DNA of 64,000 bases, taken from NCBI GenBank assembly GCA_963674755.2, contig CAXXVS010000001.1:288001-352000 (forward strand), in the 5' to 3' direction. This document shows, piece after piece, positions 1 through 64,000 of this stretch. The translations under genes were made by a program, and so were the position numbers. The DNA comes from Desulfobacterales bacterium. GTDB taxonomy: Bacteria; Desulfobacterota; Desulfobacteria; Desulfobacterales; UBA5852. The notes beneath the pieces were generated by a model. It was not told the DNA's origin. It searched no databases and saw nothing but the letters and a program-made list of their open reading frames with translations. The number at the start of each line of letters is the position of its first letter. Position 1 is the first letter of the stretch.

Positions 1-1
1 T

Positions 2-271
2 GGTCCGGTGGGGGACGGCATGGGGCCGGCCCAGCCCTGGATCTACCCGCCGCCCCTAAATTTCACGGTCGTTCGACAGCGCGGCATCTCCGGCGGGATT
101 CTCTACTATCACATCATGAACGGCATCACCGGTACGGCCATGCCCTATTTCAAACGCGATCTGGAATCTCAGAAGATCTGGGAGGTGGGCAATTTCGTGG
201 CGGTCAACTTCATCAACCAGAGCGATGCCAACACGGCGCCGCGCGGCATCGATTCCGCCTGGGAGCCCTGA
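2..271 (+). CDS. Partial (5'-truncated) cytochrome c domain protein, probably the C-terminus of a cbb3-type oxidase subunit
   Basis: Open frame from the window edge: GDGMGPAQPWIYPPPLNF...IMNGITGTAMPYF...IWEV, a class I cytochrome c C-terminal pattern; lies directly before ccoS. Confidence 0.7.
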   Translation, partial: GPVGDGMGPAQPWIYPPPLNFTVVRQRGISGGILYYHIMNGITGTAMPYFKRDLESQKIWEVGNFVAVNFINQSDANTAPRGIDSAWEP

Positions 272-273
272 CG

Positions 274-534
274 ATGTATTACCCTTATTTTTTAACCTAT
301 ATGGCCGTGGGCTTCGGGATCACGCTGATCGTCTTCATCTGGGCGCTGAACAACGGCCAGTTCAAGGAGCAGCAGCGGGCCCGCTATCTTCCCCTGCATG
401 ACGCGCCCGATCCGCCGCCGGTCAAGCCGTCGCGGTTTATCCGCCTGGAGATGCTCGTCCTTTTCACCATGGCGGCTTTGGGGTTGGCCGCCAGTGGGGC
501 CGTTATTATCTTCGCTCTTATCCATGGCAGCTGA
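274..534 (+). CDS. ccoS: cbb3-type cytochrome oxidase assembly protein CcoS
   Basis: TM helix followed by FIWALNNGQFKEQQRARYLPL, matching the CcoS/FixS W-A-x-x-x-G-Q-F motif; has an additional C-terminal TM helix. Confidence 0.8.
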   Translation: MYYPYFLTYMAVGFGITLIVFIWALNNGQFKEQQRARYLPLHDAPDPPPVKPSRFIRLEMLVLFTMAALGLAASGAVIIFALIHGS

Positions 535-542
535 GGTGATCC

Positions 543-818
543 ATGCGATTATTCGCCTTATCCAATTTTCAGGACATCATCCTCTATCTTTTCCCGACGC
601 TGATCTTCATGATCCTGTTCGGCGCGGGGCTGGCCTATACCCGTTTCCAGCGGAAAGACGACCGGCAGCGCGAGGAGACCGTCATCTATCGTTTCCCGAG
701 CGGCATTGAAGATCGGGATGCGCCCTTCCCCCTGATGATGATCCTGATCATCGTGGGGACGGTATTGTGGGCCTTTTTCTACATTCTGATGCACGGCTTG
801 CTGGGAGTGAAAATCTGA
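543..818 (+). CDS. Small two-TM membrane protein in the cco cluster
   Basis: SD GAGG upstream; two hydrophobic helices; tightly packed in the operon. Confidence 0.7.
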   Translation: MRLFALSNFQDIILYLFPTLIFMILFGAGLAYTRFQRKDDRQREETVIYRFPSGIEDRDAPFPLMMILIIVGTVLWAFFYILMHGLLGVKI

Positions 819-819
819 T

Positions 820-1047
820 ATGGACCGTCACCTGCACAAAGAATCGATCCTCAAGACTTGGCTGGTGGTATTCGGCCTGATGGCTCTCATCCTGGGCAAA
901 GGCTTTTTTTCATTCTTTGTCGTTTCCGATTTGGGGCCGCCCGACTGGGACTACCGGCCGGTGATGGATGTGCCCGCGGAATCGCCCTACGCCATCTACC
1001 AGAAACTGCTCTACCCGCAGCACGTCCGGGGCGCCAAGGGGGAGTGA
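820..1047 (+). CDS. Small single-TM membrane protein in the cco cluster
   Basis: Starts 1 nt after the previous stop and abuts the next ATG; one TM helix followed by PPDWDYRPVMDVP. Confidence 0.7.
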   Translation: MDRHLHKESILKTWLVVFGLMALILGKGFFSFFVVSDLGPPDWDYRPVMDVPAESPYAIYQKLLYPQHVRGAKGE

Positions 1048-1569
1048 ATGAAGAAGAACCTGATTATTATCTTCGGGGCCCTGGCCGTTTTTTTCGGTGT
1101 CTACTCCAGCCTGACGATCCAGGACACCTATTTCAAATGGGGCCGTATGTGGCAGACACCGGCCGTGCGGCCCTATGAGGAGCCTTTGTTGGTGATGAAG
1201 GCGGACGTGGTGCCGGTCAGCGGTGGAGAGGCCCTTTACCGCACGGCGGATCCCGCCACCCTTTTGTCACCCTTTGACGGGCGCTCGCCCGAGATCATTG
1301 CCGAGGGCCAGAAAGCGTACTTCACCTATTGCCAGCAATGCCACGGCGTCCACCAGGACGGTCAGGGGACGGTGGGCCAGAGCTTCGTCCCCCTGCCCAC
1401 GGACCTGCGCATTCCCCGCGTTCAGCAGATGGAGGACGGTCTGATGTTCAAGGAGATCAGCTACGGCGTCGATCGGCCCGGTGCCCGCCAGCCCGCCCTG
1501 GCCACGACCATTTTCCCAGATGACCGCTGGAAGATCGTCCACTATGTCAAGTCGCTGGGGGTGCGTTGA
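1048..1569 (+). CDS. Membrane-anchored monoheme cytochrome c
   Basis: N-terminal hydrophobic anchor; CQQCH heme motif; DGQGTVG...PTDL...W-x-IVHYV pattern. Confidence 0.85.
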   Translation: MKKNLIIIFGALAVFFGVYSSLTIQDTYFKWGRMWQTPAVRPYEEPLLVMKADVVPVSGGEALYRTADPATLLSPFDGRSPEIIAEGQKAYFTYCQQCHGVHQDGQGTVGQSFVPLPTDLRIPRVQQMEDGLMFKEISYGVDRPGARQPALATTIFPDDRWKIVHYVKSLGVR

Positions 1570-1722
1570 CCGGCGGCATGGGATTCACCCTTCCTTCCCG
1601 CATGCTCTGCGTTTCATGACAACCTTTTCATCCGGATCGTATCCGCCGCCGGCGGAATTCAAGATGATGTCCTGCCCGACGGCCCGGGGCGGAGTTTGCG
1701 GCCCGGACGGAAGGGGTGCGCC

Positions 1723-4242
1723 ATGAGCAGTACCCCCGAGGTCTGCGCGCTTTGCGGCCTGCCGTTGCGCTACGGACGGTGTGTCGGGCAGCACGGCGAT
1801 CGTGAGCTGCATTTCTGCTGCCAGGGCTGTCGCCAGGTCTACAGCGTGCTGGCCGAAGCTGCCGATGCCGGCGATCCGGCCGATTTCCGCCATACGACAT
1901 TGTTTCAGCGTTGTGTGGCCATGGGCATCATCCCCAGCTCGGAAGAAGCGCTGGCCGCGGCCCACGCCGCCGTGCGGGACGATGCGCGCCAAGGGGCGCC
2001 ACCCTCCACGGTCGAACGGGAAGATTTTCTGACCCTGCATCTGGCGGTCAGCGGGATGTGGTGCCCGGCCTGCGCCTGGGTCATCGAAGAGGCCTTGCGC
2101 AAGCAGTCCGGTATCGACCAGGCCCACTGCAATTTTTCCACCGACCGCCTGCGCTGCACCTACGACCCCACGCGCACCGCCCCCGACCGGATCCAGACGA
2201 TTGTCCGGAAACTGGGCTATCATGCGGATCTCCCGGACACCATGCGGACGGATCGCGAACGTCGCCGGGCGTTCGTGCGGTTCGCGGTTTCGACCTTCCT
2301 GACCATGAATGTGATGATGCTGGCCTTGGCCCTGTACACCGGTTTTTTCACCGCCTTGGAGAAGGAGGCCGTGTGGAAGATTTCCTGGCCCATGTTTATG
2401 ATGGCCACGGTGGTCATGGGCTATGGGGGGTTGCCGCTGTTTCACAAGGGACTCTCCGGGATTCTGGCCGGCCAGGCGGGTATGGAAGCGCTGGTCGGCA
2501 TCGGTGCCCTCAGCGCCTATGGGTATAGTGTGGTCAACCTGCTCCAAGGGAGCCTCCATCTTTATTTCGATACGGCCTGCATGCTGATCGTCTTGGTGCA
2601 GCTGGGCAAACTCCTGGAGGGGTGGGCCAAGAACCGGATTCAGGAAGACCTGGGCCATTACTACGCCCTGATGCCGGCCAAAGTCCGGTTTTGCCGTGAC
2701 ATCGACGACCAGGGCCGCTATGTGGCTGCGGAGATGCTGCAAAGCGGGGATCTGTTTCGGGTGACGGAAGGGGAGACATTGCCGGCCGACGGTCTGATCG
2801 CGCGGGGGCGGGGCCTGGTGGATGCCTCGTCCCTGACCGGGGAGGCCCGGCCGCTGCCCAAAGCCGCGGGCGATCGGCTGGTGAGCGGCACACGGGTGGT
2901 GGCGGGACGGTTTGTCGTGCGGGCCGAGGAAGTGGGCCGGGAGGCCATGCTGGGCCAGATGCTGCGCATCATGGATGGTGCGCTGGGCCGCAAGATTGCC
3001 GTGGAGGGACGCACGGACCGTATTCTGCGGATTTTCGTACCTGTCATGGTAGGGCTCGCCGCAGGGACCGCCCTGGTGCTTTTGATGCGTGGCGCGGCCT
3101 TCGAAACGGCTTTTGTGCGTGGTCTGACGGTGCTGGTCATTTCCTGCCCCTGCGCCCTGGGGGTGGCCGTGCCCCTGGCCCGGGTAGCGGGGGTGACCCT
3201 GGCCGCCCGCAAGGGCATTCTGGTCCAGGAATTCGCCGCCTTCGATCTGGCCCAGCGAATCGATACGGTGGTCTTCGATAAGACCGGCACCCTGACCCGC
3301 GGCAATTGGCAATTGCAGACGATTGTCAGCTTGTCTGCCCTGGATGAGAAGACCGTTTTAGGGGTAACGGCCGGGCTGGAGCAGCAGGTGGACCACGTGA
3401 TTGCAGTGGAGATTCGGCGGGCGGCCAAAGCCAGACAAATCGCGCCCCTCGTGGTCTCCACCGTAACCGCCCACGAACAGGGCCTGAGCGGCCGCTGGGA
3501 TGGGCGGGCGGTGCGATTGGGCAGCGCAAATTTCGTGGGGGCTGGTCCGGAGGAATCAAAGAACAGGGCAACGCCGGCGGGCGATGACCGCGCCGTGACC
3601 TCCTGGATTTTCCTGTCGGTGGACGACCGGATCGTGGCCCGTCTGGGCTTCGGGGATCGGTTGAAGCCCAGTGCCGCAGCGGCGGTACGCCGGATGCGGT
3701 CCCGGGGGCTGGCGCTCAGGCTGGTTTCGGGCGACAGCCAGAACGCGGTCCAACAGGTGGGGGGCCGCTTGGCCTTCCCCGATGCGCGCGGGGATCAACG
3801 CCCGCTCCCAAAAGCCCATTTTATCGAAGCTCTGCGCCGGGAAGGCGCTATCGTGGCCATGGTGGGCGACGGCATCAACGATGCCCCGGCCCTGGCCGCG
3901 GCGGATTTGAGTGTGGCGATCTTTGCCGGACGCCAACTGGGCAGGGAGGCCCAGGCCGTAACCCTCATGCAGGGCGATCCGCTCCAACTGGAGACGTTTC
4001 TGGCTTTCGCCGAGCGCGTCAACCGGAAAATCCAGCAAAATCTATGGGGTTCCTTGATCTACAATGTGATCAGCATTCCCATCGCCATGACCGGCTGGCT
4101 TTCACCCCTGGTGGCGGTGGGGGCCATGTTGCTGAGCAGTCTCAGTGTCACCGGCAATACCTTGCTGCTGGTTCACAGCGAAAGGCGTACGATTCCCTCG
4201 GCGAGCGACGACCCCGGAACCCTGCGCGAGGCTCAAGACTAA
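1723..4242 (+). CDS. Heavy-metal (Cu) translocating P1B-type ATPase, CcoI/FixI-like
   Basis: N-terminal CxxC...FCCxGC metal domain, HMA CPAC, TGE, CPC, DKTGT, GDGINDAPALA, YN and MxxSS motifs; cco context; ATG at 1723. Confidence 0.93.
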   Translation: MSSTPEVCALCGLPLRYGRCVGQHGDRELHFCCQGCRQVYSVLAEAADAGDPADFRHTTLFQRCVAMGIIPSSEEALAAAHAAVRDDARQGAPPSTVEREDFLTLHLAVSGMWCPACAWVIEEALRKQSGIDQAHCNFSTDRLRCTYDPTRTAPDRIQTIVRKLGYHADLPDTMRTDRERRRAFVRFAVSTFLTMNVMMLALALYTGFFTALEKEAVWKISWPMFMMATVVMGYGGLPLFHKGLSGILAGQAGMEALVGIGALSAYGYSVVNLLQGSLHLYFDTACMLIVLVQLGKLLEGWAKNRIQEDLGHYYALMPAKVRFCRDIDDQGRYVAAEMLQSGDLFRVTEGETLPADGLIARGRGLVDASSLTGEARPLPKAAGDRLVSGTRVVAGRFVVRAEEVGREAMLGQMLRIMDGALGRKIAVEGRTDRILRIFVPVMVGLAAGTALVLLMRGAAFETAFVRGLTVLVISCPCALGVAVPLARVAGVTLAARKGILVQEFAAFDLAQRIDTVVFDKTGTLTRGNWQLQTIVSLSALDEKTVLGVTAGLEQQVDHVIAVEIRRAAKARQIAPLVVSTVTAHEQGLSGRWDGRAVRLGSANFVGAGPEESKNRATPAGDDRAVTSWIFLSVDDRIVARLGFGDRLKPSAAAAVRRMRSRGLALRLVSGDSQNAVQQVGGRLAFPDARGDQRPLPKAHFIEALRREGAIVAMVGDGINDAPALAAADLSVAIFAGRQLGREAQAVTLMQGDPLQLETFLAFAERVNRKIQQNLWGSLIYNVISIPIAMTGWLSPLVAVGAMLLSSLSVTGNTLLLVHSERRTIPSASDDPGTLREAQD

Positions 4243-4320
4243 AAAGACGATGCCGCACGGGGACGGGATATGGGGTTTTCCCGCAGCGGCGGCTCAATAT
4301 AGCGGAAAGGAAAAGAGGGG

Positions 4321-5091
4321 ATGCCGGAAAATGTAACCATCAATGCGGACCGTGATGAACTGGCCCGGTTCGAGGCGGCCGCCTCAGGGTGGTGGTCCGG
4401 TGGCAAAGCGTTCCAGGCCCTGCACGATATCAACCCCCTGCGCCTGAAGTTTATCCGGCAGCGGGTCGACCTGGCCGGATGCGCCGTGGTGGACGTGGGG
4501 TGCGGCGGCGGTATTTTGAGCGAGGCCCTGGCGGCGGCGGGTGGTCGGGTTACCGGCATCGATCTCGGCCGGGCCGCCCTGGCGGCCGCCCAAGACCACC
4601 GCAAGGTGTCCGGCCTGCCCATCACCTACCGGCTGATCGATGCCGAGACGCTGGCCGGCCAACATCCGGGAGTTTTCGACGTGGTGGTCTGCATGGAGCT
4701 TCTGGAACATGTTCCCGACCCGTCTTCCGTCGTGCGGGCCTGTGCACGCCTGGCCAAACCCGGAGGGCATCTTTTTTTTGCCACCCTCAACCGCACCCCC
4801 CTCTCTTTTCTCCTGGCGATTCTCATGGCCGAACGGATTTTGCGCATCGTCCCCAACGGCACCCACCACTATGCACGCTTCGTCTCCCCCAGGGAACTGG
4901 CGGACTGGGCCGGCCGCAACGGGCTGTGCGCGCCCGAATTCAGGGGCATGCTGTATCTCCCGTTTTTGCGCCGGACGACCCTCATCAAGAGCACGGCCGT
5001 CAATTACCTGGCCCATTTCCGCCGTCGGCATTTTTCTCCTGACCCTCCGTTGACCGGATCTTCCGAATCCTCTATAGTAATCGACTTTTGA
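4321..5091 (+). CDS. ubiG: UbiG-like O-methyltransferase (ubiquinone biosynthesis family)
   Basis: ELARF..AASGWW...ALHDINPLRL, VDVGCGGGILSE, CMELLEHVPDP and FATLNRT motifs typical of UbiG. Confidence 0.85.
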   Translation: MPENVTINADRDELARFEAAASGWWSGGKAFQALHDINPLRLKFIRQRVDLAGCAVVDVGCGGGILSEALAAAGGRVTGIDLGRAALAAAQDHRKVSGLPITYRLIDAETLAGQHPGVFDVVVCMELLEHVPDPSSVVRACARLAKPGGHLFFATLNRTPLSFLLAILMAERILRIVPNGTHHYARFVSPRELADWAGRNGLCAPEFRGMLYLPFLRRTTLIKSTAVNYLAHFRRRHFSPDPPLTGSSESSIVIDF

Positions 5092-5171
5092 ACGGGTTTC
5101 GAAGACACGGCCGCTACCTCAAACAGGCCGTGATGGACTGCGGGAATCGAATGCCGTCTGGATGACGGGGA

Positions 5172-6338
5172 ATGGAAAAGACCATGGGAACGCTGAAAAC
5201 GATTGTATCGCGCCCCCTGCTGCTGATGGTGGCGGGTGCCAGGGGCGCCATCGGCTCGACCCTGGCGGTGGCCAGCCATATGCTGCGGCAACGGCCCGAC
5301 TTAATCGCGCCTTATCTGACTTCAACCCGTTTGTGGGATGATGAAGGGACCGCCGGGGCGATTCATGTGGCGGGCTGGGATGTCAACCCGGATGCCATGA
5401 GCGATGTCCTGGAACGGCATGGCGTGGTGCCTGAAAGCCTGTGGCGGGGTATTGAGGATCAATTGAACCATCTGCCCATCGTGCCGCCACCGGACGGAAC
5501 CCAGCCCCTGAACGCCCAGGTCGATCAGGTGATGGGGGATATGGCGGCCTTCCGCCAGGCCTGCCCGGAAGCCCAGCCGGTGCTGGTCAACCTGCTGCCG
5601 GCCTGCCCGGGTTGTGCCCTGTCGGGCAAGGGGGGCGGCGAGGATCGGAGCACGGCGCACTTTCCCGATCTGATCTATGCCCGGGCGGCGATTCGATCAG
5701 GGATCCCGGTGGTCAACTTCACGCCAAATGCCTTGGGGGATGACGACCTCGTGGCGCTGGCCGCCGAGCAGGGCCTGCCCCTGGTGGGACGCGACGGCAA
5801 AACCGGCCAGACCTTCTTCAAGGTGGTCCTGGCCTCGGCCCTCAAAGCGCGCCACCTCAAGGTGGACGGCTGGTACAGTCTGAACATCCTCGGCAACGCG
5901 GACGGGCGCAACCTGATGGATCCGGACTGCGCCCGCGGGAAACTGGCCAATAAGACCGAGCTGCTGGATGAGGTGCTGGGCTACCGTGTAGGGGGCGCCT
6001 ATGGCGAAAGCGCCCACAAGGTGCATATCGATTACTACCCGCCGCGGGGAGACGCCAAGGAGGCCTGGGACGTCATCGACATCAAGGGCCTTTTCGGACT
6101 CCCCATGAGCATCCGCGTCAATTTGCAGGGCCGGGATTCCATCCTGGCAGCCCCCATGGTGCTGGACCTGGCGCGCTGGGTGGTGCTGCTCCAGGCCGCC
6201 GGGCGCGGCGGGGCCGTTGCAGAGCTGGGCTTCTTTTTCAAAAAGCCCGAGGGCGAACAGGCCGCGGCAACCTTTGAGGACCAATTGCGGCAGCTAACCG
6301 AACTGGAAGGGTTCTGCCGCCAACAACTGGCCGGCTGA
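5172..6338 (+). CDS. myo-inositol-1-phosphate synthase family protein
   Basis: GARGAIGST nucleotide-binding motif, VNFTP, GRDGKTGQT, WYSLNILGNADG, DYYPPRGDAKEAWD and RDSILAAPMVLDL motifs. Confidence 0.9.
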   Translation: MEKTMGTLKTIVSRPLLLMVAGARGAIGSTLAVASHMLRQRPDLIAPYLTSTRLWDDEGTAGAIHVAGWDVNPDAMSDVLERHGVVPESLWRGIEDQLNHLPIVPPPDGTQPLNAQVDQVMGDMAAFRQACPEAQPVLVNLLPACPGCALSGKGGGEDRSTAHFPDLIYARAAIRSGIPVVNFTPNALGDDDLVALAAEQGLPLVGRDGKTGQTFFKVVLASALKARHLKVDGWYSLNILGNADGRNLMDPDCARGKLANKTELLDEVLGYRVGGAYGESAHKVHIDYYPPRGDAKEAWDVIDIKGLFGLPMSIRVNLQGRDSILAAPMVLDLARWVVLLQAAGRGGAVAELGFFFKKPEGEQAAATFEDQLRQLTELEGFCRQQLAG

Positions 6339-6422
6339 GGCTTTTACCATCACGATCGTGACAAGCTGGTGCAACCCCTATGGGAACGATCGTCGAGAGG
6401 CAAGCCCCGCGAGGAGATTATC

Positions 6423-7268
6423 ATGGTTTTCGGATACAGCACGAATGCTTATGTCAACTATTCGGTCCAAGAGTCCTTGGCACGCATCGCTGCGTTGGGC
6501 TTCAGGGGGGTGGAGATCATGTGCGACCGTCCCCATCTTTACCCGCCCGATTTTGACGACGGCGCCCAGGCGGATCTCAAATCCGTTCTCGACACCCACC
6601 GTTTGCATGTCACCAATCTCAACAGCTTTACCCTGTTTGCCGTGGGTGACACCTATCTGCCGTCCTGGATCGAGCCGGAGGCTGAACGCCGGGCCATCCG
6701 CGTCAAGCACACCCTGGAATGCCTGCAGGTCGCCCGCGCCTTGGGGGCCGGTAATATTTCCGTTCCGCCGGGGGGGCCGCTGGAGAAAAACATGACTCGC
6801 CAGGAGGCCTTCCGGCATTTTTTCGACGGGCTGGAGCAGGTGCTTCCGGTGGCGGAGGCGTTGGGCGTCAAGGTGCTGGTGGAGCCCGAACCGAACCTGC
6901 TGATGGAGAAGACGTCCGAATTCAAGCCGTTTATCAGGGAAATCCAATCGCCCATGGTCGGTCTCAATTTCGATATCGGCCATTTTTTCTGCGCCGGCGA
7001 GGATCCTGCCGTGGCCCTGGAAGAATTGTTCGAATGGATTGGGCACATGCATGTGGAAGACATCGCGGCCACGCGCGAACACAACCACCTCATTGCCGGT
7101 CTGGGGGCCATCGATTTCGAAGGCGTGTTCCAGACGATGGAACGTTTGGGGTACGACGGCGATATCAGCCTCGAGCTTTACCCCTATGTCGACAGGCCGG
7201 ATGAGGCCGGGCAGAAAAGCCGGGACCACCTCCTGCCGATCTTTGCGCGTGCCGGGTACGAGGTATAA
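6423..7268 (+). CDS. Sugar phosphate isomerase/epimerase (xylose isomerase-like TIM barrel)
   Basis: SD GAGGAG; GFRGVEI, LVEPEP, NFDIGH, HMHVED and SLELY metal ligands. Confidence 0.88.
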   Translation: MVFGYSTNAYVNYSVQESLARIAALGFRGVEIMCDRPHLYPPDFDDGAQADLKSVLDTHRLHVTNLNSFTLFAVGDTYLPSWIEPEAERRAIRVKHTLECLQVARALGAGNISVPPGGPLEKNMTRQEAFRHFFDGLEQVLPVAEALGVKVLVEPEPNLLMEKTSEFKPFIREIQSPMVGLNFDIGHFFCAGEDPAVALEELFEWIGHMHVEDIAATREHNHLIAGLGAIDFEGVFQTMERLGYDGDISLELYPYVDRPDEAGQKSRDHLLPIFARAGYEV

Positions 7269-7574
7269 ACTTTTTTTACGATCTTCATAAAAAATATTAA
7301 TAAATTTAGATTTTTATTGTCGTTTGGCGGCGATAAACACCCGGTATTTGGCCCGCCGGCCAAAAATTTTTGCCCGGCGGGTGTTTTCTCCCCCTGGATC
7401 CATCCAAACCCCTCTATTGACTCCCATCGCCAATATTTTGACTTTGCTTCTGCTCCGGACGCATCATCTTGTGGCCCCGGGATTCCGGGTAGCTATTTCT
7501 AACTTGCTGACAACGCACCAAAAACAGACCTTAAGCAGCATTTTGATAAAAATAGGGTAAGAAATTTTAAGAAA

Positions 7575-7590
7575 AGGCATGGGTATTGCT
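7575..7590 (+). promoter_or_regulatory. Putative sigma54 (-24/-12) promoter
   Basis: AGGCAT-gggta-TTGCT matches the TGGCAC-N5-TTGCW spacing; lies in an AT-rich intergenic region upstream of the 7673 ORF. Confidence 0.6.
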
Positions 7591-7672
7591 TTGCCCCATG
7601 AGTAAGATTCATTGATTAAATCGTTGGTGGAAATTAGGTTTATAACCCCTTCCCCAGAAAACGAGGTGTCAT

Positions 7673-7864
7673 ATGATTTCTTCTCCATGCCGCGATTGTG
7701 AAAACAAACATCTGCCCAAAGACGAGTGTCTCGAGACCTGCCACAAGTTGGAAGCGATCCGCCGTTTGCAGTTCAGCCGGCGGGAAATCAGAATATGCCA
7801 GGCCGTGGATTATTCCGATGACAATCGCTTTTTGATCGGGCACGAATATCGCCCCTGTGCTTAA
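7673..7864 (+). CDS. Small Cys-rich hypothetical protein (63 aa)
   Basis: SD GAGGTG before the ATG; SPCxxC-x9-C-x3-C pattern; upstream sigma54-like promoter. Confidence 0.7.
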   Translation: MISSPCRDCENKHLPKDECLETCHKLEAIRRLQFSRREIRICQAVDYSDDNRFLIGHEYRPCA

Positions 7865-8053
7865 AGCGCGATGCCGGGCGGCATGGGATGCCTTCGCGGC
7901 CATGATCCGGCATACCGTCTGCGTCATACCGTATGATAGATAAGACCATCGGGTAAGATCCTGGCCGCATCCCATCGCCCGGCGCGTGATCGAATCCCTC
8001 AGATCAAGGCGTTCCCTTTGCAAGGCCATTGCCATACCTCCTCACCTCCCTCG

Positions 8054-8088
8054 AAAAAAGGCCTGCCGGATTCGGCAGGCCTTTTTTT
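8054..8088. terminator. Intrinsic terminator, bidirectional type
   Basis: aaaaaaggcctgccg-ga-ttcggcaggccttttttt: GC stem flanked by A and T tracts. Confidence 0.8.
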
Positions 8089-8193
8089 GTGTGGTGTATC
8101 GCCGGCCCCATGATACGGCTCGCAGGATTTGACGGCCGGGCCTTATGTAACGCAAGGTGGAATATTCGATGTGGCGTTATGGGAGAAAGAAGG

Positions 8194-8454
8194 ATGCTTC
8201 GCAAACAGGTTTGCCCGGGGCTTGTCGTTGTCATGATGCTGATGGCGCCCGCCGTCGCCGGGGCCGTGAGGGCGCAGGCCGAAGACGAGATCACTTATTT
8301 GCTGGACGCCATTGCGGCCTCGAACTGCCGTTTTAAAGGTCATGGGGCCCTCCGCATTTGCAAGGTGAACGGCGAGACTGATCAAGCCACAGGCCATAAG
8401 GACAGGCCCGATCAGCAGTTTTACGGTTTGGGGGCCTATCCGATTTTTCCTTGA
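8194..8454 (+). pseudogene. Possible truncated secreted protein remnant (DUF5329/YfeK-like N-terminus)
   Basis: Signal-peptide-like start, then EDEITYLLDAIAASNCRF, which resembles the family's N-terminal helix; the remainder looks non-homologous. Confidence 0.3.
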
Positions 8455-8477
8455 AGACCGCATGGCGTTTCCTCCGG

Positions 8478-9914
8478 TTAGCCGTGCAGCGGCCGACCGA
8501 CCGCTTTCAGGGCGGTTTCGCCGATGATCTCGGCCAGGGTGGGGTGGGCATGAATGGTGCCCGCCAGGTCTTCCACCGTCAGTCCCTTGTTCACGGCCAG
8601 GGTGCCTTCGGCGATCAATTCGGTGGCGTGGGGACCGATGATATGGACCCCCAACACCTGGCCCGTGCGCGTTTCGGACACGATTTTGGCCTGGCCGGCG
8701 ATTTCGCCCAAGACCTGGGCCTTGCCCAGGGTGCGGAACAGCACCTCATCGGCCCGGACGGCATGGCCGGCGGCCAGGGCCTGGGATTCCGTCAGGCCCA
8801 CCGTGGCCACCTCCGGCGATGTGAAGATGGCGCCGGGAACGGCATGGTATTCCATCCGGCGGTCGCCATCCAGGACATTGTCCGCAGCCACCAGACCTTC
8901 GGCGGAAGCCGCGTGGGCCAGCATGACGCGGTTGGGCCCCAATACATCTCCTACCGCGTAAATGCTCGGATCGGCGGTCTGCAGGCGGTCATCGGTTTTG
9001 ACCCAGCCCCGTTCGTCAAATTCCACCCGGGTTTGTTCCAGGCCGATACCGTCGGTATTGGGCGTTCGGCCCACGGCGACCAAAACCGTATCCACCGCGA
9101 TTTCGACGGGCGCTTTCTCTTTGGCCGAAGGGGTTTCATTGAAAGGTGAGGGTCCGATAACGGCCCGCAACCCGTCCTGGGTTTCGCCGACGGACCGGAC
9201 CGCACGGTGGGTCATGCAGGCGATACGGCGCTTTTTCATTTCCCTCTGCAACACTTTGCTGCAGGCCGCATCCACCGACGGCAGGGGCAATAAGCGGTCC
9301 AGGGCTTCCACGATGGTGACCTGGGCGCCCAAGGTGCCGAAGATGTGCGCAAACTCGCATCCGATGACGCCGCCCCCCACGATCAGGAGCGATGGCGGCA
9401 CGCGGTCGAGGGCGAGGGCGTCATTGCTGGAGAGAATACGCCGGCCGTCCACGGCCAGGCCGGGGAGGTCCATGGGGCGCGAGCCGGTGGCCAAGATCAG
9501 CCGGTCCCACGTCACCACGGCGTTCGGGCCTTCGGGCGGTCTAATCTCGGTTACACCGGTCTTCAGGATTTTGGCGGTACCTTGGTGGTAGCGGATACGG
9601 TGATGGGCGAAGAGGCTGTGCAGGCCTTTGATCTGGTCCTGGATCACCTTCTCCTTGCGGGCCATCAGGCGGGTCATATCGACCGTCGCGGGGCCCGGCA
9701 GTTCGATGCCGAAATCGGCGGCCCGGCGGCAATCCGCAAAGCGCTCGGCGGCGCTGATGAGCACTTTGGAGGGGATGCAGCCCCAATTGAGGCAGGTTCC
9801 GCCGGGGGCTTCCTTTTCGATCAGGGTGACGTCGGCGCCAAGCTGGGCGGCACGGACCGCCGCCACGTAACCGCCGGGACCGGCGCCCATGATGCAGATG
9901 CGTTTGGCCATCAC
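8478..9914 (-). CDS. lpdA: Dihydrolipoyl dehydrogenase (L protein of glycine cleavage)
   Basis: GAGPGGY, GGTCLNWGCIPSK redox disulfide, GGGVIGCE, HAHPTLAE; divergent from the gcv genes. Confidence 0.96.
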   Translation of the reverse strand: MMAKRICIMGAGPGGYVAAVRAAQLGADVTLIEKEAPGGTCLNWGCIPSKVLISAAERFADCRRAADFGIELPGPATVDMTRLMARKEKVIQDQIKGLHSLFAHHRIRYHQGTAKILKTGVTEIRPPEGPNAVVTWDRLILATGSRPMDLPGLAVDGRRILSSNDALALDRVPPSLLIVGGGVIGCEFAHIFGTLGAQVTIVEALDRLLPLPSVDAACSKVLQREMKKRRIACMTHRAVRSVGETQDGLRAVIGPSPFNETPSAKEKAPVEIAVDTVLVAVGRTPNTDGIGLEQTRVEFDERGWVKTDDRLQTADPSIYAVGDVLGPNRVMLAHAASAEGLVAADNVLDGDRRMEYHAVPGAIFTSPEVATVGLTESQALAAGHAVRADEVLFRTLGKAQVLGEIAGQAKIVSETRTGQVLGVHIIGPHATELIAEGTLAVNKGLTVEDLAGTIHAHPTLAEIIGETALKAVGRPLHG

Positions 9915-10141
9915 GCTTCTCCTTGCCGGGGGAATCCGATGGGGATTGCGGCCCGATCAACGCTATCAGATCCACCATCAGGATCAACCATAATAAATCA
10001 TGCCTACGGAAACTAAAATAGGGTTGCTTATTTCATAAAAAGTGAATATCAAAATTTATGAATCAATCAAATTAATAAAAGTTTTTGACCGGTCTTACAT
10101 GGGGCCGGATTGCAGCCGCCATTCCATCGACCATTACGCCT

Positions 10142-10292
10142 TACCAGGCTGTGGATAACCAACAGGTCGAAAGGCAAGGCGCCGTTTCGCAGGGACGGGC
10201 TTCACCTTGGCCTATAGGATCAGCTGAGAACTCCCGCAGCGCGGGACAACGCCGCATTTCGGCCTGAGGCGCCGTTTATCCACCGTCTGCTA
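10142..10292 (-). repeat. MITE-like element with imperfect terminal inverted repeats
   Basis: taccaggctgtggataa ... ttatccaccgtctgcta; internal caaggcg/cgcag/aacgccg blocks are the reverse complement of the core shared with the other repeats. Confidence 0.6.
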
Positions 10293-10497
10293 GGGCGGCC
10301 GGCGCGTAGGTTGTGATTGGGGCTTGTCATGCCCAACGGACAGCTGCTATGTCCGCCTAGGGCACAATCGCAGCCTTACCCCTCGTAAATTGCAGTCCGA
10401 ACCGAGCTCGCTTGCGAACGCTTTTTCTCCTCTCTGTCTTTTGATCCGTATCGAGGCGGATGCCAATGCCAGCCCTATTCCGACAGGAGATGCACCC

Positions 10498-11769
10498 ATG
10501 GCCCCTCTCCAAACGCCCCTCTATGCCTGGCACACCGCCCACGGCGCCCGCCTGGCAGTTTTCGGGGGCTATGATATGCCCCTGTGGTACGGTTCGGCCA
10601 AAGATGAACATCTGGCGGTCCTGACCCACGCCGGGCTCTTTGACACCAGCCACATGGCCGTCGTCATGGTGGATGGCCCGGAGGCTTTCGATCTGCTCCA
10701 GTTTTGTTTTACCACCGACCTGGCGGCCTGCCTGGGACCTCGCAAAGCGCCCCTCAAACCGGGACGCGCGGTCTATGGGGCTTTTCTGACCGAGGCGGGT
10801 CATGTCCTTGACGATGCGATCGTGTTCATGCTGGGCGGGACCTCCTTCATGGTGGTGGTCAATGCGGGTATGGGCCCGGCCGTGGCGCGTCATTTGACGG
10901 ATTGCCGGCGCGGTGGCCAGGCCGAGGTCAGGGACCTCTCCGGCCAGGTGGGCAAGATGGATGTCCAGGGGCCGCTGGCGGCCACGATCATGGGGGAGGT
11001 GTTGCGGGAGCCGGAGGCGGTCTTCGAGGGGATGCCCTATTTCGCGTTTAAGGGCGGGTTCGGGGAGAGACCGCCTGCCGTGGGCGCGGTGGTCACCCGT
11101 GACGGCGTGCCGCTGCTGCTGTCCCGCACAGGGTACACCGGGGAGTTCGGTTTTGAGATCTTCACCGCGGCCGATGCCATTGCCGGTGTCTGGGAGACGA
11201 TTGTCGCCACCGGCCAGCGCTACGGCGCCATCCCCTGCGGGCTGGCCGCCCGGGATTCGCTGCGGGCCGGGGCGGTGTTGCCCTTGTCCCACCAGGACAT
11301 CGGGGCCTGGCCTTTTTGCCATCACCCCTGGCCGTTTGCCCTGCCATACATGCCGGACAAAAGCCAATTTTCCAAGCCGTTTCTGGGGGGCGCGGCCCTG
11401 GAACCCTGCCAGGCGCCCTTTACTTATCCTTTTGTGGGCCAAGACCTGCGCAAGGTGTCCCCGCCGGCGGAGGTGCTCGACCAAGATGAGCGGGTTCTGG
11501 GTCAGGTGTTGACCTGTGTCACGGATATGGCCATCGGATGGCACGCCAATCGTGTGGTCAGCGTCGCCAGTCCGGATCGGCCCCCGGACTTCAGGGCCGG
11601 TGGCCTAAGCTGCGGATTCGTCAAGGTGGCGGACCCTCTGCCGTGGAACACGACATTGATCCTCAAAGACAAGCGCCGGCAAATTGCCGTCCGTGTCGTG
11701 AAAGACATTCGACCGGACCGAACGGCTCGCCGACCTATTCAAACGATGCTGCAACCAAAGGAGGAATGA
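10498..11769 (+). CDS. gcvT: Glycine cleavage system aminomethyltransferase T
   Basis: TPLY..H...GA....FGGYDMPLWY, GLFDTSHM, SRTGYTGEFGFEI, GLAARDSLR; SD AGGAG before ATG 10498. Confidence 0.93.
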   Translation: MAPLQTPLYAWHTAHGARLAVFGGYDMPLWYGSAKDEHLAVLTHAGLFDTSHMAVVMVDGPEAFDLLQFCFTTDLAACLGPRKAPLKPGRAVYGAFLTEAGHVLDDAIVFMLGGTSFMVVVNAGMGPAVARHLTDCRRGGQAEVRDLSGQVGKMDVQGPLAATIMGEVLREPEAVFEGMPYFAFKGGFGERPPAVGAVVTRDGVPLLLSRTGYTGEFGFEIFTAADAIAGVWETIVATGQRYGAIPCGLAARDSLRAGAVLPLSHQDIGAWPFCHHPWPFALPYMPDKSQFSKPFLGGAALEPCQAPFTYPFVGQDLRKVSPPAEVLDQDERVLGQVLTCVTDMAIGWHANRVVSVASPDRPPDFRAGGLSCGFVKVADPLPWNTTLILKDKRRQIAVRVVKDIRPDRTARRPIQTMLQPKEE

Positions 11770-11772
11770 TCC

Positions 11773-12174
11773 ATGAAAGAACTCAGTGAACTCAACCTGC
11801 CCGAAGACGTCCGCTACACCAAGGATCACGAGTGGGCGCGCCGCAAAGGGGAGACTTTCCAGATCGGCATCACCGATTTTGCCCAGGATCAACTGGGCGA
11901 CATCGTTTTTGTCGAATTGCCGGAGCCGGGGGACGTCTTCCAGAACGGGGACGAATTCGGCACGGTGGAGTCGGTCAAGGCGGTCTCGGAGCTGTTCATG
12001 CCTTTGGGCGGTGAGGTTGCGACCGTCAATGCCGCGCTGGAGGATTCCCCGGAACTGGTCAACAACGCTCCCTACACCGAGGGCTGGATGCTGGAGATCG
12101 CGGCCTCCGATCCCTCCGAGTTCGATCAGATGATGGACCGCGAGGCGTATCTTGAGATGCTGAAAGGATCGTAA
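11773..12174 (+). CDS. gcvH: Glycine cleavage system H protein
   Basis: YTKDHEW, GITDFAQDQLGDIVFVELP, VESVKA lipoyl-lysine motif. Confidence 0.97.
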   Translation: MKELSELNLPEDVRYTKDHEWARRKGETFQIGITDFAQDQLGDIVFVELPEPGDVFQNGDEFGTVESVKAVSELFMPLGGEVATVNAALEDSPELVNNAPYTEGWMLEIAASDPSEFDQMMDREAYLEMLKGS

Positions 12175-12176
12175 GA

Positions 12177-13508
12177 ATGAGATACTTATCCCATACCCCT
12201 GAAGACCTGGCCGCCATGCTGCAGGTCGTGGGCGTGAAGGATCTGGAAGGACTCTTCCGCACCATCCCCGAGGACTGTCGACGGACGGCTCCCCTGGATC
12301 TTCCGGAAATGACCGAGTGGGAGTTGAACGATCACATGGCCCGGCTGGCCGACCGGATGGTCTCCTGGGCCGATTATAAAACGTTTGCCGGTGCCGGGAG
12401 CTATCATCACTACATCCCGGAGGTTACCCGCTCTCTGCTGAGCCGTTCCGAATTCGTCACGGCCTATACGCCCTACCAGCCGGAAATCAGCCAGGGGACC
12501 TTGCAGGGCATCTTCGAATACCAGACCCTGGTGTGCCGTCTGCTCGGAATGGAGGTGGCCAATGCTTCCCTCTACGACGGGGCTATGGCCGTAGCTGAGG
12601 CGCTGCTCATGGCGATCCGCATCGGTCGACGGAAGAAGACCGTGGCGGTTTCCACCCTGGTCAACCCTTACTACCGCAAGGTGGTGGAAACCTATCTGGC
12701 GCCCACCGAATTCAACGTCGTCTGGCTGCCCTACCGCCCGGACGGCACCACCGATCTTTCCGGCCTGGACGCCATCGCGGATCTGGCCGGCGTGGCGGTG
12801 CAGTCTCCCAATTTTTTGGGCGGCATCGAAGATCTGGCAGCCGCCGGCAAAGCCATCCACGACCGGGATGCCATTTTTATTACCTGTTTCAGCGAGCCCT
12901 TGGCCTACGGGATTCTGAAGGCCCCCGGTGCGCTGGACGCCGACATCGTGTGTGGCGAAGGCCAGAGCCTGGGCATTCCCCAGTCCTTTGGCGGGCCGGG
13001 GCTGGGCGTGTTTGCGGCCAAGCAGCAATATGTGCGCAATCTCCCGGGCCGTCTCGTGGGCCAGACCGTGGATGCCGACGGCAAACGGGGCTTCGTGCTG
13101 ACGCTTTCCACCCGCGAGCAGCATATCCGGCGTGAGAAGGCGACCTCCAATATCTGCTCCAATCAAAGCCTGTGCGCCATGGCGGCCGGCATGTACATGG
13201 CCGCCCTGGGGGGAACCGGCTTTCGGGAGTTGGCGCAGCTCAATCACGACAAGGCCGAATATCTGAAATCCGCCCTCCAGGCGGCGGGCCTGGAAATTCC
13301 CTTTGCGAGCACCACCTTCAATGAATTCGTGGTGAAACTCCCGAAGGGTTTCGACCAGAAGTGGCAGGCCCTGCTGCAAAAGAAGATTCTGGCCGGCATT
13401 CCTATGGTTTGCTACTACCCGGAGCTGGCCGACCATTATCTTTTCTGCGTGACCGAAACCCGTAGCAAAGACGACATGGATGCGCTCGTCAAGGAGGTGC
13501 AAGCATGA
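12177..13508 (+). CDS. gcvPA: Glycine dehydrogenase (decarboxylating) subunit 1
   Basis: TAYTPYQPEISQGTLQ, NASLYDG, TREQHIRREKATSNICSNQ. Confidence 0.97.
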   Translation: MRYLSHTPEDLAAMLQVVGVKDLEGLFRTIPEDCRRTAPLDLPEMTEWELNDHMARLADRMVSWADYKTFAGAGSYHHYIPEVTRSLLSRSEFVTAYTPYQPEISQGTLQGIFEYQTLVCRLLGMEVANASLYDGAMAVAEALLMAIRIGRRKKTVAVSTLVNPYYRKVVETYLAPTEFNVVWLPYRPDGTTDLSGLDAIADLAGVAVQSPNFLGGIEDLAAAGKAIHDRDAIFITCFSEPLAYGILKAPGALDADIVCGEGQSLGIPQSFGGPGLGVFAAKQQYVRNLPGRLVGQTVDADGKRGFVLTLSTREQHIRREKATSNICSNQSLCAMAAGMYMAALGGTGFRELAQLNHDKAEYLKSALQAAGLEIPFASTTFNEFVVKLPKGFDQKWQALLQKKILAGIPMVCYYPELADHYLFCVTETRSKDDMDALVKEVQA

Positions 13509-14959
13509 ACGAAAGCATCGGCACACGCGGACTGATTTTAAACGAGCCCTTTCTGTGGGAGCGCGGCCGCAAGGGGCGCAGCGGCTATTCGCTGCCCCGG
13601 CGGGATGTGGACCCGGCACCGCTGCCGGAGCACCTGGCCGGTGAGGGCCCGGATTTCCCCGACCTGAGCGAAGTCGAAGTGGTGCGCCATTACACCCGGC
13701 TTTCCACCTGGAATTACGGGGTGGATTCCGGCATGTATCCCCTGGGCTCCTGCACCATGAAATACAACCCCAAAACCAACGAACGCCAGGCCTCCCTGCC
13801 CGGCTTCGCAGGGGCCCATCCTCTGGTGCCGAGTGAATTGTGCCAGGGGGCCCTGCAGCTGATCTATGAGCTGGAGCACTATCTGGCCCATGTGGCCGGC
13901 CTGGAGGCCGCCACGGTACAGCCGTCGGCCGGCGCCCAGGGGGAATTGACGGGAATGCTCATATTCTCGGCTTACCACCGGGACCGGGGCAAACCACGCA
14001 CCAAGATCCTGATTCCGGATACCGCCCACGGCACCAACCCGGCCAGCGCCGCCCTGTGTGGGTTCAAGGCCGTGCCGGTGGAGACCGGACCGGACGGGGT
14101 CCTGTTGCCCGAGGCGGTGGAAGCGCTCATGGACGAGGATACGGCCGGGATCATGGTGACCAATCCCAACACTCTGGGCCTGTTTGAAACCCATATCCAG
14201 GCCATTGCCGCCATCGTACATGCCAAGGACGGCCTGGTCTATGCGGACGGGGCCAACATGAACGCCGTCATGGGGGTGGTGGACTTCGGCCGGGCCGGCG
14301 TGGACGTGCTGCACATCAATCTGCACAAGACCTTCTCGACGCCTCACGGGGGCGGCGGACCGGGTTCCGGCCCGGTCTGCGTGGGCAAACGCCTGGCGCC
14401 TTTCCTGCCGGCCCCGCGGGTGGTGAAAACCGGCGAGGGCTACCTGCTTTCCGAAGACTTTCCCAAAAGCATCGGCAAGCTGCATGCCTTTTACGGCAAC
14501 TTCGGGATCATGGTACGGGCCTACAGCTACATCCTCTCCATGGGGCCGAAGCTGAAAGATGTCAGCCAGCATGCGGTCCTGAACGCCAATTACATCAAAG
14601 AGCTGCTCAAGGATGTCTATCATCTGCCCTTCGACGTGCCCTGCATGCACGAGTGCGTCTTTACGGACAAGTTTCTCGAGAAGCATAAGGTGACGACCCT
14701 GGACGTGGCCAAACGGCTGATCGATTACGGCTTTCATCCGCCGACGATCTACTTCCCGCTGGTGGTTCACGGGGCCATCATGATCGAGCCCACGGAATCG
14801 GAGTCCAAGGAGACCATCGACCAGTTCATCGCCACCATGCGGGCCATCGCCCAGGAGGCCCAGGAGGATCCGTCCCTTCTGCAGCAGGCCCCCCATAAGC
14901 CCAAGGTGCGTCGGATGGACGAAACCGCCGCTGCCCGCAAACCCTGCCTGAGAGGATAA
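13505..14959 (+). CDS. gcvPB: Glycine dehydrogenase (decarboxylating) subunit 2
   Basis: YPLGSCTMKYNPK, AHGTNPASA, HINLHKTFSTPHGGGGPG PLP-lysine motif. Confidence 0.97.
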   Translation: MNESIGTRGLILNEPFLWERGRKGRSGYSLPRRDVDPAPLPEHLAGEGPDFPDLSEVEVVRHYTRLSTWNYGVDSGMYPLGSCTMKYNPKTNERQASLPGFAGAHPLVPSELCQGALQLIYELEHYLAHVAGLEAATVQPSAGAQGELTGMLIFSAYHRDRGKPRTKILIPDTAHGTNPASAALCGFKAVPVETGPDGVLLPEAVEALMDEDTAGIMVTNPNTLGLFETHIQAIAAIVHAKDGLVYADGANMNAVMGVVDFGRAGVDVLHINLHKTFSTPHGGGGPGSGPVCVGKRLAPFLPAPRVVKTGEGYLLSEDFPKSIGKLHAFYGNFGIMVRAYSYILSMGPKLKDVSQHAVLNANYIKELLKDVYHLPFDVPCMHECVFTDKFLEKHKVTTLDVAKRLIDYGFHPPTIYFPLVVHGAIMIEPTESESKETIDQFIATMRAIAQEAQEDPSLLQQAPHKPKVRRMDETAAARKPCLRG

Positions 14960-15081
14960 AACGGTCTGGGCGAGGGGTCTTGTAAATATGGATGACCCTC
15001 CTTGCGGGGAGCGCAAAGCCGGACCCCTTTGCGCTCCCCGATCAAAGCGGGATTTCGCAAATCACCGGATAACGATAGGCC

Positions 15082-15525
15082 ATGAAAATCGACGATACGA
15101 CGATTGCCATTATCAAACATCTGCGCGACGGTCGCAAATCCTTCAAGCGCATCGCCGAGAATCTCAATCTGGCAGAAAATACGGTGCGTTCCCGAGTGCG
15201 TCAACTGGTGGATCAGGGGGTTCTGGAAATCGCCGGTTTGGTGGATCCCGAGTCCATCCCCAGCCACCAGCCGGTGATCATCGGCGTCAAGCTTAAAACC
15301 ACCGACATGTTCAAGAAGGGCGAAGAATTCAGCCACCTCAAGGGCGTTGTCTCCGTCAGCGTGGTCACCGGCCGCTACGATTTGATTCTGGTGGTGCTTT
15401 TCAAAGAAGGCTACGGTCTGGAGGAATTCTATACCGAAGAAGTCGTCCGGATCGAAGACGTGCAGTCTTTGGAAACCTTTGTGGTCTGCAAAGGGTACAA
15501 CCTCAAAGTCCCTTACATACTTTAG
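15082..15525 (+). CDS. Lrp/AsnC family transcriptional regulator
   Basis: N-terminal HTH (LRDGRKSFKRIAENL..ENTVRSRVRQL); C-terminal RAM domain with VTGRYDL. Confidence 0.92.
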   Translation: MKIDDTTIAIIKHLRDGRKSFKRIAENLNLAENTVRSRVRQLVDQGVLEIAGLVDPESIPSHQPVIIGVKLKTTDMFKKGEEFSHLKGVVSVSVVTGRYDLILVVLFKEGYGLEEFYTEEVVRIEDVQSLETFVVCKGYNLKVPYIL

Positions 15526-15543
15526 ACGTCATGCAGATGGAGT

Positions 15544-17979
15544 GTGCCTGTGGAAACTTATGAAAAGCTGGGTAGCTTTTACTTGGGGAAGACGGTTGCC
15601 ACGGATGGCCGGGGACAGCCGCCGGAGCTGGTGCTTTACGATTCCAAGGACCTGACCACGCATGCCGTGATCATCGGTATGACCGGCAGCGGCAAAACCG
15701 GCCTGGGGGTGGCCCTGCTGGAAGAGGCCCTGATCGACAAGATTCCGGTCATTGCCATCGATCCCAAGGGGGATCTCACGAATTTGGCCCTGACCTTTCC
15801 CGGTATGCAGGCCGAGGACCTCCAGCCCTGGGTCAATCCCCAGGAAGCTCTGGCCAAGGGCAAGACGGTGGCGGCCTACGCCGCGGACGAGGCCCGCAAG
15901 TGGACCGACGGTCTGGCGCAGTGGGGGCAGGATACGGAGCGCATCGCCCGGCTGAAAGCCGCCGCCGAACTGACCCTCTACACCCCCGGCAGCAGTGCGG
16001 GGACACCCGTCAGCCTGCTGCGGCAGTTCAACGCGCCACCGACGGCGGTTATCGACGATCCGGATTTGTTCAGCGAACGCATCGAAACCACCACCAGCAG
16101 CCTGATGGCCTTGCTGGACCTGGCGGCAGACCCGCTTTCCAGCCGGGAACATATCCTGGTGGCCAATATCTTCAGCCACATCTGGCGGGAAGGGCAGGGG
16201 CTGGATCTGGCCGGTTTGATCCAGGCCATTCAGAATCCGCCTTTCGCGCGGGTCGGCATCATGGATCTGGACAGCTTTTATCCCGCCAAAGATCGCTTCG
16301 CTCTGGCCATGCGCATCAACAACCTGCTGGCGGCGCCGGGGTTTGGCGCCTGGCTGGAAGGCACACCGCTCAGCATTCCCGCGTTGCTGCACACCCCGAC
16401 CGGCCAGCCGCGGGCTTCGGTATTCACCATCAGCCACCTTTCGGATGCCCAACGCATGTTTTTCGTGTCCATGCTGCTGAACGAATTGCTGGGATGGATG
16501 CGCACCCAACCGGGCACCACCAGCCTGAGAGCGATTCTCTATATGGACGAAGTTTTCGGGTATTTCCCGCCGGTTAGCAATCCGCCGTCCAAAACCCCAC
16601 TGCTGCGGCTTCTCAAACAGGCCCGGGCTTTCGGCCTGGGGGTGGTACTGGCCACCCAGAACCCGGTGGACCTGGACTATCGGGGGCTGTCCAACACCGG
16701 CACCTGGTTGATCGGGCGCCTGCAAACCGAGCGGGACCAGATGCGCGTCATGGACGGCCTGCAGGGCGGTGCCCTGGGAGGGCGAATGGATACCGGGCGC
16801 CTCAAGCCGCTATTGGCCGGGTTGGAGAGCCGCACCTTTTTGCTGCACAATGTGCATGAAGACGGGCCGGTGGTGTTCAAATCCCGCTGGGCTTTATCCT
16901 ACCTGCGGGGGCCGCTTACCCGGGAACAGATCAAACAATTGAATCCCCAAACCAAGGATGCCGGACTATCCTTCGTACCGGAACGGGCGACGGCCGTGGA
17001 TGCCGCCCAAGCGCCGGTAGCCCGGCCGGCCGCGCCAACCGTGCCGCCCGACATCCCGGTTTATTTCGTCAAAGGATCGGGGGCCGGCCGGAACGGCACC
17101 TATGTCCCGCACGTTTTGGGCCAGATGGCGATCTATTACAGCAGTGCCAAATATCAGGTGGACCTGGCGCGTTCGCTGGCCCTGGCAGCCCCTCTGGAGG
17201 ATGGCCCCGTCCCCCTCGATTGGGATGCCGCCGTGGCACTCAGCGCCGATGCCGACATGCTGGCAGAGGATCCCATGTCCGGTGTCGGTTTCGGGGATCT
17301 GCCCGGCGTCGCCCTCAAGCCGTCCGCCTATCGCAAATGGCAACACGATCTGGTGCGCTGGGCCAAGGCGAACCATCCCGTTACCTTGCTGCGTTGCAAG
17401 TCCCTGAAGGTGACCAGCACGCCGGAAGAGCGCGAGGGGGATTTTCGCAGCCGGCTGGCCCTGGCCCTGCACGAGCAGCGGGACCTGGCGGTGGAAAAGC
17501 TGAGGCGCAAATACGCCAACCGGTTTCAAACGCTGCAAAACAGGTTGATGACCGCGGAGCAGGCCATTGCCCGGGAAGCGGAACAGGCCAAGGCCCGTCA
17601 GATGGACACCGTCATTTCTTTTGGAACGGCTATTTTGGGTGCGTTTTTGGGCCGCAAGACCGTCAGTGCCCGGTCTACCTCCCGTGTGGGGACGGCCTTG
17701 AAATCGGCCGGACGCATGCAAAAAGAGAAAATGGATGTCGAGCGCGCCCGGGAACGGGCGGATGCCGTCCGGAAGCAATTGGGAGAGCTCGAGAGTCGCC
17801 TGCAGGACGACATCCAACGCCTGGAAATGCAGTTCGATCCCGAAAGTGAACCCCTGGAGGAGATCCGGATTGCGCCGAAACTCTCCGATATCACGGTGGA
17901 ACTCTTCGGACTGGCCTGGCTCCCCTATCGCCAGAGCGACCAGGGGCGGTTTCTGCCGGATTGGCGCGAAGCCGTTTAA
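15544..17979 (+). CDS. HerA/FtsK-like (DUF87-type) P-loop ATPase with C-terminal coiled coil
   Basis: HAVIIGMTGSGKT Walker A, IDPKGD, LYMDE Walker B, ATQNPVDLD; GTG start at 15544 or 15550. Confidence 0.85.
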   Translation: MPVETYEKLGSFYLGKTVATDGRGQPPELVLYDSKDLTTHAVIIGMTGSGKTGLGVALLEEALIDKIPVIAIDPKGDLTNLALTFPGMQAEDLQPWVNPQEALAKGKTVAAYAADEARKWTDGLAQWGQDTERIARLKAAAELTLYTPGSSAGTPVSLLRQFNAPPTAVIDDPDLFSERIETTTSSLMALLDLAADPLSSREHILVANIFSHIWREGQGLDLAGLIQAIQNPPFARVGIMDLDSFYPAKDRFALAMRINNLLAAPGFGAWLEGTPLSIPALLHTPTGQPRASVFTISHLSDAQRMFFVSMLLNELLGWMRTQPGTTSLRAILYMDEVFGYFPPVSNPPSKTPLLRLLKQARAFGLGVVLATQNPVDLDYRGLSNTGTWLIGRLQTERDQMRVMDGLQGGALGGRMDTGRLKPLLAGLESRTFLLHNVHEDGPVVFKSRWALSYLRGPLTREQIKQLNPQTKDAGLSFVPERATAVDAAQAPVARPAAPTVPPDIPVYFVKGSGAGRNGTYVPHVLGQMAIYYSSAKYQVDLARSLALAAPLEDGPVPLDWDAAVALSADADMLAEDPMSGVGFGDLPGVALKPSAYRKWQHDLVRWAKANHPVTLLRCKSLKVTSTPEEREGDFRSRLALALHEQRDLAVEKLRRKYANRFQTLQNRLMTAEQAIAREAEQAKARQMDTVISFGTAILGAFLGRKTVSARSTSRVGTALKSAGRMQKEKMDVERARERADAVRKQLGELESRLQDDIQRLEMQFDPESEPLEEIRIAPKLSDITVELFGLAWLPYRQSDQGRFLPDWREAV

Positions 17980-18218
17980 GGCTTAGGTTGTAAAGACAAC
18001 CGCCGCCGATTGGCGCTGATTACCGGCAAGCGCCAAATCCAGGAATGCCGAACGTCAGTGCTACCCGTCCTGCAACAGGAAGCCTGACGCTTAACCCGTT
18101 GCGAAGCCCGTAGCGACGGCGCGGCCGCCGATTTGTAGACGGTCCCCGCGGTGTCGCTTGAGGTGACGGATCACGATCGCGCTACGCCACGGACGACATC
18201 TCCCGCGCAGGAGGTGCC

Positions 18219-20204
18219 ATGGAACAGGGACCGCTTTTCGAACCGTTCGTTATCGGCGACTGCCGAAGCCGGAACCGGATTGCCGCCCTGCCGTTGTTTA
18301 CGGGCTATGCCCGACCTGACGGGGGGGTGACCCCTCTGCTGCGCGAGCATTATTGGCGGTTGGCGTCTTCCGGGGCCGGTCTGGTGGTGGTAGCCAATGT
18401 GGCGGTCTCCGAGGACGGGCGCACGTCCCGGCGTTCGCTGCGCATCGACGATGATCGCTTTGTGCCCGGACTGACCCGCCTGGCGGCCACGATCCGGCAG
18501 CGCGGGGCCCTGGCCTGCATCCAGCTCAACCATGCCGGACGGTTTGCCACCACCGCGCGCCCCCTTCTGCCGGCGCCCTTTGCCGCTTCCCATTTGGATC
18601 ACGATATCGCGGCACTGAAATCCTTCATGCAGACCTTCCCTTTCAGCGACCGTTTCGGTCTGACGGCCCGCTTCATGAAGATGAGCGCCAAATGGCGCAC
18701 GGGCATGACGCCGGCCGATCGCGAGCGGGTGGTGGGCGATTTCGGCCGGGCCGCCGGGCGGGCCGCGGCAGCCGGCTTCGATATGATCGAACTGCATGGC
18801 GCCACGGGATATCTCCTGACCCAGTTTCTCTCGGCTTTCTCCAATCAGCCGCCCGGTCCCTGGTCGGGGGATTTCCAGCGGCGTGTCCTTTTTGTCCGGG
18901 ACGTGGTGCGGGCCGTGCAAGAGGCCCTTCCCAAGGGCTTCCCCATCGGATACCGGCTGCTCGTACACGAGTGGGTTCCCGAGGGCATCGACCTGGAAGA
19001 GGCCACGGCGCTGGCCCGCGTTCTGGAGGGATTGGATATCGCTTATCTATCCGTCAGCGCCGGGACCTATAACTCGATGTTCAACCCCGAGGCCGTCCAA
19101 GCGACCCGTCGCCCGGCCTATCTGCTGGCTGAGGGGCAACATTTGCGCAACGCCGTAAAAACGCCGCTGATCCTGGGCGGGCGGGTGTTCCGACCGGATA
19201 TCGCCCGCCGGGTTCTGGCGCGGGGCGCAGCGGACATGGTGGGGCTGGGCCGCCCCCTGCTGTCGGATCCCGGTTGGCTGGAAAAAGCCCGCACGGGTCG
19301 ACGCGTGACGGTCTGCATCGACTGCCGGCAGTGCCTCAAGCGGGTGATCCAGGAGAAAGGGCTGGCCTGCGCCCGCTGGCCGGAAATCGAGATTGAACGG
19401 GTGGACCTGGAATGCGTCCTGCATGTCCGGCTGAATGCCTGCCTGCTGTTTACTTCCGGGAAGACGCTCGATGTGCCGCCCGAGATGCTGCCGCTCAGCT
19501 TGACGGGGCCGGAGGGGGTGGAAGAACACAAGATCCGCCTGGTCTACTTTATTCCCGGCGATGACACGGGTGAGCCCTTTCGCAAGGCTTCCGAGCACCA
19601 CGCGGCCCGGGTCCGCCGTCACTGGCACGCTATCGGCCAGCGCGATTCCCTTCTGGAAGCGGTGTTCAAGGCGGCTGATCCGCCGTGGCACGATGAACTG
19701 CTGGCTAAAGCCCGCCAGGACGGCTTTGGCATGCTGGTGCTGGTGGACGGCCGTGACGTGCGCCGGGGCGAGATCCTGGCCGCCAAATGGCGTGAGGGGG
19801 TGTTCATGGCCCTGGCCCAAGGCGATCCGGCCAAGAAGGTTTTTGTGGCGGTCGATCTATCCCCCGCGACCTATATCCTGCTGCGTTTTGTGGCTTACGC
19901 GTTTTTAGGTCGGCCCGGTTTCCGCTTTCGCTTCGTGCACGTCCTGACCGGCTCTCCGCAAGCGGCCCGGGCGCGCTGGTCCAAAATGCTGCCCCTTTCG
20001 GGCTGGGATGCGGACATGCCCCTTGACGTGATGCCGCCCGGGCCGGGCGGGGTGGCCCAGATCCTCCTGGAGGCTGCCGCCGGTTGGGATTTTGTAGTGG
20101 TGGGCCGGCGTGGAATGTCGCGGATCAAATCGCTGCTGCTGGGCAGCGTTTCCCGCCGGATCCTGCGGGCGGCACCGGATGCCACGGTGGTGATTGTTTC
20201 CTGA
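18219..20204 (+). CDS. NADH:flavin oxidoreductase (Old Yellow Enzyme family) fused to a C-terminal universal stress protein domain
   Basis: IQLNHAGR, AGFDMIELHGATGYLL, GRPLLSDP and CxxCxxC..C cluster; C-terminal VFVAVDLS...VVVGRRGMSRIKSLLLGSVSRRIL USP signature; SD GGAGGT. Confidence 0.85.
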   Translation: MEQGPLFEPFVIGDCRSRNRIAALPLFTGYARPDGGVTPLLREHYWRLASSGAGLVVVANVAVSEDGRTSRRSLRIDDDRFVPGLTRLAATIRQRGALACIQLNHAGRFATTARPLLPAPFAASHLDHDIAALKSFMQTFPFSDRFGLTARFMKMSAKWRTGMTPADRERVVGDFGRAAGRAAAAGFDMIELHGATGYLLTQFLSAFSNQPPGPWSGDFQRRVLFVRDVVRAVQEALPKGFPIGYRLLVHEWVPEGIDLEEATALARVLEGLDIAYLSVSAGTYNSMFNPEAVQATRRPAYLLAEGQHLRNAVKTPLILGGRVFRPDIARRVLARGAADMVGLGRPLLSDPGWLEKARTGRRVTVCIDCRQCLKRVIQEKGLACARWPEIEIERVDLECVLHVRLNACLLFTSGKTLDVPPEMLPLSLTGPEGVEEHKIRLVYFIPGDDTGEPFRKASEHHAARVRRHWHAIGQRDSLLEAVFKAADPPWHDELLAKARQDGFGMLVLVDGRDVRRGEILAAKWREGVFMALAQGDPAKKVFVAVDLSPATYILLRFVAYAFLGRPGFRFRFVHVLTGSPQAARARWSKMLPLSGWDADMPLDVMPPGPGGVAQILLEAAAGWDFVVVGRRGMSRIKSLLLGSVSRRILRAAPDATVVIVS

Positions 20205-20253
20205 TACCCGTGATTTCGCCGCATTGTTCAGGGATTTTTTCCATAAGCATTCT

Positions 20254-20452
20254 GTTACTTTTCTTGCGCGCGCAAGAAAAGTAACCAAAAGAAGGCCTCC
20301 TGTCACGCGCCCTTCGGGTTCGCCTGCGCGTCGGGGCTGTGGCCGGACGCGCCGAAACTCGCCCCGCCTCCGCCAAGGCTACGGCGGGACTCAGACAATC
20401 GCCGCGTCTTGATCGCCCACATCCCCGATGCTCGGCCGCGTGACAAAGGGGT
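20254..20452. repeat. REP-like palindromic element
   Basis: Perfect 32-bp palindrome gttacttttcttgcgcgcgcaagaaaagtaac (20254-20285), followed by a tgtcacgcg...cgcgtgaca-bounded structured segment. Confidence 0.65.
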
Positions 20453-20460
20453 CCGCTATT

Positions 20461-20524
20461 TCGAGGATTGAAAACGCGCGAGAACGCCGCCAGGGGCCGA
20501 AAGATGCTATTTATGGATGGACAC
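20461..20524 (-). repeat. Fragment of MITE family A overlapping the M24 peptidase stop
   Basis: Reverse complement reads gtgtccatccataaatagcatctttcggcccctggcggcgttctcgc, the left end of family A. Confidence 0.75.
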
Positions 20525-21716
20525 ACTGAACAGCCTCATCAAAGCAGGTGATTTGCTCCAGGCCGTCCTCACCGACGATGTGGGTGTTTTCGATGCCCAC
20601 CACGCCCTTGCCCGGAAAGATCAGCTTGGGCTCCAGGGCGATGGTCATGTCTTTTTCCAGGGGCATCTCCTGGCCTTTGGCCAGGAAAGGATATTCATCC
20701 AGCTCCAGCCCGACCCCGTGGCCGATGAAGCGGATGCGCTGCTGGTCCGCGCCCATGAACCACGCGGCGTAGCCCTGGTCCGCAGCCCATTGGACAGCAA
20801 AATCGTAGAGATCGCCGGCCGCGACCCCGGGCCGGGCCCGTTGCTTGAGGAGCCCTTGCAGGGTCAGCATGGCCTGGTGGGCTGTCATCAGGTCGTCGGG
20901 AAGGTCTCCCAACGCGAAGATGCGGGTGTGGTCGGCGATATAGCCCTGCCAGGCAAAGACATAGTCCAGCAGAATCGGCTGGTGGCGTTTGATCCGGGCG
21001 AATCCGGCCCCCTGGGCCACGGCCGCGCTGGCGCCCGCTCCACCGGTGGGCGAGGCCAGAAAGCTCGGTTCAGCCGCCGAGGGGCCTGCCATGAGGTGCC
21101 CGTAGAACATTTCGCCGCCCCAGATGCGCATGCGGGCCAGGCCCTGGTGGCCCCGCCGGCGGGCTTCGGCCTCCACCTGGCCGGCCAGTTCGAGTTCGGT
21201 CATACCCTCCCGGATGAGGTGACCGGCGGCTCCGGCCACCTCGTCGGCCCGCACGGCGGCCTGTCGCATGATGTGGTGCTCGTAGGGAGATTTGACCGCC
21301 CTGACCAACCGGATGAAATGGGATACGTCCTCTATGGCGACGCCTTCGAATAAATGCCGATAGTTCAGATACAAGGCGGCCGGGATGACGTCCATTTCCA
21401 GCCCCAACACCTTTCCCATGCGCAACCCGTGAGCCTTGAGCAGGTCGGGGATCTGGCGGGGGCTTTGCAGCGGAACGATTTGCGGGAGAGGCGATTCGGC
21501 TCGGGCCCGGGCGAAACTTTTACGGACCATCAGCAGGGGGGCGCCCTCGGCCGGAATGTAGAGATGCGCCTGTTGAATCGTGCCGGCGAAGTAAAAGAGA
21601 TCGCTGTTCTGCAGGATCAGGGCCCCGTCCATCTCCCGGGCGGCTAGATGCTGCTGAAAACGGCGGATGCGCTGTTCAAGTTCTTCCAGGGGGGTGCTCG
21701 GTGCTGTGGGATGCAT
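20511..21716 (-). CDS. Xaa-Pro aminopeptidase family (M24) protein
   Basis: Creatinase N-domain; LLD....GYIADHTR, GHGVGLELDEYP, ALEPK and GIENT metal ligands; SD AAGGAGG before ATG 21716. Confidence 0.92.
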   Translation of the reverse strand: MHPTAPSTPLEELEQRIRRFQQHLAAREMDGALILQNSDLFYFAGTIQQAHLYIPAEGAPLLMVRKSFARARAESPLPQIVPLQSPRQIPDLLKAHGLRMGKVLGLEMDVIPAALYLNYRHLFEGVAIEDVSHFIRLVRAVKSPYEHHIMRQAAVRADEVAGAAGHLIREGMTELELAGQVEAEARRRGHQGLARMRIWGGEMFYGHLMAGPSAAEPSFLASPTGGAGASAAVAQGAGFARIKRHQPILLDYVFAWQGYIADHTRIFALGDLPDDLMTAHQAMLTLQGLLKQRARPGVAAGDLYDFAVQWAADQGYAAWFMGADQQRIRFIGHGVGLELDEYPFLAKGQEMPLEKDMTIALEPKLIFPGKGVVGIENTHIVGEDGLEQITCFDEAVQCVHP

Positions 21717-24102
21717 GCGCTGCCTCCTTATGGGTTGGGCCACGGGCGGCCCAGAAGGTTTCAAGATAGGATGCTACGGGGTGGCCGAACCGGGGTAGGA
21801 CCGGGCGCCATTCATTCGGGAAGAGATCCTGGTAGCGGCGGGTGGCAAAGCGGCTGTCCACCAGCAGGACCGATCCCCGGTCACGGGAGGTGCGGATCAC
21901 CCGGCCCACCGCCTGCAATACCCGGTTGAAGCCGGGGTAGCGGTAGGCGAAATCAAAGCCGGCCTGGAGCTTGGCTTCGAAATGATCCCGGATCAGGTCG
22001 CGCTCCAGGCAAATCCCCGGCAGCCCCACACCCACGATGGCCGCCCCGGAAAGCCGGCGCCCCACCAGATCGATGCCCTCCCCGAAAATGCCGCCCATCA
22101 CCACGAAGCCCACCAGGGTTCCGGGGTTGTCTCCTACAAAGTGCTCCAGAAAGGTTTCCCGGGCCTTTTCGTCCATATCGCGGGACTGCACGATGGTGGG
22201 GATTTCCGGGTAGGACGCCCGGAAGACTTCGTGCACCATGGTTAGATAGGCATAGGACGGAAAGAAGGCAAGGTAGTTGCCGCGTTCGCCCCTGACCAGG
22301 TGACCGATGGCCTCGGCCAGCCGCTGCTTGGTCTGCTCCCGGTCGCGGTAGTAGGTGGAGATGCGCCCTTCCACGATGAGGCAGAGATTTTCCGGTGGAA
22401 AGGGTGATGGCAGGCGCAGGAACACGGTTTGGTCGTCACCGCCGAACAATTCGTTGAAATAGGCAAAGGGGGTCAGCGTGGCCGAAAATAAGACCGCGCT
22501 CCGGCCGCGCTGGAGGGCTTCAGTCAGTTGATCGGCAGGATCCAGGCAGAAGAGCTTGACCTCCAGATCCTTGCCGTCGCTGATGGTGCAGGTGGTGTAG
22601 CTCGAATCGAAACGCTCCGCCACCCGCAGGAAGGCCGATACGTCGAAGAAGCGCTGGAGGAGATCCTCCTTCCAGGGGGCGGGTTTGTTTTTCACCAGCC
22701 ATTTTTCAGCCCGGCGGTGAAAGGACAGCAGGGGGGGCAGGAGGTCGTCCGGCAGCGTCGGGGTAGCGGCCTCCCCGCCAGCCGCCAGGCAGTCCCGTCG
22801 GGCCGCCACCATCCAGGAATTGATGCGGCCCAGGGCGCGGTAGAGGGGGCGGTGATTGTCCCGCAGGGCCTGCCGCAAGTCCAGAAAGGGCTGTTTGTGC
22901 AGCACGGCCGAAAACATCTCCCGGGACCGATCCACCAGGTTGTGGGCTTCATCCACCAGAAAAGTGTAGGCCTCGCCGTCATCGTTGAAAAAGCGGCGCA
23001 GGTAGACCCGGGGATCGAAGGCGTAATTATAGTCGCCGATAATGGCATCCATCCAGAGGGCCATGTCCAGGCTGAATTCGAAGGGGCAGACTGCAAAGGC
23101 TTCCGCCAGGCGGGTAATCGTGTCCCGCGTCAGGGCGTCCTCCTCGAAGGCTGCTTCCCGCGCCTGCTTCAGGCGGTCATAGTGGCCGTGGGCCCGCGGG
23201 CATTCTTCGGGGCTGCAGGCGGCGTCGGGGTGGGGGCAGATTTTTTCCTTGGCGGTCAGGGTCAGGCTTTTGAGCTGCAGGCTGTTTGCGCGCAGGAGGG
23301 CCAAGGCCCTTTCGGCGGCCTGCCGGCCGGTGGTCCGGGCGGTGAGGTAGAAGATTTTCGCGGTCAGCTCCTCTCCCAGGGCCTTGATGGCAGGGTAGAG
23401 GGCCGCCATGGTTTTGCCGATGCCGGTGGGGGCCTGGATCATGGCCCGCCCTTCACTTTGAATCGCGCGGTAGGCCGCAACGGCCATCTGGCGCTGCCCC
23501 GCCCGGAAATCCGGGAAGGGGAACGCCAGTTCCCGGACGGACTGGTTGCGCCGGCGGCGCCATTGTTCCAGGCCATTGGCCCAGCGGCCATAGTCATCGA
23601 GCAGGACCGCCATGAAGCGTTCGAGGGCGTCCATGGTGATCGTCTGGCGAAGCTCGCGCGTCTCTTCGGTGGTCAGGTGGTAATAGGTGAGCTGGACGTC
23701 CACTTCGGTCAAATCGTGCTGCCGGGCGTAGAGCCAGGCATAGGCCTTGACCTGCCCCCAGTGCAGGGGGTCGGGGTTTTCTTCGAGCTTATCCAAGTCG
23801 CGATGGGTGGACTTGATTTCATCCACCACGACCCGGTCGGCGTCGTAAAAAACGCCATCAATACGGCCGGTTATCGTCAGGATGAAATCGGCGGTTTCCA
23901 TTTCATGGTATACGGCCACTTCCGACTGGTAGCCGGCGGGGCGCGCACGCTGGATGCGCTGATGGGCCCGGATTCCCTCCAGAGAGCGTTGGGCGCCGGC
24001 GAAGGTCGACTCCAGGTCGCCGCTTTGCAAAACGAAGGCCACCAGCGTGCGAACGGCAACGGACAGGCGGGATTTCAAAAAAATCGCTTTCGATTTCAAC
24101 AT
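21676..24102 (-). CDS. DinG/XPD-family ATP-dependent DNA helicase with N-terminal PD-(D/E)XK nuclease-like domain
   Basis: GRIDG...DEIKS...Q...YA nuclease motifs; QAPTGIGKT, Fe-S cysteines (CPH..C...C, CPFE), VDEAHNL, FSATL, EGIDL, QAVGRVIR. Confidence 0.92.
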   Translation of the reverse strand: MLKSKAIFLKSRLSVAVRTLVAFVLQSGDLESTFAGAQRSLEGIRAHQRIQRARPAGYQSEVAVYHEMETADFILTITGRIDGVFYDADRVVVDEIKSTHRDLDKLEENPDPLHWGQVKAYAWLYARQHDLTEVDVQLTYYHLTTEETRELRQTITMDALERFMAVLLDDYGRWANGLEQWRRRRNQSVRELAFPFPDFRAGQRQMAVAAYRAIQSEGRAMIQAPTGIGKTMAALYPAIKALGEELTAKIFYLTARTTGRQAAERALALLRANSLQLKSLTLTAKEKICPHPDAACSPEECPRAHGHYDRLKQAREAAFEEDALTRDTITRLAEAFAVCPFEFSLDMALWMDAIIGDYNYAFDPRVYLRRFFNDDGEAYTFLVDEAHNLVDRSREMFSAVLHKQPFLDLRQALRDNHRPLYRALGRINSWMVAARRDCLAAGGEAATPTLPDDLLPPLLSFHRRAEKWLVKNKPAPWKEDLLQRFFDVSAFLRVAERFDSSYTTCTISDGKDLEVKLFCLDPADQLTEALQRGRSAVLFSATLTPFAYFNELFGGDDQTVFLRLPSPFPPENLCLIVEGRISTYYRDREQTKQRLAEAIGHLVRGERGNYLAFFPSYAYLTMVHEVFRASYPEIPTIVQSRDMDEKARETFLEHFVGDNPGTLVGFVVMGGIFGEGIDLVGRRLSGAAIVGVGLPGICLERDLIRDHFEAKLQAGFDFAYRYPGFNRVLQAVGRVIRTSRDRGSVLLVDSRFATRRYQDLFPNEWRPVLPRFGHPVASYLETFWAARGPTHKEAAHASHSTEHPPGRT

Positions 24103-24380
24103 GGAAGGTTATCTGTGGATGGGCGGCATCGCCACCGCCAGACAGATCAAGCAGAGGTGAGGGTAAAGGATTCCGGCGCATGAAGTCAAGACTTTGAAGG
24201 TCGCGCCTGCATGTTGACGGCTGAACGGCGCCGGGCGGTCACGCCAGCGGTTCGGTTCTGAAAAGGGCGTTAATCGGCGCTTGATTCCAGACGGGTGACA
24301 GGATAAGGAAAGGGGGCACAGTGGTTTGGGATCTGCCCTTAATCAATCCTGTTTTTAGGGATCATGCCGGAACGGGCGCC

Positions 24381-26834
24381 ATGCAAGGCGGCCCAGCGGA
24401 TGCTATGGCGCGTCCTCAAGATAGTCTGGAAAAGGTAGGTGCACGGGATGTACAGGATCGTCCATTGAGCGAAGAACAACGCTATCGGGCATTGGAAGCC
24501 CGCGTTCGACAGCTCGAAGACGAGCTGCAAAGTGCCCGGCGTTCCGAGGCGGCTACCCTGGAAAGACTCGCCCAGTATCGGATCCTTGCCGAAAACCTGA
24601 CCGATATCGTCTGGACGCTGGATACCGATCTGAAGCCGACTTTTGTCACGCCGTCCGTCAAGACCCATCTCGATTATACCGTCAAGGAAGTGATCGGCCG
24701 GCCGTTTCCCGACTGGCTGACCCCGTCCAGCCGCGAACAGCTGCGGCATGCCCTAAAACGCCTTCAGAACGGCGTTCCTTCCGCCACCATGGATCTGGAA
24801 CATATCCAGCGCAACGGCAACAGCTTATGGTTCGAATGCCAGTTGTCCGGTTTGTTCGACCCCCATGGCGATTTGACCGGCTACATTTGTGTATCCCGCA
24901 ATATCGACCGGCGCAAGCAGGCCGAAAGCGCTTTGCAGCTCAGCAACGCCCTTTTCCAGACGGCTTTTGCCATCAGCCCGGATGCCGTGACCCTCAACCG
25001 GATGCGGGACGGGGTCTATACCATGGTCAACGAAGGCTTCACCCTGCTAACCGGCTACCCGCGGGAAGAGGTGCTTGGCAAAACCACCGAGGAGATCGGT
25101 ATCTGGGCCGATCCCCGGGAGCGTCAGCGCCTGGTGGAGGCTCTCGACGAGGCCGGCTCCATGCGGAACCTGGAAGCGTGTTTCCGGGTCAAGGACGGCG
25201 GCTTGCGCACCGGCCTGGTTTCCGCCAACCTCATCATCCTGAACCGCCAGCCCTATGTGCTCTCGATTACCAAGGATATCGACACCTTCAAAAAGGCCAA
25301 GGAAGCCCTGACGGAATCGGAGGAGAAGTATCGCACCCTGATCGATACGGCGAACGATGCCATTTTTATTCTCCAGGACGGTGAGGTGAAATTCCCCAAT
25401 CCCAAAGCGCGGGCAATGGCCGATAGCATGGGCGTGGATTTGAACCGGCATTCCTTTTTCGAATATGTGGCACCGGAAGATCAGAACATGATTCTGGAGC
25501 GCCACTTCCGGCGCCTGAAAGGCGACAAAGTCCCCAGCACCTACAATTTTCGCCTGCTGCGCGCCAACGGGGAAACCTTTTGGGTGGAAATCAATGCCGT
25601 GCGGATTCTCTGGGAGGGCAAACCGGCGACCCTCAATTTCATTCGGGATATCGACGATCAGGTCAAGCTCGAAGCTGAATTCCAGCACGTCCGCAAAATG
25701 GAGGCCGTGGGTACCCTGGCAGGCGCGATCGCCCATAATTTCAACAATCTACTGATGGCTATCCAGGGTAATGTGTCCCTGCTGCTGCTTGATACCGAGC
25801 GGGATGACCCCCGCCACGAGGAGATACAGAAAATTCAGGAGCACGTGGAGAGCGGCGCCCGTCTGACATCCCAACTGCTGGGATATGCCCGCAAGGGCAA
25901 ATACCGCATCCGCTCCCTGGACTTCAACGGTTTGATTACCAAGACCGTGGCCTCTTTCCGCCAGTCCAATCCCACCGTCCAGATATCCATCCACCTGGCG
26001 AGCGACCTCGATGCGGTGGCCGGGGATCGGACTCAGCTCGAGCACGTGCTCTTCAATATCTTCAAGAATGCGGCCGATGCCATGCCGGAAGGTGGCGAGC
26101 TGTTCGTCAAAACCATGAATATCAGCTACCGCCAGATCCGCAAACGGAATTATAAAATCAAGCCGGGCGAGTATATCATGCTGGTGATTGCCGACACCGG
26201 GGTGGGGATGGAACAGAAAGTGCGCCGGCGCATCTTCGAGCCTTTCTTTACCACCAAAGAACTCGGCCGGGGCACGGGCTTGGGCCTGGCGTCCGTTTAC
26301 GGCATCGTCAAGGGCCACGGCGGCTACATCGATGTGGATTCCAAGAAGGGTAGCGGCGCCACTTTTTTCATCTATCTGCCCACCTCCACGCGACCGATCG
26401 AAAAAACCGACTACAAGGATGAAAGTGTCATCCAAGGCAGCGGCTGTGTCCTGGTGGTGGACGATGAACCCGCCGTCCTGGAAATCAGCGGGAAAATGCT
26501 CCAAAAGCTTGGTTTCCGGGTGTTGGAAGCCTGCAGCGGCCGGGATGCCTTAAGCGTCTATCGCCAGAACCGGCAAATGATCGATCTTGTCATTCTGGAT
26601 ATGATCATGCCGGATATGGGCGGGGGCGAAGTCTACGACCGCATGAAGGAGATCGACCAGAACGTCAAGGCCATCCTGGCCACGGGCTACAGTCTGGACG
26701 GCGAAGCCTCCCGTATTCTGAAAAAAGGCTGTGACGACGTCATCCAGAAACCCTTTAGCATCGATCGCTTGTCCCGCGCCATTTACCAGGTCCTAAACGT
26801 TTCCAATAGTGATCGGGAGAAGTTACCTGTCTGA
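24381..26834 (+). CDS. Hybrid sensor histidine kinase with three PAS domains and a receiver domain
   Basis: Three PAS/PAC repeats, AHNFNN H-box, NAADAM, DTGVGM, FEPFFTTK, GTGLGL; receiver VVDDE...LDMIMP...KPF; start uncertain (24321/24381/24405). Confidence 0.93.
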   Translation: MQGGPADAMARPQDSLEKVGARDVQDRPLSEEQRYRALEARVRQLEDELQSARRSEAATLERLAQYRILAENLTDIVWTLDTDLKPTFVTPSVKTHLDYTVKEVIGRPFPDWLTPSSREQLRHALKRLQNGVPSATMDLEHIQRNGNSLWFECQLSGLFDPHGDLTGYICVSRNIDRRKQAESALQLSNALFQTAFAISPDAVTLNRMRDGVYTMVNEGFTLLTGYPREEVLGKTTEEIGIWADPRERQRLVEALDEAGSMRNLEACFRVKDGGLRTGLVSANLIILNRQPYVLSITKDIDTFKKAKEALTESEEKYRTLIDTANDAIFILQDGEVKFPNPKARAMADSMGVDLNRHSFFEYVAPEDQNMILERHFRRLKGDKVPSTYNFRLLRANGETFWVEINAVRILWEGKPATLNFIRDIDDQVKLEAEFQHVRKMEAVGTLAGAIAHNFNNLLMAIQGNVSLLLLDTERDDPRHEEIQKIQEHVESGARLTSQLLGYARKGKYRIRSLDFNGLITKTVASFRQSNPTVQISIHLASDLDAVAGDRTQLEHVLFNIFKNAADAMPEGGELFVKTMNISYRQIRKRNYKIKPGEYIMLVIADTGVGMEQKVRRRIFEPFFTTKELGRGTGLGLASVYGIVKGHGGYIDVDSKKGSGATFFIYLPTSTRPIEKTDYKDESVIQGSGCVLVVDDEPAVLEISGKMLQKLGFRVLEACSGRDALSVYRQNRQMIDLVILDMIMPDMGGGEVYDRMKEIDQNVKAILATGYSLDGEASRILKKGCDDVIQKPFSIDRLSRAIYQVLNVSNSDREKLPV

Positions 26835-26899
26835 GGCGGCACCTTGTCTGCCATCATCCGTTCCCCCCTAAAAAGTCGTGCCTGTAAAGGAGGAAGATT

Positions 26900-27220
26900 A
26901 TGCCGACCTGGATCGTAACCTTGGCTGTTTGCTGCTTGCTATGGGCGGCACCGCTATCCGCCGCCGAAGACAAACCCATCGGACAGACCCTGGGCGAAGC
27001 CGGTCGGGCCATTGTGGACGATTCCCGGAAGGCTTACGAAACGTCCAAGGATTTTGCCGTTGATACCGGACAAGCCATTTCGGAAGGCGCTCGGGAGGCC
27101 TACGAAGAGGGCAAGCACATGGGTCCCAAAATCGCCGAGGATATCAAGCAAGGCTTCCAGGGCGGCCGCCAGGCGCCGGATCCGACGAATGAAACCGCAC
27201 CGACGGCGGAAAAACCGTGA
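26900..27220 (+). CDS. Hypothetical exported protein
   Basis: SD AAGGAGG; signal peptide; amphipathic helical body; stop overlaps the next start. Confidence 0.75.
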   Translation: MPTWIVTLAVCCLLWAAPLSAAEDKPIGQTLGEAGRAIVDDSRKAYETSKDFAVDTGQAISEGAREAYEEGKHMGPKIAEDIKQGFQGGRQAPDPTNETAPTAEKP

Positions 27221-28161
27221 AGGCGGTCCAGTTTGACCGCTACGGCGCTCCGGAAGTGATGACCTGCCGTGAAGTCCCGCAGCCGGTGTGCAAACCCGGG
27301 GAGCTGCTGGTACGGGTGCACGCCGCCGGGGTGAATCCCAAAGACTGCCTGGTGCGCAAGGGCAAATTCCGCTGGTTTACCGGGTGGCACTTTCCCCTGG
27401 GATTGGGCCATGACTTCGCCGGCACGGTGGAAGCTGCGGGGCACCAGGTGGACGCCTTCCAGGCCGGTGATGCGGTCTACGGCATGACCAACGGCTGGAA
27501 AGGCCGCACATACGCGGAATTTGTGGCGGTGCGGGCCTCGGAGGCCGCCCTGAAGCCCCAGACCCTGGGATTTGAAGCGGCGGCGGCCGCGCCGCTGGCG
27601 GCCCAGACCGCGCTCCAGGCCCTGCGGGACATTGGCCGCACGACGGGCGGCCAACGCGTCCTGATCAACGGCGCCTCGGGTGGGGTGGGGACTTTTGCCG
27701 TCCAGATCGCCTCCCTTCTGGGGGCGCACGTCACGGCGGTCTGCAGCGGTCGGAATGCGGACATGGTCCGGCAACTGGGCGCCCACACGGTCATCGACTA
27801 TACCCGTGAGGATCTGAGGCAGCTTTCTGCGCCGGTCGATGTGTTTTTCGATGTATTCGGCAATTGCCGCTTTCCGGATACCCGCATGATGATAAAACCC
27901 AAGGGCCGTTTCATTACCACCGTACCCGGTGCGCCCATTCTGCAATGGGACCTCATGTCACGTCTGTCCGGGGGGCCCCAGGCCCGTCTGGTGGTCGTCA
28001 AATCCCGCACAGCCGACCTGCAGGCCATTTCCGCCTGGATTGCGACGGGCCGGTTGTCCCCGGTGGTCGACCGGATTTTCCCGCTGGAAGCGGTCCGGGA
28101 GGCCCATGCCTATATCGAAACCAAACGGGCCCGGGGAAAAGTGGTTCTGCGCGTGGCCTGA
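27217..28161 (+). CDS. NAD(P)-dependent oxidoreductase, MDR/quinone oxidoreductase family
   Basis: AGVNPKD, GHDFAGTV, INGASGGVGTFAVQIA, RARGKVVL. Confidence 0.92.
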   Translation: MKAVQFDRYGAPEVMTCREVPQPVCKPGELLVRVHAAGVNPKDCLVRKGKFRWFTGWHFPLGLGHDFAGTVEAAGHQVDAFQAGDAVYGMTNGWKGRTYAEFVAVRASEAALKPQTLGFEAAAAAPLAAQTALQALRDIGRTTGGQRVLINGASGGVGTFAVQIASLLGAHVTAVCSGRNADMVRQLGAHTVIDYTREDLRQLSAPVDVFFDVFGNCRFPDTRMMIKPKGRFITTVPGAPILQWDLMSRLSGGPQARLVVVKSRTADLQAISAWIATGRLSPVVDRIFPLEAVREAHAYIETKRARGKVVLRVA

Positions 28162-28371
28162 AAAGACCCGTCGCTCATCAGCATTCCTGGGGTGAGGAAC
28201 GCCCGGGCCGCCGTGGCATCTGATACCGGCCAATCGACTGGACGCCGTCGATGGTCCGCCGCGGCCGCTTTTGAAAACGATGGCGTGGGGATTGGCGGTG
28301 AGGAAGGAATCGCCCGGAAGGCGTTGCGCCGCAGCAATCTCCGGGGAAGAACGGGAAATGCCGCGGGAATC

Positions 28372-28929
28372 TCAGGTGGGGCTCGCGGGGTGTTGGCGCA
28401 GGTATTCCCACATGACGACGGAAGCCGCGATGCTGACGTTCAGACTCTGTACCTTTCCGAACTGGGGGATGGTGAGGGCGCGGATGTCAGGGCAGGCCGC
28501 GATGTCTGCGCTGACGCCGAATTCTTCATGTCCCAGGATGAACGCACTGCGTTTGGGGAGGGCCGCTTCGGTAAGGGGAACCCCATTGACCGGATCCAGC
28601 GCAAACAAGGTGTAGCGGCGTTTGGCGAGCGCCGCCTGACAGGTTGCAAAGCGGTCATGAAACCGGGCCGGCACCCATTTGAAGGACCCCATGGCGGGCG
28701 CCGGATCGAAAAAATCGATGCCCACCAGATGGACCTCACGGGCGCCGAAGGCATCGGCGCTGCGGAAAATTTTGCCGATATTGAAGGTCGGTTTGAGTCC
28801 GTCCAGAATGAGGACAAATTCGTGACGGCCCGGCGAGGCAAGCAGATTGGCATTTTTCTGGCGCCGGAACCGCTGCTGGGCCGCCATCCGCTGGTGTTGA
28901 AGACGCCGCCGCGTTTGTCTGAGACCCAT
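28372..28929 (-). CDS. TrmH/SpoU family RNA methyltransferase
   Basis: NIGKIFRSADAFG, ILGHEEFGVS and IPQFGKVQSLNVSIAA SPOUT motifs. Confidence 0.9.
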   Translation of the reverse strand: MGLRQTRRRLQHQRMAAQQRFRRQKNANLLASPGRHEFVLILDGLKPTFNIGKIFRSADAFGAREVHLVGIDFFDPAPAMGSFKWVPARFHDRFATCQAALAKRRYTLFALDPVNGVPLTEAALPKRSAFILGHEEFGVSADIAACPDIRALTIPQFGKVQSLNVSIAASVVMWEYLRQHPASPT

Positions 28930-29119
28930 TGCACCTTATCCTTCGGACACATATCCGCCACTGGGGGCCGCCTGGGCTGAGAACAAAGCGCTCCGCACAG
29001 GACTGTTGGCGGATAGGCCTAACACGGCTTTCGAAGGGAATCAAGGCGCCCGCCGACAGGAGCGCCCTGGAATGTTCGGGGTTCACCAAAGATAGCGGAC
29101 GCATATCGAATGAAAGGGC

Positions 29120-29893
29120 ATGGCCATGGTTTACAAGGAATTCGACGGGCTGGGGTTCGCGGCGGGGCGCTGGCCCCTTGATCCGAAACTGCCGACGCTT
29201 ACCTTTATTCACGGCTCCGGAGGGGACCATGCGCTCTGGCAGGGACAGATCGATCCCCTGCTTGCGTGGGCCAATACAATTGCACTGGACTTGCCGGGAC
29301 ACGGCAAGAGCCGGAAACCGGGTCTGGCGAGCGTGCCGGCCTATGCCGCGGCCGTGGCCGGATGGCTGGAGGGCCTCAGGGTGCCACGCCCGGTTCCCTG
29401 CGGCTTGAGCCTGGGGGGTGCCATCACCCTCCAACTGCTGCTCGACTGGCCGCCGCTGCTGGCGGGCGGCGTGCTGATGGGCACCGGGGCCCGACTGCGG
29501 GTGCTGCCGGAAATTCTGCAAACGATCGAGGCCGACTATGGCGCTTTCATCGATCTGCTGGGGCGTTTCGGAGCGTCCGACCAAACTCCGGCCGAGTTGA
29601 TCGCCCCTGTTCAGCGCGCCGCGGCCGCCTGCCCCCCGGAGGTTGCCGCCAACGATTTCAGGGCCTGCGACGGATTCGATGTCATGGAGCGCTTAGCCGA
29701 AATCGATACACCGGTACTCGTGCTTGCAGGTGCGGACGATCGCCTCACTCCGCCCAAATACAGCGCCTATCTGGAAGCGCATATCCGCGGCAGCCGGCGG
29801 ATCGAGGTCCCGGGGGCCGGCCACCTCGTCCCCGCCGAAAAACCGACCGCGGTGAACGAAGCCCTGCGCGCCTTTATCGTGGGCTTGCCGTAG
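29120..29893 (+). CDS. Alpha/beta fold hydrolase
   Basis: FIHGSGG, DLPGHG, GLSLGG nucleophile elbow, D..TP, AGH. Confidence 0.9.
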   Translation: MAMVYKEFDGLGFAAGRWPLDPKLPTLTFIHGSGGDHALWQGQIDPLLAWANTIALDLPGHGKSRKPGLASVPAYAAAVAGWLEGLRVPRPVPCGLSLGGAITLQLLLDWPPLLAGGVLMGTGARLRVLPEILQTIEADYGAFIDLLGRFGASDQTPAELIAPVQRAAAACPPEVAANDFRACDGFDVMERLAEIDTPVLVLAGADDRLTPPKYSAYLEAHIRGSRRIEVPGAGHLVPAEKPTAVNEALRAFIVGLP

Positions 29894-30042
29894 ATGCGAT
29901 ACAGCCGAGCGCATGCCAGGGGCGCGACTGGTGTCTTTTTCTTCCCCTGTCGGCCGGCTTTACAAACAGGGCCTAATTCCTTAGGTTGCATGTTATATCG
30001 GAACGTAAACGATTTTTATGCAATGGGAGGGGAGGTACGCTA

Positions 30043-30240
30043 ATGACCAGCAAGACATTCCGCTGCGAAGCATGCGGCAAACAGGTGGAACTGGCCGGCG
30101 AAATCCCGGCGGCTTCGGACTGCTGCGGGGCCAAGTGGGTCGATGTGGAGCGCTTGCCGGCCTGCGAAATGCCGGCTACGGCCGAACACTCCCGCTTCGA
30201 TGCCGAGGACGAGCCCTGCGATGACGGCCGCGCCGGTTGA
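30043..30240 (+). CDS. Small Cys-rich protein with desulforedoxin-like CxxC...CC motif
   Basis: SD GGAGGT before ATG 30043; FRCEACGKQV-x11-CCG; C-terminal AEHSR...EPCDDGR. Confidence 0.75.
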   Translation: MTSKTFRCEACGKQVELAGEIPAASDCCGAKWVDVERLPACEMPATAEHSRFDAEDEPCDDGRAG

Positions 30241-30336
30241 CCGGGGAGGCCGTGGGCCTGGGGGCGATTCTCCCACCGCGAAGCCCTGTTTGGCAGTTGC
30301 GGGGCAGATGCGCGTAAGCGGAAAGAAATCCCCATC

Positions 30337-30663
30337 ATGAGCAAACAACTCGTTTACATGACGGCGGGCAGTCTGGCGGAGGCCCGGCAGATCGGGCAGC
30401 TGTTGGTGACGGAACGCCTGGCGGCCTGCGTCAATATCATCGAGGGCATGCACAGCATTTACCGCTGGGAGGGTGAACTCCAGCAGGACCGGGAGGTGGT
30501 CGTGATTGCCAAAACCACCCGGGAGCGTCTGCCGGCCCTGATCGATGCGGTCAAAGCCCGCCACAGCTACGACTGCCCCTGCATCGTCAGTTTGGCCATC
30601 GATGGCGGTAATCCGGCCTTTCTGGAATGGATCGGCCGTGAAGTCGAGGCCCCCACCGACTAG
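30337..30663 (+). CDS. cutA: Divalent-cation tolerance protein CutA
   Basis: LAACVNI, SIYRWEG, HSYDCPCI motifs. Confidence 0.95.
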   Translation: MSKQLVYMTAGSLAEARQIGQLLVTERLAACVNIIEGMHSIYRWEGELQQDREVVVIAKTTRERLPALIDAVKARHSYDCPCIVSLAIDGGNPAFLEWIGREVEAPTD

Positions 30664-30713
30664 CGCTTCGGCATAGGGGAGGCCTTGATGGCATGATCCC
30701 ATTTTAAGGCGGG

Positions 30714-31529
30714 TCAGGCCTTTTTGCGTCCCACATGCACCACGGCAATCCCGTTGGTGAGCCGCCGGTAAGCCACCTGCCGGAAACCGGTCTCGCGCAG
30801 GATGGCGCTAATTTCATCCGGAAGATGGAAGAGACGGATCGTCTCCGGCAGGCAGGCGTAGGATTCCGCCGACCCCACCAGGAGTTGTCCCAGGAAAGGC
30901 ATGATATAAAACGAGTAGAGATCGTAGAGCCACCGGAAGACCGGGTTCACTGGGCGCGAAAATTCCAGGCACATAAAGCGGCCCCCCGGTTTCAACACCC
31001 GGTGCATTTCCCGGAAGCCCTGCACCATGTGGGTGACGTTGCGGATGCCGAAGCCCACCATGGCGGCATCGAAGGTATTGTCCGGGAAGGTGATTTGCTC
31101 GGCATCCCCCTGGATGAGCTGAATCCGCCCCTGCCAGGGCGGCGCCGCGATCTTGGGCTGGCCGGCTCGCAGCATGGCGTGATTGATATCGTAGACCACG
31201 CATAGCCCTGCATCGCCGGTGCGCCGGGCCGCCATGATGGACAGGTCGGCCGTCCCGCCGCAGACGTCCAGCACCCGATCGCCTTCCTGCAATCCCATCA
31301 TGCGGATCGCCTGCCGTTTCCAGACGTACTGGATGCCGAAGCTGAGCAGGGTGTTCATGAAATCGTATTTCGGCGCCACGCGGTTGAAGTGCCGGCGCAC
31401 CCAGGCCACCTTTTCAGCGGTCGGCATCCGGCGATAGCCGAAATGGGCCACGTCCGTGCGGTCTACCTGGTCATCCAGCTGGGCCCGGCGAACGGTCGCG
31501 TCGAACCAACGGGGCGCTTTCCAATCCAT
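30714..31529 (-). CDS. ubiE: UbiE/MenG quinone C-methyltransferase
   Basis: HFGY...V..HFNRVAPKYDFMN, LDVCGGTAD, GDAE, FGIRNV, RVLKPGG...LEFS. Confidence 0.92.
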   Translation of the reverse strand: MDWKAPRWFDATVRRAQLDDQVDRTDVAHFGYRRMPTAEKVAWVRRHFNRVAPKYDFMNTLLSFGIQYVWKRQAIRMMGLQEGDRVLDVCGGTADLSIMAARRTGDAGLCVVYDINHAMLRAGQPKIAAPPWQGRIQLIQGDAEQITFPDNTFDAAMVGFGIRNVTHMVQGFREMHRVLKPGGRFMCLEFSRPVNPVFRWLYDLYSFYIMPFLGQLLVGSAESYACLPETIRLFHLPDEISAILRETGFRQVAYRRLTNGIAVVHVGRKKA

Positions 31530-31581
31530 AGTCACTTTCTCCCAATTGAGTTTATGCCCTGCGGCAATGCCTTCCCACCGG

Positions 31582-32271
31582 TCAATGCCAGAGGGCCAGG
31601 GTGCCGTCCACCAGCAGGCGCAGGGCGATCATGGTCATCACGATGCCGGACAAAAGGTCCGAATGCCGCCGGTAACGGCGTGCCAGGACCGACAGACCGG
31701 TTCCCAGCAGCAGCAGCCCCGGCAGCGTGCCCAGCCCGAAGAGCAGTGTCAGGCCGGCACCGGCCAGCAGATCGGCGGCGGCCAGGGCCCGGGCAAACGC
31801 GCCGAAGGAAAGGCCGCAGGGCAGCAGTCCCATGACCAGTCCGATGGTGAACATGCGGGCCCCGCTGCCCGGCTGTCCGGAAAGGCGCAAGAGGCGCCGG
31901 GCCCCGGGAATGCGCGCCGGGCTCGCGGCGGCCATCCACTCCGGCTCCGGGATCAAACCGATCCGGGACATGGCAAAGCCCAGCATGAAAACCCCCGCCA
32001 CCAGGGCCAGGATGGCCTGGATGCCCGCCATCCATTCCAGGGGGTTGGCGCGGCTGCGGGCCGCGACATATACGACCGCTTGCCCGATGGCGCCCATGAC
32101 CATTCCCACGGCGGTATAGGTCAGGATCCGTCCGGCATGGTAGGCGCCGTGGGCTTTCAGGCCCCCGGCCTGCCCGGGGAAGGCGAACACCAGGGGGCCG
32201 CACATGCCGAGGCAATGGCCTGTGCCGAGGAGGCCCATGAGAAACATGGCGTATCCATCCCAGATATCCAC
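31582..32271 (-). CDS. DsbD_2/UreH-like (TauE/SafE-annotated) membrane protein
   Basis: GLLGTGHCLGMCGP, YHAGRILTY, GLLPCG and FGLGTLP motifs; about 6 TM helices. Confidence 0.88.
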   Translation of the reverse strand: MDIWDGYAMFLMGLLGTGHCLGMCGPLVFAFPGQAGGLKAHGAYHAGRILTYTAVGMVMGAIGQAVVYVAARSRANPLEWMAGIQAILALVAGVFMLGFAMSRIGLIPEPEWMAAASPARIPGARRLLRLSGQPGSGARMFTIGLVMGLLPCGLSFGAFARALAAADLLAGAGLTLLFGLGTLPGLLLLGTGLSVLARRYRRHSDLLSGIVMTMIALRLLVDGTLALWH

Positions 32272-32462
32272 AAGGCGCTTTCCAGAAGATCGACGCTATT
32301 GACAGGGTCCGGCAATTCGTCCAGACTGATATCATCTTCCGACGTCGCTGGAAACCCCGTGGGCGGACTTGTTTTGTTCCTCCCGGCGGCGAAGCCCCGG
32401 GAGATCCATCCGGGTTACACGGGTTAAGGCCGATAGCCTATCTGCTCAGAGGAGAAAAAGCG

Positions 32463-33050
32463 ATGTCTGGTAGCTGCCCTGAAGCATGGCCTGGGCCGGA
32501 CAAAATGCTTCGGACCGTCCATGACGCGCTGCGCCTGGGCCTCGTCATACTGCTGCTGGTGGCCGCGGCCCCGGGATCGGTACCGGCGGCCGGCCCTGTC
32601 CCGGGACGGCAAGGCCTGGGACCGGAGGGCGACATGTCCATCAGCGCCGAAGATCGCTGCCCGGTGTGCGCCATGCTGCCGATCCGCTATCCGCGTTTCG
32701 CCGCGGCCATCGCGCTTAAGGACGGACGGACCTATTACTTTTGTTCTCCGGGCTGTATGCTCAATGCCTGGCTGCACCCCGATATCTTCCTTGGAAGTTC
32801 GGCGGCCCAACTCGCGCGCCCTGTCGTGCGGGAATACCTGAGCGGCGCGGCGATGGATGCCCGGGATGTTTTCTGGGTTTCCGGCTCGGACGTGGTCGGT
32901 CCCATGGGGCCGGCCCTGGTGCCCCTCAAGGACCAGGCCCACCTGGAGGCTTTCCGACGGCGCCACGGCGCCCGCAAGGTTTTTCGTCTGGATGAACTCA
33001 CCCATGACAACTGGCAAACCCTTACCGGCAAGCAAAGACCGTCGCCCTGA
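32463..33050 (+). CDS. NosL family (copper chaperone-like) protein
   Basis: CPVCAM, FCSPGCM and GSDVVGPMGPALVP motifs; SD GAGGAG; hydrophobic leader. Confidence 0.85.
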   Translation: MSGSCPEAWPGPDKMLRTVHDALRLGLVILLLVAAAPGSVPAAGPVPGRQGLGPEGDMSISAEDRCPVCAMLPIRYPRFAAAIALKDGRTYYFCSPGCMLNAWLHPDIFLGSSAAQLARPVVREYLSGAAMDARDVFWVSGSDVVGPMGPALVPLKDQAHLEAFRRRHGARKVFRLDELTHDNWQTLTGKQRPSP

Positions 33051-33066
33051 CCCCGGGCGGGATTGC

Positions 33067-33408
33067 ATGGCGGCAGACCGGCAACCGGCCCAGCCGAGTG
33101 ACCGCTTGCGATCGGCCGGTTGGCTGGTGGGGGCGGCTGTCGCGATGGTGATGGTTTGCCTGATTACGGTTGCCCTGGACGGGATCCGGGGGGTGCTCTC
33201 CCGACCGGAGGCCGACGCTGCCCTTTACCGCACCATTGGTTTGAACGAACTGGCCCTGGTGCCGGCCGGACAGCTCGCCCGTCGCACGGAGGTCATTCCG
33301 GGGTTCACGGATGGGCGCTATCTCCCGACGTTGCCCCGTGGCAACCCGGGTGTCGTGCCCCTGATGGACGCCGACCGGCTGGCGGCCTTCCGGAAGGCAG
33401 ACCCATGA
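33067..33408 (+). CDS. Hypothetical single-TM protein
   Basis: ATG 33067; TM helix; LALVPAG..R motif; stop overlaps the permease start (ATGA). Confidence 0.65.
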   Translation: MAADRQPAQPSDRLRSAGWLVGAAVAMVMVCLITVALDGIRGVLSRPEADAALYRTIGLNELALVPAGQLARRTEVIPGFTDGRYLPTLPRGNPGVVPLMDADRLAAFRKADP

Positions 33409-34553
33409 CATCCAACGGTCTGGCACGCATCCTGTGGGCCGCCCGCGAACTGCGGGCCCACCCCGGAAGTACGTTGGCCGTCATGGCGGCCCTGGTTCTG
33501 CTAACCGCTTTGCTGGCCGGCGGCCTGCTGCTCTCCCAGGCGCTGACGGCGACGACCGCCCGTCTGCTCGACCAGGGACCGGATCTGGTGGTGCGCCGGG
33601 TCAGCCCGGTCGGATGGCAGCCGGTTCAAGTTCAGGATGCCGCCCTGGCCCTGGCCGTACCCGGCATTACCGCGGCCCGGCTGCGCATCTGGGGCACGGT
33701 CAAAACACCGGATCAGACCGTCACCGTGGTGGCCGCGGACGATGCCGCCATGCGAAGGATGGCCCTGCCGCAGACGCTGCACCCGCCGGCCCCCGGGGAA
33801 ACCATCGCCGGACAGGGCGTCATCTTATCCGAAACCGATGGCCGTCTGGCCCTGCAGGGCGCCACCGCTCTTATGACCCGCGTGGCTCAGCGCTTTCCCT
33901 CAAACAGTGATCTGGCCACCTATGATGTGGTGATGCTCCATCCCCGGGACGCCCGCACCCTCTTGGGGCTGGCCCCGGTCCAGGCCAGCGATCTGGCCCT
34001 GTCCGTGTTCCACCCCGAGGAAGCCGCCGCGCTGATGCCGGACCTTATTCGCGCGTTTCCCTGGCCGGTGCATATCACCACCCGTTTGGATACACGCAAG
34101 GCCTATGCGGCCGCTTTCGGCCGGCGTGGCGGGCTGGGATCGCTATTGTATCTGCCGGCGGCCCTGGCGCTGGTGCTGCTGGCGGCGGCCGTCATCCGCC
34201 AGCAGATGGGTGACCGTGCGCGCATGGGCCTGCTCAAAGCCCTGGGATGGACCGGCCGCGATATCCTGGCCCTGCAGATGGCCAAAGCGCTGCTGGTGAG
34301 CCTGCCGGCCGTGGCGGCCGGGCTGGTGACGGCCTATGGCCTGGTGTACGGGCCGACCCAATCCTGGGTGGGCCGTCTTCTCCTGGGATGGCAGACAACG
34401 CCGCCACGGCTTCAGCTCGACGCCGGCTATGCCGCCCCCATCTTTCTGGAAGTCGGCGGAATGCTGCTGGTGCCTTTTTTAGCCGCCGTCCTGGCAGCGT
34501 CCCTGGGTTTGGCCTCGTCGGACCCCCAGGATCTTCTCAACCGGGGGGGCTGA
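33405..34553 (+). CDS. ABC transporter permease, FtsX/MacB/LolC-like
   Basis: N-terminal TM, large periplasmic loop (GPDLVVRR), MGLLKALGW..RDIL motif, C-terminal TMs. Confidence 0.88.
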   Translation: MTSNGLARILWAARELRAHPGSTLAVMAALVLLTALLAGGLLLSQALTATTARLLDQGPDLVVRRVSPVGWQPVQVQDAALALAVPGITAARLRIWGTVKTPDQTVTVVAADDAAMRRMALPQTLHPPAPGETIAGQGVILSETDGRLALQGATALMTRVAQRFPSNSDLATYDVVMLHPRDARTLLGLAPVQASDLALSVFHPEEAAALMPDLIRAFPWPVHITTRLDTRKAYAAAFGRRGGLGSLLYLPAALALVLLAAAVIRQQMGDRARMGLLKALGWTGRDILALQMAKALLVSLPAVAAGLVTAYGLVYGPTQSWVGRLLLGWQTTPPRLQLDAGYAAPIFLEVGGMLLVPFLAAVLAASLGLASSDPQDLLNRGG

Positions 34554-35245
34554 TGTTGGCGATATCTCTCGAATGCCGGCAGATGGCCTTTGACTATCCC
34601 AACCTCCGGTCCCGGGGGGCGGCGGTCCCCATCCTGGGGGAGATCGATGCGGTTTTTCCCGGCAGGCGGATTACGCTGGTCAGCGGCCGCAGCGGCGTCG
34701 GCAAGAGCACCCTGCTGCATCTGCTGGCCGGCCTGCTGCGGCCCACCCAGGGTGAAATCAGGGCCGACGGCCAGCCGGTGTCGCGCTGGCTGACCGCCCA
34801 CCGGGACCGCTGGCGCCGACAGGTTGGCATCCTTTTTCAGCAGGATCATTTGATCGGTCATCTGACGGTCCTGGAAAACGTTATCCTGCCGCTGATTCCG
34901 CGCAACGGCGACCTGCGGCAGTGGCGGACGCAGGGCATGGAAATGCTGGCCCGGCTCAAGCTTGACGAACTGGCCGGGCAGCCGGCCGCGTTCCTTTCAG
35001 GGGGGCAGCGGCAGCGGGTTGCGGCGGCCCGGGCCCTGGTGGGGGCCCCGGACTACATCGTGGCCGACGAACCGGTCGCCCACCAGGATTGCGAAAATGC
35101 CCGCGGCCTGGGTGGACTCCTGCGCCAGGCCGCCGACCGGGGGGCCGTGGTGGTGGTGGCCGCCCACGACCGCCATGTGGACGAGTGGCTGGCCGTCGAC
35201 GGCCATCTGCACCTGGAACACGGAACCCTGCACCCGGCATCATGA
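34553..35245 (+). CDS. ABC transporter ATP-binding protein (LolD/MacB-like)
   Basis: GRSGVGKST, LSGGQRQR, ADEP, AHD; TGATG overlap with the permease. Confidence 0.9.
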   Translation: MLAISLECRQMAFDYPNLRSRGAAVPILGEIDAVFPGRRITLVSGRSGVGKSTLLHLLAGLLRPTQGEIRADGQPVSRWLTAHRDRWRRQVGILFQQDHLIGHLTVLENVILPLIPRNGDLRQWRTQGMEMLARLKLDELAGQPAAFLSGGQRQRVAAARALVGAPDYIVADEPVAHQDCENARGLGGLLRQAADRGAVVVVAAHDRHVDEWLAVDGHLHLEHGTLHPAS

Positions 35246-36276
35246 CCCGCCATCCTTTGCTACTGGCCGTCCTGACGGCCGATCTAATAACCTTTCTGCT
35301 GCTGCTGACCGCGGCGGCCACGGCCTTTCGCATTGCATTGCACTGGCATCCGGCGGAGACCGATGGACGCCAGACCCGGCTGCAGGCCCGCTCGGAAACC
35401 GCTGCCCTAACCGTTTACGGCGCCTTCGGGCTGCATCTCTTTGCCTCGGCGGTGCTGATTTACGGCCTGACCAATATCCTGCCGGGCGTGGTGCCGGGCG
35501 CCATGTGCGGCACCGGCGTTCTGCAGGCCATGCAGTCCGGGGGGCCTCGCATGCTCATCTACCGCTGTGGGGCCACCGCCCTTTTCTGGATCTGGTGGCG
35601 GCTGGAAAAGGTGAACCGCGCCCTGCCGGAAGGGCCCCTGGTGCCGATCAACGCCCGCATCGTGCTCTTGCTCCTCCCGGTCTGCGCTCTGGCCCTGCGC
35701 GCCACCTGGCAGGCCCTGCTGGCCATGGATCTCCAGCAGCCGGTGGACTGCTGCGCGGTGGTGTACGACCAGTTTCAATCCCTGGGCGAGGCGCGCCGGA
35801 CGCTGGGTGTCGGAAATGGCTTCTGGGGATGGGCCTTTGGCGTCATCACATCAACCTTGACGGCCGTCGTCGGGGCTGTCTGGCGCGGCCGTCCACGCCG
35901 TTGGCTGCCGTTGCTGTTGACCGTGCTGGCCGGCCTGTGGCTGCCCATCGCGGCGGTCGCGCTGATCAGGGTGTGGGCGGCCTACCATTACGGCGTCCTG
36001 CACCACTATTGCCCCTGGTGCCTTTTTCTTCCCGAGCACCACATGATCGGTTTTCCTGTCTGGATCGCCTGGCTGGTGGTGGCCTATGAGGCGCCGGCCG
36101 CCCTGGTGCTGTCGGCGCCTTTCATCCGGAAACTGCAGGGGGTGACAGTTCCCGCCGATGCCGGGGTTCGGCAGGCTGCCCGCAATATGCTGATGGCGGT
36201 AGTCTTCTTCGTTCTGCTGGCGGTCGGTCCGGCCATCTGGTGGCGCTTGCATTTTGGGATGTGGTTGAGCGGGTAG
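35242..36276 (+). CDS. Cys/His-rich polytopic membrane protein of unknown function
   Basis: About 8 TM helices; PGAMCGTG, VDCC and HHYCPWCLF motifs; ATGA overlap. Confidence 0.8.
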   Translation: MTRHPLLLAVLTADLITFLLLLTAAATAFRIALHWHPAETDGRQTRLQARSETAALTVYGAFGLHLFASAVLIYGLTNILPGVVPGAMCGTGVLQAMQSGGPRMLIYRCGATALFWIWWRLEKVNRALPEGPLVPINARIVLLLLPVCALALRATWQALLAMDLQQPVDCCAVVYDQFQSLGEARRTLGVGNGFWGWAFGVITSTLTAVVGAVWRGRPRRWLPLLLTVLAGLWLPIAAVALIRVWAAYHYGVLHHYCPWCLFLPEHHMIGFPVWIAWLVVAYEAPAALVLSAPFIRKLQGVTVPADAGVRQAARNMLMAVVFFVLLAVGPAIWWRLHFGMWLSG

Positions 36277-36593
36277 GGCCTACGCCTACCGGCGATTCTG
36301 GCCGGTGCCGCTGAATACCGGGGCTGCCAATGAAGTTCTTTGCGAAACTACCCGAAAACCGCTCATTACCGTCGGTTAAGCGCCTTTTTCCCCTTGCCAT
36401 TTCAAGCCCTTTTGATATACAGAACAGCTCTGCAAACGAAATTCCATTCGATGAGGGGCATTCATTCGAATGACCCGGGTTCCCAGCTTGCCGCCGGCAT
36501 TCCGCACGCCGGGACCTGTACATCGGGGGAGCGGATTTCGATCCACCACATCATATGCAATCCTGTTTTAACCTGAAACCGAAGGAGGAAAGG

Positions 36594-37613
36594 ATGAAGA
36601 TTACCCGAATCATGTTGGTTGCCGTCCTGGTGGCAGTGTTCCTGTGTGCGGGGATGGCCACGGCCGGCACCCTGCAGGATGTGAAAGCCAAAGGCTTTAT
36701 CTCGGTGGGTGTCAACGAAGGCCTGTTCGGCTTCTCCAAGCCCGATGAAAAAGGGGTCTGGAAAGGGTTGGACGTGGACACGGCCCGTGCGATCTCGGTC
36801 GCCGTATTCGGCGCACCCGATAAAATCAAATGGGTTCCCCTGACGGCCAAAACCCGCTTTACGGCCCTGCAGTCCGGCGAGATCGACGTGCTGACCCGCA
36901 ACGCCACCCAGACACTGACCCGTGAAACCTCGCTGGGCCTCAATTTTGCCCACGTCAATTACTACGACGGCCAGGGATTCCTGGTGCCCAAGAGCTTGGG
37001 CGTCAAGAGCGCCAAGGAGTTGGACGGCGCTACGGTTTGTGTTCTGCCCGGAACGACCACCGAGTTGAACGCCGCCGATTACTTCCGCGCCAACGGCATG
37101 ACCATGAAGCCGGTGGTCATCGAGAGCACTCCGGAGCTGGCCAAGGCCTTTTTCGCCGGACGCTGCGACTGCCTGACCTCGGATGCCTCCCAGCTGGCCG
37201 GGACCCGTGCCGTGGCCCCCAATCCGGACGACTACGTCATCCTGCCGGAAATCATCTCCCGCGAGCCGCTGGCACCGGCCGTACGCCACGGGGACGATCA
37301 GTGGTACGATATCGTCAACTTTGCCACCATGGCCATGATCGAAGCCGAATACCTCGGCGTGACGTCCAAGAATGTGGACCAAATGCTGAAAAGCACGGAC
37401 CCCAAAGTTCAACGCTTCCTCGGCACCAACCCGGGCAACGGCAAGGCCCTGGGGCTGGATGAAAAGTGGGCCTACAACATCGTCAAGATGGTGGGCAATT
37501 ACGCCGAAGTGTTCGAACGCAATGTCGGCGTCAATACGCCCCTCAAGCTGGAACGCGGACTGAATGCGCTGTGGACCAACGGCGGGATCATGTACACGCC
37601 GCCGTTCAAGTAG
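36594..37613 (+). CDS. aapJ: General L-amino acid ABC transporter substrate-binding protein
   Basis: Signal peptide; RFTALQSGEIDVL.RN.T, YYDGQGF, GTTTE, SDASQL, VGNYAEVFERN, RGLNALW..GG.MY.PPF. Confidence 0.93.
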   Translation: MKITRIMLVAVLVAVFLCAGMATAGTLQDVKAKGFISVGVNEGLFGFSKPDEKGVWKGLDVDTARAISVAVFGAPDKIKWVPLTAKTRFTALQSGEIDVLTRNATQTLTRETSLGLNFAHVNYYDGQGFLVPKSLGVKSAKELDGATVCVLPGTTTELNAADYFRANGMTMKPVVIESTPELAKAFFAGRCDCLTSDASQLAGTRAVAPNPDDYVILPEIISREPLAPAVRHGDDQWYDIVNFATMAMIEAEYLGVTSKNVDQMLKSTDPKVQRFLGTNPGNGKALGLDEKWAYNIVKMVGNYAEVFERNVGVNTPLKLERGLNALWTNGGIMYTPPFK

Positions 37614-37615
37614 AT

Positions 37616-37809
37616 GCGTGCCATCCATAAAGGGCATCTTTCGGTCCAGGCTCCACCGCCGGTGGGGAAACCTTTGGCGGACAAGCCGGCGTTCTCGCTC
37701 TCCTGAAATCCTCGCCGTAGCCTCAGCTACGCCTGCGGTTTCCACCCACAGCGGGAAGAATCGTTGCGGCCTTGGCCTGAACCAAAATCTACCCTTTCTG
37801 GATAGACAC
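37616..37809 (+). mobile_element. MITE family A copy
   Basis: gtgccatccataaagggcatctttcgg ... aaccaaaatctaccctttctggatagacac; includes the ccgccggtgg...tttggcgga module. Confidence 0.75.
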
Positions 37810-37850
37810 AAAACGATAAGTCATCTCGATATTGGAGAATATATTGCTGT

Positions 37851-37900
37851 GAGCTGCTGGGATGCCGCATATAGGCGCCCCGGCAGCTTTCGCTTTCTTT
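37851..37900 (+). terminator. Stem-loop/terminator between aapJ and aapQ
   Basis: agctgctgggatgcc...ggcgccccggcagct followed by a T-rich tract. Confidence 0.5.
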
Positions 37901-38048
37901 CATCAGGCAGGCTTACACCGGCCCTTTTGTCATCCGGCGAAGGCCGGGATCTGCTAGTGTGGTGACAGACGTATCGCATTAGCGTCCGGCCCTCGGCAGG
38001 ATGAGCAGATTTGCAAGCCCTATCATTAATTAACAGCGGTTTTCGTTT

Positions 38049-39245
38049 ATGGCCCCAAACGATCCAACCCTTCCTGTAAGTGAGGCGCCCTCCAAGGCTT
38101 CTTTCTGGTACGATCCCAAGGTGCGGGGCGTGATGTACCAGATCGGTGCCATGGCCATGGTGGGGCTGCTGGCCTACTACCTCATGACCAACACCATGGC
38201 CAACCTGGAGCGGCAGTCCATTGCCACCGGTTTCGGGTTTCTGGACAAGCAGGCCTCGTTTGAAATCGGCGAGTCCCTGATTTCTTACTCAGCGGCGAGC
38301 ACCTATGCCCGGGCTCTGGTGGTGGGGGCTCTCAACACCCTGCTGGTGTCCTTTATCGGGATCATCATCACCCTCATTCTGGGAACGTTCATCGGTATTG
38401 CGCGGCTGTCCTCCAACTGGCTGGTTTCCCGTCTATCGGCGATCTACATCGAAGTCTTTCAGGACATCCCGGTATTACTGCAGCTTTTCTTCTGGTATGC
38501 CTTTTTCTACGAAATTCTCCCCAGCCCCCGCCAGGCCCTCAATCTCTTCCAGGGGGTCTTTCTCTGCAACCGGGGGCTGATCTTCGGCATCCCGGCAGCG
38601 CATCCCGTCTGGAAATTTGTCGGGTTGGCTTTCGTCGCGGGCTGCGCCGCGATCTATCTCATCCGTCGCTGGGCCCGCAAGCGCCAGGACCGTACCGGAC
38701 AGATCTTTCCGCTGATGCGCGTATCAGCGGCCATTCTGATCGGTTTGCCGCTGCTCGTCTGGTGGCTGGGCGGGGCGCCCACGGCCATGAATGTACCGGC
38801 GCTGAAAGGGTTTAATTTCAAGGGCGGTGTCAGTGTCAGCCCCGAGTTCACCGCGCTCCTGCTGGGGCTGGTGCTTTACACAGCTGCCTTTGTGGCCGAA
38901 GTCGTGCGGGCGGGGATTCAGTCCGTCAGCAAGGGCCAGAGCGAAGCGGCCATGTCCATCGGGTTGAAACCGGGCCAGGTCCTCAACCTGGTGATCCTGC
39001 CCCAGGCCCTGCGGGTGATCATCCCCCCGCTGACCAGCCAGATGCTGAACCTGACCAAGAACAGCTCCCTGGCGGTGGCGATCGGGTTCCCGGATTTCGT
39101 TTCGGTAGCGGGTACCACCATCAACCAGACCGGCCAGGCCATCGAAGGCGTGGTCCTGATCATGGCGGTTTATTTAATTTTCAGCCTGTCCACCTCGGCT
39201 TTCATGAATTGGTACAACAAAAAGATGAAACTCGTGGAGCGTTAA
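38049..39245 (+). CDS. aapQ: Amino acid ABC transporter permease
   Basis: GFGFL...ASFEIGE, NTLLVS, AEVVRAGIQSV.KGQ.EAA, NLTKNSSLA. Confidence 0.93.
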   Translation: MAPNDPTLPVSEAPSKASFWYDPKVRGVMYQIGAMAMVGLLAYYLMTNTMANLERQSIATGFGFLDKQASFEIGESLISYSAASTYARALVVGALNTLLVSFIGIIITLILGTFIGIARLSSNWLVSRLSAIYIEVFQDIPVLLQLFFWYAFFYEILPSPRQALNLFQGVFLCNRGLIFGIPAAHPVWKFVGLAFVAGCAAIYLIRRWARKRQDRTGQIFPLMRVSAAILIGLPLLVWWLGGAPTAMNVPALKGFNFKGGVSVSPEFTALLLGLVLYTAAFVAEVVRAGIQSVSKGQSEAAMSIGLKPGQVLNLVILPQALRVIIPPLTSQMLNLTKNSSLAVAIGFPDFVSVAGTTINQTGQAIEGVVLIMAVYLIFSLSTSAFMNWYNKKMKLVER

Positions 39246-39252
39246 GCGGCTT

Positions 39253-40350
39253 ATGGCAGACACGCAGCCCACAGACACGCGTATGGACGGCATCAAGCCG
39301 CCCCGCAGCAGTGTCGGTGTGATCGGCTGGCTCAGGGCGAACCTGTTCAACTCCTGGTTCAACTCCCTGCTGACCCTGGCGATCCTCTTCCTTTTTTACA
39401 AAACGGTTCCGCCCTTTGTCCGGTGGGCCTTCATCGACAGCCTCTGGACGTCCACCGGCAAGGAATGTATGGCCACCGACGGGGCCTGCTGGTCCGTGAT
39501 CCCGGCCAATTTCCGCTTTATCCTGTTCGGGTTTTATCCCTACGACGAGCAGTGGCGCCCGGCGATCGCCATCGCCCTGCTGGTGGGTCTGCTGATTTAC
39601 AGTCAGTACCGGCGCAACTGGAAGAAGAATCTGCTTTATATCTGGATCGGCGCTCTGGTGGTCATGGGGGCGCTGATGAAAGGCGGTCTGCTGGGTCTGG
39701 TCCCGGTGGAAACCACCCAGTGGGGCGGTCTGCCGCTGACATTGATGCTCTCGGTTTTCGGCCTCACCGCGGCCTATCCCCTGGGGATCGTGCTGGCTTT
39801 GGGACGTCAATCCCGGCTGCCGGCCATCCGCTCCCTCTGCGTCATTTACATCGAGCTTATCCGGGGCGTTCCCCTGATCAGTCTGCTTTTTATGTCCTCG
39901 GTGGTTTTTCCCCTATTTCTGCCCGAAGGGGTCAACCTCAATGCCATTCTGCGGGCCCAGGTCGCCATCATCATGTTTACGGCGGCCTATATCGCCGAAG
40001 TGGTGCGGGGCGGCTTGCAGGGCATGGCGCGCGGACAGTATGAAGCCGCGGAGTCCCTGGGGCTCAATTACATGCAGACCATGAGGCTGGTGATTCTGCC
40101 CCAGGCGCTGAAGATTGTGATCCCCCCCTCGGTCAGCATTCTGATCTCGGCCTTCAAGGATACCTCCCTGGTGGTTATCATCGCGCTTTACGATCTGCTG
40201 AAGACCACCCAGTCCATCCTGGGCGATCCCCGTTGGATGGGCTTTGCGCCGGAAGCCTATATCTTCGTGGCCATGATTTATTTTGTGTGCTGCTTCTACA
40301 TGTCTCATTTCAGCCGCAAGCTGGAGCGGGAGCTGGATACCGGTTTGTAG
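39253..40350 (+). CDS. aapM: Amino acid ABC transporter permease
   Basis: GACW, WGGLPLTL, IRGVPLI, AEVVRGGLQ..GQYEAA, FKDTSLV. Confidence 0.93.
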   Translation: MADTQPTDTRMDGIKPPRSSVGVIGWLRANLFNSWFNSLLTLAILFLFYKTVPPFVRWAFIDSLWTSTGKECMATDGACWSVIPANFRFILFGFYPYDEQWRPAIAIALLVGLLIYSQYRRNWKKNLLYIWIGALVVMGALMKGGLLGLVPVETTQWGGLPLTLMLSVFGLTAAYPLGIVLALGRQSRLPAIRSLCVIYIELIRGVPLISLLFMSSVVFPLFLPEGVNLNAILRAQVAIIMFTAAYIAEVVRGGLQGMARGQYEAAESLGLNYMQTMRLVILPQALKIVIPPSVSILISAFKDTSLVVIIALYDLLKTTQSILGDPRWMGFAPEAYIFVAMIYFVCCFYMSHFSRKLERELDTGL

Positions 40351-40399
40351 GGAACATAGAAGGATAGCATTATAGGGGAAAGCGAACAGAAAAGCTTTG

Positions 40400-40471
40400 C
40401 ACCACGAAGAACACGAAGAACACGAAGAAAATCTCAAATTTAGGCGATGGTCTTTCGTGGCCTTCGTGGTG
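40400..40471. repeat. Short tandem CACGAAG(AA) repeats with inverted counterpart
   Basis: caccacgaagaacacgaagaacacgaag ... tttcgtggccttcgtggtg. Confidence 0.6.
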
Positions 40472-40522
40472 GGTTAACCTTTCCTGGATTTTTCCACAGA
40501 GTCGATTAGAGGACGCATTACA

Positions 40523-41299
40523 ATGAGCGATGCCACCCCGATCCAAGCTGAAAAGGCCCCCGAAGGGGATCCCATCATCCGTATTTCCCAGATGCACAAG
40601 TGGTACGGGGATTTCCATGTGTTGCGGGACATCAACCTGGACGTGCAGCGCGGCGAGCGGATTGTTATCTGCGGGCCTTCAGGCTCCGGGAAGTCCACAC
40701 TGATCCGCTGCATCAACCGTCTGGAGGAGCATCAACGGGGCAAGATCATCGTGGACGGCATCGAGTTGACCAACGATCTCAAGAATATCGAAAAAATCCG
40801 CATGGAAGTCGGCATGGTCTTCCAGCACTTCAATCTCTTCCCCCACCTGACCATCCTGGAAAATCTCTGCCTGGGCCCCATCTGGGTGCGCAAGACCCCG
40901 CGCAAAGAGGCGGAAGAGATCGCCATGGTCTATCTGGAAAAGGTTCACATCGCCGAGCAGGCCCAAAAATTTCCCGGCCAGCTGTCCGGCGGCCAGCAGC
41001 AGCGTGTGGCCATCGCCCGCAGCCTGTGCATGAAACCCAACGTGATGCTCTTCGACGAGCCCACCTCGGCCCTGGACCCGGAGATGGTCAAGGAGGTCCT
41101 GGACGTCATGATCAGCCTGGCCAAGGAGGGCATGACCATGCTGGTGGTGTCCCACGAAATGGGCTTTGCCCGCAGTGTGGCCCACCGGGTCATGTTCATG
41201 GACTACGGCCAGATCGTGGAAGAGAACAATCCCGACGACTTCTTCAACCATCCCCAGAACGACCGGACGAAGTTGTTCCTAAGCCAGATCCTCCATTAG
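40523..41299 (+). CDS. aapP: Amino acid ABC transporter ATP-binding protein
   Basis: [49 protein letters not shown]. Confidence 0.95.
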
Positions 41300-41441
41300 A
41301 AGGCATTTAAAAAAGTCTTTTCGCTCGATATCGGCGTTGAGCCCTCGTCTCAAGTCCTCGGCATACATGAGTATGCCTGCGGGTTGAAACGAGTGCTCGC
41401 CTTGATCTCGAACGAAAATCCAATTTTTAAATGCCCTCTTA
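41297..41441 (+). mobile_element. MITE-like element (family B) starting at the aapP stop codon
   Basis: TIRs tagaaggcatttaaaaa / tttttaaatgccctctta; core cggcgtt...cctcggcatac..gtatgcctgcgg...cgccttga. Confidence 0.7.
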
Positions 41442-41447
41442 CCACTA

Positions 41448-41571
41448 TTCAGGAACGGTCTTTTTGATCTTGGTCGGTCGTAGCGGGTTTTACGGCTGCG
41501 GCGTACAAATGCACACCTTACCGAAAACCCTTGTGCGGCCTTGATCAGAGCCAAAAATCCTCATCCCTGAA
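41448..41571 (+). repeat. Degenerate MITE-like element (family C)
   Basis: Ends ttcagga.../...tccctgaa; core ggcgtac...gcggccttga...aaaaatcctc resembles the other families. Confidence 0.5.
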
Positions 41572-41677
41572 GCGGACATACTACTAATCAAATAGCGTCA
41601 AGAGCCTTCGCACTTCTGAGGGTGGTGGGTTGTTGTGGGGGGGGTAAAAAAGAAATTGAACTTGGTTTTTAAAATCT

Positions 41678-41718
41678 AAAATGATGGTCTGGAGAGGAGT
41701 TCTCCAGGCCATCATTTT
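41678..41718. terminator. Intrinsic terminator hairpin at the end of the Arg-rich small ORF
   Basis: aaaatgatggtctggaga-ggagt-tctccaggccatcatttt; overlaps the stop at 41717. Confidence 0.7.
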
Positions 41719-41878
41719 ATGTGCGATGCTCGGGGCCTAACCGCGGGCCCTCCCGGCGGTCTTCTCCGCTACGGCGCTCCTCCCCGGAGCGGCGTTCCGG
41801 TACATGGCCGGCGTAGGAAAACTGCCGGCGGTCCGCCCCGCAGCGGCGACCGCCATTGTCCCAACACTTGGCCTCCAT
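41717..41878 (-). CDS. 53-aa Arg-rich small protein with (D/E)RRxGx(D/E)RR repeats (below the ORF-track cutoff)
   Basis: Manual translation MEAKCWDNGGRRCGADRRQFSYAGHVPERRSGEERRSGEDRREGPRLGPEHRT*; SD AAGGA 7 nt upstream; terminator at the stop. Confidence 0.75.
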   Translation of the reverse strand: MEAKCWDNGGRRCGADRRQFSYAGHVPERRSGEERRSGEDRREGPRLGPEHRT

Positions 41879-41925
41879 GGCGCCATCCTTTCCCGGGGCA
41901 ATCCAACCGCCCCATAAAAGTTGAC

Positions 41926-41967
41926 GAAAAGGGCACGGATATGATTCTCATACCCCATGCCCTTTTC
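41926..41967 (-). terminator. Terminator hairpin downstream of PEP-CTERM gene 1
   Basis: gaaaagggca...tgcccttttc inverted repeat about 30 nt after the stop. Confidence 0.65.
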
Positions 41968-41998
41968 AATGGCAACCTTTACGGATGTTACATGAAGG

Positions 41999-42823
41999 CT
42001 ATTTCTTGAACAGCTTCTTGCGGCCCATACCGGCCAGACCTACTAAACCGAGTCCCATCAGGACGATGGTTCCGGGTTCAGGGACGGGTTCAACCCCCCC
42101 GCCTCCTGCTGTGCAAATAATCCTTTCAATGTCAGTCTCAATTGTATTTGCTGTTGTGTAAGTGTAAGTACCTCCGGTTGCCCCGAATGTATATCCTCCT
42201 CCCAAACCACCTACTGCCATTGCTTGGAAAACTGCATCTCTATTAGCTTCATCTGAAGGATAATATGTAGTCCCAATTAAGGAGAATAGCATCACATCGT
42301 TTAGGATAGCCAACTGATTTGCATCATAGGCAGCATCCCAATCCGCTTGAGTTACCGGGTAGCCGTCATCGGTACCTTCGTCACCAATTGTGACAACAGC
42401 TTTAAAATAATCCTGATCGGCAGTAGTATCATCATTCCAGGCATAGTAGTTAATCAAATCGGATACAGCCGGGCCATTGTCCTCACTTTGGTTAGAGACT
42501 GGTGTGCCTCCGGCAGTAACTACATAATCATAAACATTATCACCAAAAAGACTATCTTGTGTAATTCCCATTAATGTAGCACGCACATAAACATCGCATT
42601 CCGGGCAGTCCAAACTATCAACAATAGATTGGATGGTATCATTCACGGCAGAGATTTCATCAGACATTGAGCCGCTGGTATCGAAAGCAAAAACGATGTC
42701 CAGAACATCTGTAGCCGATGCTTGGTCAGTCACATCGCCGCCTATAACGTATAATGCCCAAGCTGATGGTGAAAAAGAAACCACTAATAAAAATGCAACG
42801 AACAGGATCATTACTCTTTTCAT
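41999..42823 (-). CDS. PEP-CTERM sorting-domain protein with VWA-like (MIDAS) domain
   Basis: Signal peptide; DIVFAFDTSGSM DxSxS motif, later IGDE; C-terminal PVPEPGT + TM + RKK tail; SD GGAGG. Confidence 0.92.
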   Translation of the reverse strand: MKRVMILFVAFLLVVSFSPSAWALYVIGGDVTDQASATDVLDIVFAFDTSGSMSDEISAVNDTIQSIVDSLDCPECDVYVRATLMGITQDSLFGDNVYDYVVTAGGTPVSNQSEDNGPAVSDLINYYAWNDDTTADQDYFKAVVTIGDEGTDDGYPVTQADWDAAYDANQLAILNDVMLFSLIGTTYYPSDEANRDAVFQAMAVGGLGGGYTFGATGGTYTYTTANTIETDIERIICTAGGGGVEPVPEPGTIVLMGLGLVGLAGMGRKKLFKK

Positions 42824-42912
42824 TCTAAACCCTCCCTAATTAGGCATGTTGTCTCATATAGAGGCATCTTGAAATGATTAATATTATAAATTTATCACCT
42901 CCCTTCTATTAC

Positions 42913-42947
42913 AAAAAAACCGGGATGCTCTGTTTAGAGCAACCCGG
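42913..42947 (-). terminator. Riboswitch expression-platform terminator
   Basis: RNA CCGGGUUGCUCU-AAAC-AGAGCAUCCCGG-UUUUUUU; overlaps the aptamer 3' strand. Confidence 0.8.
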
Positions 42948-43030
42948 CTGTCTCACGAATCTGTGGCTTGCGCCCCTAAGAGACCCGTAGTTTTCCGTCC
43001 CTGGCTCACGCCAGGTTTGGCTTTTTCTGG
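42933..43030 (-). ncRNA. c-di-GMP-I (GEMM-I) riboswitch, G20 type
   Basis: RNA AAAAG-CC-AAA-CCUGGC-GUGA-GCCAGG-GAC-GG-AAA-ACUACGGGUCU...AGACAGCCGGGUUGC, matching the GEMM-I consensus (P2 with GNRA loop, GACGGAAA, AGCCGGGUUGC). Confidence 0.9.
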
Positions 43031-43041
43031 AGGGGGTATAT

Positions 43042-43057
43042 AGCAAGTGATGTGCCT
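43042..43057 (-). promoter_or_regulatory. Putative sigma54 promoter of PEP-CTERM gene 1
   Basis: Minus strand AGGCAC-atcac-TTGCT, about 12 nt before the riboswitch. Confidence 0.8.
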
Positions 43058-43328
43058 AACGGCTTATAAGATATGCGGAAAGATTTACGAATGGTTACAT
43101 CTTATTGAAATTAAGTTACAAAATGTAATGAATAATATTTATCGAGTGAATGGGAAATGGCGTGAATCACTGGATATAGCCCTGTAATTAGCAATAAGTA
43201 TATGTAAATTTTTCCCCATATGGAAAAAAATTATTCAGAGCCGAATTGCATTGCTTTGATGAAGTCGTTGCGAAAGGTCTGGCTTATGAAGGCTCCCCAA
43301 GGAGGGCCTTCAACACCGAATAAGCCTA

Positions 43329-43355
43329 CTGGGCTCCTGCCTTCGCAGGAGCGAC
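43329..43355. repeat. REP-like hairpin
   Basis: ctgggctcctgccttcgcaggagcgac. Confidence 0.45.
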
Positions 43356-43422
43356 GGCAACAAGGCGTTTGTGCCGGTGGATTTTAGCCGTTGTGAGGTT
43401 TAAGCGGGGATTCCGAAAAAAT

Positions 43423-43470
43423 AAAAAGCCCGCCCCAACGAACGCTTCTGATCGTCGGTGCGGGCTTATT
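43423..43470 (-). terminator. Terminator downstream of PEP-CTERM gene 2 (duplicated at 44601-44647)
   Basis: aaaaagcccgc...gtgcgggctt inverted repeat with an A-tract on + (U-tract on -). Confidence 0.7.
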
Positions 43471-43496
43471 TGTCATCTATTGCGAAAGGTTGGAAT

Positions 43497-44177
43497 TTAA
43501 TTCCTGAATCTTTTGCGCCCCACACCAGCCAGCCCCACCAGACCGAGGCCCATCAAGACGATGGTGCCGGGTTCGGGGACGGGGGCGGTAGAAGACCGGC
43601 GCAAATAGTTTTGCCCATTTTTACTGTAGGCAACTACAAGGGAATTTGTTAGCTTATATTCGCTCCAATCCATATCCTCCATATAGCGGATACTCTGTGC
43701 TTCCTCCCCAAGAGCATCAGCAATATAACCTTTTATCCCCAACTCCATCCAAATTGCAACTTGGTATGCACTTTGATTGCCGCCGTTGGTAAAGAAAAAG
43801 TCTGCATATTTGGCAGCTAGTCCCAATTGAGCGGTAGAATAATCGGGAACTGAATCAGGGGCATCATTGGCAAGATAACCCGACAATGTATCGAGCGTGT
43901 AAGGTGCTGCCGTCCCCAATGTCGCATCGATGCAAAAGGCAAGCGTCAAGTTATCATAATCCCAAGAATCGCCCAATGTTTCTGAAAAAGGTTCTCCAGT
44001 AAAAGCAAACTTGTATTGGGTGTACCAGTTACCATAGAGGGTGCCTTGATAGGCCGTAGCATAACTATTTTCAAGGTTGATGGGTGTTGAAAATGCTCCG
44101 CCCGGTCCGATCAACAACGCCGCAACCAGTATGGTGCAAAAGATAAAAAGTTTGCCTAAAATCCTCTGTTGTTTCAT
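43497..44177 (-). CDS. PEP-CTERM sorting-domain protein
   Basis: Signal peptide; AFCID...AYQVAIW...GQNYL pattern; PVPEPGTIVLMGLGLVGLAGVGRKRFRN tail; SD AAGGAG. Confidence 0.92.
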   Translation of the reverse strand: MKQQRILGKLFIFCTILVAALLIGPGGAFSTPINLENSYATAYQGTLYGNWYTQYKFAFTGEPFSETLGDSWDYDNLTLAFCIDATLGTAAPYTLDTLSGYLANDAPDSVPDYSTAQLGLAAKYADFFFTNGGNQSAYQVAIWMELGIKGYIADALGEEAQSIRYMEDMDWSEYKLTNSLVVAYSKNGQNYLRRSSTAPVPEPGTIVLMGLGLVGLAGVGRKRFRN

Positions 44178-44282
44178 TCAACTCTCCTTTTGGTTGATTC
44201 CTGATATCGATATATGGGGGTCGTTACCCCGGGTTAGTGGACACCTTTCCAGGATCAGGCGTTGTACGGATGGCATCAGCTA

Positions 44283-44298
44283 TTCAATCTACGTGCCT
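44283..44298 (-). promoter_or_regulatory. Putative sigma54 promoter (non-canonical -12) of PEP-CTERM gene 2
   Basis: Minus strand AGGCAC-gtaga-TTGAA, in the same ttaggcac context as the gene 1 promoter. Confidence 0.55.
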
Positions 44299-44600
44299 AA
44301 GCCAATCATTATTCTATAATTTTTTATTTACTAATTAATTTAAGTGGATACTGCAGGGTTGGATATCGTGAAATTGTCCAGAGGAGATCTTTGATCGCTT
44401 GGCTTCAGGTAATAAAGGTTATATCGGGGAACTAATTGGGTAGTTGGTTACCCAATGTGCATTAGGCGCTATTCGCAGTCCTTTTTCCCCTGGCGACCAG
44501 GCAATCAATAGGCATGATCGTGGGCGTTGGTGGCGCATGTGTTTTGTGTGCCCTTGCAGGGCAAAGTTTAGGGGGTGATGCCGGGATGCCGAAGAAAACT

Positions 44601-44647
44601 AAAAAGCCCGCCCAACGAACGCTTTCGATCGTCGGTGCGGGCTTATT
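44601..44647 (-). terminator. Terminator downstream of PEP-CTERM gene 3
   Basis: Near-identical copy of 43423-43470. Confidence 0.7.
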
Positions 44648-44672
44648 GTCGCCTAATGCGGTATGCCGAAAC

Positions 44673-45158
44673 TTAATTCCTGAATCTTTTGCGCCCCACG
44701 CCGGCCAGTCCCACCAGGCCGAGTCCCATCAGGACGATGGTACCGGGTTCGGGAACGGGCGCGCTTTCGGGAGTATGGTCCGAAATATGACCAAAATGAC
44801 CTTCATGGCTCCATTTCCATTTGTTTGGACCGTATTTGTGCCAGCCGGCCAGGTGATATCGATCGCGGCCGAAATCATCAGTGGGGCCATCGCCGGCCCA
44901 ATTGATGTAGGCGCCCCATTCTCGGTCTGTCATCCATTTCCATCCGGAACCTTGATCGTGTCGGCCGAGATCCTGGTTGCTGCGGATCCCGTATTCGCCA
45001 GAATAGTATTTCAGCGAGTCATCGTTGAAATGCGGCCCGCCCGCGTTGGCTATGGCGGTCAGAGCATGGCCGTTTCCGTTCCAATTCAATGCGGAGGCCG
45101 GACCAGCCAATGCCAGGCATAAAAAGACACCGAATAAACTCCATAACAATCTTTTCAT
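44673..45158 (-). CDS. PEP-CTERM sorting-domain protein (His/Trp/Gly-rich)
   Basis: MKRLLWSLFGVFLCLALAGPASA signal peptide; PEP-CTERM tail identical to gene 2; SD AAGGA before ATG 45158. Confidence 0.9.
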   Translation of the reverse strand: MKRLLWSLFGVFLCLALAGPASALNWNGNGHALTAIANAGGPHFNDDSLKYYSGEYGIRSNQDLGRHDQGSGWKWMTDREWGAYINWAGDGPTDDFGRDRYHLAGWHKYGPNKWKWSHEGHFGHISDHTPESAPVPEPGTIVLMGLGLVGLAGVGRKRFRN

Positions 45159-45182
45159 TTCGTTGTTCCTTTCACCAAAAAC

Positions 45183-45215
45183 CAAAACAGCCGGACTGCA
45201 TTTGCAACCCGGCTA
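45183..45215 (-). terminator. Riboswitch expression-platform terminator
   Basis: RNA UAGCCGGGUUGC-AAAU-GCAGUCCGGCUG-UUUUGGUUUUU; overlaps the aptamer 3' strand. Confidence 0.7.
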
Positions 45216-45283
45216 TCCGTGCTGTTCGAGATGGGATCCGTGGCTTTCCGTCCCTGGCTTTCGCCAAGTTTGGTCTTGGTTGG
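45201..45283 (-). ncRNA. GEMM-I riboswitch, A20 variant (candidate c-AMP-GMP sensor)
   Basis: RNA AAG-A-CC-AAA-CUUGGC-GAAA-GCCAGG-GAC-GG-AAA-GCCACGGAUCC...GGAUAGCCGGGUUGC. Confidence 0.88.
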
Positions 45284-45289
45284 AACTAT

Positions 45290-45305
45290 AGCAAAAATTG
45301 TACCG
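45290..45305 (-). promoter_or_regulatory. Putative sigma54 promoter of PEP-CTERM gene 3
   Basis: Minus strand CGGTAC-aattt-TTGCT, immediately before the riboswitch. Confidence 0.7.
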
Positions 45306-45624
45306 GATGGATGTGTTTGTGAGACACTGCGCAGAACATTTCATAATAGGGTGTAAGACATTGTAATAAAGCATAAAAAATATTGTTAACAATCATATTT
45401 TACTGGTGCCTTTGGGGCGTGCGGGATAGGATTTTACAAGGAAATTGAGGAAATGTTTTCATATGGAGCGAAATGCTTACCCATATTGGAAAGACGGTGC
45501 CGTTATTGTGGCGTTCGTTGTCCTAGTCGTCCTTTCCCTCAGGATAATACATGCTATCTTTTACAAGAACGACATCCGTTCCTGTTCGCGCCATTGACAG
45601 CGATCACGACTGATTCTATGTAAC

Positions 45625-45693
45625 AGAAAGGCCCCTGCCATTCTTTGCAGGGGCCTTTCTCGTTCTTGCCAATCGCGCCGAGCGATTGGCAAG
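45625..45693 (-). terminator. Two hairpins (terminator) downstream of the TRAP operon
   Basis: cttgccaatcgc...gcgattggcaag (45665-45693) and agaaaggcccctgc...gcaggggcctttct (45625-45660). Confidence 0.75.
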
Positions 45694-45699
45694 CAAGGC

Positions 45700-46845
45700 T
45701 TATTTCTTCAACGAATACTTGTCTGCAATCACATTGTAGTAGGCATGCTCGGAGACCGAACCCCAGACGCCGACCTGGGCCTTGAACTTCTTGAAGGCGT
45801 CGTGCACCTTGCGGCTCATGGGGTCTTTATTGGCCTCTTCCTCCAAGGTCTCGTCGGCCAGCTTGCGGAGGTCGGCCATGAGCTCGGGCGGGAACTGGAC
45901 CAGGTTGACATTGTGCTCGGAGATCAGGGTCTGCAAAGCCGCACCGTTGCCGGCTTCGAATTCACAGAGACTCCACATGTTGGTTTCGGCAGCCACAGCG
46001 TCCAGGATCTGCTGGAGATCCTTGGGCAGGGACTCGTAAGCCTTTTTGTTGAACATTACCTCCAGGCAGGTGCCAGGCTCGTGCCAGCCGGGGTAGTAGT
46101 AATATTTGGCGGCTTTGTAGAAACCCATGCGCAAATCGTGCATGGGGCCGACCCATTCCGTGGCGTCGATCACGCCGCGCTCCAGGGAGGTGAAGATTTC
46201 ACCGCCGGGCAGCAGCACCACCGTGCCGCCGGCCTTGCTGACGACCTTGCCGCCCAGGCCGGGGATGCGCATTTTGAGGCCCTTGTAGTCGTCGATGGTG
46301 TTCATCTCCTTGCGGAACCAGCCACCCATCTGGACGCCGGTGTTGCCCTGGGGGCGGGGGATGACGTTAAACGGGGCGTAGACCTCTTCCCAGAGCTGCA
46401 AACCGCCACCGCTGTAGAACCAGGCGTTGATGCCCTGGGCGTTGAAGCCGAAGGGTACGGCGGCAAACCACTGGGCCGCCGGGACTTTTCCAGCCCAATA
46501 GTAGGCCGCGCCGCTGCCGCATTCCACCGTCCCCTCGGATACGGCATCGAAAACACCCAGGGGCGGTACCAGTTCGCCGCCGGCATATACTTCGATTTTG
46601 ATCTGCCCGCCAGTGGCCTCATCCACGCGTTTGGCAAAGCGCTCTGCTCCGGTCTGCAGGACCGGCAGGTTGGGAGGCCAGGTGGTCACCATCTTCCATT
46701 CATAAGTTTTTTTGGTCGGGACCGCCGAGGTTGCCTGCTTGGCTTCTTCCTTTTTCTCCTGCCCACAACTAGCCAGGCCGGCGCCGGCGGCCACGGCACT
46801 GGCCGCCGCCAAACCTGCTTTTCTCAGAAAATCACGTCTTTCCAT
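45700..46845 (-). CDS. dctP: TRAP transporter substrate-binding protein (TakP-like; Tat signal plus lipobox)
   Basis: MERRDFLRK twin-arginine signal, LASC lipobox; WKMVTTWP, GNTGVQMGGWF, GLKMRIPG, YYYPGWHEP. Confidence 0.93.
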   Translation of the reverse strand: MERRDFLRKAGLAAASAVAAGAGLASCGQEKKEEAKQATSAVPTKKTYEWKMVTTWPPNLPVLQTGAERFAKRVDEATGGQIKIEVYAGGELVPPLGVFDAVSEGTVECGSGAAYYWAGKVPAAQWFAAVPFGFNAQGINAWFYSGGGLQLWEEVYAPFNVIPRPQGNTGVQMGGWFRKEMNTIDDYKGLKMRIPGLGGKVVSKAGGTVVLLPGGEIFTSLERGVIDATEWVGPMHDLRMGFYKAAKYYYYPGWHEPGTCLEVMFNKKAYESLPKDLQQILDAVAAETNMWSLCEFEAGNGAALQTLISEHNVNLVQFPPELMADLRKLADETLEEEANKDPMSRKVHDAFKKFKAQVGVWGSVSEHAYYNVIADKYSLKK

Positions 46846-47059
46846 ACCTTCCTTCTCCTTTGCTGCGGGTTAAAGGAAATGATACGCGTTCTATGGTTGA
46901 ATGGCTTCGCTAAAAGTTCGATCCGTCCTGGCGGATAAGTAGCTGCATCCGCTTTCATTCCGCGCCGCTGCAATTTACCAAAGCGCGCCTCATGACGTGC
47001 GGAATTCGTAGGCCATGATCTCGAACATTCAACAAACCCTCGTGCAACCAAGCTGGATA

Positions 47060-48388
47060 CTATTTGAAGACCACCGACGGCAGCCATGTCACCAGCTTGG
47101 GAAAGAGCACCACGATCAGTAATCCGATCAGCTGAAAAAAGACGAAGGGGATGATCCCCCGGTAGATGTCGCCGGTGCGGATTTCCGGCGGTGTTACCGC
47201 TTTCAGGTAGAACAACGAGAACCCGAAGGGCGGTGTCATGAAGGAGGTCTGCAGGTTGACGGCGATCAAAATGCAGAACCAGGCCGGGTCGAAACCGAAC
47301 TCGATCATGATGGGGGCCAGCACCGGCACGTGAATGAAAGTGATTTCGATAAAATCCAGGAAAAACCCGATGACGAAGATCAGACCCATGACAATCGCCA
47401 AAACGGTCCAATGACCGTAATGGTGGGAAATGGTTCCCAGAAACAATCGCACGAGATGGTCGCCCCCCATGCCGCGGAAGACCAGGCCGAAAGAGGCGGC
47501 GCCTACCAGAATGATGAAGACCATGCAGGTAAGCTGCATGGTGGAATTCATGACTTCCTGCAGGATTTTCAGGCTGAAGCGCTTGTTGGCGATGGTCAGC
47601 AGGGTGGCTCCCACGGCCCCCACGCCGGCGGCTTCGGTGGGCGAGGCCACACCGGCGAAAATGGATCCGAGCACCGCCACCATGAGAAACAGGGGCGGGA
47701 AGAGGGCTCGGGTAAATTTTTTCATCAGCATACGGGGCGTAAGGGCGGCCAGCTCTTCTTTGGGGATGGGCGGCGCCCATCCCGGATTGAAAAAGGCCAC
47801 GATCAGGATGTATAAAACATAGAGCCCCACCAGGACCAGACCCGGCAGGACGGCGCCCATGAAAAGATCCCCCACGGGAACGCCCACGATGTCACCGATC
47901 AGCACCAGAACGATGCTGGGGGGAATGATTTGCCCGAGGGTGCCCGAAGCCGCCACCGTGCCGGTAGCCAACTCCTTCTGGTAGCCTCTTTTGAGCATGG
48001 TGGGCACAGCCAGGAGCCCCATGGTCACCACGGTGGCCCCTACGATGCCGGTGGAAGCGCCCAACAGGGCACCCACCACCACGACGGAAATGGCCAGCCC
48101 TCCCCGCAGGCGCCCGAAGGCCAGGCCCATGGTGTCCAGCAGCTCTTCGGCCAGCCCGGAGCGTTCCAGCATAACCCCCATGAACACAAAGAGGGGCACC
48201 GCCAGCAGGGTCACATTGGTCATCACCCCCCAGATGCGCAGGGGCAGCAGATTGAAAAAATCCCAGCCGAATCCGATCAGACCGAAACAGAGGGCCGTTC
48301 CCATGAGGGTAAAGGTGACGGGGAAGCCGATCATCAGCAGGATCGTGAGTGCCAGAAACATCCAGGCCGGTAGGAATTCCATGAACAT
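47060..48388 (-). CDS. dctM: TRAP transporter large permease
   Basis: LLAVPLFVFMG, ASTGIVGA, SGTLGQIIPPS, NLQTSFMTPPFG. Confidence 0.94.
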   Translation of the reverse strand: MFMEFLPAWMFLALTILLMIGFPVTFTLMGTALCFGLIGFGWDFFNLLPLRIWGVMTNVTLLAVPLFVFMGVMLERSGLAEELLDTMGLAFGRLRGGLAISVVVVGALLGASTGIVGATVVTMGLLAVPTMLKRGYQKELATGTVAASGTLGQIIPPSIVLVLIGDIVGVPVGDLFMGAVLPGLVLVGLYVLYILIVAFFNPGWAPPIPKEELAALTPRMLMKKFTRALFPPLFLMVAVLGSIFAGVASPTEAAGVGAVGATLLTIANKRFSLKILQEVMNSTMQLTCMVFIILVGAASFGLVFRGMGGDHLVRLFLGTISHHYGHWTVLAIVMGLIFVIGFFLDFIEITFIHVPVLAPIMIEFGFDPAWFCILIAVNLQTSFMTPPFGFSLFYLKAVTPPEIRTGDIYRGIIPFVFFQLIGLLIVVLFPKLVTWLPSVVFK

Positions 48389-48918
48389 CAGCCATCACCC
48401 TCCGATTCCATCTCTTTGCCGAGAATGGTCAACAGGCTCTTGCCACCCAGGGAGAGTCCCTGGAGCAGGATCAGAACAAAACCTGCCGGTATGCAGCTTT
48501 TGAGAAGGAAACGGTAGGGAATGCCGCCCGGGTCGGGCGATCCCTCCATGACAACCCACGAGTTGTAGACAAAAGGGAGCGACGTGGCGATGACCATGTA
48601 GCAGCCCGGAATCAAGAAAAAGATAACGCCCAGGAGGTTGATCCAGGCCTGGGTTTTGGGGCTGCAACGTTGGTAAAAAATGTCGACCCTGACATGCCCG
48701 TCTTGGAGCAGGGTGTAGCCTGCCCCCATCAGGAAGATGAAGGCAAATAAATGCCATTCGAGCTCCTGGGTAAAGACAAAGCTGATCTTGAAGGCATAAC
48801 GCATGACCACGTCGATAAAAACGACGGCCACGACGAGCGCCGTAGCCCAGGCGACGACACGTCCCACCCATGTATTCAACGCGTCAATCCAGCGACATAA
48901 CTTGCGGATCACACCCAT
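48388..48918 (-). CDS. dctQ: TRAP transporter small permease
   Basis: Four TM helices; VVMRY, ELEWHLF, GHVRVDIFY, EGSPDPGG. Confidence 0.93.
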   Translation of the reverse strand: MGVIRKLCRWIDALNTWVGRVVAWATALVVAVVFIDVVMRYAFKISFVFTQELEWHLFAFIFLMGAGYTLLQDGHVRVDIFYQRCSPKTQAWINLLGVIFFLIPGCYMVIATSLPFVYNSWVVMEGSPDPGGIPYRFLLKSCIPAGFVLILLQGLSLGGKSLLTILGKEMESEGDG

Positions 48919-49380
48919 TCAATTTTCTTTCGCCGTAGCATAATTTCGGGTTTGAAGCGATTGGATCTGCCGGGTGACGCGGCCGGCCGTTTTGTTTGCA
49001 AGGTTGGCAGCACAGGGGCCTATTCATTCCCCAATGCCGCGAAGGGTCGCGGCAAAATTCCGGCCAAGGCCGGGGAGGATGCAGGAAGGCCATCGCGTCG
49101 CCGACGTAATTTCTTCGCGTTCCCTGCGGCGGCGATGGCAACCCGTTGCCACAATGCAATGAACACAACGGGTTGGGTATATTATGGCTTTAAATGTCCT
49201 GTCAACAGATGAATACCGTTCATTTCTACGTTGCGGCAACTGTTGGCGCGGATCGGGGCTGAATTTACAGGCGGCGCGGCAATGTGCTAAGTTGCATCGT
49301 TCAGGCGCGTTTCTCCAGGGAAGCGGAACAGCGACGTGCCTTTAGCTGGCGGGGGCCGATTGCCATAATACAGGTGCGCA

Positions 49381-50184
49381 ATGGTCAAAATTGAAGAGAT
49401 GGGCATGCCGACGGGCATCGTTTTCGATATCAAACGCTTCGCCATCCACGACGGGCCGGGAATCCGTACGACGGTCTTTCTGAAAGGATGCCCCCTGGAC
49501 TGCTGGTGGTGCCATAATCCGGAGGGGCGCCATGCGGACCCGGAATCCATGGAAGGGCCCGGCGGGAATGGAATTCCGGCGGCGGTGGGCCGGGAAATGA
49601 CCGTCGCCGAGATTATGAAAGAAATCGAAAGGGATGTCCTGTTTTATGACGAAAGCGGGGGTGGGGTTACTTTTTCCGGCGGCGAGCCCCTTCTGCAGGC
49701 GGACCTTCTATCCGCCTTGCTGGCGGACTGCCGCGGCCGGGGCCTCCACACCGCGCTCGACACCACCGGTTATGCCGCAGCGGAAATTATTTCCGGAATA
49801 GCCCCCCTGGTTGATCTCTTCCTTTACGATCTTAAACTCATGGATGACAGTGAGCACCGGACCTATACCGGTGTATCCAATGCCGGCATTCTGGAAAACC
49901 TGCGCACTATAGTGGATGCGGGACGGAGGGTTGTCATCCGTTTCCCGCTGATTCCAGGCATCAACGGCGGGACGGACAATCTGGCGCGGACGACGGCGTT
50001 CCTTAACGATTTAAACCTGAATCGGATCGATCTGCTGCCCTATCATCGCATTCATCGCCAAAAATATGAGCGTCTCGGGTGCCCCGATCGTCTGGCAGAC
50101 CTGGCGCCGCCGGGGGAGGATGCGATCGAGCGGGTGTCGGCCTATTTCACGACCCGCGGCTTCTTGGTGCAGGTGGGAGGTTAA
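49381..50184 (+). CDS. Glycyl-radical enzyme activating protein (radical SAM)
   Basis: IHDGPGIRTTVFLKGCPLDCWWCHNPE, GGVTFSGGEP, DLKLMD..H, LLPYH; start uncertain (49381/49399/49405). Confidence 0.94.
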   Translation: MVKIEEMGMPTGIVFDIKRFAIHDGPGIRTTVFLKGCPLDCWWCHNPEGRHADPESMEGPGGNGIPAAVGREMTVAEIMKEIERDVLFYDESGGGVTFSGGEPLLQADLLSALLADCRGRGLHTALDTTGYAAAEIISGIAPLVDLFLYDLKLMDDSEHRTYTGVSNAGILENLRTIVDAGRRVVIRFPLIPGINGGTDNLARTTAFLNDLNLNRIDLLPYHRIHRQKYERLGCPDRLADLAPPGEDAIERVSAYFTTRGFLVQVGG

Positions 50185-50187
50185 CTC

Positions 50188-50474
50188 GTGCCCATCCAGA
50201 GATGGCATCTTGCGGTCCCTGGCCTGCCGCCGGTGGACCAAATCCACCTTTGGCGGACAAGCTGGCGTTCGCGCCTCCTGTCGGTCCTCGGCGTAGCCGG
50301 GCGACACCTGTGGGCACCCACCGTTGAAGAATCAATCAGATGGGAAGTCCCGCTCGGCGGGACGCCCGTCGGCTGCGGTTTGTTGAACACCGATGTGTTC
50401 AACGGCCAGATGTGAAATCCCGCGCTACGCGGCGGGACCAGGAACCCAAATCTACCATCCTAACGGACACACAC
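50188..50474 (+). mobile_element. MITE family A long copy with two internal modules
   Basis: gtgcccatccagagatggcatc ... aacccaaatctaccatcctaacggacacacac; strongly similar to 63355-63776. Confidence 0.8.
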
Positions 50475-50475
50475 G

Positions 50476-52842
50476 ATGATAAGCGAACGCATACGCCGCC
50501 TGCGGCAGCAAAGCCTCGAAACGCCGGCAACCCTGACGGCCGAACGCGCCCTGCTGGTGACGCGGCTGCTCCAAAGCGGTCGCCTGGAGGGGGACGCCGT
50601 ACCGGTCCGGCGGGCCAAAATATTTCAGTATTTGATGGAAAACAAACAGATCTGCATTTCTCCGGGGGAGCTGATCGTGGGGGAACGGGGGCCGGCCCCC
50701 AAAGCCACACCCACCTATCCGGAGATCTGTCTGCACAGCCTCGATGATCTTCAATTGCTGCACGCGCGCCCCAAGGTCGCCTATGCCTCCGACGAGGCCA
50801 TGCGGCGGGTCTACGCCGAAGAGATCATCCCCTTCTGGCAGGGACGCACCATGCGCGACCGCATGTTTGCCAGCCTGCCCGCTTCATGGAAAGCGGCCTA
50901 TGAAGCCGGGGTTTTCACGGAGTTCCAGGAGCAGCGCTCCCCCGGGCACACGGCTTTGGGGGATATCGTCTACCGCAAGGGGTTTCTGGAGCTCAAGCAG
51001 GAGATTGCCGAAGCCATCGCTGCCCTGGATTTCTTCCGGGACCCGCGGGCCCTGGACAAGCAGGAGCAGTTGCAGGCCATGGACATCGCGGCCGACGCCC
51101 TGATCGCCTTTGCCCGGCGGCACGCCCGGGAACTCAGCCATCTGGCCGCCGCGGCGTCCGATCCCGAACGTAGCGAAGAGCTGCGGCAGATGGCGGCCAT
51201 CTGCCGCAAGGTGCCGGCCCACAAGCCGGAAACCTTCTGGGAAGCCTTGCAGACTTACTGGTTCGTCCATGTGGGGGTCATTACCGAGCTCAATCCCTGG
51301 GATGCCTTCAATCCCGGACGCCTGGACCAGCACCTCTACCCTTTTTATCGGAAAGAGATCGACCACGGCACCCTCACCGCCGAGCGGGCCCGGGAATTGC
51401 TCCAGGCCTTCTGGATCAAGTTCAACAACCATCCGGCGCCGCCCAAGGTTGGCATCACCGCCAAGGAGAGCAATACCTATGTGGACTTTGCCCTGATCAA
51501 CACCGGGGGGCTCACGGCCGAAGGGGACGATGCGGTCAACGAACTGAGCTATCTGATCCTGGACGTGGTGGAGGAGATGCGGCTCCTGCAGCCCAGTGCC
51601 ATGGTCCAGATCAGCAAGAAGACCCCCAACCGCTTCCTGAAACGGGCCCTGCACATCGTCAAGACCGGCTTCGGCCAGCCGTCCATTTTCAATACGGATG
51701 CCATCGTGCAGGAACTGGTGCGCCAGGGCAAGTCCCTGGCCGACGCCCGCTGCGGCGGGGCCAGCGGCTGCGTGGAAAGCGGGGCTTTCGGCCGGGAGTG
51801 CTATATCCTGACCGGCTATTTCAGTCTGCCCAAGATTCTGGAGTTGACCCTGAACAACGGGGTGGACCCCCTGACCGGCCGGCAGATCGGTCTTGCCACG
51901 GGCGCGGCGGCCGGTTTTACTTCTTTCGAGGCGCTGTTCGAGGCTTTCGAGCGCCAATTGACCCATTTCGTGGATATCAAAATCCGGGGCAACAACATCA
52001 TCGAGCGCCTCAACGCCCGGGAAATGCCGGTGCCTTTCCTCTCACTCCTGATCGAGGACTGCATTGCCAACGGCACCGACTACAATGCCGGGGGCGCGCG
52101 CTACAACACCTCTTATATCCAGGGCGTGGGGCTGGGCACGGTCACGGACGGCCTCTCTTCCCTGAAATACAACGTCTTCGAGCGCCGCCTTCTGACCATG
52201 GATGCCATGGGGCAGCTGCTGGCCGGGGATTTTGAAGAGAACGAGGCCCTGCGGCGACAACTGGCGGAGGAGACGCCCCGTTACGGCAATGACGACGACC
52301 GGGCGGATGATATCATGCGGGCCGTCTTCGAAGCCTACTACCGGGCCGTGGACGGCCGTCCCAACACCAAGGGCGGGGTTTACCGCATCAATTTGCTGCC
52401 CACCACGGTGCACGTCTATTTCGGCAGCAAACTGGGCGCCACGCCGGACGGCCGTCAGGCCGGCAAGCCGCTTTCCGAGGGCATCTCACCGGTCCAGGGC
52501 GCGGACCGCCGGGGCCCCACCGCGGTCCTGCAATCCGCCGCCAAGCTGGACCACTTGCGCACCGGGGGAACGTTGTTGAATCAGAAATTTCTGCCCCACA
52601 TCCTGCAGGATGCCACCGGCATCGATCGTCTGGCCCAGCTGGTGCGGACCTACTTCCGGATGGACGGCCACCATATCCAGTTTAACGTGGTGGACGCCGA
52701 GACCCTGCGCAAGGCCCAGCAGGCGCCCGACGACTATCGCGATCTGATCGTGCGCGTGGCCGGGTACAGCGACTATTTCGTGGATCTGACGCCGGAGCTA
52801 CAGGAAGAGATCATTCACCGGACCGCCCACGATGACAGCTGA
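50476..52842 (+). CDS. hypD: Glycyl radical enzyme, trans-4-hydroxy-L-proline dehydratase-like
   Basis: PTYPEIC, FTEFQEQRSPGH, WDAFNPGRLDQHL, PAPPKVGIT.KES.TY.DF, SGCVE, LTGY, LPTT and RVAGYS motifs, as recalled for characterised HypD. Confidence 0.87.
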   Translation: MISERIRRLRQQSLETPATLTAERALLVTRLLQSGRLEGDAVPVRRAKIFQYLMENKQICISPGELIVGERGPAPKATPTYPEICLHSLDDLQLLHARPKVAYASDEAMRRVYAEEIIPFWQGRTMRDRMFASLPASWKAAYEAGVFTEFQEQRSPGHTALGDIVYRKGFLELKQEIAEAIAALDFFRDPRALDKQEQLQAMDIAADALIAFARRHARELSHLAAAASDPERSEELRQMAAICRKVPAHKPETFWEALQTYWFVHVGVITELNPWDAFNPGRLDQHLYPFYRKEIDHGTLTAERARELLQAFWIKFNNHPAPPKVGITAKESNTYVDFALINTGGLTAEGDDAVNELSYLILDVVEEMRLLQPSAMVQISKKTPNRFLKRALHIVKTGFGQPSIFNTDAIVQELVRQGKSLADARCGGASGCVESGAFGRECYILTGYFSLPKILELTLNNGVDPLTGRQIGLATGAAAGFTSFEALFEAFERQLTHFVDIKIRGNNIIERLNAREMPVPFLSLLIEDCIANGTDYNAGGARYNTSYIQGVGLGTVTDGLSSLKYNVFERRLLTMDAMGQLLAGDFEENEALRRQLAEETPRYGNDDDRADDIMRAVFEAYYRAVDGRPNTKGGVYRINLLPTTVHVYFGSKLGATPDGRQAGKPLSEGISPVQGADRRGPTAVLQSAAKLDHLRTGGTLLNQKFLPHILQDATGIDRLAQLVRTYFRMDGHHIQFNVVDAETLRKAQQAPDDYRDLIVRVAGYSDYFVDLTPELQEEIIHRTAHDDS

Positions 52843-52882
52843 AAGCGCGGCCCCCCGGAGAAAAATGCATCGGGCTTTAAAC

Positions 52883-53029
52883 TAGTGTTCATCCAGAGGT
52901 GGTAGATTTTGGTTCCGGCCAAGGCCGCAGCCGCCTGACGCCCGCAGGCGTAGCACGGCTACGCCGAGGACCGACAGGCGGCGAGAACGCCGGCAGGGGC
53001 CGAAAGATGCCATTTATGGATGAACACTA
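52883..53029 (-). mobile_element. MITE family A copy with perfect TIRs
   Basis: tagtgttcatcca ... tggatgaacacta (13-bp perfect inverted repeat including terminal TA); its end coincides with the TAG stop of the ubiA-like gene. Confidence 0.85.
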
Positions 53030-53974
53030 TAATAGGATGCTAGCTACGACAATGCCGAACAGGGCCATGGGGAAATAGCTGGCTCGGTTGAAAAGGCGCA
53101 TGGCGTCGGTCTTGCGCCGGGAATCATACAGGATCCAGGCCGGCCAGATAAGCAGGGCCACGCCCATGGCAAGGGTAACCAGGTAGACGACCGGCCCGAA
53201 AGCCGTCTGGGAGAACAGGAACATGGCCAGGGTCGACAGCAGGGCCAGCAGCAGGGCGCCCATGATGATGTCCCGGGTGCGCTGCAGACCGATGGTGACC
53301 GGGATGGTGCGGGCGCCGAAGCGCCGGTCTTCCTCGATGTCGGTCCAGTCGTTGGGGGCGTTCTGTCCCCCGATTTCCCAGAAGAAGATCACCAGGAAGA
53401 GAAACAGCAGGAAGAACGGTGAGGGGCGCGGGTCCACGGCAAACACGGCCGCAATGGAACCGGCCGACTTGACCATGCCGCTGACAAACGACCGGTAGGG
53501 GCTCACCCGCCACAGCAGGCAGTAAACCGTTTCCAGAAGGCAACCCGCGCCGAAGATGAGCAGACAGACGGGGTTGAGCCAATAAGCGCCTATTGCGGCC
53601 AGGGCACCCCACCCGAGGGCCCAGGCGATGCCGGCCGGCAGGCTGATCAGCCCCTGGGCCATGGGATGACGCACCAGCAAGGCGTCCAGGTCGCTGCTGT
53701 GGGCCGCACCCGTGAAGCCCCCGGCCTTTAGTTTGGCCTGGTCGGAGCGGTAGCCGATGATGTCGTTCAGGGCATAGACCGCGGTATAGCCTGCAAAGAC
53801 AGTGATAATCCCCACCAAAGTGACGCCTAAGGAAGGGAATTCCCCCAGCCACAGCAACGCGGCCATGCAGGGGGTTGTCATATCGATGATGCCATGGGGG
53901 GTGCGGGAAAGGGCCCAGTAGAGTTTCAACTTTTCCCGGCCGCGAGTGATGGAAGTCGGCAGTGTCGAGGTCAA
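53027..53974 (-). CDS. UbiA family prenyltransferase
   Basis: YALNDIIG...D and NDWTDIEED....ARTIPV Asp-rich motifs, RHPMAQG, multiple TMs; start uncertain (TTG 53974 with SD AGGA, or ATG 54028). Confidence 0.9.
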   Translation of the reverse strand: MTSTLPTSITRGREKLKLYWALSRTPHGIIDMTTPCMAALLWLGEFPSLGVTLVGIITVFAGYTAVYALNDIIGYRSDQAKLKAGGFTGAAHSSDLDALLVRHPMAQGLISLPAGIAWALGWGALAAIGAYWLNPVCLLIFGAGCLLETVYCLLWRVSPYRSFVSGMVKSAGSIAAVFAVDPRPSPFFLLFLFLVIFFWEIGGQNAPNDWTDIEEDRRFGARTIPVTIGLQRTRDIIMGALLLALLSTLAMFLFSQTAFGPVVYLVTLAMGVALLIWPAWILYDSRRKTDAMRLFNRASYFPMALFGIVVASILL

Positions 53975-54057
53975 CGGTTTGTCCTGTGGATTGCTGGGAA
54001 TTGGCCAAATGCCGTCCACCCATAGCATGGGGGAGGCCCATCGTCAATTGACGGTCA

Positions 54058-54573
54058 TTACGGAAGAAAAAAAGCCAGGTCTTCGTCAGGGCAGGTCAGG
54101 GCATATTCCAGCACCCAGGAGGCATAACGCCCTTCGGCATAAACGGCCATAACGGCGTTTTTCAATCCTGTCCGGTCGTGGACCGGGCGCGGGGTCAGAA
54201 GGCGGGGGACAAGCAGGGCGTTGATATAGGGAATGGCCGCACGCCGGCAGAAGGCCGCGGCCGGACCGTCGTCGAGCATGACAAATCTTCCGGCCCCTTC
54301 CCCATAAAGATCGATGCATTCGCGCTCGCCGGCATCCAGTCGTTTCAGCGCGGTCGGTGGCTCGGCAGCCGTGCCGTTGCGGTCGCACATGATCAGGCGC
54401 TCTTCCTGCCGCCAGCGGGCGAAGGCCTCGGCGCCGGGATGACCGGGAACGGTCAACTCCCGATAGACCGTAGGACCGATGCCCACCCGGTAGTGATCCA
54501 ATAAAGAGGCCATCCAGTTGGTTTTGAACAACAGGATGGCCGATGAGGCATCGATGAGGAAGGTTTTTTTCAT
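54058..54573 (-). CDS. PIN-domain-like hypothetical protein
   Basis: LIDASSAILL, TVYREL, LDAGERECI and MLDD acidic pattern of PIN folds. Confidence 0.7.
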   Translation of the reverse strand: MKKTFLIDASSAILLFKTNWMASLLDHYRVGIGPTVYRELTVPGHPGAEAFARWRQEERLIMCDRNGTAAEPPTALKRLDAGERECIDLYGEGAGRFVMLDDGPAAAFCRRAAIPYINALLVPRLLTPRPVHDRTGLKNAVMAVYAEGRYASWVLEYALTCPDEDLAFFLP

Positions 54574-54613
54574 TTCCGGTATCGGCCGATTGCCCCTGGG
54601 GGACCGACGCGCT

Positions 54614-55540
54614 TCAATCAGACAGAAACAGATCGGTGCTGATGTAACGCTCCCCCGTGCTGGGCAGAATGACGACAGTGGTCCGTCCCGCATTTTCCGG
54701 CCGGGCCGCAACCGTCAGCGCCGCCCGGACAGCGGCCCCGGAGGAGATGCCGCAGAGGATGCCCTCCTGTTTGGCGAGCTGCCGGGCCGTGGCAAAGGCG
54801 TCCTCGTTGCTGACGGTCACCACCTCGTCGATCAAAGACGTATCCAGGACTTCCGGAATAAAGCCCGCCCCGATACCCTGGATTTTGTGGGGCCCGGCCG
54901 TTCCCCCGGACAGGACCGGGGAGTCGGCCGGTTCGACGGCGATGGCCCGGAAGGCGGCTTTGCGCGCCTTGAGGGCCTGGCTGATACCGGTAATGGTGCC
55001 GCCTGTGCCCACGCCGGCCACCAGCATGTCCACCTGGCCGTCGGTGTCGGACCAGATCTCCTCGGCCGTGGTTTCACGATGGATGCGGGGGTTGGCCGGG
55101 TTGGCAAACTGATCCGGCATGAAGGCATCCGGGGTGGCCGCCAATATATCCCGGGCTTTTTGGATGGCGCCTTTCATCCCCTCACTGCCGGGGGTCAGCA
55201 CCAACTCGGCCCCCAGGTGGTTGAGCAGTTTGCGGCGTTCCACGCTCATGGTTTCCGGCATGGTGAGGCACAGCCGGTACCCCTTGGCGGCACAGATAAA
55301 GGCCAGGGCGATACCGGTGTTGCCGCTGGTGGGCTCGACGATCAGGCTTTGCGGACCGACGCGGCCCTCGGCCTCGGCCGCCGCGATCATGGCCGCACCG
55401 ATGCGGTCCTTGACGCTTCCCAGGGGGTTGAAGAATTCCAGTTTGGCATAGATGGTCGCGTCGACGCCGGCGGCCGTGCGGTTGAGCTTCACCAACGGTG
55501 TGCGGCCGATGGTATCGGCGATGTGAGAATACAAACGCAT
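54614..55540 (-). CDS. cysK: Cysteine synthase A
   Basis: [52 protein letters not shown]. Confidence 0.97.
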
Positions 55541-55551
55541 GGTTTCGCCTC

Positions 55552-56535
55552 CTATTTATAGACCAGTTTGGGCGTTTCCAACATGACGCGCGTGTTGGCC
55601 GGCACCGATTCGGTCAGCCAGACGTTGCCGCCGATGACGGCGTTGGCGCCGATGAGCGTATCGCCCCCCAGAATCGTGGCCCCGGAGTAGATAATGACGT
55701 TGTCCTCGATGGTGGGGTGGCGTTTGGCCTGCCGCAGTTCGGAGACCTTTTCGCGCGGCAGGGAGAGGGCGCCCAGGGTAACCCCCTGGTAGATGCGGAC
55801 ATTGTCGCCAATCCGGGTGGTCTCCCCGATGACCACGCCGGTGCCGTGATCGATCACGAAGCATTTGCCGATTTCGGCCCCGGGGTGGATGTCGATGCCG
55901 GTATGGCTGTGGGCATATTCGGTCATGATGCGCGGCAGCAGCGGCACCTTCTGCCGATGGAGCTGATGGGCCAGACGATAGACGGTCAGTGCGTACATGC
56001 CGGGATAGCTGAAAATGATTTCATCGTGGCTTTTGGCCGCCGGATCACCCTCGAAGGCCGCCTGCACGTCGGCGGCCAGGGTTTTACGAAGTTCGGGTAC
56101 CTGCCGCAGAACGTCCAAGGCCACCTGGTAGCCGGTTTCGGTGTGGCGCCGGCAGGGGAGGTTGTGGCGGAAGCACTCATGCTGTACGCTCAGGGCGACC
56201 TGCTGGGAGAGGCTGTCGAAGAAGCGCGATACGGCCTGCCCCAGACTGTAGCGCAGATTCACCGGATCCAGCTTTTCCTTGGAAAAATAGCCGGGGAAGA
56301 CGAGCTCCCGGAACTGGTCGATGATGGAGACCACGGTTTGCCGGGATGGAATCGGATCGAATTCCACATGGGTGAAGCACTTGACGTCGTCGCAGATGTG
56401 AATGATGTCTTCGGCGATGGCCGGAATCTGTTCACGATAGGCGGAAAGTGATTGGGCCTGCCGGGTGCATTCCTGCTTGCGGTCGAGGTCGGCGTCTTTC
56501 ATGGTGTAGGTTTCCTTCTCAGGCCTTTGTCCCAT
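55552..56535 (-). CDS. cysE: Serine O-acetyltransferase
   Basis: [47 protein letters not shown]; start 56535 or 56502. Confidence 0.94.
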
Positions 56536-56648
56536 GTGATTTCCCCTGGTGATAGGCCGGACATACCCGGCAGTATAGGGGTTCAAGGACGATTGTCAAA
56601 CCAAGGGCCTTTCAGGTTCGCCAAAAGTGTCTCCAGGACGAAGGCGCG

Positions 56649-58016
56649 CTAAAGGTCCCGGGCGAGGTCGATCCCGAACCTCTTGATCCGCTTCCAGACC
56701 GTGACGCGGCTGACGCCCAGGAGGCGGGCGGCTTCGGATTGGTTGCCGCCTGCCCGGCGAAGCGCCTCGATAAGGGCCGTGCGCTCGGGGTTGTGCCTGG
56801 GGTTTGCCTGAAGCACCGTGTTGTCGGGCTTCCCTTGCGATGGCATAATGCGGTGGGGCAGATGTTCGGGCCCGATCCAGCCGCTCGGGCAGAGCACGAA
56901 GGCGTATTCGATGGCATTGCGCAGTTCCCGGACGTTTCCCGGCCAGCCATAGTCTAAAAGGGCGTCCAGGGCCTCGGGGGACAGGCCTTCGATCTTCTTG
57001 CCGCTGCGCTGATTGTTGTGGCGGATGAAACTTTGTACCAGCAGGGGAACGTCTTCCATGCGGGCCTGCAACGACGGCATGGTCAGGGGGAAGACATTGA
57101 TCCGGAAAAAGAGATCTTCGCGAAACAGACCCTCGGTGACATGAAGGTCCAGGTTCTTGTTGGTGGCGGATATAATCCGGACGTCCACCGCAATGGGGTG
57201 GTGATCGCCCACCCGCTCGATTTCCTTCTCCTCCAGCACCCGCAGGAGTTTGACCTGGGTGGCCGGGGGGATATCCCCGATTTCGTCCAGGAAAATGGTA
57301 CCGCCGTGGGCCGCTTCGAAGCGCCCCACCCGGGCGCGGTCGGCGCCGGTATAGGCGCCCTTGACGTGGCCGAAGAGTTCGCTCTCCAATAAGTTCTCGT
57401 TCAGGGCGGCGCAGTTGACCTTGATAAACGGGGCATTTTTACGGGGGCCGGCGTCGTGCACGGCCCGGGCGGCGAGTTCCTTGCCCGTTCCGCTGGGGCC
57501 GTGGATCAGCACCGGGGCGTCGCTCTGGGCCACGTTGTCGATGAGTTCGAAGAGGCGCTGCATGGGCGGTGCATGTCCGAGGATGCCGTGGAACCCGTCA
57601 TCCAGATGGCAGGATTGCCGCAGGGATATGATTTCCTGCTGCTGGCGGACGAGTTCGGAGATGTCCGTGAGCGTTTCGATGGCGCCCACCACGTTGCCGT
57701 TGTCGTCCTTCAGAACCGAGGCGTTTTTCATGACAAACAGGGCGCGGCCGCTTTTGTCGGTGATGGTGCACTTCTTGGCGCGGATGCGGTTGTGGGCATA
57801 CAGACTGCACCACTCCCGGCCCTTGCCCCGGCCGAAGATCTGGCAGCCCGAGCAGTTCAGCACACGGCAGTTCCGTCCCACCAGCTCGGCGGCCGAATAG
57901 CCGGTCAATTTTTCGGCGGCCGGGTTGACGTTGAGAATCGTTCCCCGGGCATCCACGACCAGCAGGCCGTCGTGCAGGGTATTGACGATGGTTTCCCAGA
58001 AGCTGGCGATATCCAT
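56649..58016 (-). CDS. PAS-domain sigma54-dependent transcriptional activator (Fis HTH)
   Basis: Cys-rich PAS domain; [36 protein letters not shown]-terminal HTH. Confidence 0.95.
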
Positions 58017-58036
58017 TAAGGCAGGCTTCCCAAAGC

Positions 58037-58066
58037 GTTAATCCGTTAACTTAACAGGTGTTAACA
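58037..58066. promoter_or_regulatory. Candidate enhancer (UAS) with clustered GTTAA/TTAAC motifs
   Basis: gttaatccgttaacttaacaggtgttaaca, about 200 bp upstream of the sigma54 promoter and next to the activator start. Confidence 0.45.
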
Positions 58067-58259
58067 TAGGCTTAGCAAATCAGTTTGGCAAGGGGCGCCG
58101 GGACGCGGGAAAGGGGGCGGATGTCATCGCCTGCCAAAAAACCAGATCGTGCTAATATTCTGAAAAATAATACGAATACAGTAGGTTAATGCGGTTCTCC
58201 GAAAACAGAGACCAGACAGGGGGGGCTACCCCCATCGCTGCTCCAGGTAGCGTTTATTT

Positions 58260-58275
58260 TGGCACTATAGTTGCT
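58260..58275 (+). promoter_or_regulatory. sigma54 promoter of the octaheme cytochrome operon
   Basis: TGGCAC-tatag-TTGCT, a perfect consensus match. Confidence 0.88.
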
Positions 58276-58390
58276 ACTGTGTACCGTTTCACAAACATGC
58301 TGGCCGATGCCTGACCTTAAAGCATGCATCCACACCCCAGGCGTCGTCGGCAACGATACAGACGGTTACCATCGCAACAGGAGCAGCAAC

Positions 58391-60046
58391 ATGAAATTTT
58401 TGGCAAAGATCGCCGCGGGATGGCTTTGCACCGGCCTGATCATGACGGGCTTGGTCGCCGTTCCGGCGGTTCAGGCCCAGCTCGAGGTGCTCGACGAAAA
58501 CCAGGCCCCCGGCCGCACCATGGCCCGGCAGGCGGTCAAGGAGCGCCAAGTCTGGATCACCGCGGATCACTCCCGGCACGCGATCCTGCAACAGGCGTTC
58601 ACTTCCGGTCCCGAGGTGACGAAGGCTTGTCTGTCCTGTCACGAGCTGGCGGCCGGCCAGTTTCATAAAACTATTCACTGGACCTGGCTGGACCCCAATG
58701 TGCCGCCCGGCGAGCGGATCGGCAAGGCCGGCCATTCCATCAACAATTTTTGTATCAACCTGAATGGGAATGAGCCGCGCTGCACCTCCTGTCATGCCGG
58801 CTACGGCTGGCGCGACAGCCGTTTCAACTTCAACGACGAAGCGGCCGTGGACTGCCTGGTGTGCCACGAGCAGACCGGTACCTACAAGAAATTCCCCACC
58901 GGGGCCGGGTTTCCCGTCCAGGAACCGACCCTCTTCAAGGGCAACCACAAGACCTACAATCCGCCCGACTGGAACAAGGTGGCCCAGAGTGTCGGCCGCC
59001 CTACCCGCGCCAATTGCGGTACCTGCCACTTTAACGGCGGCGGCGGGGACGGCGTGAAACACGGCGATCTGGACTCATCGCTGACCAAACCCAATAAAGC
59101 GCTGGATGTCCACATGGGGATGGACGGGCAGGATTTCGACTGCGTGCGCTGCCACACCACCACCCTGCACAATATCGCCGGCCGGACCTACGCCACCCCG
59201 GCCGCCACCCACCGCAAGAGTCTGATCGAAGACGACCTGGCCTCCAAGATCATGTGCGAATCCTGCCATTCCAGCACGCCCCACAAGCCGGGGGCCAAAG
59301 CCAATGACCATACGGACAAGGTGGCCTGCCAGACCTGCCACATTCCGCAATTCGCCCGGGTCAACCCCACCAAGATGGCCTGGGACTGGTCCCAGGCCGG
59401 GCGCAAGAAGGACGGCAAGCCCTACGCCGAAAAGGGCCCCTACGGCAAGCCCACCTACGACACCAAAAAAGGGACCTTTCGCTGGGAGAAGGATGTCCAG
59501 CCGGCCTATTTCTGGTTCAACGGCGCCATCAATGCCATCACGGCCCGGGACACCATCGATCCTTCCAAGCCGGTCGACATCAACTGGCCGGTGGGCCGTC
59601 GGGCGGATGAAAACGCCCGCATTTTCCCCTTCAAGGTTCATGAAGGCCGGCAGCCCTACGACAAGATCAACAAGAATCTCTTGATACCGAAGCTTTTCGG
59701 CAAGAAGGGGACCGGCGCCTATTGGGCTGAATACGACTGGAAGAAAGCGCTGGGAAACGGCATGCAGGCCGCCGGGCTGTCCTTCAGCGGCGAATACGAC
59801 TTTGTGGACACACGTTATGTCTTCCCCATCACCCACATGGTGGCGCCCAAAGAGGACGCGGTGGCCTGTATCGAATGCCATCGTGCCGACGGGCGCCTGG
59901 CAGGACTGACAGGGTTTTACATGCCGGGCCGGGATCATTTCAAAACCATCAACATCATCGGCTGGGTTCTGGTACTGGGTACCCTGGTGGGCGTTACCCT
60001 TCACGGGCTGGGACGCGCCATCGCCCGCGGCCGCAAGGAGGACTAA
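58391..60046 (+). CDS. Octaheme c-type cytochrome, tetrathionate reductase (OTR) family
   Basis: Signal peptide; 8 CxxCH motifs (CLSCH, CTSCH, CLVCH, CGTCH, CVRCH, CESCH, CQTCH, CIECH); INNFC, HAGYGW, GGGGDGVKHGDLD; C-terminal TM; SD AGGAG. Confidence 0.93.
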   Translation: MKFLAKIAAGWLCTGLIMTGLVAVPAVQAQLEVLDENQAPGRTMARQAVKERQVWITADHSRHAILQQAFTSGPEVTKACLSCHELAAGQFHKTIHWTWLDPNVPPGERIGKAGHSINNFCINLNGNEPRCTSCHAGYGWRDSRFNFNDEAAVDCLVCHEQTGTYKKFPTGAGFPVQEPTLFKGNHKTYNPPDWNKVAQSVGRPTRANCGTCHFNGGGGDGVKHGDLDSSLTKPNKALDVHMGMDGQDFDCVRCHTTTLHNIAGRTYATPAATHRKSLIEDDLASKIMCESCHSSTPHKPGAKANDHTDKVACQTCHIPQFARVNPTKMAWDWSQAGRKKDGKPYAEKGPYGKPTYDTKKGTFRWEKDVQPAYFWFNGAINAITARDTIDPSKPVDINWPVGRRADENARIFPFKVHEGRQPYDKINKNLLIPKLFGKKGTGAYWAEYDWKKALGNGMQAAGLSFSGEYDFVDTRYVFPITHMVAPKEDAVACIECHRADGRLAGLTGFYMPGRDHFKTINIIGWVLVLGTLVGVTLHGLGRAIARGRKED

Positions 60047-60049
60047 GCA

Positions 60050-60736
60050 ATGACGGGCAATCAAATGGTCAATACCTATCTTTATACGCGTTACGAACGG
60101 TTCTGGCACTGGCTGCAGACGGCGCTGATTACGATTTTGCTGGCGACCGGCTTCGAGGTGAACGGACTCTACACCCTGCTGGGCTATAAAACCGCCGTGG
60201 CGGTCCATAATTTCGTGGGCCTGACCTGGCTGATCGCATTCGCCTTCTTCGTTTTCTGGCTGTTCACCACCGGCGAGTGGAAGCAGTACGTGCCCACCAC
60301 CAAAAAGATGTTCACCGTCATTCATTATTACATGTTCGGTATTTTTCGCGGCGACCCCCATCCGGTGCCCAAGCGCAGGGAAGCCAAGCACAACCCGCTG
60401 CAGCGCATCGCCTATCTTTCCGTGGCGGCCTGCCTTCTGCCGATCCAAATGGTTTCGGGGTTTCTCTACTGGAGCTACAATTCCTGGGCGGCCTGGGGGC
60501 TGGATGGGCTGAGCTTGCCGGTCGTGGCGGCCGTGCACATGCTGGGCGCCTTCGGTGTGCTCAGTTTCCTGATCGGCCACGTTTATATGACCACCACCGG
60601 ACATACCCTTTTGGCGCACATCCGGGCTATGATTACCGGCTGGGAGGAAATCCGGGAAGGCGTCGAGCTGGAGGACTGGGAAAAGCGCCCCCGCCAGGGC
60701 CACCCGCCGGCTGAAACGGAAGCCTCTTCGGCCTGA
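60050..60736 (+). CDS. Cytochrome b/b6-domain membrane protein (PhsC-like)
   Basis: ERFWHWLQ, AVHN, KHNPLQRIAY, VH...HVYMTTTG heme b histidines. Confidence 0.9.
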   Translation: MTGNQMVNTYLYTRYERFWHWLQTALITILLATGFEVNGLYTLLGYKTAVAVHNFVGLTWLIAFAFFVFWLFTTGEWKQYVPTTKKMFTVIHYYMFGIFRGDPHPVPKRREAKHNPLQRIAYLSVAACLLPIQMVSGFLYWSYNSWAAWGLDGLSLPVVAAVHMLGAFGVLSFLIGHVYMTTTGHTLLAHIRAMITGWEEIREGVELEDWEKRPRQGHPPAETEASSA

Positions 60737-61044
60737 TCACGGGCTCCCCGCGATACCTCCGATAGCGCCACGCAACGGCAGGTTATGTCATCCCCTCGCG
60801 CAGCGTCGGTGAAAACCGGCGCTGCGTATTTTTGCCAGCCAAGCGATCCCCACCACCGTCATTGTTCAGGATGCCGATCCCGGGCGGTCGCGCAGCATGC
60901 TCCCCCGATAATGCCGTCCGATCCGGGTTCCGATACACCCCGGTTCCCGTTGATTCAGATTCATCCCCTTTGATTTTTGAGATTGATGCTTAGGGTCTTT
61001 TTGTGGCCGCTTGGACACGATGATGAGCGGCCGGTAACGATTCA

Positions 61045-61187
61045 GTGCACATCCGGAAATGACATCTTTCGGCCCCGGCCTGCGTTCTCGCTCTCTGGGG
61101 AGCCTCGCCGTAGGCCTGCTACGCCTGTGGTTCCCAATTCGTGGCCGCCTTGACGGGAACCGACGTCTACTATTTCTGGACGAACAC
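61045..61187 (+). mobile_element. MITE family A copy upstream of nifU
   Basis: gtgcacatccggaaatgacatctttcggcccc ... tctactatttctggacgaacac. Confidence 0.75.
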
Positions 61188-61205
61188 GATTCAGGAGGTG
61201 ACAAT

Positions 61206-62039
61206 ATGTGGGAGTATTCCGACAAGGTCAAAGAACATTTCCTCAAGCCGCGCAATGTGGGCGTCATCGAGGATCCGGATGGCGTGGGCGAAGTGGGCTC
61301 TCTCTCTTGCGGCGATGCCTTGACCCTCTATTTCAAGCTGGATGACGCGGGCCGCATCAGCGACGCCAAGTTTCTGACCTTCGGATGTGCCAGCGCGATT
61401 GCCTCTTCGTCGGCCCTGACCGAAATGATCATCGGCAAGACCTTGGAGGAGGCCGAAAAGATCACCAACGAAGACATTGCCGCCTATCTGGGAGAGCTTC
61501 CCAAGGAGAAAATGCATTGCTCGGTCATGGGCAAGGAAGCCCTTGAAAAGGCCATTGCCCATTACCGCGGGGAAACGATCAAAGCGGTGGACGGCAAAAT
61601 CGTCTGCGAGTGTTTCGGCATAACGGACCGCGAAATCGAAAAGACCATCCGGGAGCACCGCCTGACCTCCATCGAGGATGTAACCGGCTACCTCAAGGCC
61701 GGCGGGGGGTGCGGCAAGTGCCACGAAGATATCCAGGCCATCATGGACCGGGTTTTCGGCCAGCCGGTCCACATACGCTCCGCTCCCCAAAAAGCCCTGA
61801 CCAACATCCAGAAGATCCGCCTGATCGAAGATACCCTGGAGCGGGAAATCAAACCGGCCCTGCGCCAGGACGGTGGTGACATCGAACTGGTGGATGTGGA
61901 CGGCGTACGGGTCATGGTCCGCCTGCGCGGGACCTGCGCCGGCTGCCAGGCCTCCCAGACCACCCTCAAGCATGTCGTCGAGGCCAAATTGCGGGAGCTT
62001 GTGACCCAGGACCTGGTTGTGGAGGAGGTGCTGCCATGA
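61206..62039 (+). CDS. nifU: Fe-S cluster assembly scaffold NifU
   Basis: IscU domain (CGD, FGCASAIAS, KMHCS), BFD-like CECF...CGKC, Nfu DGGDIEL...CAGC; SD GGAGG before ATG 61206. Confidence 0.96.
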   Translation: MWEYSDKVKEHFLKPRNVGVIEDPDGVGEVGSLSCGDALTLYFKLDDAGRISDAKFLTFGCASAIASSSALTEMIIGKTLEEAEKITNEDIAAYLGELPKEKMHCSVMGKEALEKAIAHYRGETIKAVDGKIVCECFGITDREIEKTIREHRLTSIEDVTGYLKAGGGCGKCHEDIQAIMDRVFGQPVHIRSAPQKALTNIQKIRLIEDTLEREIKPALRQDGGDIELVDVDGVRVMVRLRGTCAGCQASQTTLKHVVEAKLRELVTQDLVVEEVLP

Positions 62040-63223
62040 AAACGATCTATGTGGACAACAACGCCACGACCCGCACCGCCCCCGAGGTGGTGGAGGCCAT
62101 GCTGCCGTATTTTAGCGAGCGTTACGGCAATGCTTCCAGCATGCACAGCTTCGGCGGCGGGCTGATTGTCGATATCCGCCGGGCCCGCAGTCAGGTGGCG
62201 GCCCTGATCGGTGCCCGACCCGAGGAGATCCTGTTTACCAGCGGCGGCACGGAAAGCGATTTCACGGCCATCCACGCCGCGCTCGAATCCCAGCCCGACA
62301 AGCGCCATATCGTCACCACCCGGGTGGAGCACCCGGCCATCAAAAATCTATTTGAACAATACGGCAAGCACGGCTACCGGGTGACCGTCGTCCCGGTGGA
62401 CGGGCAGGGGCGCCTCGACCAGGATGCGCTGCTGGAGAGCCTGGACGACGATACGGCCGTGGTCAGCATCATGTGGGCCAACAACGAAACCGGAGTGATC
62501 AATCCCATCGCAGCCCTGGGGCAGGAGATTCGTGCGCGGGGCATCGTTTTCCATACCGATGCGGTGCAGGCCGCGGGCAAAATTCCCATCGACGTGGAGG
62601 CCAGCGGTATCGACATGCTTTCCATGTCGGGCCACAAATTTCACGGCCCCAAGGGCGTCGGCGCGCTTTACATCCGCCGGGGGACCAAGTTCAAACCCCT
62701 GGTGGTGGGCGGCCACCAGGAAAAAGGCCGGCGGGCCGGAACGGAGAACGTTCCCGGCATCGTCGGCATGGGGAAGGCCGCGGAAATGGCCGGGACCCAT
62801 CTGGAAGACCTGGGGACCCGCGTGCGGCAGCTGCGCGACAGGCTGGAAGAGGCCCTGCTGGAAGCCGTACCGCGGGCCATGGTCAACGGGGGCCGGGCCG
62901 AGCGGCTGCCCAATACCGCCAGCATCGCGTTCGAATTCGTGGAGGGCGAGGCGATTTTGCTGATGATGAACGAGGTGGGCATCTGCGCCTCTTCCGGCTC
63001 GGCCTGCACGTCCGGCTCCCTGGAGCCGTCCCACGTGCTGCGGGCCATGGGCGTGCCCTTTACGGCGGCCCACGGGTCCATCCGATTCAGTTTGAGCCAC
63101 TACACCACGGAAGACGAGATCAATTTTATCATCGACAAGATGCCGGCCATTATCGCCCGCCTGCGGGAGATGTCGCCTTTTTGGAAGAAGGCGGTCGAGG
63201 GGGCCGCGGGTGTCCATCCATGA
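62036..63223 (+). CDS. nifS: Cysteine desulfurase NifS
   Basis: YVDNNATT, FTSGGTES, HTDAVQ, SGHKFHGPKG, SSGSACTS. Confidence 0.96.
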   Translation: MKTIYVDNNATTRTAPEVVEAMLPYFSERYGNASSMHSFGGGLIVDIRRARSQVAALIGARPEEILFTSGGTESDFTAIHAALESQPDKRHIVTTRVEHPAIKNLFEQYGKHGYRVTVVPVDGQGRLDQDALLESLDDDTAVVSIMWANNETGVINPIAALGQEIRARGIVFHTDAVQAAGKIPIDVEASGIDMLSMSGHKFHGPKGVGALYIRRGTKFKPLVVGGHQEKGRRAGTENVPGIVGMGKAAEMAGTHLEDLGTRVRQLRDRLEEALLEAVPRAMVNGGRAERLPNTASIAFEFVEGEAILLMMNEVGICASSGSACTSGSLEPSHVLRAMGVPFTAAHGSIRFSLSHYTTEDEINFIIDKMPAIIARLREMSPFWKKAVEGAAGVHP

Positions 63224-63776
63224 ATGGCATCTTTTGGCCCCGGCCGGCGTTCTCGGTCATTGGAAATCCTCGCCGTAGCCCAGCTACGCCTCCGGTTCCC
63301 AATTCCCTGCGGCCTTGGCCGGAACCAAAATCTACCACCCCTGGATAGACACTATGGCATCTTTCGGTCCCTGGCCCGCCGCCGGTGGACCAAATCCACC
63401 TTTGGCGGACAAGCTGGCGTTCTCGCCTCCTGTCGGTCCTCGGCGTAGCGGGCTACGCCTGTGGGCGCCAGTCGGCTGCGGCCTTGCCAGGAACCAAAAT
63501 CTACCATTTCTGGACGAACACCGATGATTGCCCGTCCCTCAATGGCATCTTTCGGAGAGTCCCTATCTGTTCGCCTCCTGTCGGTTCTCGGCGTAGCCGG
63601 GCTACGCCTGTGGGCACCCGCCGTTGAAGAATCAATCCGATGGGAAGTCCCGCTCGGCCGGACGCCCGTCGTCGTCGGTTTGTTGAACACCGATCGATGT
63701 GCTCAAATATCAGACGTGAAATCCCGCGCTGCACGGCGGGACCAGGAAGCGAAATCTGCCATTTCTGGGTAGGCAC
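63210..63776 (+). mobile_element. Tandem array of three MITE family A copies (63210-63354, 63355-63521, 63528-63776)
   Basis: Each unit has tggcatcttt..gg / ctcg(c/g)cgtagc..gctacgcct / aaatct(a/g)cca...tgga..(g/a)acac. Confidence 0.85.
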
Positions 63777-63894
63777 GATTTAAGCGCCGGCGCCGCATTC
63801 TACACCGAGTGACCTATACGGTGTCTTTTCCCGGCCCGGGCGTAGGGCTGCCCGGCCGTTGGCGAACCGAGCCTGCCCTGGGTGGGGCACCGCC

Positions 63895-63999
63895 CTACCG
63901 GTCGTTGCTGAAAACGCGGAATTTCTTGTTGTAGGCCACCGGGTTATACGAGAGTTTGGCCTTGCGCAGGCCTTCATCGCCCAAATCCTGCTCGCGGTT
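63895..63999 (-). CDS. Partial (C-terminus) DUF2156 / phosphatidylglycerol lysyltransferase-domain protein
   Basis: Manual translation NREQDLGDEGLRKAKLSYNPVAYNKKFRVFSNDR*; NREQDLG..GLRKAK.SY.P is the family motif. Confidence 0.8.
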   Translation of the reverse strand, partial: NREQDLGDEGLRKAKLSYNPVAYNKKFRVFSNDR

Positions 64000-64000
64000 G

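Follow-up and report, generated by a model that had tools for sequence, protein, structure and literature searches.

The window analysed here, 64,000 nucleotides of DNA from a Desulfobacterales bacterium, contains an island of three tandem genes and a small open reading frame on the minus strand. A first-pass annotation had described it as three PEP-CTERM surface-protein genes, each with its own sigma-54-like promoter and terminator, two of them preceded by GEMM-I riboswitches. The features are listed below in the direction of transcription.

45466-45483, unstranded: weak second copy of the gene 1 palindrome (3.4 bits)
45446..45463, unstranded: 18-bp palindromic upstream motif of gene 1, putative enhancer (12.9 bits; aligned in G003, G004, and G005)
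45290..45305, minus: sigma-54 -24/-12 motif of gene 1, CGGTAC-N5-TTGCT, kept in orthologues
45200..45284, minus: GEMM-I aptamer 1 with A20 (45274), A47 (45247), and C92 (45204); RF01051, 58 bits
45184..45217, minus: intrinsic terminator over the aptamer 1 3' strand (ON logic)
44673..45158, minus: gene 1, 161-aa PEP-CTERM protein, C-type-lectin-like; the orthologue is eroded and has lost 30 residues through an in-frame deletion
44601..44644, minus: terminator behind gene 1 (z -6.0)
44437..44454, unstranded: palindrome upstream of gene 2, TGGGTA-N6-TACCCA (12.0 bits; also in the G001 orthologue)
44283..44298, minus: sigma-54 motif of gene 2, degenerate (AGGCAC-N5-TTGAA), read from the sequence
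43497..44177, minus: gene 2, 226-aa PEP-CTERM protein, without a riboswitch
43423..43467, minus: terminator behind gene 2 (z -5.4)
43201..43218, unstranded: palindromic upstream motif of gene 3, containing TTTACA (16.0 bits)
43042..43057, minus: sigma-54 motif of gene 3, AGGCAC-N5-TTGCT
42934..43030, minus: GEMM-I aptamer 3 with G20 (43021), A47 (42994), and C92 (42939), a canonical c-di-GMP pocket and an elongated P3; RF03167, 67.3 bits; RF01051, 61.7 bits
42913..42948, minus: intrinsic terminator over the aptamer 3 3' strand
41999..42823, minus: gene 3, encoding a PEP-CTERM protein of 274 aa whose start is weakly VWA-like (below cut-off)
41926..41967, minus: strong hairpin behind gene 3 with a short U tail (z -6.7)
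41717..41878, minus: gene of an Arg-rich microprotein of 53 aa, with DRRQFSY..HVPERRSGE repeats and a resemblance to the c-di-GMP-binding peptide of CleD
41677..41719, unstranded: bidirectional terminator-like hairpin that closes the island

Profile searches placed all three genes above the TIGR02595 and PF07589 cut-offs, bearing out their description as PEP-CTERM genes. Their products end in a PEP motif, a transmembrane segment, and a basic tail, as expected of exosortase substrates, and RpoN, exosortase, EpsI, PrsT, and a CAAX protease were all found in the genome above cut-offs. The claim of individual transcription units held in part: strong hairpins lie behind every gene, the U tail behind gene 3 being short, and good sigma-54 motifs precede genes 1 and 3, whereas the -12 element of gene 2 is degenerate, having lost its GC, with a canonical counterpart in the G001 orthologue (CGGCAC-N5-TTGCT).

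A motif search over the promoters of 13 relatives yielded the palindrome TGGGAA-N6-TTCCCA with a total of 207 bits, compared with 127-134 bits for five shuffled sets. With a matrix trained on relatives only and the genes of the host genome held out, a palindrome of at least 12 bits was found ahead of eight of the nine host PEP-CTERM genes, against a background of 0.5% of 4000 random windows and 3.6% of 225 AT-rich windows. The -24/-12 motifs co-occur with it and keep a conserved, fixed distance. Across the genus, 10 of the 22 aptamers linked to PEP-CTERM genes have a sigma-54-like motif within 55 nt on the upstream side of position 20, and none of the 81 others does, relatives not counting as independent. 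Three gene 1 orthologues retain promoter, aptamer, and terminator together between divergent flanks. In Aquincola, a PEP-CTERM gene has been shown to depend on RpoN (PMC9850573). The reading that the -24/-12 motifs are incidental and that sigma-70 promoters drive the genes without an activator gate could draw on a sigma-70-like site with 10 of 12 matches at 45389-45360, on the degenerate -12 element of gene 2, and on PrsR and PrsK falling below their cut-offs. The conservation of the -24/-12 motifs at fixed distance and their pairing with the palindrome argue against it, as does the scan itself, in which eight sigma-70 sites were found and 6.5 +/- 2.6 are expected by chance; we consider it highly improbable.

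The activator acting at these sigma-54 promoters is unlikely to be PrsR. The genome search proposed in the first-pass annotation recovered the exosortase, but in this 97% complete genome the best PrsR candidate (TIGR02915) scored 434.8 against a cut-off of 502.6 (114 of 194 candidates scored) and the best PrsK candidate (TIGR02916) 103.9 against 300 (79 of 127 candidates scored), so PrsR was rejected for this role. As a control, TIGR02915 detected PrsR above cut-off in 6 of 61 genomes of the order. The island otherwise resembles the PrsK/PrsR/PrsT PEP-CTERM system (Haft et al. 2006, PMC1569441) in its single-gene units with long upstream regions, its -24/-12 motif accompanied by an upstream motif, and the exosortase, EpsI, and PrsT encoded in an EPS cluster; it differs in lacking PrsK and PrsR above cut-off and in its additional riboswitch layer. 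The upstream motif here is an 18-bp palindrome roughly 90-155 bp from the promoter, whereas that of Haft et al. (PMC1569441), compared by description only, is 17 nt long, ends in TTTACA, and lies at a mean of 63 bp (maximum, 92); the two may be related.

Searches with the Rfam c-di-GMP-I models, as suggested beforehand, confirmed GEMM-I aptamers ahead of genes 1 and 3, at 58 and 61.7 bits against the RF01051 gathering threshold of 35 bits. The equivalent of Vc2 G20 is indeed A in aptamer 1 and G in aptamer 3, and both retain A47 and C92, leaving a G20/A47/C92 pocket in aptamer 3, from which we infer an ordinary c-di-GMP type, and A20/A47/C92 in aptamer 1. Both switches likely read c-di-GMP. 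Assignment of aptamer 3 to the c-di-GMP-I-GGC variant family RF03167 was rejected despite its score, as both aptamers have A47 rather than G; we take the family name to denote a G at the equivalent of position 47 (model consensus GACGCGAA). In folding predictions for the growing transcript, the aptamer 3' strand of both switches shifts from the aptamer stem into the terminator hairpin, consistent with the overlap noted in the first pass, and the leaders of genes 1 and 3 gave z-scores of -3.1 and -3.8. The pilM switch of Geobacter uses the same ON logic, in which the 3' strand of the aptamer excludes the terminator (PMC9262584). Gene 2 appears free of GEMM control, as had been proposed: the Rfam search found no riboswitch in its leader, which folds no better than shuffled sequences (z, 0.34).

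Both aptamers score as members of RF01051 (clan CL00126, Vc2 type), and aptamer 3 shares the pocket of that family, but here a sigma-54 promoter directly adjoins the aptamer, leaving only a predicted 5-10 nt ahead of position 20, P1 is predicted to be weak or missing, and the genes controlled encode exosortase substrates. The G14-C93 pair is absent in both; aptamer 3 is able to form a short, shifted P1. Transcription from sigma-54 promoters starts about 12 nt past the -12 motif. The -12 C of gene 1 lies only 16 nt from position 20, which would place the start of its transcript about 5 nt ahead of A20 and leave out the P1 5' strand.

Gene 1 itself is eroded. It retains 24 of 55 conserved columns, compared with 88-98% in 12 homologues, its terminal branch measures 0.92 against a median of 0.17, and Lectin_C scores above cut-off in all three orthologues but not in gene 1. 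The reading frame nevertheless remains open and most Trp residues are kept (seven of eight, counted by hand on the alignment). Compared with X7 strains, 8 codons differ synonymously and 10 non-synonymously among the matches listed (40 of 151), and the deletion allele is present in other samples; together these indicate that gene 1 is not plainly neutral. Its switch might be deaf to physiological ligand, with the terminator always winning, the gene almost silent and decaying, and only the gene 3 switch working. The erosion fits such a state, as do the predicted 5-nt leader before A20, the missing G14-C93 pair, the prediction that the terminator captures C92 no more than about 8 nt after it emerges, and the loss of Vc2 binding upon P1 loss reported in PMC9262584. 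However, G003 and G005 carry intact genes behind switches with the same 16-nt spacing, likewise without C93 and with the core kept; Cd1 binds c-di-GMP without a detectable P1; and the enhancer and promoter of gene 1 are undegraded. We therefore regard a dead switch as unlikely.

The A at 45274 is not an assembly error, being identical in contigs of X1 (possibly the source itself), X3 (same study), and X4 (another study). In the genus, 100 of 103 aptamers have G20 and three have A20; the host genome has 16 and 2 of its 18, respectively. The orthologous switches of G003, G004, and G005, ahead of intact gene 1 copies, are all G20. At the gene 1 slot, seven of ten distinct aptamers have G20 and three A20, whereas A20 occurs in 1 of the 97 aptamers elsewhere in the genus (nominal p 0.002, the copies being non-independent), a recurrence that counts against drift. 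Other A20 copies examined show marks of decay: that of G011 precedes a stop-riddled gene 1 pseudogene, that of L220 has a collapsed terminator (-5.4 kcal/mol, the other nine ranging from -12.5 to -21.8) but precedes an intact lectin gene, and the 21-46 pair is broken in the second copy of the host genome (G000).

The first-pass annotation had proposed that which surface protein is displayed depends on c-di-GMP versus cGAMP, a claim we found unsupported: A20 is rare, the orthologues have G20, the gene is eroding, and A20 alone is not selective. In PMC6140456, Vc2 G20A bound c-di-GMP at 53 nM and cGAMP at 120 nM and the natural A20 aptamer Cbe 1-2 at 30 and 463 nM, both favoring c-di-GMP, so that A20 alone conferred no cGAMP selectivity and was not diagnostic in those measurements. 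Aptamer 1 shares A20 with the GEMM-Ib cGAMP switches of Geobacter, where 12 of 17 GEMM-I aptamers of G. sulfurreducens were shown to bind cGAMP (PMC8835794); here A20 is neither conserved in orthologues nor dominant in the regulon of the genome. Of the "differently tuned" aptamers, the one-base difference stands, whereas tuning is only suggested by it. Rather than a separate channel for cGAMP, the altered switch is more probably a rare variant that drifted on a gene under erosion.

A cGAMP source was nevertheless sought. The genome encodes one Hypr-like GGDEF protein (G000:C3:919255), its sole Ser-type GGDEF, with Ser348 (GHLHGS), an AGDEF motif conforming to [G/A/S]GDE[F/Y], and GacA (6D9M) as best PDB match; 11 of the 13 genomes of the genus retain it. 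It resembles GacA of the Geobacter Hypr pathway in these respects, but has Val339 and Arg304 where GacA has the base-contacting Asn and Tyr. Arg at the cross-dimer position 304 skews products toward c-di-GMP according to the residue roles in PMC6456294. That aptamer 1 is a working GEMM-Ib switch fed by this enzyme, with the c-di-GMP/cGAMP ratio selecting gene 3 or gene 1, would accord with the recurrence of a real A20 at the gene 1 slot, the intact aptamer core, terminator, promoter, and enhancer, the conserved Ser348/AGDEF enzyme, and the up to ~1200-fold cGAMP selectivity of some Geobacter A20 switches (PMC6456294). Two A20 aptamers would, however, be a tiny regulon for a dedicated messenger, the orthologues are G20, gene 1 is eroded, the enzyme carries Arg304 without Asn339, and a PF18144 search found no CD-NTase; this reading is decidedly unlikely.

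The suggestion that the Arg-repeat protein belongs to the same circuit gained support, as homologues of its gene share the upstream motifs, with the palindrome ahead of many in Desulfobacterales, and in G009 the gene lies directly behind an aptamer. The protein is conserved (dN/dS, 0.14-0.24 in three unsaturated pairs). It shares the DRR-x-F...P-x-RR-x-x-acidic arrangement of the Caulobacter Cle Arg-rich region and CSP peptide (PMC5677366, PMC7382256), but is a stand-alone protein with a terminal Glu rather than Asp, no exact [YF]xGP[DE][RK]R tandem, and DRR and RRxxE 10 residues apart, where DRR and [RK]RxxD are 11 apart in Cle ARR/CSP. Binding by CSP survives the removal of one linker residue, at 338-439 nM in three such variants (PMC7382256, Table 1). 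The 53-aa protein is probably a c-di-GMP-binding buffer or effector.

On balance, we favor a model in which genes 1 and 3 need both an activator and c-di-GMP for full transcription, and A20 leaves the gene 1 switch weaker and less selective, not cGAMP-specific. The proposed AND gate, a sigma-54 promoter with its activator followed in series by an ON-type GEMM-I switch, is supported at the sequence level. An enhancer-binding protein other than PrsR would bind TGGGAA-N6-TTCCCA about 140-150 bp upstream and open the promoter; ligand at C92 would then hold the aptamer 3' strand so that the terminator cannot form, and the exported protein would be handled by the exosortase/EpsI system. The gene 1 aptamer, with its predicted missing P1 and lineage-specific G20A, would respond only at higher c-di-GMP, and also to cGAMP if any is made, governing a lectin-like gene under erosion. 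Gene 2 would depend on the activator alone, via its weakened promoter, and the 53-aa protein would be a member of the same regulon.

More broadly, the island probably represents a PrsK/PrsR-independent sigma-54 surface regulon of Desulfobacterales, defined by the TGGGAA-N6-TTCCCA enhancer and combining exosortase-anchored proteins, promoter-fused P1-less GEMM-I aptamers, and stand-alone c-di-GMP-binding microproteins. We hold it improbable that, in addition, its lectin-gene switch repeatedly gained A20 to read cGAMP from undescribed Val339/Ser348 Hypr-like cyclases, giving a two-messenger choice. If that step were true, Hypr/GEMM-Ib signalling would reach relatives of sulfate reducers and include a new subtype of the enzyme; otherwise, the locus warns that A20 alone is no marker of a cGAMP switch. 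Floc and biofilm formation require PEP-CTERM proteins, and Haft et al. anticipated that further regulators and DNA motifs were still to be found. This locus offers a palindrome as a new putative enhancer, a probable checkpoint at which c-di-GMP acts directly on the transcripts so initiated, and a microprotein under shared control with the potential to buffer c-di-GMP.

The genome to which the window belongs (G000; 6.7 Mb, 97% complete) has its named homologues in Desulfobacteraceae/Desulfobacterales. The island is flanked by a TRAP dctP gene on one side and an amino-acid ABC transporter on the other, has a GC content of 47.7% against 58-59%, and comprises three PEP-CTERM genes, recognized by profile matches, and a 53-aa ORF, as follows.

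Features of the island (window coordinates; Vc2 numbering for position 20)
45200-45284: aptamer 1, GEMM-I, before gene 1, A20 at 45274
44673-45158, minus strand: gene 1, PEP-CTERM
43497-44177, minus strand: gene 2, PEP-CTERM
42934-43030: aptamer 3, GEMM-I, before gene 3, G20 at 43021
41999-42823, minus strand: gene 3, PEP-CTERM
41717-41878, minus strand: small gene, 53-aa Arg-rich ORF

A glycyl-radical enzyme and its activase lie past the TRAP transporter (49381-52842). Genes 1 and 2 have sorting tails (44673-44760 and 43497-43584) that match at 79 of 88 nt and terminators that are nearly identical, while their N-terminal domains are unrelated; relatives carry zero to two PEP-CTERM genes at the same slot, and different ones, which together suggests cassette-like turnover.

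The two GEMM-I aptamers described in the first-pass annotation were recovered by the Rfam search, and their difference at position 20, assigned from covariance-model coordinates, held: aptamer 1 is A20/A47/C92 and aptamer 3 is G20/A47/C92. The presence of A47 excluded a GGC variant for aptamer 3, and an assembly error was excluded for A20, as contigs from two further samples, including one of a separate study, have the same base. The exact 36-nt aptamer-1 pattern had no match in metagenome contigs, and the RNA run gave only short contigs at low depth. In simulated folding of growing transcripts, the 3' strand of both aptamers shifted from the aptamer stem to the terminator, a predicted ON logic like that reported for pilM (PMC9262584). 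Gene 2 had been proposed to be free of GEMM control, and its leader indeed had no Rfam match near the cut-off, a fold z of 0.34 and no homologue in 12 relatives, ruling out a riboswitch or conserved structure there.

The proposal of a sigma-54 promoter for each gene fitted genes 1 and 3, which have good -24/-12 motifs, whereas gene 2 has TTGAA at -12; its orthologue in the relative G001 has a canonical -12. Among all RF01051 matches in the 13 genus genomes (n=103, three below the cut-off), a sigma-54-like motif lay within 55 nt upstream of 10 of the 22 PEP-CTERM-linked aptamers, compared with none of the other 81. Scanned with an exact pattern, species genomes gave 43 stretches, of which some were chance matches and some repeated genus loci; the complete aptamer pattern was present in 26 matches, 25 of them G20 and mostly preceding secreted-protein genes. 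Similar fusions of a sigma-54 motif with GEMM-I were seen before PIPAA-type sorting-tail genes in a gammaproteobacterium (Methylomonas MAG, L129-L130) and, in Acidobacteriota and Binatia, before genes for large secreted proteins (listed loci L135, L139, L159, L165 and L168).

A further upstream element was first spotted by eye and then defined by searching 13 of 18 PEP-linked promoters of relatives for an 18-bp palindrome, with four operon-internal ones and locus L062 excluded. Its consensus, TGGGAA-N6-TTCCCA, scored 207 bits against 127-134 in five shuffled sets, which were run with fewer restarts. In the held-out G000, sites of at least 12 bits preceded eight of nine PEP-CTERM genes, the frequency in background windows being 0.5% (random) and 3.6% (AT-rich); the remaining gene lies directly behind another PEP-CTERM gene. 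Genome-wide, G000 has 64 such sites, 16 with a sigma-54-like motif downstream; six of these pairs stand before a PEP-CTERM gene and two fall within the exosortase/EPS cluster. Two genes were also noted whose products (67-74 aa) begin like a signal sequence and end in a transmembrane segment and basic tail as in PEP-CTERM proteins but lack PEP: one (C2:1605561-1605764) sits behind a palindrome and sigma-54 motif, and the other (C1:968885-969109) directly precedes an Arg-rich microprotein paralogue.

G000 encodes RpoN, exosortase, EpsI, PrsT and the CAAX protease, whereas PrsK and PrsR, the latter assessed with a control run, fell below cut-offs among the candidates scored and were rejected as the activator. 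Two other sigma-54 activator genes lie in or beside the exosortase/EPS cluster.

Candidate sigma-54 activators in G000
C1:884880-886376 (L267:4880-6376): GAF-type activator, adjoining the PEP-CTERM CAAX protease and prsT; 81-97% identity in 8/12 relatives
C1:870811-871860 (L266:10811-11860): Rec-less activator heading the exosortase/EPS cluster, without an N-terminal sensory domain

The GAF-type gene, found in nine of 13 genus genomes, is a candidate replacement for PrsR. The Rec-less protein is likewise a candidate activator of these promoters; as the sole activator it was ruled out, being present in only 3/13 genus genomes, while five others having the motif or the aptamer family contain no close HTH relative of it. 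In G001 the palindrome is present and neither activator gene was found.

The suggestion that the small Arg-repeat gene belongs to the same circuit gained support, because motifs are enriched upstream of its homologues, an aptamer is linked to it in one relative and it co-occurs with the Rec-less activator. Upstream of 27 extra-genus homologues, the palindrome occurred 11 times against 0.7 expected from shuffles (downstream controls, 0/26) and the strict sigma-54 motif 12 times against 0.06 expected (controls, 1/26). In G009 the small gene follows the aptamer by about 280 nt, and no PEP-CTERM gene separates them. The family occurs in 41 of 46 genomes with the Rec-less activator, compared with 28 of 105 without (69/151 order genomes overall). 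The activator gene lies within 3.5 kb of the small gene in at least 20 of the 46, and in 15 of these it stands immediately before it in the same orientation, among 150 listed of 187 small-gene matches; this adjacency suggests a trans-regulated pair. Eight genus genomes keep the ORF at this locus, with a dN/dS of 0.14-0.24 in three unsaturated pairs. It matched no plasmid, was assigned to no Pfam or NCBIfam family and fell into unnamed Atlas clusters only. The DRR-x-F...PERRxxE core is similar to the c-di-GMP-binding peptide of CleD (PMC7382256, PMC5677366), although with one residue fewer between the motifs; by this analogy the microprotein may bind c-di-GMP. In G000 it may be transcribed by polymerase passing the hairpin behind gene 3 or from a promoter of its own. 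Further paralogues (C1:969126-969317, C3:1269894-1270097) and another Arg-repeat small ORF (C2:1624793-1625044) were observed.

Whether c-di-GMP versus cGAMP selects the displayed surface protein, as originally proposed, depends on aptamer 1. G20 is the base in 100 of the 103 genus aptamers, in 16 of the 18 of G000 and in the syntenic aptamer-1 orthologues of G003, G004 and G005. Other A20 copies bear marks of decay, with a downstream pseudogene in G011 and a collapsed terminator at metagenome locus L220; a second A20 aptamer in G000 (L016, C2:272791-272865) has a C21-U46 mismatch that breaks the 21-46 pair and is unlinked to a PEP-CTERM gene. A20 does recur at the gene-1 slot (3/10 distinct aptamers versus 1/97 elsewhere), and one copy precedes an intact gene. 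Gene 1 itself is C-type-lectin-like but eroded: it has a 30-residue deletion, sits on a long terminal branch and retains 24 of 55 conserved columns, where 12 homologues retain 88-98%; its reading frame stays open with signs of residual constraint, and dN/dS against orthologues is saturated in two of three pairs. AlphaFold models from shallow alignments (10-11 rows) gave pLDDT 45.2 and pTM 0.24 for gene 1 and, in one of five models, 59.6 and 0.54 for an intact homologue, a contrast no more than consistent with erosion.

A cGAMP source was sought among the 20 GGDEF-domain matches in G000: the canonical Asp is present in 14, another five are degenerate, and a single one is of the Hypr Ser type with AGDEF.

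Possible cGAMP source in G000
C3:918286-919770 (L037:4287-5771): PAS-GGDEF protein, Hypr Ser348 and AGDEF, Val in place of Asn339

The best PDB match of this enzyme is GacA, but it carries Arg304, which skews products toward c-di-GMP (PMC6456294). Proteins of the Val/Ser type group in a supported clade, found in 11 of 13 genus genomes, in which residue 304 is Arg, Thr or Gln; no characterization was found in the literature passages covered, and earlier GEMM-I/Hypr surveys may list some members. No CD-NTase with PF18144 was found in G000. A20 often confers bispecific binding with c-di-GMP still favoured, as reported in PMC6140456. The G20 orthologues, G20 dominance, decayed A20 copies, eroded gene 1 and this bispecificity weigh against the selector, and a dedicated cGAMP channel via aptamer 1 appears quite unlikely. 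A20 at this locus would mostly reflect drift.

All parts of the arrangement are of known kinds. In the full-text searches, nothing linked GEMM-I/c-di-GMP riboswitches to PEP-CTERM/exosortase systems (PMC10599522 mentions both in unrelated passages), and work on PrsR with c-di-GMP or RpoN (including PMC9850573) did not describe this arrangement, nor did literature on sequestering small proteins in Desulfobacter. Published GEMM-I surveys or their supplements may list PEP-CTERM genes under GEMM-I control. New here are the PrsR-independent palindrome, its occurrence before members of the microprotein family, and the evidence for A20 as mostly drift at this locus. From the observed anatomy, conservation, enrichment and predicted folds, we infer that an activator would bind upstream, that RpoN would be used, with predicted start sites at about 45279 for gene 1 and 43031 for gene 3, that ligand would permit read-through and that exosortase would sort the products. 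Gene 3 would likely be an activator-AND-c-di-GMP gate, gene 1 probably a gate with a higher threshold and lower selectivity, and gene 2 would likely be under activator-only control.
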